A DNA stretch of 24,000 nucleotides from positions 23,000 to 46,999 of the forward strand of contig JAZLGC010000002.1 of assembly GCA_045616125.1 (NCBI GenBank). Direction: 5' to 3'. This stretch comes from Treponemataceae bacterium. GTDB taxonomy: Bacteria; Spirochaetota; Spirochaetia; Treponematales; Treponemataceae. Under the pieces are notes generated by a model. The model was given only the letters and a program-made list of their open reading frames with translations. It ran no database searches and was not told the DNA's origin. Both the position numbers and the translations under genes were made by a program. The stretch's first letter is position 1, and the number at the start of each line of letters is the position of its first letter. Below are positions 1 through 24,000 of this stretch, in pieces.

Positions 1-44
1 TGTAGAACTTCACACTGTCTCACTATCAGCAGTAAATTGCAAAA

Positions 45-1538
45 ATGGGGTATCAGGCTCATACTATACCTATGACAACGCCAGAAACAAAAGTTACCAT
101 TTCCACCGGACTTGGCCCCATAACAGGTCTGGATGCCGGTTCCCATTACCAGTTCCGCGGCATTCCGTATGGGATTGCAAAACGATTTGAATATGCCACC
201 CCGGTGCAGCGCTGGACCGACGCCGGAACACCAGAAGACGTACCCTTTGATGCAACCCGATGGGGAGATACCTGTCCCCAGAAACGCTGCTGGTATGCTC
301 ATCTGGAACAGCCGGAACGAATGTTCTATCACCGGGAATTCCGTGACGGTGTTCCCTACACATACAGCGAAAACTGTCTGAATCTGAACGTGTATATGCC
401 ATCACCTGCGGTATCAGACGCCGCTTCGGCCAACCAGACGGCAACTGATTCGGCCACCCAGACGGCAACTCCCCCGCGAAGTGCCAGACTCCACCCGGTC
501 ATCGTATTCATACACGGCGGTGGCTTTGATTCAGGCGCCAATTATGACAGCGCCATTCACGGAGAACGCTTTGCTGCTGACGGCTATGTCTTTGTCAGCC
601 TTACCTACCGGGTAGGCGTTCTCGGTTATGCCACCCACCCCGAAATAGCCGATGCAAACAACGGCCGTGACGGCAACTTTGGCTTGGATGACCAGTACAC
701 TGCTCTCTGCTGGATTCGCGACCACATTGCAGACTTTTCCGGCGACCCCGACAATATTACGGTCATGGGACAAAGTGCCGGCGCCATCAGCATTCAGTAT
801 CTGTGTTTGAGTAAACGCTGCCAAGGCCTTTTCCAACGGGCATTCATGATGTCAGGCGGCGGTAAGTTTCCTGACTTTGCCCTGCCCCGCACTACCGGCA
901 GCACCCACGAATACTGGCTTGATGTCATGACCACTGCCGGCTGTACCACCTTTGACCAGTTCAAAACCCTGGACATCAAAAAAATCTACGATGCCCTTGA
1001 AACAGTAAAAAGCCGCCGGAAGGACAACACCTACAACACCATGCCTGTTATTGACGGCTACCTTATTGAACAGCCTGTTCAGGAACTGATCCGGCAGCCA
1101 TTGGACATTCCCTACATGGTTACCTACACCAACAACGACATGTTCGCATTCCTCATGGCGCGGATTGGTCATGAATACGCCCGCCATACCGGTGCCTGGC
1201 TTGGTAACTTTGACGTAAACGCTCCCGGTTCTGACAACAACAAAGCCTTTCATTCCTGCGACATCCGCTACTGGCTGGGAACACTGGCAGACAGCCACCG
1301 GCCGTACACAGATTCTGACCGGGAACTTTCTGACCTGTTAATCCGCTATCTTGAAAACTTTGCCACCACGAGTAACCCAAATCAAGGCCCCCATGCCGGG
1401 CTACCCCGCTGGCCCCAATCCACAGCCAAAAGCAGGAAATCACTGCATCTGGTATCCAACACAAAAAAAATCCGCATGACCCATCCCAATAACCTTAAAA
1501 TGCTTTGGAACATGCTTACCAAGGGAGATCCCAAATGA
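45..1538 (+). CDS. Carboxylesterase/lipase, type B family (alpha/beta hydrolase)
   Basis: 497-aa ORF with the oxyanion-hole motif HGGGF (VIVFIHGGGFDSG) and the nucleophile elbow GQSAGA (GxSxG), both typical of PnbA-like type-B carboxylesterases. There is no clear SD before ATG 45, so the in-frame ATG at 72 is an alternative start. Confidence 0.85.
   Translation: MGYQAHTIPMTTPETKVTISTGLGPITGLDAGSHYQFRGIPYGIAKRFEYATPVQRWTDAGTPEDVPFDATRWGDTCPQKRCWYAHLEQPERMFYHREFRDGVPYTYSENCLNLNVYMPSPAVSDAASANQTATDSATQTATPPRSARLHPVIVFIHGGGFDSGANYDSAIHGERFAADGYVFVSLTYRVGVLGYATHPEIADANNGRDGNFGLDDQYTALCWIRDHIADFSGDPDNITVMGQSAGAISIQYLCLSKRCQGLFQRAFMMSGGGKFPDFALPRTTGSTHEYWLDVMTTAGCTTFDQFKTLDIKKIYDALETVKSRRKDNTYNTMPVIDGYLIEQPVQELIRQPLDIPYMVTYTNNDMFAFLMARIGHEYARHTGAWLGNFDVNAPGSDNNKAFHSCDIRYWLGTLADSHRPYTDSDRELSDLLIRYLENFATTSNPNQGPHAGLPRWPQSTAKSRKSLHLVSNTKKIRMTHPNNLKMLWNMLTKGDPK
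425..472 (+). repeat. In-frame 24-bp tandem duplication inside the esterase gene (encodes SANQTATD/SATQTATP)
   Basis: ttcggccaaccagacggcaact (425-446) and ttcggccacccagacggcaact (449-470) differ at one base. The period is 24 nt (8 codons). It sits just upstream of the HGGGF motif in a Thr/Ala/Gln-rich segment. Confidence 0.8.
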
Positions 1539-3898
1539 AATTCAGACATCAATTTGAACTGAAAGAAGCAACCCCTACCTATCGAATCTACAAAACCGAC
1601 GGCATTACCATCCGTCTTGATTTTTTTAACCATATGATCAGGGTAGCCATCCTTCATGACAGCATCAATCTGCTTCCAACCTGGACTGTCCAGCCAAGAC
1701 GCCGGCAGGATCCGGAAACGGGATACGGATTTGTCAACACGCCACAGGCAGGAAGAAACAAGCTGTCCTGTGACGATATGGAACAGCTGCCACCAGAGGT
1801 ACTGACAACAGGAAAAGGACAGGAATCCTTTACCATTGATGATGTCACAATCAGCATCGATTTGTTCAATTTCCGAATGAAATATGAACGAAACGGCAAA
1901 CTGCTGTTTCAGGACCGGGAATACATTGCCTATAATTTTGACGGCGAACTGGGAGATGGCAGCTGTCACTACGTTACCCGTGAGCCTGATGAAGAAATAT
2001 TCGGACTGGGGGATAAAACAGGACCGGTAAACAAAAACAAACGGAGTTACCGTCTTGAAGCAGGAGATGCCATGGGCTTTGATGCACGCTCTTCTGACCC
2101 CTTATACAAACAGCTGCCATTCTACATGTGCCGGAATTCAGCCGGCTGCTATGGCATGTATTATGACACCTACAGCAACGGTACCATGAACTTTGGTGCA
2201 GAAATCAACAATTACTACGCACCGTTCAAAAGCTTCAGCTGCGATGAAGAAAACCTGGTGTATTACGTGATTTTTGGCGATATTCCCCAGATTTTGCAGC
2301 GATTCAGCGCCCTAACCGGACCAGTTGCATTCCCGCCAAAATGGACCTTTGCCTACTGTGGCAGCACCATGAGTTATACTGATGCTCCTGATGCCGATAA
2401 CCAGCTGCGTACCTTCCTGCAGTTATGTCAGAAGCACGGCATTACGCCCGGCGGTTTTTACCTCAGTTCCGGCTATACCCAGATTGGCAAAAAGCGCTAT
2501 GTATTCCACTGGAACACCGACAAGGTACCGTCACCGGAAGGTCTGGCATCGTACTTTGCAGAAAACGGTGTCGATTTTCTTCCGAATGTAAAACCGGCAT
2601 TTCTGGTAAATCATCCCCTGTACAACCAGATTGCAGACAAGGGGTGGTTCCTTCATTACAGTGACGGAACACCTGCCGTGTTCCCCTTCTGGGATGACTA
2701 CGGCAGTTACCTGGACTTTACCAATCCGGATGCCTTTGCATTCTGGTCCGATTGTGTAAAGAGACAGCTTGTAGATAAAGGCTATCTGAATATGTGGAAC
2801 GATAACAACGAGTACGATATCCATGACAAGGCCGTTCTTGCCCACGGGTTCGGAAACGGTCCCGTTCCAGCCCATCGCATCAGACCGCTGTTCAGTTTTT
2901 TAATGACCCTTGCCAGTTGTGAAAGTCAAAATCAGAGCCGCCGCATTTCATCAGTCTCACGCTGCGGCATCGGCGGTCTTAGCCGTATGGCTACTACCTG
3001 GACCGGCGACAACAACACCTGTTTTGATGATTTCAGGTATAACCACCGCATGGCCATGACAATGAGCTTAAGTGGCTTTTACAATTTTGGACAGGATATC
3101 GGCGGCTTTGCCGGTAACCGGCCGGAACCGGAACTGTTCCTCCGCTGGATTCAGTACGGCATCTTTACGCCACGGTTTGTTCTGCACAGCTGGAACAGTG
3201 ACGGCAGTGCTACCATGCCCTGGCTGTATCCGGAGCTGATTCCAACCGTAAAGAACCTGTTTGACCTGCGGAACAGACTGATTCCCTACCTGTACACCCA
3301 GGCCTACGAAAGCGCCAAATCCAACAAGCCCATCATTTATCCGGTATTTCTTGAGCAAAGCAATTATGATACAGAAGCTGATTGTTTTATGTTTGGTAGC
3401 CGTATTCTGGCCGTTCCTGTTTTTGATAAAGGGGTTGAAACCGTAACCGTAACGCTGCCGGACACCGCCGAATCCTGGTATCCCAGCCCTCAGAGCACCA
3501 CCACAGGATCCCTGAGCCTGTCGAAGGGTCCCACCACCATTACACTCCCCGCCCCAACAGATGCAGAGCCCGTATGGTTTGTAAAAGCAGGCAGTGTTCT
3601 TCCGCTGGCATCAGGCACCCCGATTCTCAGAAACCGGTCGCTGGACAACATCACGTTTACTGTCTATCCCCTTACACAGGGAAGTTTTACCGCAACTTAC
3701 CTGGATGATGATGGCGTCAGCTGGCTTACAGAAGACAACCATCAGGTCATCACCTTCACCGTAGATTGTACGGCGGATACGGTAACAGTCCACGTACAAA
3801 GCACCACCGCTTCAGGAACTCCGCTGCCACCCCCTGAACCAGAATCACTGAACCTTGCACTGCACCCCAGCGACCCCCGCAAACTGGTAATTGCCTGA
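1535..3898 (+). CDS. Glycoside hydrolase family 31 (alpha-xylosidase/alpha-glucosidase-like)
   Basis: GH31 signature around the nucleophile Asp (NMWNDNNEY, compare WxDMNE) and the acid/base region (TWTGDNNTCF), plus GQDIGGF. I chose ATG 1535 (MKFRHQ...) over the track start 1505. It has an AAGGGAG SD at 1521-1527 and overlaps the esterase stop as ATGA. Confidence 0.88.
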   Translation: MKFRHQFELKEATPTYRIYKTDGITIRLDFFNHMIRVAILHDSINLLPTWTVQPRRRQDPETGYGFVNTPQAGRNKLSCDDMEQLPPEVLTTGKGQESFTIDDVTISIDLFNFRMKYERNGKLLFQDREYIAYNFDGELGDGSCHYVTREPDEEIFGLGDKTGPVNKNKRSYRLEAGDAMGFDARSSDPLYKQLPFYMCRNSAGCYGMYYDTYSNGTMNFGAEINNYYAPFKSFSCDEENLVYYVIFGDIPQILQRFSALTGPVAFPPKWTFAYCGSTMSYTDAPDADNQLRTFLQLCQKHGITPGGFYLSSGYTQIGKKRYVFHWNTDKVPSPEGLASYFAENGVDFLPNVKPAFLVNHPLYNQIADKGWFLHYSDGTPAVFPFWDDYGSYLDFTNPDAFAFWSDCVKRQLVDKGYLNMWNDNNEYDIHDKAVLAHGFGNGPVPAHRIRPLFSFLMTLASCESQNQSRRISSVSRCGIGGLSRMATTWTGDNNTCFDDFRYNHRMAMTMSLSGFYNFGQDIGGFAGNRPEPELFLRWIQYGIFTPRFVLHSWNSDGSATMPWLYPELIPTVKNLFDLRNRLIPYLYTQAYESAKSNKPIIYPVFLEQSNYDTEADCFMFGSRILAVPVFDKGVETVTVTLPDTAESWYPSPQSTTTGSLSLSKGPTTITLPAPTDAEPVWFVKAGSVLPLASGTPILRNRSLDNITFTVYPLTQGSFTATYLDDDGVSWLTEDNHQVITFTVDCTADTVTVHVQSTTASGTPLPPPEPESLNLALHPSDPRKLVIA

Positions 3899-3914
3899 CA
3901 GTTTCAAGAAAAAG

Positions 3915-4134
3915 GTAGGGTTGTATTGAATACCAATAGAACGTTTTTTGAAAAACCTATCGACGTGCTGATAACGTGCAAAACCGCTCGCTAGCGTCGC
4001 TACAGGCGAAGCCCGGTAAAGAAACTATCGTTCGTCCATGCTCACCGCATGGACGCCGGGCTTCGACAGTTTTTGCACGTTCTCATCCCATCTACCGGTT
4101 TTTCAGTTTCTCATCATTTTCAATACAACCCTAC
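3915..4134. repeat. Copy A of a ~220-bp rod-like imperfect palindromic repeat (MITE-like or structured-RNA-like element)
   Basis: Outer 16-bp perfect inverted repeat gtagggttgtattgaa (3915-3930) / ttcaatacaaccctac (4119-4134). Inner stems are tgaaaaacc/ggtttttca, aacgtgcaaaa (3973-3983)/ttttgcacgtt (4071-4081) and cgaagcccgg/ccgggcttcg. The apical hairpin is tccatgc-tcacc-gcatgga. The core is about 89% identical to 6866-6955. The element fills the whole gap between two convergent stop codons. Confidence 0.85.
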
Positions 4135-4141
4135 GTTTTGT

Positions 4142-5569
4142 TTACCGGCCGCGTGATACCTTCAGTTCAGCGTACAGTTTTTCAAGATTCTTCTTATTCA
4201 GGCTGTAGCAGAAATTCAGCAGGAACCACATAACAGCCAGCACAATGGCAGGTACCAACGTGGCCATGGTATACAGCCGTGAAGTTACTTCAGCAGTCTG
4301 TACCGTAGCATCAACATTATATCCGATTACCGAAAGCAGCACCGGAACACCAACACCAGCCAGCGTCTGTCCCAGCTTACGGGTAAACGAATAAACAGCG
4401 TAACTGGTACCTTCTTCACGACGGCCAGTCTTGTTTTCATGGTAATCAATAACATCCATAACCAGCGCCCACACTTCCAGAATCAGGAATGTCTGACCGG
4501 CGCTTGACAGGAACAGCAGGGCCATGAATACGGTTGAATTTGCTGCCAGCGGAGTAAATCCGATTGCATACATAACAAAACTGATAATTGCGGAAAGAAG
4601 CAGACCAAAAGAACACAGTTCTTTTTTACCCCATTTGCGAACCAGTTTTCCTACAACAGGCAGGAACATGGCCATAGGAACATAGGTACATACGGTTACC
4701 AGACCGTACAGCCCAGGTTTCTGGTAGTAATTCTTGAACAGATAGTTATAGGTTGTCTGGGTGTACATCTGGAACGCAATCAGCAGCATGGAAACCAGAC
4801 ACAGGAAAATAAACGGTGGGTTCTTCAAAAGGTCGCCAACGGTACGGAATACATGCATTTTTGCAGGCTGTCCGTTCTCTGGAATATCCTTATCAAGAAC
4901 AACAATACGTTCCTTTGTCCCCTTAAAATGCAGCCAGTAAATAAGAACGCTGAGCACTGCAATACAGGCTACGGCAACAGTCATCTTGTTTGGATCCAGT
5001 GCTTTTGCCGTGGTACCGTCTGCCAGAGTAACAGTGGTATACACAACCATAGGCAGAACAATCATTGAAGGAATATTACCAAAGCCGGCACCAACAGAAC
5101 GCCATACAGAAAGTGCACTGCGTTCAGCAGGATCATCAGTAATAACAGAAGCAAGGGAACCGAATGGAATATTTACACCGGTATACATCATGCCGTACAG
5201 AATGTAAGTTATGTAGGCAAATACCAGGTAGCCGGAAGGACTCAGGCCCGGAATTTTTACGAACATAAGGACAGCAGAAATGGCCAGAGGAATGGAAGCT
5301 CCCATTACGTAGGGACGGAAGCGGCCATATTTGGTAGGACGCCGGCTGTCAATAAAACCACCCCACATAGGGTCATTAATGGCATCCCAGATACGGGCAA
5401 CCAGCATAAGCATCGTAATTGATGCCAGCGGAATGTGCAGGCAGTCCGTATAGAACATGGTTAAAAACGATGAAATCAACGAAAAGGTCAAAACGCCACC
5501 AAAGTCACCGCATGCGTATGCCATCTTCTCTTTTGTCGTAATTCCCGAAGTCGGGCTCTTTTCAGACAT
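4142..5569 (-). CDS. Glycoside-pentoside-hexuronide (GPH) family sugar:cation symporter (MFS superfamily)
   Basis: Multi-pass membrane protein. The N-terminal region KEKMAYACGDFGG...FLTMFYTD...ARIWDAINDPMWGGFIDSRRPTKYGRFRPY is characteristic of MelB/YicJ/UidB-type GPH transporters. I chose ATG 5569 (MSEKSP), which has SD AAAGGAGAA 6 nt upstream. The track start GTG 5677 would add 36 aa (see findings). Confidence 0.85.
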   Translation of the reverse strand: MSEKSPTSGITTKEKMAYACGDFGGVLTFSLISSFLTMFYTDCLHIPLASITMLMLVARIWDAINDPMWGGFIDSRRPTKYGRFRPYVMGASIPLAISAVLMFVKIPGLSPSGYLVFAYITYILYGMMYTGVNIPFGSLASVITDDPAERSALSVWRSVGAGFGNIPSMIVLPMVVYTTVTLADGTTAKALDPNKMTVAVACIAVLSVLIYWLHFKGTKERIVVLDKDIPENGQPAKMHVFRTVGDLLKNPPFIFLCLVSMLLIAFQMYTQTTYNYLFKNYYQKPGLYGLVTVCTYVPMAMFLPVVGKLVRKWGKKELCSFGLLLSAIISFVMYAIGFTPLAANSTVFMALLFLSSAGQTFLILEVWALVMDVIDYHENKTGRREEGTSYAVYSFTRKLGQTLAGVGVPVLLSVIGYNVDATVQTAEVTSRLYTMATLVPAIVLAVMWFLLNFCYSLNKKNLEKLYAELKVSRGR

Positions 5570-5792
5570 ATAGTTCTCCTTTAAATCTTCCGCGGCAGCG
5601 GTCGCACACGGATGTACGATATCGCAGCTTGCGAAGCAGGATGCATGTGAAAAAATACACGGATGTATATTTTTCACGCCTCCTTATTTAGTATTTTTCA
5701 GCAACAGAATAATTGTACCATGATATTTTAAATCCATGGGAAACAGGTCACTATCAGTAAACAGATGACGCAGTTTGAACTACACTAGTACC

Positions 5793-6791
5793 ATGACCTT
5801 ACAAAATGAATTTCTGCCGTATATCTTACCTTCAAAAGATATGCGTTCCTGCTGCATCGCTGAAAACCGTATCTTCCTCCCCTGGGAAACAGCCAGTCTT
5901 CTGTATATGAATACTCATATACCCTTTGCAAAGCGGCAGGAACTTTTCAAACAACTTGCAGAACACATTGAATCCACAAATCCATCTAAAACAGAGAATG
6001 TTGCATATCCTCATATTTCAGATTTCAATGTACTGAATCAGCTGAAAAATCACATAGCCTGTGAAGAATTTCTTTTGGACAAGTTTTATGACAGCCATGA
6101 AGGCACGTATTCCTATGTAATTCACAACGAAAATGATGATTACCGCGCAGCACGATACGAATACTTCTATTCCACTGCAGAAAAAGCCAAAGTCGATGCA
6201 TTACAGGAATTGGAAAAATACCACAGAAAAGAAAATGGTGAATACGAAACCAACGAAATCCGGATTACCAGGTTTTTCATAGATAAACGTACTACTTTGG
6301 AAGGAATTTTTACACTGAAAGGAGAACTGCAATCCCTCTATTTCTGCGGAGAAAACATCCAGTCAATTCTTCCGGAAAACTTCCAGCGATATTATGACTT
6401 ACCCAATCCAGACTATTTTGCAGAAAAATATGTCCATTTACCCCACCCCTTCCGAGCCGGCGATTTTGTCCGGACCATAGGTGAAAAAGATATTGGCATT
6501 TATACCGGCGACAAAAATGACGAATCGTATCACCAAAATCAAATTCGTCTGAAAAAACTGGCATCAAATCCAAAGCTTATATTTCCTATTGATTTTTCAG
6601 ATATTTCCTGTCGTGTAGAGTACTTCGACCCAAAATTGAAGCTTTTTTCACACAGTCATCCCAGTTTGACCGATCTGGAAAAAGTAGATCTGCCGGAAGA
6701 TTTCAAATACAAAGATTTGTTTGTTACCGCCTCAGAATTACTTCGTAGCGGCGGCTCCATTGAAGCACTGCAGCAGTATCTGGATACATAG
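5793..6791 (+). CDS. Hypothetical protein (orphan, no recognisable domain)
   Basis: Long uninterrupted ORF in an AT-rich islet. The track start at 5775 is TTG; the first ATG is 5793, and neither has a convincing SD. I recognise no catalytic or family motifs. Confidence 0.6.
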   Translation: MTLQNEFLPYILPSKDMRSCCIAENRIFLPWETASLLYMNTHIPFAKRQELFKQLAEHIESTNPSKTENVAYPHISDFNVLNQLKNHIACEEFLLDKFYDSHEGTYSYVIHNENDDYRAARYEYFYSTAEKAKVDALQELEKYHRKENGEYETNEIRITRFFIDKRTTLEGIFTLKGELQSLYFCGENIQSILPENFQRYYDLPNPDYFAEKYVHLPHPFRAGDFVRTIGEKDIGIYTGDKNDESYHQNQIRLKKLASNPKLIFPIDFSDISCRVEYFDPKLKLFSHSHPSLTDLEKVDLPEDFKYKDLFVTASELLRSGGSIEALQQYLDT

Positions 6792-6796
6792 TAAAC

Positions 6797-7018
6797 GTAG
6801 GTATTAATTAACCAGCGCTCAATAAGTATTTGAAAAATCTACCGGCATGCTGGTGACTGAAAAAAACGCTCGATATCGTCGCTATTGGTGAAGCCCGGCA
6901 TAGAAACTATCGTTCGTCCATGCTCACCGCATGGACGCCGGGCTTCAACAATTTTTTTCAGTCCCCATCCTGCCTCCCGATTTTTCAGCTTCCTCAAATA
7001 ACGTTAATTAATACGTAC
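6797..7018. repeat. Copy B of the ~220-bp rod-like imperfect palindromic repeat
   Basis: Outer inverted repeat gtaggtattaattaac (6797-6812) / gttaattaatacgtac (7003-7018) with 1 mismatch. Inner stems are tgaaaaatc/gatttttca, gactgaaaaaaa (6855-6866)/tttttttcagtc (6952-6963) and tgaagcccgg/ccgggcttca. A 45-nt stretch (6902-6946) is identical to 4020-4064. Orientation is the same as copy A. Confidence 0.85.
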
Positions 7019-7063
7019 AACAGTTTTACAACAGAGCGGCAAATTCCTATAAGTAAAGAGAAC

Positions 7064-7612
7064 ATGAAGATATATTTATTAGACAGAAACCCGGAAATGA
7101 TTCTCGAATGGAAGAAACAGTTTAGCAGCACTGAAGACGTTGAAATTGTTCTGGATACATTTGAGCATTTTATGGACACCCATGAAGTACAATGCATTGT
7201 GTCGCCGGCAAATTCCTATGGTATTATGGATGGTGGTTATGATGCCGCCATTACGGATTATTTTGGCATTGATCTGATGCTTGATGTTCAAAATTACATT
7301 TTGCAGAATTATTTTGGGGAACAACCGGTAGGTTCCAGTTTCATCATCGATATCCCCGGAACACGACAAAAACTGATTCACACCCCCACCATGCGGATTC
7401 CCTCACAGATTAAAGACCCGCACATAGTCTATCAGTGTATGAGAACCACCCTTATGGCGGCCATACAGAATAACGTTGAAAGCATAGTCATACCAGCTTT
7501 TGGGGCCGCTACCGGAAAAGTTCCCCGTCCAACAATTGCAAACCGTATGAAAGCCGCCTACAACCAGATACAAAATCCGCCGGTTGAACTTTCTTGGGAT
7601 GTGATTATTTGA
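7064..7612 (+). CDS. Macro-domain protein (ADP-ribose binding / ADP-ribosyl or O-acetyl-ADP-ribose hydrolase family)
   Basis: Matches the macro-domain Nx6GG[VLI]D-type motif (SPANSYGIMDGGYDAAI) and the second glycine-rich loop (IPAFGAATGKVP). Start taken at ATG 7064 (MKIYLLD), which has AAAGAG upstream. The track start 6920 lies inside the palindromic repeat and is rejected. Confidence 0.7.
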   Translation: MKIYLLDRNPEMILEWKKQFSSTEDVEIVLDTFEHFMDTHEVQCIVSPANSYGIMDGGYDAAITDYFGIDLMLDVQNYILQNYFGEQPVGSSFIIDIPGTRQKLIHTPTMRIPSQIKDPHIVYQCMRTTLMAAIQNNVESIVIPAFGAATGKVPRPTIANRMKAAYNQIQNPPVELSWDVII

Positions 7613-7634
7613 AATTAAGAAGGAGCTTATATTC

Positions 7635-8018
7635 ATGCCGGACACAAGACTTGAAGATTTTTTGACAAACAGTTTCTCTGTTACCGGTGCGTACATTGCA
7701 TTGAATACTACGCTAAAGAATTTTTTAGTGCTGGTACACAATAATTCCAGACTGCGCCCTTCATTTCAGAAAGCATCTGAACAATCACTGATTGCAGATA
7801 TACAGTCTATTTCTGACAACAATACCATACTCGGCGACGGCAACAAGCTGATGGAGCAAAAATCCGAATTTCTCAAAATGATCAAGTCCACCCACCACAT
7901 ACATTTTACAGAATCACAGAAATCGTTCTTGATAAAAATCATACAACAGTTTTACGACATCCAGACCAGAGAATTTGAACTACGTCAGCAAGAAAAATCT
8001 GAATTACAAGCACCGTAA
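7635..8018 (+). CDS. Hypothetical protein (127 aa)
   Basis: Strong SD AAGGAG at 7619-7624, 22 nt after the macro-gene stop, so co-oriented and probably co-transcribed. No recognisable domain. Confidence 0.6.
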   Translation: MPDTRLEDFLTNSFSVTGAYIALNTTLKNFLVLVHNNSRLRPSFQKASEQSLIADIQSISDNNTILGDGNKLMEQKSEFLKMIKSTHHIHFTESQKSFLIKIIQQFYDIQTREFELRQQEKSELQAP

Positions 8019-8032
8019 GGAAAATACCTTAA

Positions 8033-8248
8033 ATGACTGAATGGACACTACGGAAACCCGAAAGAGAATTATACCAGCTTGTTCAAAGACTTCGCTTAAC
8101 AGCTGCTACAATCGAAACATTCATGGTAACCGGAGGAAAAGCAGGTCAAGTCCAAAAATACGCATTTAAATCGAGTTTTGTATCCCTTGCGTACGGATCA
8201 TCGGCACAATTTCTTGTAAAAAGGCCGGAATACCCTGAAATTTGCTGA
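8033..8248 (+). CDS. Hypothetical small protein (71 aa)
   Basis: AAGGAAA sits ~10 nt upstream of the ATG, 14 nt after the previous stop. No recognisable domain. The short length makes the call tentative. Confidence 0.4.
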   Translation: MTEWTLRKPERELYQLVQRLRLTAATIETFMVTGGKAGQVQKYAFKSSFVSLAYGSSAQFLVKRPEYPEIC

Positions 8249-8372
8249 AATGTCATGCAATATACTGAAACACGTTAAAAATGCCAAAAGCAGCCAGTTT
8301 GTGCAAAAAATCATCCGAAACATGCCTGAAATACAGGGTGAAAAAGTGTGTTATGTAAAAAAAACGCTATAT

Positions 8373-8408
8373 AAAAAAAGCTCCGAAACCGAAGTCTCGA
8401 AGCTTTTT
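8373..8408. terminator. Bidirectional intrinsic terminator
   Basis: 11-bp stem agctccgaaac (8379-8389) / gtctcgaagct (8394-8404). Read on the minus strand it is GCUUCGAGAC-UUCG-GUUUCGGAGC with a UUCG tetraloop. It is flanked by A7 (8373-8379) and T5 (8404-8408), so it is followed by a U-run on both strands. Confidence 0.8.
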
Positions 8409-8412
8409 GAGG

Positions 8413-8486
8413 TGGACGATGAGAGGATCGAACTCCCGACATTCAGGGTCTAAACGAGAGGCTGGAAGGACTTTAGCTAATCGTCC
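8413..8486 (-). ncRNA. tRNA-like RNA gene (aberrant or degenerate tRNA; UAG at the anticodon position)
   Basis: Minus-strand sequence: GGACGAT-TA-GCTAAAGTCCTTCCAGC-C-TCTCG-TTTAGAC-CCTGA-ATGTC-GGGAG-TTCGATC-CTCTC-ATCGTCC-A(CC). The 7-bp acceptor stem is perfect and the T arm and TTCGATC loop are canonical. The D loop lacks the conserved GG, and the anticodon stem pairs at only 3 of 5 positions. It has its own promoter and terminator. Confidence 0.5.
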
Positions 8487-8513
8487 ATATAACTCATTTC
8501 TGAGTGCTGTATT

Positions 8514-8542
8514 TTTATACCAAATCAATTCGATTTAGTCAA
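8514..8542 (-). promoter_or_regulatory. Sigma-70-type promoter for the tRNA-like gene
   Basis: On the minus strand: TTGACT (8542-8537), exactly 17 nt of spacer, then TATAAA (8519-8514). It lies 27 nt upstream of the tRNA-like 5' end. Confidence 0.6.
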
Positions 8543-8560
8543 GCGTTACAGCCACGCTAG

Positions 8561-8633
8561 TCGGAACGACAGGATTTGAACCTGCGACATCCTGCTCCCA
8601 AAGCAGGCGCGCTACCAGCTGCGCTACGTTCCG
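8561..8633 (-). tRNA. tRNA-Pro (anticodon UGG)
   Basis: The minus strand folds as a canonical cloverleaf: CGGAACG-TA-GCGC-AGCTGGTA-GCGC-G-CCTGC-TTTGGGA-GCAGG-ATGTC-GCAGG-TTCAAAT-CCTGT-CGTTCCG-A. The anticodon loop is TT-TGG-GA. CCA is not encoded. Confidence 0.93.
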
Positions 8634-8647
8634 TTGCTGATGTAATG

Positions 8648-8676
8648 AAGATATATTTTATCACGACTTTTGTCAA
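8648..8676 (-). promoter_or_regulatory. Candidate sigma-70-type promoter for tRNA-Pro
   Basis: Perfect -35 TTGACA on the minus strand (8676-8671), followed after 15-17 nt by the A/T-rich TATATCTT. The -10 register is ambiguous. It lies about 15-20 nt upstream of the tRNA 5' end. Confidence 0.4.
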
Positions 8677-8876
8677 TAAGCGTAGAGATTTTTTTTCCAT
8701 CTTTTCTAATTATTAAAAACTTGTTATATTTAGTCAGGAACCAGAAGAAGAACCAGATGGTATTGAGCCTTGCTTACATTGCTGTACGTCTTTTGCTTCT
8801 TAAAACTGCTTACATGTGATTCTTCTGCTGGTACCTTTTTTATTTTGTTGATACTAAGGCTGCTAAGTTTTTACCT

Positions 8877-9476
8877 ATGAAGCAATCTGAAAAAAATTTC
8901 CTATCCCCACGACAACTGTCCATCCGCATATCTGCCGGAATCATGATTTTATTCCTGCTGATTATCTTAGGTCTTATCATTAAAGGCTTTTCCGATGGAA
9001 TCTTTACGTCAGTAGAAAGTTTACAACAGTACATATCTCAATTCGGTATATGGGCACCTATGGTGCTTGCTGTCTTTCAGGGAACAAAAGTTCTTGTTCC
9101 CGTTATACCATCAGCATTGGGGTATGCAGCGGGTACGGTACTTTTTGGACCACGCATCAGTTTTTTCTGTAATTATGCCGGAATCTGCGCAGGCTCTATT
9201 GCAGCTTTTTTACTGGCCCGAAAATGCGGGAAACCACTTATGGACGAAATGTTTCCGCAGGGAAAATATGCAAAGCTGACAGAATGGGCTTCCAAAAGCA
9301 AATCCTACACGGCAGTTCTAATCATTGCCATGATTCAACCATTTCTCCCTGACGATTTCTTTTGTTATCTTTCAGGTCTTTCAAACATGAAATGTCATAA
9401 ATTTTTCGCTGTAATTATTGCAGTACGGCCATGGATTATCCTTGGATACTGCTTTGTTTTTTCTTTCATAAATTAG
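8877..9476 (+). CDS. TVP38/TMEM64 (DedA-superfamily, SNARE-associated-like) membrane protein
   Basis: 199-aa polytopic membrane protein. Its glycine/proline-rich re-entrant-type segment (VLVPVIPSALGYAAGTVLFGP ... IQPFLPDDFFCYLSGLS) is typical of the YdjX/TVP38 family. The SD is weak. Confidence 0.65.
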   Translation: MKQSEKNFLSPRQLSIRISAGIMILFLLIILGLIIKGFSDGIFTSVESLQQYISQFGIWAPMVLAVFQGTKVLVPVIPSALGYAAGTVLFGPRISFFCNYAGICAGSIAAFLLARKCGKPLMDEMFPQGKYAKLTEWASKSKSYTAVLIIAMIQPFLPDDFFCYLSGLSNMKCHKFFAVIIAVRPWIILGYCFVFSFIN

Positions 9477-9497
9477 CACTATATGAGGTAACTTGAT

Positions 9498-10142
9498 ATG
9501 AAGAAAATGAAATTACTTGGGTACTGGAATTATACTGTTATTCTTACATACCTCGGTATGTTGTGTGGCTTCACCGGTCTTGTCTGCTGTTTCCACGGGC
9601 GACCAGACAATGGTATTGTGGCATTAATGCTGGCAGGTTTCTGTGACCTGTTTGATGGAGCAGTTGCTTCTACAAAGAAGGATCGTACTTCTCAGGAAAA
9701 AATGTTTGGTATTCAGATTGACTCCCTTAGTGACCTGATTTGCTTCTGCGTACTTCCCGGTATTCTTGTTTTCAGTGTTACACCAAACAGTATTCCCGTA
9801 CAGATTATGTCAACTTTTTTTGTTCTGTGTGGATTAATCCGTCTTTCATTCTTTAATGTTGACGAAGCCGAACGTCAGGCTCAGACAACTGAACCCCGAA
9901 AGTTTTTTCTTGGAATGCCGGTTACCATGTCTGCAGTATTTCTTCCACTGGTGTACGCCATTGTAATTCTGGAACCGTTCCTTTCAGAATCATGTCTTTC
10001 AATTTCACTGGTCATCATGGGGCTTCTTTTCCTCACTCCATTTGAACTGGGCAAACCACGTATGCTTGGAAAAATCTGTCTGTGTTTTTTTGGCATTCTG
10101 GAATTGATTCTTATAATAGTTGCTTTTCTCCGTATCCGCTGA
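9498..10142 (+). CDS. pssA: CDP-alcohol phosphatidyltransferase, probable phosphatidylserine synthase
   Basis: CDP-alcohol phosphatidyltransferase motif DLFDGAVAS...GIQIDSLSDLI (DGxxA...GxxxDxxxD). GAGG SD. Lies immediately upstream of psd. Confidence 0.75.
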   Translation: MKKMKLLGYWNYTVILTYLGMLCGFTGLVCCFHGRPDNGIVALMLAGFCDLFDGAVASTKKDRTSQEKMFGIQIDSLSDLICFCVLPGILVFSVTPNSIPVQIMSTFFVLCGLIRLSFFNVDEAERQAQTTEPRKFFLGMPVTMSAVFLPLVYAIVILEPFLSESCLSISLVIMGLLFLTPFELGKPRMLGKICLCFFGILELILIIVAFLRIR

Positions 10143-10151
10143 GGATGTTTC

Positions 10152-10967
10152 ATGAAAGCTGATTTTTACTACGAAAACGCATTCGGTCGCTTACTTTTGA
10201 ACATATTCCAGCATCTTGGGTTCTTTAAAGTTGCTGCCTGGTGGCTTCATACTCCTTTTTCAAAGCCCATGATTGCATCGTTCATCAAAGAAAACAACAT
10301 TGATATGACCGACTTTGCAGGACAAACCTATGCTCACTATGCAGATTTCTTTTCCAGAAAAAAAAATACACCGCTACCCCCTGCAGAAATAACAGATTTC
10401 ATCAGTCCATGTGATGGACTTCTCAGCACCTATCCCATCACAGAAAATCTGGAACTGCACATGAAAGGTTCTGTGTATGGAATAGAAGATCTTATTCCAG
10501 ATTCTGCTGCCGCCAGTCAGTTCAAAGACGGCCTTTGTATGGTATTCCGGTTGGAAGCTACTGATTATCATCATTTCTGTTTTGTTGATGACTGCACCAT
10601 GCAGGAAACCCATTATATTCCCGGGTTGTTGCATAGTGTTCAGCCTGTTGCACTTCGCAGTGTCCCCGTATTCCGCCTGAATCGGCGCTGGTGGACCATT
10701 CTTACTACCAAAAACTGGGGTACTGTTGCCCACTGTGAAATTGGAGCCATGGTTGTCGGCGGTTTATATCATGTTCCATCAGAAGGATTTCATACTAAAG
10801 GTTCTGAAATGGGAAACTTTACGCTGGCAGGTTCAACAATTGTCGTACTTCTTACAAAAGAAGCCCGAGATTCACTGAAATTACACGATCAATATCTGCT
10901 GGCTGCAGAATCTGACCAGGAAGTTCCTGTAAAAATGGGAACCGTCATTGGTTCAAAAAAAAAATAA
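10152..10967 (+). CDS. psd: Phosphatidylserine decarboxylase proenzyme
   Basis: The length and the C-terminal self-cleavage motif (FTLAGSTIVVLL, compare LGST) match the Psd family. GAGGA SD, 9 nt after the pssA stop. Confidence 0.8.
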   Translation: MKADFYYENAFGRLLLNIFQHLGFFKVAAWWLHTPFSKPMIASFIKENNIDMTDFAGQTYAHYADFFSRKKNTPLPPAEITDFISPCDGLLSTYPITENLELHMKGSVYGIEDLIPDSAAASQFKDGLCMVFRLEATDYHHFCFVDDCTMQETHYIPGLLHSVQPVALRSVPVFRLNRRWWTILTTKNWGTVAHCEIGAMVVGGLYHVPSEGFHTKGSEMGNFTLAGSTIVVLLTKEARDSLKLHDQYLLAAESDQEVPVKMGTVIGSKKK

Positions 10968-10982
10968 CACTTACCGGAGTAT

Positions 10983-11621
10983 ATGGTGAAATTATTCAAG
11001 AAATTTGATATTTCCAATCAGGCAGTAATCTGTATGGCCATTGTATACGGATTCAATATGCTGGTGTATGAAGCAACACGCCTTACTTTTACCGATGCAA
11101 CCATTTTCCATAACATGTCCATCAGCCTTGATTCCAAGATTCCTTTTGCCCCTTTCATGATTCTCTTTTACGGTGGCTGGTTTCCTTATCTGGTTATTAA
11201 TTTTTACCTGATTACCAGTAATACAAGAGACAAAGCCATACATTTTGTCAGCGCCCACGTTCTGGGTGAATTTATTGCAGGCATCATATTCATGACTTAT
11301 CCCACGATGATGGAAAGACCAGTGGTTACCGGTAATGATATTTTTTCTCTACTGGTAAAGTTCACCTTTTTTATGGATTCACCAAACAATTTATTTCCGT
11401 CAATTCACTGCTTTGCCGCGACGATGGCCGTTCTTGGAACCATAGGAAGGAAAGATTTACCCTGGCAATTCAGGTTATTCAACGTTTTTTTTGCTCTTTG
11501 TGTATATGCATCAACGGTTATGATTCGCCAGCACGTTCTGGTAGATATTCCTGCCGGTATCGGAATCGCCCTAGTGGGATGGTTTAGTACATACCCTTTT
11601 GTAAAACTTAAAAAAAGCTGA
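10983..11621 (+). CDS. PAP2-superfamily membrane protein (lipid phosphatase / phosphotransferase-like)
   Basis: Polytopic membrane protein with PAP2 C2/C3-like motifs PSIH (FPSIHCF) and RQHVLVD (R-x-H-x3-D). GGAG SD. Last gene of the lipid operon. Confidence 0.6.
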   Translation: MVKLFKKFDISNQAVICMAIVYGFNMLVYEATRLTFTDATIFHNMSISLDSKIPFAPFMILFYGGWFPYLVINFYLITSNTRDKAIHFVSAHVLGEFIAGIIFMTYPTMMERPVVTGNDIFSLLVKFTFFMDSPNNLFPSIHCFAATMAVLGTIGRKDLPWQFRLFNVFFALCVYASTVMIRQHVLVDIPAGIGIALVGWFSTYPFVKLKKS

Positions 11622-11626
11622 AGCAT

Positions 11627-11668
11627 AAAAAAATGGGGTGCACGCTAGAGTGCACCCCATTTTTTTTC
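11627..11668. terminator. Bidirectional intrinsic terminator between convergent operons
   Basis: Perfect 11-bp stem atggggtgcac (11633-11643) / gtgcaccccat (11650-11660) with loop gctaga. It is preceded by A7 and followed by T8. Confidence 0.85.
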
Positions 11669-11689
11669 ATATGGCGATATATTGCATTG

Positions 11690-13192
11690 TTACTTTGACA
11701 GTTTATACCGTGCAGTACTCATGGTATGACCATCGCTATAAACGTCAAACCACACTTCTTTTTTATCTGCAGTATCAAGAGCTGCATAAAACTCTTTCAG
11801 ATTAGTAACCTTTACATCATTAACTGCAGTAATTACATCACCAGTCTGCAGACGCATTGCTGCAGCAGGAGATTTGCTCTGAATATTCGTAACAACAACA
11901 CCCTGAACTTTTTTATCAGTAATTTTCAGGTTATCGCGTAAATCAGAAGTTAATGGATATGCAATGAAACCAGGCCACAAGTTCGAATCATTTGATACCA
12001 CAGTATCATTTCTTGCTTCGATGGTGGCTTTTACCGTCAATTCCTTGCCGCCACGGATTACCGTAAATTCAGCAACTTCGCCAACGGTTAAATCACCTAC
12101 ATCACGTACCAGCTGGTCCACATCTTTTACTGCTTTACCATTGAGAGAAACAACATAATCACCAGCCTGTAAGCCGCCTTTTGCAGCAGGACTTCCCTGG
12201 AATACCTGAGAAGCAAAAGCACCACTCTTTCCGGCAACACCAAGGGCTTCTTTATATTCGTCATTAACAGAAACAAGAGAAACACCCATCCATCCGTATG
12301 TTACTTTTCCGTCCTTAATGAATGAATCAATGGCACGCTTGATATTATTAATCGGAATACTGAATCCCAACCCTTGAGAGCCACCTGAAGAAGATGCAAT
12401 CCAGGTATTAATACCGACAATTTCTCCGTATATATTAACCAGCGGACCACCAGAGTTACCCTGGTTAATGGCCGCATCAGTCTGAATAAAATCACTGATA
12501 TTTCCAATGGTTGCACCGGAACGTCCCAAGGCACTTACAATACCCTGTGAAACAGATGACGCGTATCCCAGTGGGGTACCCATGGCAAAACAGATATCGC
12601 CAACCTGAAGAGCATCAGAATCTCCCAGTTTTGCTACTGGCAGTTCATCATCTGATTCAAAAGAAACCAGTGCAATGTCCTTCCGTTCGTCAGCACCTAC
12701 CAGTTCGGCAGGAATTTCTGTACCGTCATACAATTTTACGGTTATTTTTGAAGCTTCTCCTGCAACATGGTAGTTGGTTAAAGCATAATAGGTTTTCTTG
12801 TTTTTTCGTACAATGACACCAGAGCCTAAGCCTGATGTTTCATATTCCTGGGTTTCTTCCTGCAGACCATCGCCAAAGAAGAAATTAAACGGGAACCCGT
12901 TCATAGAACTTACCTGGCGTGTTTTTGTTTCAACAACGTCAACTTCAACAACAGAAGGAAGAACCTCGGCAGAAACAGCACGATTTGCCTGCTGAAGGGC
13001 TTCTATAACAGACAGCGCCTGTGTTGGAATCTGTACAGCGGGACTAGTATCGCCAAAGACAGTATTGCCGGTTCTACGGGCAGATTCAGCATCGGCAGCT
13101 ACGGTTCCTGATGAACAGGATAATGAAAAAAGAACAAATGAGAGAGCGGCAACAGCTAAAGTAGTACCAGCAATTTTTGTCCAACGTTTCAT
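11690..13192 (-). CDS. htrA: HtrA/DegP/DegQ-family periplasmic serine endoprotease with two PDZ domains
   Basis: N-terminal signal sequence. Catalytic triad contexts are NYHVAG, KDIALV and GNSGGPLVN. Two C-terminal PDZ-like repeats (GAFASQVFQGSPAAKGGLQAGD...; GVVVTNIQSKSPAAAMRLQTGD...). Confidence 0.9.
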   Translation of the reverse strand: MKRWTKIAGTTLAVAALSFVLFSLSCSSGTVAADAESARRTGNTVFGDTSPAVQIPTQALSVIEALQQANRAVSAEVLPSVVEVDVVETKTRQVSSMNGFPFNFFFGDGLQEETQEYETSGLGSGVIVRKNKKTYYALTNYHVAGEASKITVKLYDGTEIPAELVGADERKDIALVSFESDDELPVAKLGDSDALQVGDICFAMGTPLGYASSVSQGIVSALGRSGATIGNISDFIQTDAAINQGNSGGPLVNIYGEIVGINTWIASSSGGSQGLGFSIPINNIKRAIDSFIKDGKVTYGWMGVSLVSVNDEYKEALGVAGKSGAFASQVFQGSPAAKGGLQAGDYVVSLNGKAVKDVDQLVRDVGDLTVGEVAEFTVIRGGKELTVKATIEARNDTVVSNDSNLWPGFIAYPLTSDLRDNLKITDKKVQGVVVTNIQSKSPAAAMRLQTGDVITAVNDVKVTNLKEFYAALDTADKKEVWFDVYSDGHTMSTARYKLSK

Positions 13193-13362
13193 AATAAACC
13201 TCTGAAAACTACATTAAGTTTATGATGTATGATCTTTCACCGAGGAAGTTATCCCCGAGTGACACTATAAACATAATACTTTTCAGCCGCAAATGTTACT
13301 AAAAAAAGATAAATATTTTCCTAATAAACCGTTATATTTCAAACCAGTAAAGCAGTCATGCC

Positions 13363-14112
13363 TTAGTCACGCAGAGTCAAAATTTCAGTATGATCTTTAA
13401 AAACTGCAACCGTATGCTCTTCGTGACAGCTGATCTTTCCATCGGCCGTAACAATAGTCCAGCCATCATCAAGCTGTTCAACTTCAGGAACACCAAGATT
13501 AATCATCGGTTCAATGGCCAATACCATACCCGGCTGAATTCTGGGATTCGGTCCGCGGGATGGAAGATTCGGAATTGATGGATCTTCGTGAACAGAGAGC
13601 CCTACTCCATGGCCACAGAATTCATATACAACTCCGTACCCATGCTGAGAAGCTACGCCATACACCGCTTCTCCGATATCCCGGATACGATTTCCAGCTT
13701 TGCACGCTGCAATACCTGCGGCAAGACATTCTTTTGTTACCGCCATCAGCTTTTCGGCTTCGGGAGAAACTTTACCAATCGGAATGGTAACAGCAGAATC
13801 ACTGATGTAACCGTTCAAATCGATTCCGATATCCAGCGATACAATATCACCATTTACGATTTTGCGTTTTTTACTTGGAATACCGTGAATTACTTCATCA
13901 TTTATAGAAATGCAGGCTGCACCATCGAAATCTTCTGCATACCATGCAGGTTTACCACCATGACGGGTAATAAATTCGACAACCATGTCATCAACATCAC
14001 GGGTAGACATACCAGCCTGTATTTTTGGAATAATATCTTTGTACAACTGAGCCAGAAGGTGGCAGGATTCACGGATTCCGGCAATCTGTTTTTCATTCTT
14101 TAAGCGTATCAT
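13363..14112 (-). CDS. map: Methionine aminopeptidase, type I
   Basis: 249 aa with MetAP-I metal-ligand contexts (SLDIGIDLNGYISD, FCGHGVG, LAIEPM, CHEEHT). The start overlaps the upstream stop as ATGA. Confidence 0.92.
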   Translation of the reverse strand: MIRLKNEKQIAGIRESCHLLAQLYKDIIPKIQAGMSTRDVDDMVVEFITRHGGKPAWYAEDFDGAACISINDEVIHGIPSKKRKIVNGDIVSLDIGIDLNGYISDSAVTIPIGKVSPEAEKLMAVTKECLAAGIAACKAGNRIRDIGEAVYGVASQHGYGVVYEFCGHGVGLSVHEDPSIPNLPSRGPNPRIQPGMVLAIEPMINLGVPEVEQLDDGWTIVTADGKISCHEEHTVAVFKDHTEILTLRD

Positions 14113-14954
14113 ATATTTCCTCCGTATTTCCTACGTAACTGAGATCCCATCTGTACAGATGGATCAAGACGTAATGCTTCTTCAAGACATATGCGGGTAG
14201 TATTTGAGTCCCCCATTCTGTCATATACTTCAGCCATTTTCATAAAAAGTAATGCATCATCTTTGTTCGAGAGCTTCAACTCAAGAGCCCGTTCCCAAGC
14301 ATCCAAAGCCAGTTCATCCGGAACGCTTCCTCCCAACTGACGGAACAATACCTGACGCATCAGAAGCAGAACTTCCGGAAAGAAATGTCTGAAATATGAA
14401 TAACTGTATTCCATGCGGATAATCTGTTCAAGCAGCACTACCGCATCATAGTATTCACCACGCAGAATCAGTTCTTCAGAAAGTATAAAACCATAGTCCA
14501 TAAAATCTTCTCGGGTGAACCACCGTGACAGAGAAAAACTTGGAATTTCAGTATTCAGCTGTTTAAAAAGAGCAACTGCATCATCTTCCCGATGATGCAT
14601 CAGATCAAAGAAGATGAGTTTACAACGGCTTTCTTCATCAGTACGTGCAGAAAGCCATCTGCGGTAATCAAAGGAGTCTTCACTTTTCCGGCTTTTCTGG
14701 TACCGCATATGATGAGAAAACTGCTCATCAAAAAGTGAACGCTGATGAATATTTGAGAGAATTTCGTAGGCTTGAGTTAAAAGACGAAAGTCTTCAGCGG
14801 CCTGAGCCAGCGCTTTATCAGCACCAGCGGCATCTTTTACAGCGGCCTGAAGGGTATCCGGATGCAGCAGCTTTGCCTTTGCCCGGTAGGCACGCTTTAT
14901 TTCAGCTGCCGATGCCGTCTGGCTTACTCCGAGAATCTGATAATAGTCTTGCAT
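14109..14954 (-). CDS. J-domain (DnaJ-like) protein with C-terminal helical-repeat (TPR-like) region
   Basis: N-terminal J domain DYYQILGV...AYRAKAKLLHPD with the HPD tripeptide. It lacks the Gly/Phe and zinc-finger regions of canonical DnaJ. Confidence 0.8.
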   Translation of the reverse strand: MQDYYQILGVSQTASAAEIKRAYRAKAKLLHPDTLQAAVKDAAGADKALAQAAEDFRLLTQAYEILSNIHQRSLFDEQFSHHMRYQKSRKSEDSFDYRRWLSARTDEESRCKLIFFDLMHHREDDAVALFKQLNTEIPSFSLSRWFTREDFMDYGFILSEELILRGEYYDAVVLLEQIIRMEYSYSYFRHFFPEVLLLMRQVLFRQLGGSVPDELALDAWERALELKLSNKDDALLFMKMAEVYDRMGDSNTTRICLEEALRLDPSVQMGSQLRRKYGGNI

Positions 14955-14966
14955 AAATCGGATACC

Positions 14967-15377
14967 TCAGCCGATTTTTCTTCCCACACTTGGAGCATGT
15001 TCGGCATTAAGAATTACATCAAAGTAATCAAGTTTCATGCCTTCTTTTTCCATGTGGTACATTACTGCACGACACATTTTTTCAGACTGAAATCCCCGCT
15101 TAACAACAAGAGCACAGCCTTTTTTGCCGCTTACGTTTCCACACTGGGACAGGATAAAAGGAAGTTTTTCGGGAACTTTGGCTCCGAAAAGTGCAGAAGC
15201 CTGCACTACAACAGCAATATAATCGTATCCGGTAGTACGGAGGGTATCACTTTCAAGGGCAGCGTCTTTAACGTCTACCTGATTACCCTTTTCAATGGCA
15301 GACTTTTCAAGTGCACCAAGAATTTTTTTGTGGTTTTCGTTTTCTTTATTTAAGAATGAGAGAATAAGTACGCGCAT
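14967..15377 (-). CDS. Hypothetical protein (136 aa; possible flavodoxin-like fold)
   Basis: Tightly packed in the operon, 12 nt from each neighbour. The N-terminal MRVLILSF beta-strand start pattern suggests a flavodoxin-like fold, but no FMN-loop motif is seen. Function unknown. Confidence 0.6.
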   Translation of the reverse strand: MRVLILSFLNKENENHKKILGALEKSAIEKGNQVDVKDAALESDTLRTTGYDYIAVVVQASALFGAKVPEKLPFILSQCGNVSGKKGCALVVKRGFQSEKMCRAVMYHMEKEGMKLDYFDVILNAEHAPSVGRKIG

Positions 15378-15389
15378 AGTGTCCTCAGA

Positions 15390-15878
15390 TTAAGCCATTT
15401 TGTATAACTGTTCAATCATTTTTTCGCGAACCATAAGGACTGAACAGTTGGCATTCACAAGAATATCCCTATATGCTTCTGTCAGAACATCACGGCTGTC
15501 ACGGCCATTTCCTTCAAGACCGCCAAGAAGAATCAGATTTGCATTCATCTGATCTGCAGCAGTACACACTTCAGTCCAGACAGCACCGCGACGAAGCTCA
15601 GTTTCGATATTGATGTTCTTTTTCAGTGCAAGACTTTTTACATAATCAAGATATCTTGTTCCATCAGCCTGAAGATTCTGTTCATATTCGTGACTTTCTT
15701 CGGCTACAAAGAATTTGCTCAAAGTAAGTTGTTTCAAAGTAGCAGTATCTACTACATAAACAGCTTTTAAACTGCATTTATACAGTTTTGCCATAAGAAT
15801 ACCGTATTCAGCAGCCTGAATGGAGGCTTCTGACCCATTTACGACAATCAATACTTTTTGAAACAACGGTTTAATCAT
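15390..15878 (-). CDS. Universal stress protein (UspA family)
   Basis: 162 aa with the USP pattern KVLIVVNGSE...A...YVVD ... LILLGG...G ... ANCSVLMV. The start overlaps the atpD stop (TAATG). Confidence 0.8.
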   Translation of the reverse strand: MIKPLFQKVLIVVNGSEASIQAAEYGILMAKLYKCSLKAVYVVDTATLKQLTLSKFFVAEESHEYEQNLQADGTRYLDYVKSLALKKNINIETELRRGAVWTEVCTAADQMNANLILLGGLEGNGRDSRDVLTEAYRDILVNANCSVLMVREKMIEQLYKMA

Positions 15879-16501
15879 TATGTCTTTGAGCTCCTTGTTT
15901 TAAGATTTTTCAGAACAAATACGTTTTCACGTTCACGTTCTTCAAGAACAGCTTCGATGTAAGTTTTTGTTTCACGCGCCTGAGGAATAACCATTTTATC
16001 AAGAGCGTTAACACGACGCTGAGTCTTTTTTACTTCAGTAGCCAAACGCCATACTATGGTCCTGATTGAAGCCATTTCGGTAAGCAGTTTTAACAATTCA
16101 AAAAACTGAACCATTACTTCATCAGTGTCAGCGTAAGAATCCATGAAAGAATAAAAAAGTTCACGCTTAGGTAATTCTACTCCGATTGAACGGAACTGCA
16201 TACCTGCAGCAATTATGTTTTTTTCAGAGATGGTAAAATCATAACTGACAGCATGGCTGATACGTTCAACACGGTCTCCACCAACTGCCATCATCATGTT
16301 CTTCAGTGCAGGATATGCCTGAGCAACTGTTTTATCAATTTTCTGCTCAAGCATTTTTACCTGCTCTACCATATGCATCAGTTCCATTACCAGAATTTCT
16401 CGTTTCTGCTCCAGAAGGTCGTATCCATCTACTGCTACATTCAACTGTTCCTTAACAGAGAGAAGATTCGATTTTGTTGGAGCAATATTCTGACGGGCCA
16501 T
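15878..16501 (-). CDS. atpD: V/A-type ATP synthase subunit D
   Basis: 207 aa with N-terminus MARQNIAPTKSNLLSVKEQL typical of V-type D (central stalk). Positioned after subunit B. Confidence 0.9.
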   Translation of the reverse strand: MARQNIAPTKSNLLSVKEQLNVAVDGYDLLEQKREILVMELMHMVEQVKMLEQKIDKTVAQAYPALKNMMMAVGGDRVERISHAVSYDFTISEKNIIAAGMQFRSIGVELPKRELFYSFMDSYADTDEVMVQFFELLKLLTEMASIRTIVWRLATEVKKTQRRVNALDKMVIPQARETKTYIEAVLEERERENVFVLKNLKTRSSKT

Positions 16502-16504
16502 GGA

Positions 16505-17884
16505 TCAGTCCTCTTTCGGCATGTACTTTTCAATCAACTGCGGGTTAATACGGTACAGTTCACTGCGAGGCAGTTCAGCAAGTACTTTCCAACCGATATC
16601 AAGGGTTTCCTCAATAGTACGGTTTTCATATTCGCCCTGAGTCAGGAACTGGCTTTCAAACTTTTCACCAAACCGCAGATACTGCTTATCAAGGGCAGAA
16701 AGTTCTTCTTCACCGATAATTGCAGCCAGGTTACGGATTGATTTTACTTTTGAATAGGCAGCAAACAGCTGACTTGAAACATCTTTATGGTCATCACGGG
16801 TCATTTTTGCACCGATACCGTCTTTCATCAAACGGCTCAGACTTGGAAGACCTGCTACCGGTGGATACATACCCTTCTGTGACATTTCGCGGTCAAGTAC
16901 AATCTGGCCTTCGGTAATGTAACCGGTAAGGTCAGGAATTGGATGGGAAATATCATCGTTTGGCATAGTAAGAATAGGAATCTGGGTAATAGATCCTTTT
17001 GATCCCTTAACTTTACCAGCACGTTCATACAACTCTGCAAGGTCAGAATACAGGTATCCAGGATAACCTTTACGTCCGGGAACTTCACCACGGGTTGTTG
17101 AAATTTCACGAAGCGCTTCACAGTAGTTGGTCATATCAGTCATTACAACCAGTACGTGCATGCCTTTTTCGTATGCCAGATATTCAGCTGCAGTAAGTGC
17201 ACAACGAGGAGTAATGATACGTTCGATAGAAGGAGCATCTGCAAGTGACTGGAACATTACTACTTTTGACAGTACACCAGACTCTTCAAACGTATTTTTA
17301 AAGAACTGTGCAACGTCGTATTTAATACCCATTCCGGCAAATACCATTACGAAGTCTTCATCAGCACTACGGATTTTTGCCTGACGGATAATCTGAGCAG
17401 CAAGTCTGTTATGTGGCAGACCGTTACCAGAGAAAATCGGCAGTTTCTGTCCACGAATCAGGGTGTTCATACCGTCGATTGAAGAAATACCGGTCTGGAT
17501 GAAGTCACGGGGATATACACGTGCATAGGGGTTAATAGGGTACCCATTTACGTTCATCTTTTTAGACGACATAATTTCAGGATATCCATCAATTGGTTTT
17601 CCCAGACCATTGAAAATGCGTCCCAAAAGTCCTTCACCTACACGAAGTTCCATTGGTTCGTTCAGAAATTCTACCGTTGATTCATCAAGGTCGATACCAG
17701 TAGTAGAACCGAAAATCTGAACAACGGCATATTCTTCTGAAATATCAATAACACGACCAGTGCGTTTTTCGCCATTACGGTCACGAACTGCAACGATTTC
17801 ACTGAAGAAAACGTCTTCCGAACGACGAACAACAACTACAGGCCCGTCTACGGATGTTACGCCGGTATATTCAATTCCTCTCAT
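16505..17884 (-). CDS. atpB: V/A-type ATP synthase subunit B (non-catalytic)
   Basis: 459 aa with clear similarity to V-type B subunits ([43 protein letters not shown]). Confidence 0.95.
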
Positions 17885-17887
17885 AAC

Positions 17888-19672
17888 TTACACCTCAACC
17901 TTGCGGTATACACGTTCAATAGCAGAAAGCTCTTCATCCATCTTGATTTCGATGGTTTTAATCTGCTCAAGCTGATCATTTGGAACAGATGTCTTAATAC
18001 GAATAATCTGTTCGCGACATGGCAGCTGGGTAATTTTCAGCAGTGGCGCACCTTGTTTAATGATAGCCAGAGATCTTTCATAGAACTGCATGATTAACTG
18101 CAGAATCAAAATCTGTTTTTCAGGAACTGAGTAAACATCAATTTCATCAAATGCACTCTGCTGCAGGAAGCCGTTCTTAATCATTTCGGCAACAGTCAGA
18201 ACAAGGCGTTCTGTGTCAGGAAGAGCATCCGGACCAATCAAACGAACAATCTGTTCAAGACGCTGTTCTTTTTTAAGCAGTTCCAATGCTTCAAGTCGAA
18301 CCTGTGCCCAGCGTGGATCAAGACGGTCCCACCAGCCACGAACTTCGTCGGCATATTCCGAGTACGATTCAATCCAACCGATAGCAGGATAGTGGCGGGC
18401 ATTTGCCAGCTCACGGTCCAAAGCCCAGAAACAGCGGATAAAGCGTTTGGTATGCTGGGTTACTGGTTCAGAGAAGTCACCACCTGGCGGCGAAACTGCT
18501 CCAATAACCGATACACTACCCTCTTTTCCACAAAGGCTGGTAATACGTCCGGCACGTTCATAGAACTCAGCAAGACGAGTTGGCAGGTAAGCTGGGAAAC
18601 CTTCTTCTGCAGGCATTTCTTCCATACGTCCTGAAAGTTCGCGGAGTGCTTCTGCCCAGCGTGATGTTGAATCAGCCATAATTGCAACTGCCATACCCAT
18701 ATCACGGTAATACTCTGCAAGAGTGATACCTGAATACAGGGAAACTTCACGTGCTGCAACAGGCATGTTTGAAGTATTCGCAATCAGAATGGTACGTTCC
18801 ATCAGAGAGCGTCCAGTTCTCGGGTCAATCAGTGAAGGGAATTCGGTAAGTACGTCGGTCATTTCGTTACCACGTTCACCGCATCCAATGTAAACGATGA
18901 TGTCAGCATCACACCATTTTGCAATAGCGTGCTGGGTCATGGTTTTACCGGTACCGAAACCACCAGGAATTGCAGCAGTTCCACCTTTTGAAAGGGGGAA
19001 GAATACGTCAATGACGCGCTGTCCGGTAACCAGAGGTTCAGTAACCGTCAGTTTCTGTGCATAAGGACGTGGTTTTCGTACAGGCCAGTATTGGGCAAGA
19101 TTGATTTTTTCGCCAAGTTCAGTTTCTGCAATTACATCATTGATGGTGTATTCCCCTTCAGAAACCAAAGAAGTAAGAGTACGCCCACGAACTGTTGGTG
19201 GTACCATGATTTTATGAAGTACAGAAGAAGTTTCCTGTACAGTACCAATTACTTTTCCTGGTGCAATGGCTTCACCCTGCGCAACAGTTGGCGTAAACTT
19301 CCACTTTTTCTCTACATCAAGTGGTTCAGTTCTCTGACCTGGAGTAAGGAATGCGCCTGCATTTTCGTACATAGCTTCCAGAGGACGCTGAATACCATCA
19401 TAAATGGTTCCTACAAGTCCTGGTCCCAAACGTACAGAAAGTGGACGTTTATGACATACAACCGGTTCACCGATATGCATACCAGTATCATCTTCATATA
19501 CCTGAATAGTAGAAATTCCTGCTTTCTGACGGATAATTTCACCAATCAGTTTTGCATTTCCAACATCTACTACATCATACAGACCGCAGGAATCAAGACC
19601 TTCTGCATATACAATAGGTCCAGAAATACGGGTAATTTTTCCGGTTACTGATTTTTCAGCTGTGTTACTCAT
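17888..19672 (-). CDS. atpA: V/A-type ATP synthase subunit A (catalytic)
   Basis: 594 aa with Walker [10 protein letters not shown] and conserved stretches [22 protein letters not shown] and [13 protein letters not shown]. Overlaps the atpE stop as ATGA. Confidence 0.95.
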
Positions 19673-20283
19673 GATGGCAACCTCCCACCGAACAGTGTAG
19701 AAACAAGTTCGTAGCGATTTGCATCAACAATGCCCAGAATAAGTTCTTCTATAGTTACGCGGCAACGAACCGCATTATCATCACTGGTAAGGATACATCC
19801 GGTGTAACTTTCTGAAGTTTCACCAGCTGCTTCACATGAAAGCAAAGCACTTTTTTCAAGGTTTGCTTCAAGCATCTTTTTGATATCGTTAGTATCGAAG
19901 CCCTTAACTACGGCTGATACCTTTTTTCCTTTAAGAGCAGCAGAACACCGACCGAGCATTTTCTGCACCAGAGCCAGTTTATCTGCAACTGAAAGACCAT
20001 TTATGTACTGATTGATTGCATCAGTCATCGAGCGGTCCTGGAATTCAACAAGGAAACGCTGTTTTTCAAGAGGATATGCTGCATTTAAGTCACGTTCAAA
20101 AGCAACTTCCAGATTTTTATAATAATCTACCTTTTCCGCTTTTATAGTATCCAGACGAGTCTGAACACCGGCAGCAATTTTCTCTACTTCTGCATCAGCA
20201 TTTTTGAGAATACGGTCTGCCTTTTTACGGGCATCTTCCTGAATTTCTTTATCAAGAATTTCTGTAGAGCGAAGTTCTTCCAT
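19669..20283 (-). CDS. atpE: V/A-type ATP synthase subunit E (peripheral stalk)
   Basis: 204 aa with a long charged N-terminal helix ([28 protein letters not shown]) and a globular C-terminus. Position immediately upstream of A. Confidence 0.8.
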
Positions 20284-20286
20284 TCG

Positions 20287-20338
20287 ATTTTCCCAATTTT
20301 ATTTTCCCGATTTTATGACCCCAAATAATCGGGGTCAT
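20287..20338 (-). promoter_or_regulatory. atpF-atpE intercistronic element: tandem 14-nt repeat plus a hairpin overlapping the atpF stop
   Basis: On the plus strand, attttcccaatttt (20287-20300) and attttcccgatttt (20301-20314) are adjacent. The hairpin is atgacccc (20315-20322) / ggggtcat (20331-20338) with an 8-nt loop. The atpF stop codon (20335-20337) lies inside the hairpin stem. Confidence 0.5.
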
Positions 20339-20679
20339 ACCTGAATACCAACCGCTTCACGAATTGCGTCGGTAAGGGATTTTTTGCCAGCTACATGTCC
20401 CTGCATACCGGGAATTTCCACAATAAGAGGATACTGGCCATCTTTCTGCCACTTGAGGACTTCATCTTCAAGAAGCACGGATACTTCTTCAGTTAAGATG
20501 AGCACTTTTGGCCGCTGTTCAGACGGGATACTGGCTACACCACCCCCAAGGGATACCTGACCGGTAACACGATTGAAAGCATCCAGGGCTTCTGTACGGT
20601 TAACTGCAACAGCGCCCTCGACACCAACCAGGCCAAAAGCGAGAACAATCTCACGCTCACCTATGACAAAATATTTCAC
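20335..20679 (-). CDS. atpF: V/A-type ATP synthase subunit F
   Basis: 114 aa. The N-terminus (KYFVIGEREIVLAFGLVGVEG) and the LILTEE segment are typical of V-type F. GTG start with GGAAAG upstream. Confidence 0.85.
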   Translation of the reverse strand: MKYFVIGEREIVLAFGLVGVEGAVAVNRTEALDAFNRVTGQVSLGGGVASIPSEQRPKVLILTEEVSVLLEDEVLKWQKDGQYPLIVEIPGMQGHVAGKKSLTDAIREAVGIQV

Positions 20680-20697
20680 TATTCTTTCCGTAAAAAA

Positions 20698-20982
20698 TCA
20701 GAGAATAATGATCAGCAGGGCTACAAGGAATCCCCACAGACAAATACCTTCAGCAAGACCTACGAATGGAAGTGCTTTACCAGAAAGTTCAGCATTTTCA
20801 GACATAGCACCCATAGCTGCGGCACCAATTTTTCCTACTGCCATACCACCTGCGATACAAGCAATACCTACAGCGATACCTGCAGCCAGAGGTTTAGCAA
20901 CTTCTGGAGAAAGGCCTTCTGCGAATGCGCCTGCGGCAACAAGGCAGAGCAGCATCAGAGTTACGATAATTTTCTTATTCAT
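20698..20982 (-). CDS. atpK: V/A-type ATP synthase subunit K (proteolipid, c-ring)
   Basis: 94-aa hydrophobic protein. A Gly/Ala-rich helix (GIAVGIACIAGGMAVGKIGAAAMGA) is followed by a second helix carrying the ion-binding Glu (FVGLAEGICLWG). AGGAG SD. Confidence 0.88.
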   Translation of the reverse strand: MNKKIIVTLMLLCLVAAGAFAEGLSPEVAKPLAAGIAVGIACIAGGMAVGKIGAAAMGAMSENAELSGKALPFVGLAEGICLWGFLVALLIIIL

Positions 20983-21035
20983 ATAAAACTCCTATATAAA
21001 CCTGATTTTCATCAGGAATGGATACTTACTATCGT

Positions 21036-23027
21036 TTACTTATTATAAGTAAACTTGAATGGGATGAACTCCTTACCGGTTTCGGTAAAGAACTTACTGA
21101 AGAATTCATAGTACTGAAGACGCATTACCTGGATAGCAACAATCATACCTTCAAGAACTACTACAACCGCATTACCAATAATGTATACTGCGAGACTTCC
21201 AGCCCAGTTGGATACCAGAGCCTGCATGGTAAAGATGATGAATCCCAGTACCGCATGGGCAAGAGCAAAGGCACCTACACGGAGGAAGCTGAGGCTGTTT
21301 GAAAGATAACTTGAGAATACTTCAAGCAGTTCAACAATACCTTCGATAATGGCAGCAAAAGCACCGTTTTCAAAAATTGGGCGTTCGCCATCAACCAGAC
21401 GTTCCAGTGGACCTGCAGCAAATACACCCAGCAGGGTAAGAGCAATAACAACCCAGTCGTAAATGGCAATTGCATGACCAAAGGCTGCAATACGTACTGC
21501 CATGATTACTACATACCAGAAAAACAGCGCTCCACACAGACCGGTTTTGCCAAAGAATGCTTTGCCGTAGTGTTTCAGAGTCAGGTTATTGATAAAGTTG
21601 ATGATAAGACCGATTGAGTTGATGATAAAACCAACACCAACGGTGAATCCCAGGAACATGAACATTTTGCCAACAGTATCAGCAGAAGGCATCATATGAA
21701 GGATTGGATGGAATGCATTTGCTTTACCAACAAACAGTCCGGTAAGGAACTTTGATACTGGAGCCAGAATATGTTCGTTACCAAAGAATTCACCGGTCAG
21801 AAGCCCCATAATAGTACTTGCCGTACCAATGGATACAAAAACAGGACCAAATTTATACCAGTTCTTTGCCGGTGGAAGCCAGTGTTTACAAAGGAGGAAT
21901 CCAACAAGAACAAAAACAAGTCCCTGACCGGCATCACCAAACATGATACCAAAGAGCAGTGTAAAGAAGAATGCTACAAAAGGAGTTGGGTCAACAGTTC
22001 CATACAGAGGTGCACCGTAACTGAAAATGATGCGTTCAAAACTTGATACTACTTTACCATGGGTAAGTTTAACCGGAACTTTTTCATGTCCCTGCTTTAC
22101 AGATGGAACTTCATTTGGTTCATAGGCACGGATAGCAATGCGGTCTTCGGTAAGTTCATCAAGTTCAGACATCATTGCATCGCTGTCGGCTGCAGGAATC
22201 CATCCGGTAATGCGGTATACCAGCTGCGTTGATTCCAGCTTGTCACGAACCTGCTGAATCTGAAGTCCAATACTCAGGCAACGAAGCAGACGAATAACTT
22301 CTGTTGCATGGGTTTCTGCATAGTTTTTACGTTCACGTGCAATTTCCTCAACAGCCTTACCTGCTTCTTCATTCTGCGTTTTAAGGCTTTCAAGAACATC
22401 TTCAGGAATTCCCTTAAAATCTTTTGGTACTTCCATACCAACAAAGCCGAAGCGTTTCAACTCTGAATCAAGTGCAAAGCGTCCTTTTTTAGAAGATGCA
22501 GCAAGAATACGTGATGCATCATTTCCCAGTGGAACAATGACAGCACGGTCTCCTACAGCAAATTTCAGTTCATCTACTACTGCAGGGTCGATTTTTCCGA
22601 TACGAAGAGACAGGAAGGAAAGATGTTCCAGTTCACTGTATTCTACCTGCAGATTAGAAAATGCCTGAGCTTCTGTATAGGCATCAGAAACCCGCTTAAG
22701 GTTATCTGCAATGGCAACTTCACGCTGTCGAAGATCTTCTACGGCATTCAGAATATCATTTACCAAAGCAATATCTTCATCTGAAGGCATAGTACTTGCT
22801 GATTCATAATCATCAACATCAGCAACTTCCAGATACGCCCGAACAGACTGCAGCTTATCAAAGTAATCCTTGTATATATTTTCACCTGAAGCGTTGGACT
22901 CCTGTAATTCCGACTGGAACTGGAAGTTACCGCGTTTTCCAAGGAACTCAAGTACGTTGTTAATGTCCTCTTTAAGGATCATCAGCTCAATGAGCTTCAT
23001 TTTTGTCGTTTTTGCCATATTTATCAC
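21036..23027 (-). CDS. atpI: V/A-type ATP synthase subunit I (a-subunit, stator/ion channel)
   Basis: 663 aa with a soluble coiled N-terminal half and a polytopic C-terminal half. It carries the conserved region LSNSLSFLRVGAFALAHAVL containing the essential Arg. Confidence 0.9.
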   Translation of the reverse strand: MINMAKTTKMKLIELMILKEDINNVLEFLGKRGNFQFQSELQESNASGENIYKDYFDKLQSVRAYLEVADVDDYESASTMPSDEDIALVNDILNAVEDLRQREVAIADNLKRVSDAYTEAQAFSNLQVEYSELEHLSFLSLRIGKIDPAVVDELKFAVGDRAVIVPLGNDASRILAASSKKGRFALDSELKRFGFVGMEVPKDFKGIPEDVLESLKTQNEEAGKAVEEIARERKNYAETHATEVIRLLRCLSIGLQIQQVRDKLESTQLVYRITGWIPAADSDAMMSELDELTEDRIAIRAYEPNEVPSVKQGHEKVPVKLTHGKVVSSFERIIFSYGAPLYGTVDPTPFVAFFFTLLFGIMFGDAGQGLVFVLVGFLLCKHWLPPAKNWYKFGPVFVSIGTASTIMGLLTGEFFGNEHILAPVSKFLTGLFVGKANAFHPILHMMPSADTVGKMFMFLGFTVGVGFIINSIGLIINFINNLTLKHYGKAFFGKTGLCGALFFWYVVIMAVRIAAFGHAIAIYDWVVIALTLLGVFAAGPLERLVDGERPIFENGAFAAIIEGIVELLEVFSSYLSNSLSFLRVGAFALAHAVLGFIIFTMQALVSNWAGSLAVYIIGNAVVVVLEGMIVAIQVMRLQYYEFFSKFFTETGKEFIPFKFTYNK

Positions 23028-23989
23028 TCCACAACGCCAGCAAATTCTTTAACCTGCTGTTCGTTTACCAGAAGACGAAGGCCTTCTGCAGCTGTCCTGA
23101 TACAATCCATTTCATACTGTTTAATCTTAAACCATGTTACCAGAACACAGTCGGTAAATGGATGCTGATGAAACAGTTTTAATGCACGTTTATTCATTGC
23201 TACTTTTGCTTTCTGCTGCACGTAGCGAGGGTCGATGAACCACGGTACTCCAGGTTCTGCTGGATTCAGGAAATCTGCATACTTCCATTTTTCCCAGTCA
23301 GATGGAGTATCAAAGGCGAATTTGAGAAGTTTAACAGCTTCTCCTGCCAGTGGGTCAGTTTCTGTTGCAACATCATGAAGAGGTACAAGCTGGGCTTTAA
23401 TTTCCTCATCACTCATGCCATAGTAGTTCTTTAACCTGATAGCCCATAAACAATTGTTGAGAACCAGTTCTTCTTTAATAAGACTTTCAACAGGGCCTCG
23501 TTCATATGATGGAATCTTCTTGCAGGCATCCCACAGAGAATGCATATACTGGGCATCAAGCTGATGGTCAACATCTTTCTGCTCTGACCGTTCCGGTACT
23601 TTTTTATACCAGGCTAATGGCGATCCCTCAGTTATTTTGGCGATATCCGGGTAGGCTTTAAGGTTCAACATACTATGCTGCCCGATATCTACCAGATTCT
23701 GTGGAACAGGAGCTTTATCGCTGATAGCGTGTGCTATGTCTTTAATGTTGCAAAAATCGTAATATTGAAGAAGAGCGAGTGAAACAGGCTCTGGTTTTGT
23801 ATAACAGCCCAAAAGCATTGAAAAATCACTGATGAACTGTTCTTCTGCCTTGCGTTCAATCTGCTGGGCAAGCATTACCTCTGGAACAAGGGGAACCTGG
23901 GTATTAAAAACCAGAGTCCATAATTCTGAAAGAGATTTTGCCTGAAACAGTTTTACGGCTCGTGGTCCTACAAATGAATTTGCAAGCAT
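23024..23989 (-). CDS. atpC: V/A-type ATP synthase subunit C (AC39/d family)
   Basis: 321-aa all-helical protein overlapping the atpI start as ATGA. Segments such as EELVLNNCLWAIRLKNYYGMSDEEI and KIKQYEMDCIRTAAEGLRL resemble the repeated AC39 pattern. Assignment rests on position and pattern only. Confidence 0.7.
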   Translation of the reverse strand: MLANSFVGPRAVKLFQAKSLSELWTLVFNTQVPLVPEVMLAQQIERKAEEQFISDFSMLLGCYTKPEPVSLALLQYYDFCNIKDIAHAISDKAPVPQNLVDIGQHSMLNLKAYPDIAKITEGSPLAWYKKVPERSEQKDVDHQLDAQYMHSLWDACKKIPSYERGPVESLIKEELVLNNCLWAIRLKNYYGMSDEEIKAQLVPLHDVATETDPLAGEAVKLLKFAFDTPSDWEKWKYADFLNPAEPGVPWFIDPRYVQQKAKVAMNKRALKLFHQHPFTDCVLVTWFKIKQYEMDCIRTAAEGLRLLVNEQQVKEFAGVVE

Positions 23990-24000
23990 ACCACTCGCTT

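Follow-up and report, generated by a model that had tools for sequence, protein, structure and literature searches.

A small family of modular palindromic intergenic repeats in a rare clade of gut Treponemataceae

A previously undescribed, small family of palindromic intergenic repeats is present in a rare clade of gut Treponemataceae. Two complete elements of about 220 nt, copies A and B, lie in the window that we analyzed (a 24,000-nt stretch of contig JAZLGC010000002.1), and further copies are found in two related metagenome-assembled genomes (MAGs). Across these genomes, the element is present or absent as a whole unit, occurs in either orientation at the same site, recombines between copies, and gains and loses internal modules. 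Our preferred reading, to which we assign a probability of roughly 0.55, is that it is a low-copy, lineage-restricted, modular foldback repeat, MITE/REPIN-like in character, with arms that DNA-level processes keep complementary and with a second role as a terminator-like hairpin.

Copy A fills the spacer (3899-4141) between the stop codon of a gene with a Pfam Glyco_hydro_31 domain (GH31; open reading frame [ORF] 1505..3898) and that of a convergent MFS_2/GPH transporter gene (ORF 4142.., minus strand). The original prediction, made from the letters of the DNA, had given this spacer as 243 bp and listed a series of paired segments within it; both the limits and every one of these segments were confirmed (Table 1), including the 11-bp part of the middle stem formed by AACGTGCAAAA (3973-3983) and TTTTGCACGTT (4071-4081). 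It had also described a single 23-nt one-sided bulge, which is present at 3984-4006, but a second one-sided bulge at 4017-4032 had been overlooked. The element is a set of nested modules: an outer stem with a GTAS...STAC foot, variable in sequence but self-complementary in every copy, encloses a conserved TGAAAAA/TTTTTCA stem, an imperfect middle stem with fixed pyrimidine-pyrimidine mismatches and a GC clamp, and to these are added two conserved one-sided bulges and, as optional parts, a 23-nt apical hairpin and a triple hairpin of ~97 nt resembling the TD-2 motif.

Table 1. Coordinates of the repeat copies and their parts in the 24,000-nt window
Feature	Coordinates	Strand	Pairs with	Remarks
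Copy A, complete ~220-nt foldback element	3915..4134	+		Fold; covariance model 258.9 bits; fills convergent GH31/transporter spacer
Copy B, second complete element	6797..7018	+		Fold; covariance model 237.5 bits
Copy A outer (basal) stem, left arm, 16 bp	3915..3930		4119-4134	GTAGGGTTGTATTGAA; begins GTAGG
Copy A outer stem, right arm	4119..4134			TTCAATACAACCCTAC; ends CCTAC, followed by GTTTTGTTT
Subterminal stem TGAAAAACC / GGTTTTTCA	3949..3957		4097-4105	Near-invariant in all copies
Middle imperfect stem, left arm	3958..3983		4071-4096	Holds conserved pyrimidine-pyrimidine mismatches
One-sided 23-nt bulge	3984..4006	+		Mini-palindrome CGCTAGCG (CGATATCG in copy B); TD-2-like module occupies the same position in MAG copies
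GC clamp CGAAGCCCGG / CCGGGCTTCG	4007..4016		4056-4065	Followed by ACAG-TTTTT on plus; T7 run in copy B
Second one-sided bulge TAAAGAAACTATCGTT	4017..4032	+		Conserved in all copies
Apical 9-bp hairpin module CGTCCATGC-TCACC-GCATGGACG	4033..4055	+		Without counterpart in the L004 orthologue (clean 23-nt indel)
Three-hairpin cluster upstream of transporter	5590..5690	+		Two hairpins with CACGGATG loop; weak TD-2 likeness; not part of rod

The region containing copy A (3905-4141) folds as a single rod with a minimum free energy of -91.1 kcal/mol, compared with -52.9 ± 4.1 in dinucleotide shuffles, a z score of -9.2. The corresponding values for copy B are -86.6 and -9.9, and none of 200 shuffles matched the real fold. 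The minus strands fold at least as well (-103.2 for copy A, -93.0 for copy B), a slight advantage that derives from conserved mismatches that are pyrimidine-pyrimidine on the plus strand, and not from strand-favouring G.U pairs. All six reading frames of the element are broken by stop codons or open only across it, indicating that its 220 nt are non-coding. A concatenated six-frame peptide searched against 5.8 billion proteins matched no protein and no spurious ORF over other copies, and a scan of the spacer revealed no promoter-like site in or beside the element. Coding sequence was rejected as an explanation, as were riboswitch and ribozyme assignments.

The recurrence of the element at 6797-7018 is real and lies on the same strand: copies A and B share a 164-nt ungapped repeat that is 80% identical, and the covariance model recovers both. 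The earlier view of the element as a distinct unit that recurs, and not as an ordinary terminator, is supported. The central ~45 nt are identical in the two copies, and identity drops from the centre to the ends, from 0.89 in the core to 0.70 in the arms and 0.48 in the outer part. The outer stem differs in sequence among copies (GTAGGTATTAATTAAC in copy B, GTACGGTTGAAATA in the orthologous locus L004 described below) while its pairing is kept. Copy B begins 5 nt past the stop of a gene for a 338-aa protein and ends 45 nt before a Macro-domain gene. Together with these two genes and one for a 127-aa protein, it forms an islet of ~2.6 kb that adjoins tRNA genes and is missing from L004. The absence of this islet from L004 points to B-type copies in other genomes, now or in the past, and copy B itself probably arrived from elsewhere.

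Relatives carrying the element are few. The 21-mer of the apical hairpin, a narrow probe because that module is optional, matched one of 185,579 species-representative genomes (one per GTDB species), the Treponemataceae bacterium MAG JAZLJW01. There it occurs only at two loci, L001 and L002; across the corresponding region, identity between this MAG and the window is 95-97%. A third MAG, GCA_045616005.1, contributes locus L004, which is syntenic with the window and has a transporter 85% identical to that of the window. The lineage is rare; the 90% cluster of the transporter has two members among 15 billion proteins. A covariance model built from four copies and scanned against ~100 kb of related DNA recovered only copies A and B in the window, one copy in L004, three in L002 and an incomplete one where L001 ends, so the scan suggested in the original prediction did yield further copies, but nowhere except the same two neighbouring sites. 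These sites lie ~2.7 kb apart and account for all copies in the three closely related MAG lineages.

Wider searches point the same way. A 20-mer gave no matches in the JGI metagenomes, a gapped GC-clamp pattern gave one match there that is a chance terminator in a high-GC organism, and neither scans of IMG/VR nor blastn against plasmids and phages returned a match. The element does not accompany any of three homologues of the 338-aa gene or seven homologues of the transporter gene. Searched against Rfam 15, the window copies had no match at gathering thresholds or at E values up to 10; only tRNAs passed in the window, and the best match in the region was a chance snoRNA (E 6.4). The proposal of a repeat family is upheld by the copies in related MAGs, but as far as the genome, metagenome, virus, plasmid and phage scans reach, the family is tiny. 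The accompanying remark that the element was not recognised as any named family is supported by the lack of an Rfam match to the window copies, but enlarged variants in a related MAG carry a TD-2-like module, which gives the element some connection to motifs already described.

Comparison of the copies reveals several kinds of rearrangement. In L004, the element (11409-11602) again fills the GH31/transporter spacer, between an A-tract and GTTTT as in the window, but is reversed relative to the window, and its outer stem is distinct yet perfectly paired (GTACGGTTGAAATA with TATTTCAACCGTAC). The partial copy at L001 1-119 is also reversed, its copy-A right arm being joined to the GH31 flank via the 16-bp stem. 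An additional copy in L002 (A', 3065-3285) is A-type and ~94% identical to copy A of the window, with an outer stem of its own. It lies precisely where the flank ...CATAGTAAACG (...GTAAACG) meets the body of copy B, a point at which the window has only GTAG. This provides the comparison of filled and empty sites that had been proposed as a check on mobility: in a related MAG, a whole extra copy, its ends included, adjoins copy B, and the window has no counterpart.

A further L002 copy, beside the GH31 gene (85-401), combines a B-type left arm (0.89-0.90 to copy B, 0.65 to copy A) with an A-type right arm (1.00 to copy A). Its left arm is ~8 positions away from both B copies, which indicates a further B-type lineage. 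The join falls inside ~170 nt common to the large copies, making an assembly chimera possible, and both the chimera and the pair of contigs with GH31 ends could be due in part to mixed strains or faulty assembly. Among the copies, B-type left arms come in at least three distinct versions, and the A type or L004 type in three. The optional modules, the 23-nt apical hairpin and a ~97-nt insert, are seen as indels.

To describe how pairing is kept, we used a four-copy alignment representing three arm types, in which 97.1% of cells are paired. Changes on both sides were found in 20 of 72 pairs, compared with 9.0 ± 2.0 in shuffles (none of 500 reached 20) and with at most 4 in a control in which partners were slid by 1-3 columns; only 2 pairs vary on one side. 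Both partners have changed in 8 of the 17 outer-stem pairs and 9 of the 18 middle-stem pairs, and 8 of the 11 GC-clamp pairs never vary. Watson-Crick pairs make up 68-69 of the 71 scorable pairs in the window copies and 57 of the 59 in L004, whereas a copy has no more than 0-2 G.T pairs. At five positions, most or all copies retain a T.C or C.T mismatch.

Template switching at quasi-palindromes and gene conversion between inverted arms are established mechanisms, and the pattern above is that expected for an inverted repeat whose arms would correct each other by one of these routes; selection acting on single-stranded DNA or on a folded RNA could possibly produce it too. The 8-bp mini-palindrome of the 23-nt bulge also changes symmetrically, from CGCTAGCG to CGATATCG (CTAG to ATAT). 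The changes fall in the central CTAG, which read as a hairpin would be a loop whose bases cannot pair, and we take this as slight evidence that what is copied may be the symmetry of the DNA and not a pairing in RNA. We propose that arm complementarity would be maintained mainly by template switching within the element or gene conversion between its inverted arms, together with recombination between copies, and that these processes may also turn the interior around and cause perfect hairpins to appear or disappear. In bringing together near-pure Watson-Crick double changes, inversion, and the gain and loss of hairpin modules, the family offers a compact natural case that bears on how far apparent covariation in multi-copy palindromes reflects DNA-level template switching, not RNA selection.

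The surroundings of copy A resemble those of a terminator. Its basal stem is bracketed by AAAAAG and GTTTTGTTT (minus-strand reading, CTTTTTCTT), so that T-rich tracts follow the stem on both strands (CCCTAC-GTTTTGTTT and CCCTAC-CTTTTTCTT); the tract that begins within 1 nt of the stem is TTTTGTTT in the plus-strand reading and TTTTTCTT in the minus-strand reading, and likewise in L004, where the flanking A- and T-tracts are kept despite the inverted element. The U-rich tracts described in the original prediction for both strands are accordingly seen at copy A, but copy B lacks flanking tracts. A terminator scan, which counted up to 20 stem pairs with loops of 3-8 and thus placed the rod itself beyond its callable range, found no other terminator in the GH31/transporter spacer. 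Ordinary terminators occur at comparable sites: an A7-hairpin-T7 bidirectional terminator at 11627-11666 lies between another convergent gene pair in the window, and a simple hairpin terminator lies downstream of the transporter homologue at locus L014. From the tracts, the lack of another terminator in the spacer and these comparable sites, we infer that copy A probably acts as a bidirectional terminator and 3'-end hairpin at the GH31/transporter site. Transcription from the flanking genes would yield a long hairpin that both ends the transcripts and protects their 3' ends. The core itself resembles a terminator, with a GC clamp followed by ACAG-TTTTT, or by T7 in copy B. In copy B, the clamp is lengthened by ATTG.TGAAG pairing and leads directly into the T7 run on the plus strand, an arrangement that could end the transcript of the upstream 338-aa gene.

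The ends of the element are its least conserved part. Each copy has a terminal inverted repeat of 14-16 bp that differs between copies except for the GTAS/STAC foot, and the ends of copies A, B and L004 read G-TA-body-TA-C. GTAG or GTAC stands at the 5' foot on both strands of these three copies, and GGAG on one side of A'. The ends of A' read GA...TA, one mismatch from a TA duplication, and its empty site in the window is GTAG, not GTAC. Because a TA duplication is itself palindromic, it would be indistinguishable from part of the stem. These features are compatible with either a TA duplication at a GTAC target or a REP-like GTAG foot that may be recognised on the hairpin. The poor conservation of the ends makes a classical transposase that binds terminal repeats seem unlikely; recombination, or an enzyme that recognises structure, is the more plausible route. 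No transposase or recombinase domain was found in the scanned genes of the window or in an extra 4 kb of L001, and spread to new sites would depend on a trans-acting enzyme or on recombination, possibly at G-TA-C.

Both large L002 copies, the GH31-side chimera and the orthologue of copy B, carry the ~97-nt insert, which is placed within the 23-nt bulge and bounded by CGCT and CGTCGCTA. Treponema denticola is the only reported source of TD-1 and TD-2, two multi-copy motifs without a known role (PMC1950547). The insert aligns to all three hairpins of TD-2 (RF03162), including the loops AUGGAU and CACGGAUG, and the two inserts reach 41.7 and 40.8 bits, short of the 48.7 bits set as gathering score (E value 4e-5 in local search). 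Neither TD-1 nor TD-2 is detected in the window copies, even when E values up to 10 are allowed, and the idea that the TGAAAAA/TTTTTCA stem is an expanded third hairpin of TD-2 is unsupported, the small forms having no TD signal. The three-hairpin cluster upstream of the transporter belongs to the same hairpin-module repertoire as the rod. Its equivalent in L002 (1869-1950) scores 31.4 bits to TD-2 (E 0.077), an Rfam scan of window positions 5400-5900, cluster included, gave no match, and the cluster is missing from L004. Both TD-2 and the element are multi-copy hairpin motifs of Treponema, but TD-2 has not been described as nested in a larger palindrome (PMC1950547), whereas here the insert lies inside a palindromic repeat.

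The appearance of a TD-2-like module in a distant gut relative, as a present-or-absent insert within another repeat, is a usable clue to the nature of TD-2. We consider this link and the centre-conserved, end-variable architecture to be the more interesting residue of the analysis. A speculative reading built on them, to which we give slim odds, is that the element is a new hairpin-recognised mobile element or modular structured RNA. Its conserved centre, with the GC clamp, the two one-sided bulges and the fixed pyrimidine mismatches, would form the functional core, the outer stems would need only to pair, and the whole would serve as a landing pad for TD-2 modules; TD-2 and TD-1 would then be insertable hairpins, not RNA genes, mobilised via single-stranded DNA by an HUH/RAYT-like or other enzyme.

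Several observations count against the preferred reading of a modular foldback repeat maintained at the DNA level: the copy number is very low, with none elsewhere in ~100 kb of related sequence; the end-variable pattern (0.48 against 0.89 in the core) is the opposite of that of a classical transposase-recognised MITE; there is no clean target-site duplication, A' needing one mismatch; and the conserved bulges and mismatches fit an RNA-level or protein-binding constraint equally well. One alternative is that the element is a structured non-coding RNA, acting in trans as an sRNA or in cis from a 3'-UTR or intercistronic position. The rod and its loops would then be selected as RNA, perhaps as a protein or RNase platform, with TD-2 as an optional domain. 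Strong covariation speaks for it, as do one-sided bulges and mismatch positions that persist across arm types, the siting of both copies where transcription is expected, and the presence in related copies of a module matching the candidate sRNA motif TD-2; modular, variable-length stems are among the criteria for RNA motifs in Weinberg et al. 2007 (PMC1950547). Yet G.U pairs are scarce, each copy having 0-2 of them in its 59-71 scorable pairs, nearly every change replaces one Watson-Crick pair by another on both sides, and the mini-palindrome has changed symmetrically (CTAG to ATAT) where loop bases cannot pair. The element is also inverted relative to its flanks at an orthologous site, so that the strand transcribed would not stay the same. 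Its two strands are similar in fold stability, a promoter-like site is lacking within it and next to it, and Rfam gives no match. The original prediction left the choice between a MITE-like element and a structured RNA undecided; inversion, the chimeric copy, module gain and loss, and Watson-Crick compensation tilt it toward DNA-level behaviour, and we hold the RNA reading to be unlikely while still giving it real weight. Slightly less likely again is an overgrown bidirectional terminator that was duplicated locally, its extra copies arising by local recombination or gene conversion with neither mobility nor a family behind them. All known copies do lie within ~3 kb of the transporter gene, the apical 21-mer is confined to these sites in the one matching GTDB genome, A- and T-tracts flank copy A in both species, and the clamp with its T-run makes a terminator-like core. 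Such a history sits poorly with copies A and B being ~70% identical in the arms and ~48% in the outer stems yet 89% in the core, with ~45 nt identical, or with at least three B-type left arms alongside three A- or L004-type versions. Nor would it readily account for copy B residing in a gene islet missing from L004, or for A' having its own outer stem and being bounded exactly by element ends; moreover, repeats tend to drop out of MAG assemblies.

Two kinds of recombination site were also weighed. An invertible DNA switch (inverton), in which an invertase would recombine the 16-bp terminal inverted repeats and flip a promoter or terminator, would explain the opposite orientations at one site in the window as against L004 and L001, possibly with both present in one metagenome (L001 versus L002). 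We nevertheless think it very unlikely, and rejected it, because the element contains no promoter-like site and the scanned window genes have no recombinase domain, nor does L001 contain a recombinase gene; in addition, the terminal repeats vary from copy to copy, a site flanked by the ends of two genes offers a promoter switch no obvious target, and flipping an interior that is nearly palindromic would change little. An integron attC-like site, or another site-specific recombination site that folds as single-stranded DNA, seems to us the remotest of the alternatives. Chromosomal integrons occur in Treponema, the element is an imperfect palindrome with conserved unpaired and mismatched bases, and copy B follows an islet gene. 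Against this, its ends read GTAGG...CCTAC without the RYYYAAC and GTTRRRY core sites, its conserved centre and variable ends are the reverse of attC, its length exceeds the usual attC range, and the window holds neither an integrase nor a cassette array; the attC assignment was rejected for its missing core sites, conserved centre and lack of an integrase.

Among known systems, the elements nearest in kind are REPIN/BIME and the palindromic intergenic repeats of the ERIC, YPAL, Correia and RUP types. The new family could not be assigned to any named family: it has no Rfam match, its terminal repeats are not shared, a target duplication is unproven, and its copies are few. REPs classically carry a 5' GTAG, and REPINs are mobilised by RAYT Y1 transposases. 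Like REPINs and REP-BIMEs, which often serve as terminator or mRNA-stabilising hairpins, the element is non-coding and intergenic, forms a long hairpin from two inverted halves, keeps its pairing while its sequence drifts, and is a mosaic of modules with a short foot motif (GTAG or GTAC on both strands of the rods). Unlike them, it measures 220 nt rather than ~35-100 nt, occupies 2 sites rather than tens to hundreds, and conserves its centre instead of REP ends. ERIC/IRU, YPAL, Correia/NEMIS and RUP repeats are likewise ORF-free and intergenic (100-170 bp), fold as rods once transcribed, are found in either orientation and present or absent among strains, and repeats of these types can affect termination and mRNA stability. 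In contrast, the terminal repeats of the element vary, its TA duplication is only suggestive and its copy number is very low, and we liken it to them by kind, not by sequence.

Other comparisons are looser. As in a bidirectional intrinsic terminator, copy A sits between convergent genes as an A-tract, hairpin and T-tract, with the tracts conserved between species, but its hairpin is about ten times the usual size and has conserved loops and bulges, and copies B and A' lack flanking T-tracts. The element shares small size and non-coding character with MITEs, whereas its gradient of conservation from centre to ends is the reverse of the classical one. It is multi-copy and covarying like the lacto-2 motif (Weinberg et al. 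2007, PMC1950547), but lacto-2 is a Firmicutes family of hundreds of copies to which the element has no detectable similarity (no Rfam match).

The oddly long gene-free spacers of these gut spirochaetes therefore hold structured repeats, of which annotators should be aware. Such repeats create spurious ORFs (6920..7612 and 3976..4233 in the window), break MAG assemblies and probably end transcripts. Spirochaetes, including Treponema, have been reported to be MITE-rich (PMC11602168). By chance, we also came upon a different rod of ~236 nt (z -13.2) at locus L014, which belongs to MAG GCA_045628025.1. Taken with the reported abundance of MITEs, this separate rod suggests that long foldback elements are recurrent in these genomes.

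Between the minus-strand MFS_2/GPH sugar transporter and the nearby tRNA genes lies the ~2.6-kb islet listed in the table below, which is missing from the syntenic locus of MAG GCA_045616005.1 (L004). The islet codes for a 338-aa protein that matches no Pfam family, for a Macro-domain protein whose DarG-like match is weak (E 0.0014) and for a 127-aa protein. It also contains copy B, one of the two ~220-nt rod-like elements, and a stretch of ~380 nt of non-coding DNA that carries repeated CTGAAA motifs. The two sequences meet again at ACTATCA/AAAAAAAGCTCC. At the edge of the islet lies an apparent degenerate tRNA, for which ARAGORN made no tRNA call. Its 3' half matches an L004 tRNA gene and its 5' half is replaced; the L004 counterpart is intact and present in tandem duplicate (63.5 bits each). 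The degenerate tRNA might be a scar left by integration at a tRNA gene.

Coordinates of features in the window and in related loci
Feature	Location	Remarks
Three-hairpin cluster	window 5590-5690	directly upstream of transporter start; L002 counterpart 1869-1950
Islet, ~2.6 kb	window ~5753-8375	from transporter side to tRNA genes
Apparent degenerate tRNA	window 8413-8486, minus	Rfam 33.9 bits
Mechanical ORF	window 6920-7612	starts at ATG in copy B apical hairpin, in frame with Macro gene
Mechanical ORF	window 3976-4233	starts at GTG in copy A left arm
Perfect palindrome	window 11627-11666	between convergent genes 10983..11621 and 11690..13192
Rod-like palindrome, ~236 nt	L014 11740-11975	unrelated to copy A/B element

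The transporter itself (4142-5569) has two relatives at 80-85% identity, one in a syntenic MAG and one from an unknown organism. Apart from these, all named homologues in the list of closest matches, at about 60-77% identity, are non-spirochaete, mostly from Lachnospiraceae, Oscillospiraceae and other Clostridia, which suggests that the gene was gained through horizontal transfer. Its listed ORF start, the GTG at 5677, takes the ORF across the three-hairpin cluster and is probably an artefact; the gene probably begins at the ATG at 5569. Two of the three hairpins share the loop CACGGATG. The counterpart of this cluster in the related MAG JAZLJW01 (L002) matches the TD-2 RNA motif weakly (31.4 bits, E 0.077), and the entire ~100-nt cluster is absent from L004. 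The two mechanical ORFs that begin within copies A and B are almost certainly artefacts as well, and could lead gene callers astray.

The short palindrome A7-GGGGTGCAC...GTGCACCCC-T7 is a textbook bidirectional terminator and serves as a contrast to the 220-nt rod. The longer palindrome of L014, a further MAG locus with a homologous transporter, folds strongly (MFE -118 kcal/mol, z -13.2) and has a GC content of 0.45 within an AT-rich locus. Seven tandem 23-nt repeats (CCAGACCCAGCGAGAAAAGAAAG; 11968-12130) directly follow this rod and repeat its terminal motif. Gene calling places a 151-aa 'gene' across the palindrome. In the window, the carboxylesterase gene contains a near-perfect 22-nt direct repeat, TTCGGCCAMCCAGACGGCAACT, at 425-470 with a spacing of 24 nt.

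Follow-up and report, generated by a model that had tools for sequence, protein, structure and literature searches.

Two long quasi-palindromes, copy A and copy B, in a 24,000-nt stretch of Treponemataceae DNA (the window, a segment of bacterial chromosome) are members of a small, lineage-restricted and previously undescribed family of intergenic structured repeats that has no Rfam family. As the best explanation we put forward, tentatively and at somewhat less than an even chance, that the element resembles ERIC, Correia or lacto-2 in kind, being a palindromic repeat of intergenic DNA that is putatively transcribed and is predicted to act in cis as a 3'-end RNA hairpin. The genes of the window are arranged in the order carboxylesterase, GH31, copy A, GPH transporter (minus strand), orphan gene, copy B, macro-domain gene, tRNAs, phospholipid-synthesis genes, HtrA and V-type ATPase operon. 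The DNA of the window is 95-97% identical to that of the MAG JAZLJW01 ('Treponemataceae bacterium SGB_3950').

Copy A (3915-4134) and copy B (6797-7018) are located and oriented as an earlier note on this DNA had described, i.e. in direct orientation, with a start-to-start distance of 2882 nt and a segment of 2650 nt (4142-6791) between them. Copy A occupies the whole gap between the convergent GH31 and GPH genes, with stop codons at 3896-3898 and 4142-4144, respectively, and its pairing extends to 3910-4139 via AAAA/TTTT. Copy B starts 5 nt past the stop of the orphan gene (6791) and ends ~45-46 nt ahead of the macro-domain ATG (7064-7066), in agreement with the previously given distance of 46 nt from its end at 7018. 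The identical centre of 45 nt (4020-4064 and 6902-6946) was confirmed as both exact and maximal. The identity of the core had been put at about 89%, which is too high: we measured 80% without gaps over 164 nt (3947-4110 vs 6829-6992) and a mean column identity of 84% over 253 aligned columns. The three stem segments reported to differ between the copies while keeping their pairing are present and complementary, namely the middle stem, aacgtgcaaaa/ttttgcacgtt in copy A and gactgaaaaaaa/tttttttcagtc in copy B; the basal stem, which in copy B has a single G.G mismatch (gtaG vs gtaC); and tgaaaaaCc/gGtttttca vs tgaaaaaTc/gAtttttca. Coordinates of all features are given in Table 1.

Table 1. Features of copies A and B in the window, and further copies of the family. 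Positions without a prefix refer to the window; the others refer to the locus named.
Feature	Position	Strand	Remarks
Copy A, whole quasi-palindrome	3915..4134	+	nhmmer 186 bits on + strand
Copy A, basal stem, 5' arm (GTAGGGTTGTATTGAA)	3915..3930	+	16/16 pairing with 4119-4134 (TTCAATACAACCCTAC)
Copy A, basal stem, 3' arm (TTCAATACAACCCTAC)	4119..4134	+	Partner of 3915-3930
Copy A, anchor stem (TGAAAAACC) and 26-nt imperfect/middle stem, 5' arm	3949..3983	+	Pairs with 4071-4105
Copy A, imperfect/middle and anchor stem, 3' arm	4071..4105	+	Pyrimidine-rich; pairs with 3949-3983
Copy A, one-sided 18-nt bulge (CCGCTCGCTAGCGTCGCT)	3984..4001	+	Same site occupied by TD-2-like module in MAG copies
Copy A, apical domain	4008..4064	+	9-bp stem, 16-nt loop, terminal hairpin
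Copy A, apical 9-bp stem (GAAGCCCGG/CCGGGCTTC)	4008-4016 and 4056-4064	+	
Copy A, apical 16-nt loop (TAAAGAAACTATCGTT)	4017-4032	+	
Copy A, terminal hairpin (CGTCCATGC-TCACC-GCATGGACG)	4033-4055	+	
Copy B, whole quasi-palindrome	6797..7018	+	nhmmer 185.5 bits on + strand
Copy B, basal stem, 5' arm (GTAGGTATTAATTAAC)	6797..6812	+	15/16 pairing with 7003-7018
Copy B, basal stem, 3' arm (GTTAATTAATACGTAC)	7003..7018	+	
Copy B, anchor and imperfect/middle stem, 5' arm	6831..6866	+	Pairs with 6953-6987
Copy B, imperfect/middle and anchor stem, 3' arm	6953..6987	+	
Copy B, one-sided bulge (CGCTCGATATCGTCGCT)	6867..6883	+	
Copy B, apical domain	6890..6946	+	Stem 6890-6898/6938-6946, loop 6899-6914, terminal hairpin 6915-6937
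L011a	L011:85-401		Site A of MAG
L011b	L011:3065-3285		A-type copy, tandem, immediately 5' of copy B
L011c	L011:3282-3602		Site B
L014	L014:5999-6336	-	Third locus
L031x	L031:575-872	-	Fourth locus
L024	L024:11409-11602		Site A of related species (GCA_045616005.1; GPH protein 85% identical)

Six further copies were located by scanning genomes, by looking up contigs through their proteins and by searching with an nhmmer profile. All of them are in JAZLJW01 and JAZLFX01, two MAGs of related Treponemataceae, and none was found elsewhere among the sequences searched. Half of a further site-A allele is found in L009. The family, found in two species of gut Treponemataceae, consists of at least eight copies distributed over three genomes and at least four loci, where both copy number and taxonomic range are lower bounds because the scan pattern required a terminal hairpin that two members lack. 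With this pattern the genome scan returned 11 loci, and only those from the MAG JAZLJW01 are homologous; a metagenome scan returned one chance match, inside a gene, and two pattern scans of IMG/VR viral contigs returned only chance matches in unrelated and mostly high-GC contigs. The nhmmer profile had no other match in 256 kb of collected locus sequence, and blastn likewise found none in phages, in plasmids or in 5,426 E. coli genomes. In Rfam 15, there was no match over either copy at the gathering threshold, and none at E<=10 between positions 3800 and 7200 of the window.

Members of the family are 195-340 nt long and consist of arms of ~90 nt flanking a conserved asymmetric centre. Conserved are the 9-bp stem GAAGCCCGG/CCGGGCTTC and its loop (YRWRGAAACTWT...) with the motif GRAAACTWT, a one-sided bulge that has CGTCGCT at its end, an A-run and T-run, and the stem TGAAAAAYC/GRTTTTTCA; the variable parts are the 26-position imperfect/middle stem and a basal stem of 14-19 bp. 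Two modules are optional. The first is the 23-nt terminal hairpin, CGTCCATGC-TSACC-GCATGGACG, which is missing from L024 and L031x, so that the apex is not invariant as had been claimed from the two window copies. The second is a three-hairpin insert of 77-103 nt in the bulge of L011a, L011c, L014 and L031x, which scores 41.7 and 40.8 bits against the Rfam family TD-2 (RF03162), below its gathering threshold of 48.7 bits, with E = 4e-5 for a search of 361 nt; both window copies are without it. The apex loop reads AGAAAC in both window copies and GGAAAC in other copies. A small ORF inside the element was considered and rejected, as only 2-7 codons without conservation were found, and a hairpin-telomere relic was rejected because of the asymmetric centre. 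The loops of the TD-2-type hairpins (CAUGGAUG, CACGGAUG) resemble CsrA binding sites and may be regarded as candidate sites.

Each window copy folds as a rod of ~220 nt on either strand. The RNA MFE was -90.7 kcal/mol on the plus strand and -102.9 kcal/mol on the minus strand for copy A, and -86.6 and -93.0 kcal/mol, respectively, for copy B. The means of the dinucleotide shuffles were between -45 and -59 kcal/mol (z from -8.4 to -10.0), and 0/200 shuffles folded equally well. Under DNA parameters, the single-stranded folds had z = -10.9 and -11.6 and are as significant as the RNA folds.

In order to describe covariation we refer to four arm lineages, denoted as A (copy A of the window, wA, and L011b), B (copy B of the window, wB, and L011c), C (L014) and D (L024). 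The full-length alignment of three lineages contains 71 pairs with 97.1% of cells paired, and 20 of these pairs have changed on both sides, compared to 9.0 +/- 2.0 in the shuffled control (0/500) and 1-4 for slid partners. On the minus strand, the same length gives 73 pairs and 21 double-sided changes. The core alignment comprises six sequences of all four lineages and was scored over the whole rod, mismatch positions included; double-sided change was found for 19/59 pairs, compared to 9.0 +/- 1.7 after shuffling (0/500) and 0-3 for slid partners. Across the covariation tests, the slid-partner controls gave 0-5 double-sided pairs. The correlated arm changes proposed in the earlier note are therefore borne out far beyond both kinds of control, in a comparison of four independent arm lineages only, and uncorrelated substitution does not describe the arms, as no shuffle in 500 reached the observed counts. 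The outer stems were found to travel with the element, since L011 has the A-type basal stem at site B and the L031 locus has arms of both the B-type and the C-type. Because they move with the element to other loci, we rejected the idea that the outer arms are unrelated local terminators.

The arms fit their own partners and not those of other lineages. In the imperfect stem, an arm is complementary to its own partner at 19/26 positions, whichever of the four lineages is considered, compared to 7-14/26 across lineages (hand-curated arm matrix), and in the basal stem at 14-16/16 positions compared to 0-10. The true arm pairing is the best of 24 permutations, at 189 vs 166 for the runner-up. In each lineage, exactly 7 of the 26 positions of this imperfect stem are not Watson-Crick; in copy A, for instance, 19/26 positions are Watson-Crick and the 7 mismatches are of fixed type. 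Mismatch positions 1, 4 and 11 are common to four lineages and positions 2, 3 and 9 to three. All 28 mismatches of the imperfect stem are Y.Y (24) or A.C (4) on the plus strand, equivalent to R.R or G.U on the minus strand, with none of the opposite kind, and the lineage-specific mismatches D14, D20, C8 and C19 are also T.C. This bias constitutes a strand-specific signature. In the core alignment, four positions are non-canonical in 6/6 sequences.

Stem positions 6-8 and 12-14, where pairs covary, are situated among the retained mismatches 4, 9, 11 and 15. Such interleaving suggests selection on a specific single-stranded fold rather than simple homogenisation of a palindrome, and it makes the evidence for a selected single-stranded fold unusually clean. 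The element also has the combination of covariation with variable and modular stems by which structured RNAs have been recognized in general, variable-length or modular stems together with covariation being the criteria of Weinberg 2007 (PMC1950547).

A different account of the same arms places the element at the DNA level, as a palindrome that is mobile or recombinogenic but not autonomous (MITE, REPIN or PATE-like), whose single-stranded DNA hairpin or cruciform would be seen by a transposase or recombinase encoded elsewhere, and whose arms would be kept complementary largely by gene conversion with inversion, as in other large inverted repeats, rather than by selection on an RNA. We consider this account, the main alternative, rather unlikely, while several observations agree with it. 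Perfect complementarity, as seen in the basal and middle stems, is what conversion predicts; the single-stranded DNA folds are strong (z ~ -11); and strand-specific mismatches are also typical of single-stranded DNA recombination sites such as attC. However, the conserved mismatches occur every 1-3 nt among covarying pairs, and arm-to-arm conversion is disfavoured because conversion tracts would erase the mismatches between them.

DNA reshuffling by inversion, arm swapping and tandem insertion nevertheless also appears to shape the family, judging from the arrangement of its copies. At site A, L009 carries the GH31 flank fused to the A right arm in reverse complement, with the junction inside a 16-bp stem, which corresponds to an in-situ inversion; an assembly artefact was rejected for this junction because the shared repeat is only 16 bp and too short for k>=21. 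The L024 orthologue is also inverted relative to GH31/GPH, with an nhmmer score of 122 bits on the GPH-carrying strand, opposite to the window. Such flipping in situ means that the arms recombine at the DNA level, and this could explain part of the arm concordance. Two of the eight full copies are chimeras. In L011a a B-like left arm is joined to an A right arm (z = -6.1), in L031x a C left arm to a B right arm (z = -4.0), and neither can form the rod, while the arm-matched copy L011c has z = -10.6. Since these chimeras lose the rod, the fold is dispensable at least transiently. In L011, an A-type copy abuts the very end of copy B in tandem; the window has no such copy at that place. Exchange between copies A and B probably contributes to their 45-nt identity, because the TD-2 status of A and B agrees within each genome: the module is absent from both window copies and present in both syntenic MAG copies at 99% identity.

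The inversions at site A and in L024, the arm-swapped chimeras, the tandem copy and the occupation of several loci are all in line with the DNA-level palindrome. Its termini would fit as well, being GTAGG...CCTAC or GTAC...GTAC. REP heads, for comparison, begin with GTAG. No direct repeats, and hence no target-site duplications, were found at the junctions of wA, wB, L011b, L024 and L031x, as in the IS200/IS605 and IS110 families. On the other hand, terminal sequences vary across lineages (types A, B and D share only GTAGG/GTACG, and the C-type ends of L014 are unrelated), unlike the terminal inverted repeats bound by a transposase. Copy number is apparently low, and no transposase or recombinase gene was found in the 24-kb window or in the examined flanks of related loci. 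The tandem A-type copy is not a recent transposition either, because ~5% divergence separates it from the site-A copy.

An invertible DNA switch (inverton) is a further possibility raised by the inversions. The arms would then be the inverted repeats, the asymmetric centre would be the payload, and flipping would alter the expression of the flanking genes. We regard this as highly improbable. Both orientations of site A do occur among close genomes, even within the sample of one MAG (L009 vs L011), and the flipped orientation recurs in the related species (L024). However, L009 differs from L011a by one SNP in the arm, so that the two orientations represent a polymorphism between two strains and do not imply a single flipping clone. 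In addition, the scan found no promoter in the centre and there is no recombinase gene nearby, and a conserved centre with variable repeats is the reverse of known inverton families.

With regard to selection on the fold, the central claim of the earlier note holds and is strengthened, and its interpretation as a whole is supported in part. The correlated arms and the conserved mismatches speak for it, while it is qualified by the two chimeric copies without a rod, with which the fold is not universal in the family, and by the in-situ inversion, which could explain part of the concordance. We conclude that the compared sequences support selection on a single-stranded fold, with these qualifications.

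The evidence on which strand would carry the fold is conflicting, as thermodynamics and substitutions point to the minus strand and gene context and the orientation of TD-2 to the plus strand. Folding of both strands had been suggested as a check that would tell RNA from DNA. Both strands fold significantly, the minus strand has the lower MFE in 5/6 copies, and the plus-strand core is without any G.U. The alifold energies are -83.1 kcal/mol (minus) and -72.5 kcal/mol (plus). There are about five independent cases where A.C on the plus strand equals G.U on the minus strand, roughly 5 to 1 for the minus strand, and the recent single substitutions from wB to L011c and from wA to L011b create G.U on the minus strand. 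In favor of the plus strand, the upstream gene is co-directional with it at site B, L014 and L031x, and the TD-2 module matches the plus strand and not the minus strand.

The element could also be a free-standing structured ncRNA acting in trans, that is, a protein-binding rod scaffold, probably of the minus strand, with purine-purine internal loops, whose full-length copies carry TD-2-type hairpins with GGA loops. We think this unlikely. The greater stability of the minus strand and the G.U pairs created by recent substitutions would be expected of such an RNA, and so would the minus-strand mismatches, which comprise G.U wobbles besides G.A, A.G and G.G; conservation of the loop and bulge sequences and a modular build agree with it as well. 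In the TD-2 module (41.7 bits, E = 4e-5), the conserved loop letters are A-GGA, resembling the CsrA SELEX consensus RUACARGGAUGU, where GGA lies in a hairpin loop (PMC7652899). However, this module matches the strand opposite to the one proposed, the window copies do not have it, and their apex loop differs from the GGAAAC of other copies. Furthermore, no promoter-like site was found by the scan, the elements abut stop codons like 3'-UTR passengers with an orientation that flips relative to the neighbours, and two copies are chimeric. Another reading, which we hold to be distinctly improbable, would be a new and modular class of rod-shaped ncRNA in which a covarying scaffold with purine-purine loops receives plug-in hairpins (the 23-nt terminal hairpin and the TD-2-type hairpins). 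Such an RNA would be a protein-titrating or protein-recruiting 3'-UTR cassette, and inversion would pick which of two convergent mRNAs carries the active strand.

The position of the copies relative to genes leads back to the cis-acting 3'-end hairpin. The elements start 2-25 nt past stop codons, and because of this we propose that transcripts of the adjoining gene or genes would have the element as their 3' end. The transcript would fold as a long imperfect hairpin and act in cis, possibly as a terminator, as a protective structure of the 3' end, or as an insulator between neighbouring transcription units. Selection would keep both the pairing and the internal loops, the latter presumably being a surface for protein contact, while the DNA copies would be reshuffled by the inversions, arm swaps and tandem insertions described above. 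At site A the element is bounded by AAAAAG...GTTTTG, which gives T-runs on both strands, as is the case for the L024 orthologue, and in both genomes it is the sole structure between the convergent GH31 and GPH stops. Transcription, action at the RNA level and a role as terminator or stabiliser are all inferred from this context and from the predicted fold.

The earlier note had suggested that copy B could be a source of a promoter or a terminator. In or beside either copy, the consensus scan gave neither a sigma-70-like promoter nor a canonical terminator, for which a short G+C-rich stem-loop with a T-run right behind it would be expected. A plain terminator needs no conserved apex loop, bulge or mismatch pattern, which counts against so simple a role. 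Counting against the RNA-hairpin reading more generally are the chimeric copies (2/8), the equally significant single-stranded DNA folds, and the result of the consensus scan.

The earlier note had also asked whether the 2.65-kb segment bracketed by the two copies is absent as a unit from related genomes. We rejected this segment as a mobile unit because L024 keeps GPH and copy A but has neither copy B nor the orphan gene. Also missing from L024 are the small ORFs and the macro-domain gene, and in it a VTT gene, tRNA-Pro and two tRNA-Val genes are directly adjacent to GPH. No element was found at the loci of orphan-gene homologues (L016, L032 and L033) or of GPH homologues (L025-L030 and L034). 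In L030, from a MAG with a divergent esterase-GH31/GPH arrangement, GPH is followed by an ordinary terminator-like hairpin.

Among known systems, the element is similar to ERIC/IRU sequences in being an intergenic imperfect palindrome found by gene ends in either orientation, with size variants that arise where insertions have entered fixed internal sites. In co-transcripts, ERIC elements are considered to function as RNA hairpins. However, blastn against 5,426 E. coli genomes showed no similarity in sequence, the 127-bp ERIC consensus is unmatched, and the present element is about twice as long, confined to a few Treponemataceae, and has diverging arms around a conserved centre. Correia/NEMIS and other MITEs are likewise short non-coding intergenic palindromes with internal-deletion variants and the possibility of long RNA hairpins. 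In Neisseria, hairpins in Correia/NEMIS transcripts are processed and affect the expression of neighbouring genes. MITEs, however, have conserved terminal inverted repeats and target-site duplications, whereas the termini here vary beyond the tips shared by types A, B and D. The overall picture is also like that of the lacto-2 RNA motif (Weinberg 2007), although lacto-2 is found in Firmicutes in hundreds of copies compared to at least eight here, and the element has no Rfam match to it.

Elements of the REP/REPIN type, mobilised by RAYT, share with the family the intergenic hairpin repeats, the GTAG...CTAC-like ends, the tandem or clustered arrangement and the in-situ changes of orientation. 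REPs are 20-40 nt and REPINs ~100 nt long, highly similar to one another and present in tens to hundreds of copies; our elements are 195-340 nt long, with arms 40-60% diverged between lineages and at least eight copies. As in integron attC sites, structure is conserved over sequence, the arms are imperfect, the strand is specified by extrahelical or mismatched positions that are fixed, and the terminal structure varies. Integrons are known from Treponema. By contrast, attC sites are 57-141 nt long with RYYYAAC/GTTRRRY boxes at the base and occur in cassette arrays next to intI. We therefore rejected an attC site, since these boxes are absent, the bases are GTAGG...CCTAC or GTAC, the length is ~220 nt, the neighbours are GH31, GPH and macro-domain (housekeeping) genes, and there is no integrase.

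The TD-2 and TD-1 motifs of Treponema denticola (RF03162, clan CL00124) are, like the family, Treponema-specific, multi-copy and intergenic, and a TD-2-like module is embedded in the side bulge of four of the copies described here. The long hairpin itself matches neither motif. A member of TD-2 has three hairpins in a row, with loops reading AUGGAU and ACGGAU, and scores 48.7 bits or more; the module remains below this at 41.7 and 40.8 bits and the window copies, lacking it, have no match. TD-2 was described as a multi-copy motif of Treponema denticola with no assigned function (PMC1950547).

If our reading is right, the family would be a new candidate structured element from an uncultured lineage of gut spirochaetes, with a practical impact limited by its narrow distribution. 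The co-occurrence of inversion and arm swapping would make it a compact natural system in which selection on a fold may be separated from concerted evolution of inverted repeats at the DNA level. The copies also present TD-2 as an optional module within a larger structure, and this context is a new clue because TD-2, known since 2007, has no assigned function. Should the rod-RNA cassette turn out to be true, it would give the long-orphaned TD-1 and TD-2 motifs a function.

Four members of the family of intergenic quasi-palindromic hairpin repeats carry, inserted in their side bulge, a three-hairpin module similar to TD-2 (Rfam RF03162, the Treponema denticola motif), and both window copies are without it. 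The module scored 41.7 bits versus a gathering score of 48.7. Judged by their letters, its conserved loops (AuGGAu, AcGgAU) look like CsrA-type GGA hairpin sites, and no connection of TD-2 to CsrA was found in the literature searched. In the window, a pair of hairpins lies upstream of the orphan gene, with CACGGATG in the loop of both (5607-5614 and 5658-5665) and CAGGATG between the two sites. These loops hold the only two CANGGATG sites of the whole window. When compared to the CsrA SELEX consensus RUACARGGAUGU (PMC7652899), AUACACGGAUGU agrees at 11 of 12 positions. The fold of the pair has z = -2.0, and the orthologous stretch of the sister MAG (L011:1869-1950) scored 31.4 bits against Rfam TD-2.

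Location of features in the window and at related loci (L011, sister MAG; L014 and L031, further loci with family copies)
Feature	Location	Strand	Remarks
Carboxylesterase, GH31, GPH transporter	window 45-5569		sugar-utilisation cluster
Hairpin pair	window 5602-5683	+	intergenic, between GPH start (5569) and orphan gene start (5793)
Macro-domain gene	window 7064-7612		weak PADLOC DarG-like match (E = 0.0014, 16 bits)
tRNA-like sequence	window 8413-8486		Rfam 33.9 bits
tRNA-Pro	window 8560-8633		retained in window
TD-2-like module	L011:176-262		side bulge of family member
TD-2-like module	L011:3374-3460		side bulge of family member
TD-2-like module	L014:6161-6244	-	side bulge of family member
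TD-2-like module	L031 about 700-790	-	side bulge of family member
A-type family copy	L011:3065-3285		tandem, exactly at copy B 5' end
GC-rich palindrome GGCGTCCATGCCGCCGGCATGGACGCC	L008:100-220		Treponema sp. MAG JAISMC01

At the junction of the tandem A-type copy the sister MAG reads ...CCCTAC|GTATTAATTAAC..., where the window has GTAG alone. Three mismatches are found in the basal stem of this copy, which therefore appears to be decaying. About 70 nt downstream of the palindrome of MAG JAISMC01, its right half recurs in part (GGCGGCATGGACGCC). The palindrome has only the hairpin stem in common with the family's terminal hairpin, gives no match to the family profile (9 bits) and is probably unrelated.

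The window stretch of about 5725-8412 holds the orphan gene and copy B, followed by the macro-domain gene and three small ORFs of 127, 71 and 67 aa. The related species GCA_045616005.1 lacks this stretch and has tRNA-Pro and two tRNA-Val(tac) genes in its place (L024:9432-10001). No DarT-like partner of the macro-domain gene was evident and no family was assigned to the neighbouring small ORFs; the listed ORF 6920-7612 is a mere upstream extension of this gene into the copy B terminal hairpin. The tRNA-like sequence, not called by ARAGORN, has the 3' half of tRNA-Val and an altered anticodon arm. No integrase was seen for this stretch, which has the appearance of a small islet that has integrated at a tRNA-Val gene.

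In the MAG locus L030, which has a GPH homologue and is without the element, GPH is divergent from esterase-GH31 and not convergent. Outside the two Treponemataceae MAGs, GPH and GH31 have their closest homologues (77% and about 60-65%, respectively) largely in MAGs of Lachnospiraceae and other Firmicutes, which suggests that the sugar-utilisation cluster was acquired horizontally.
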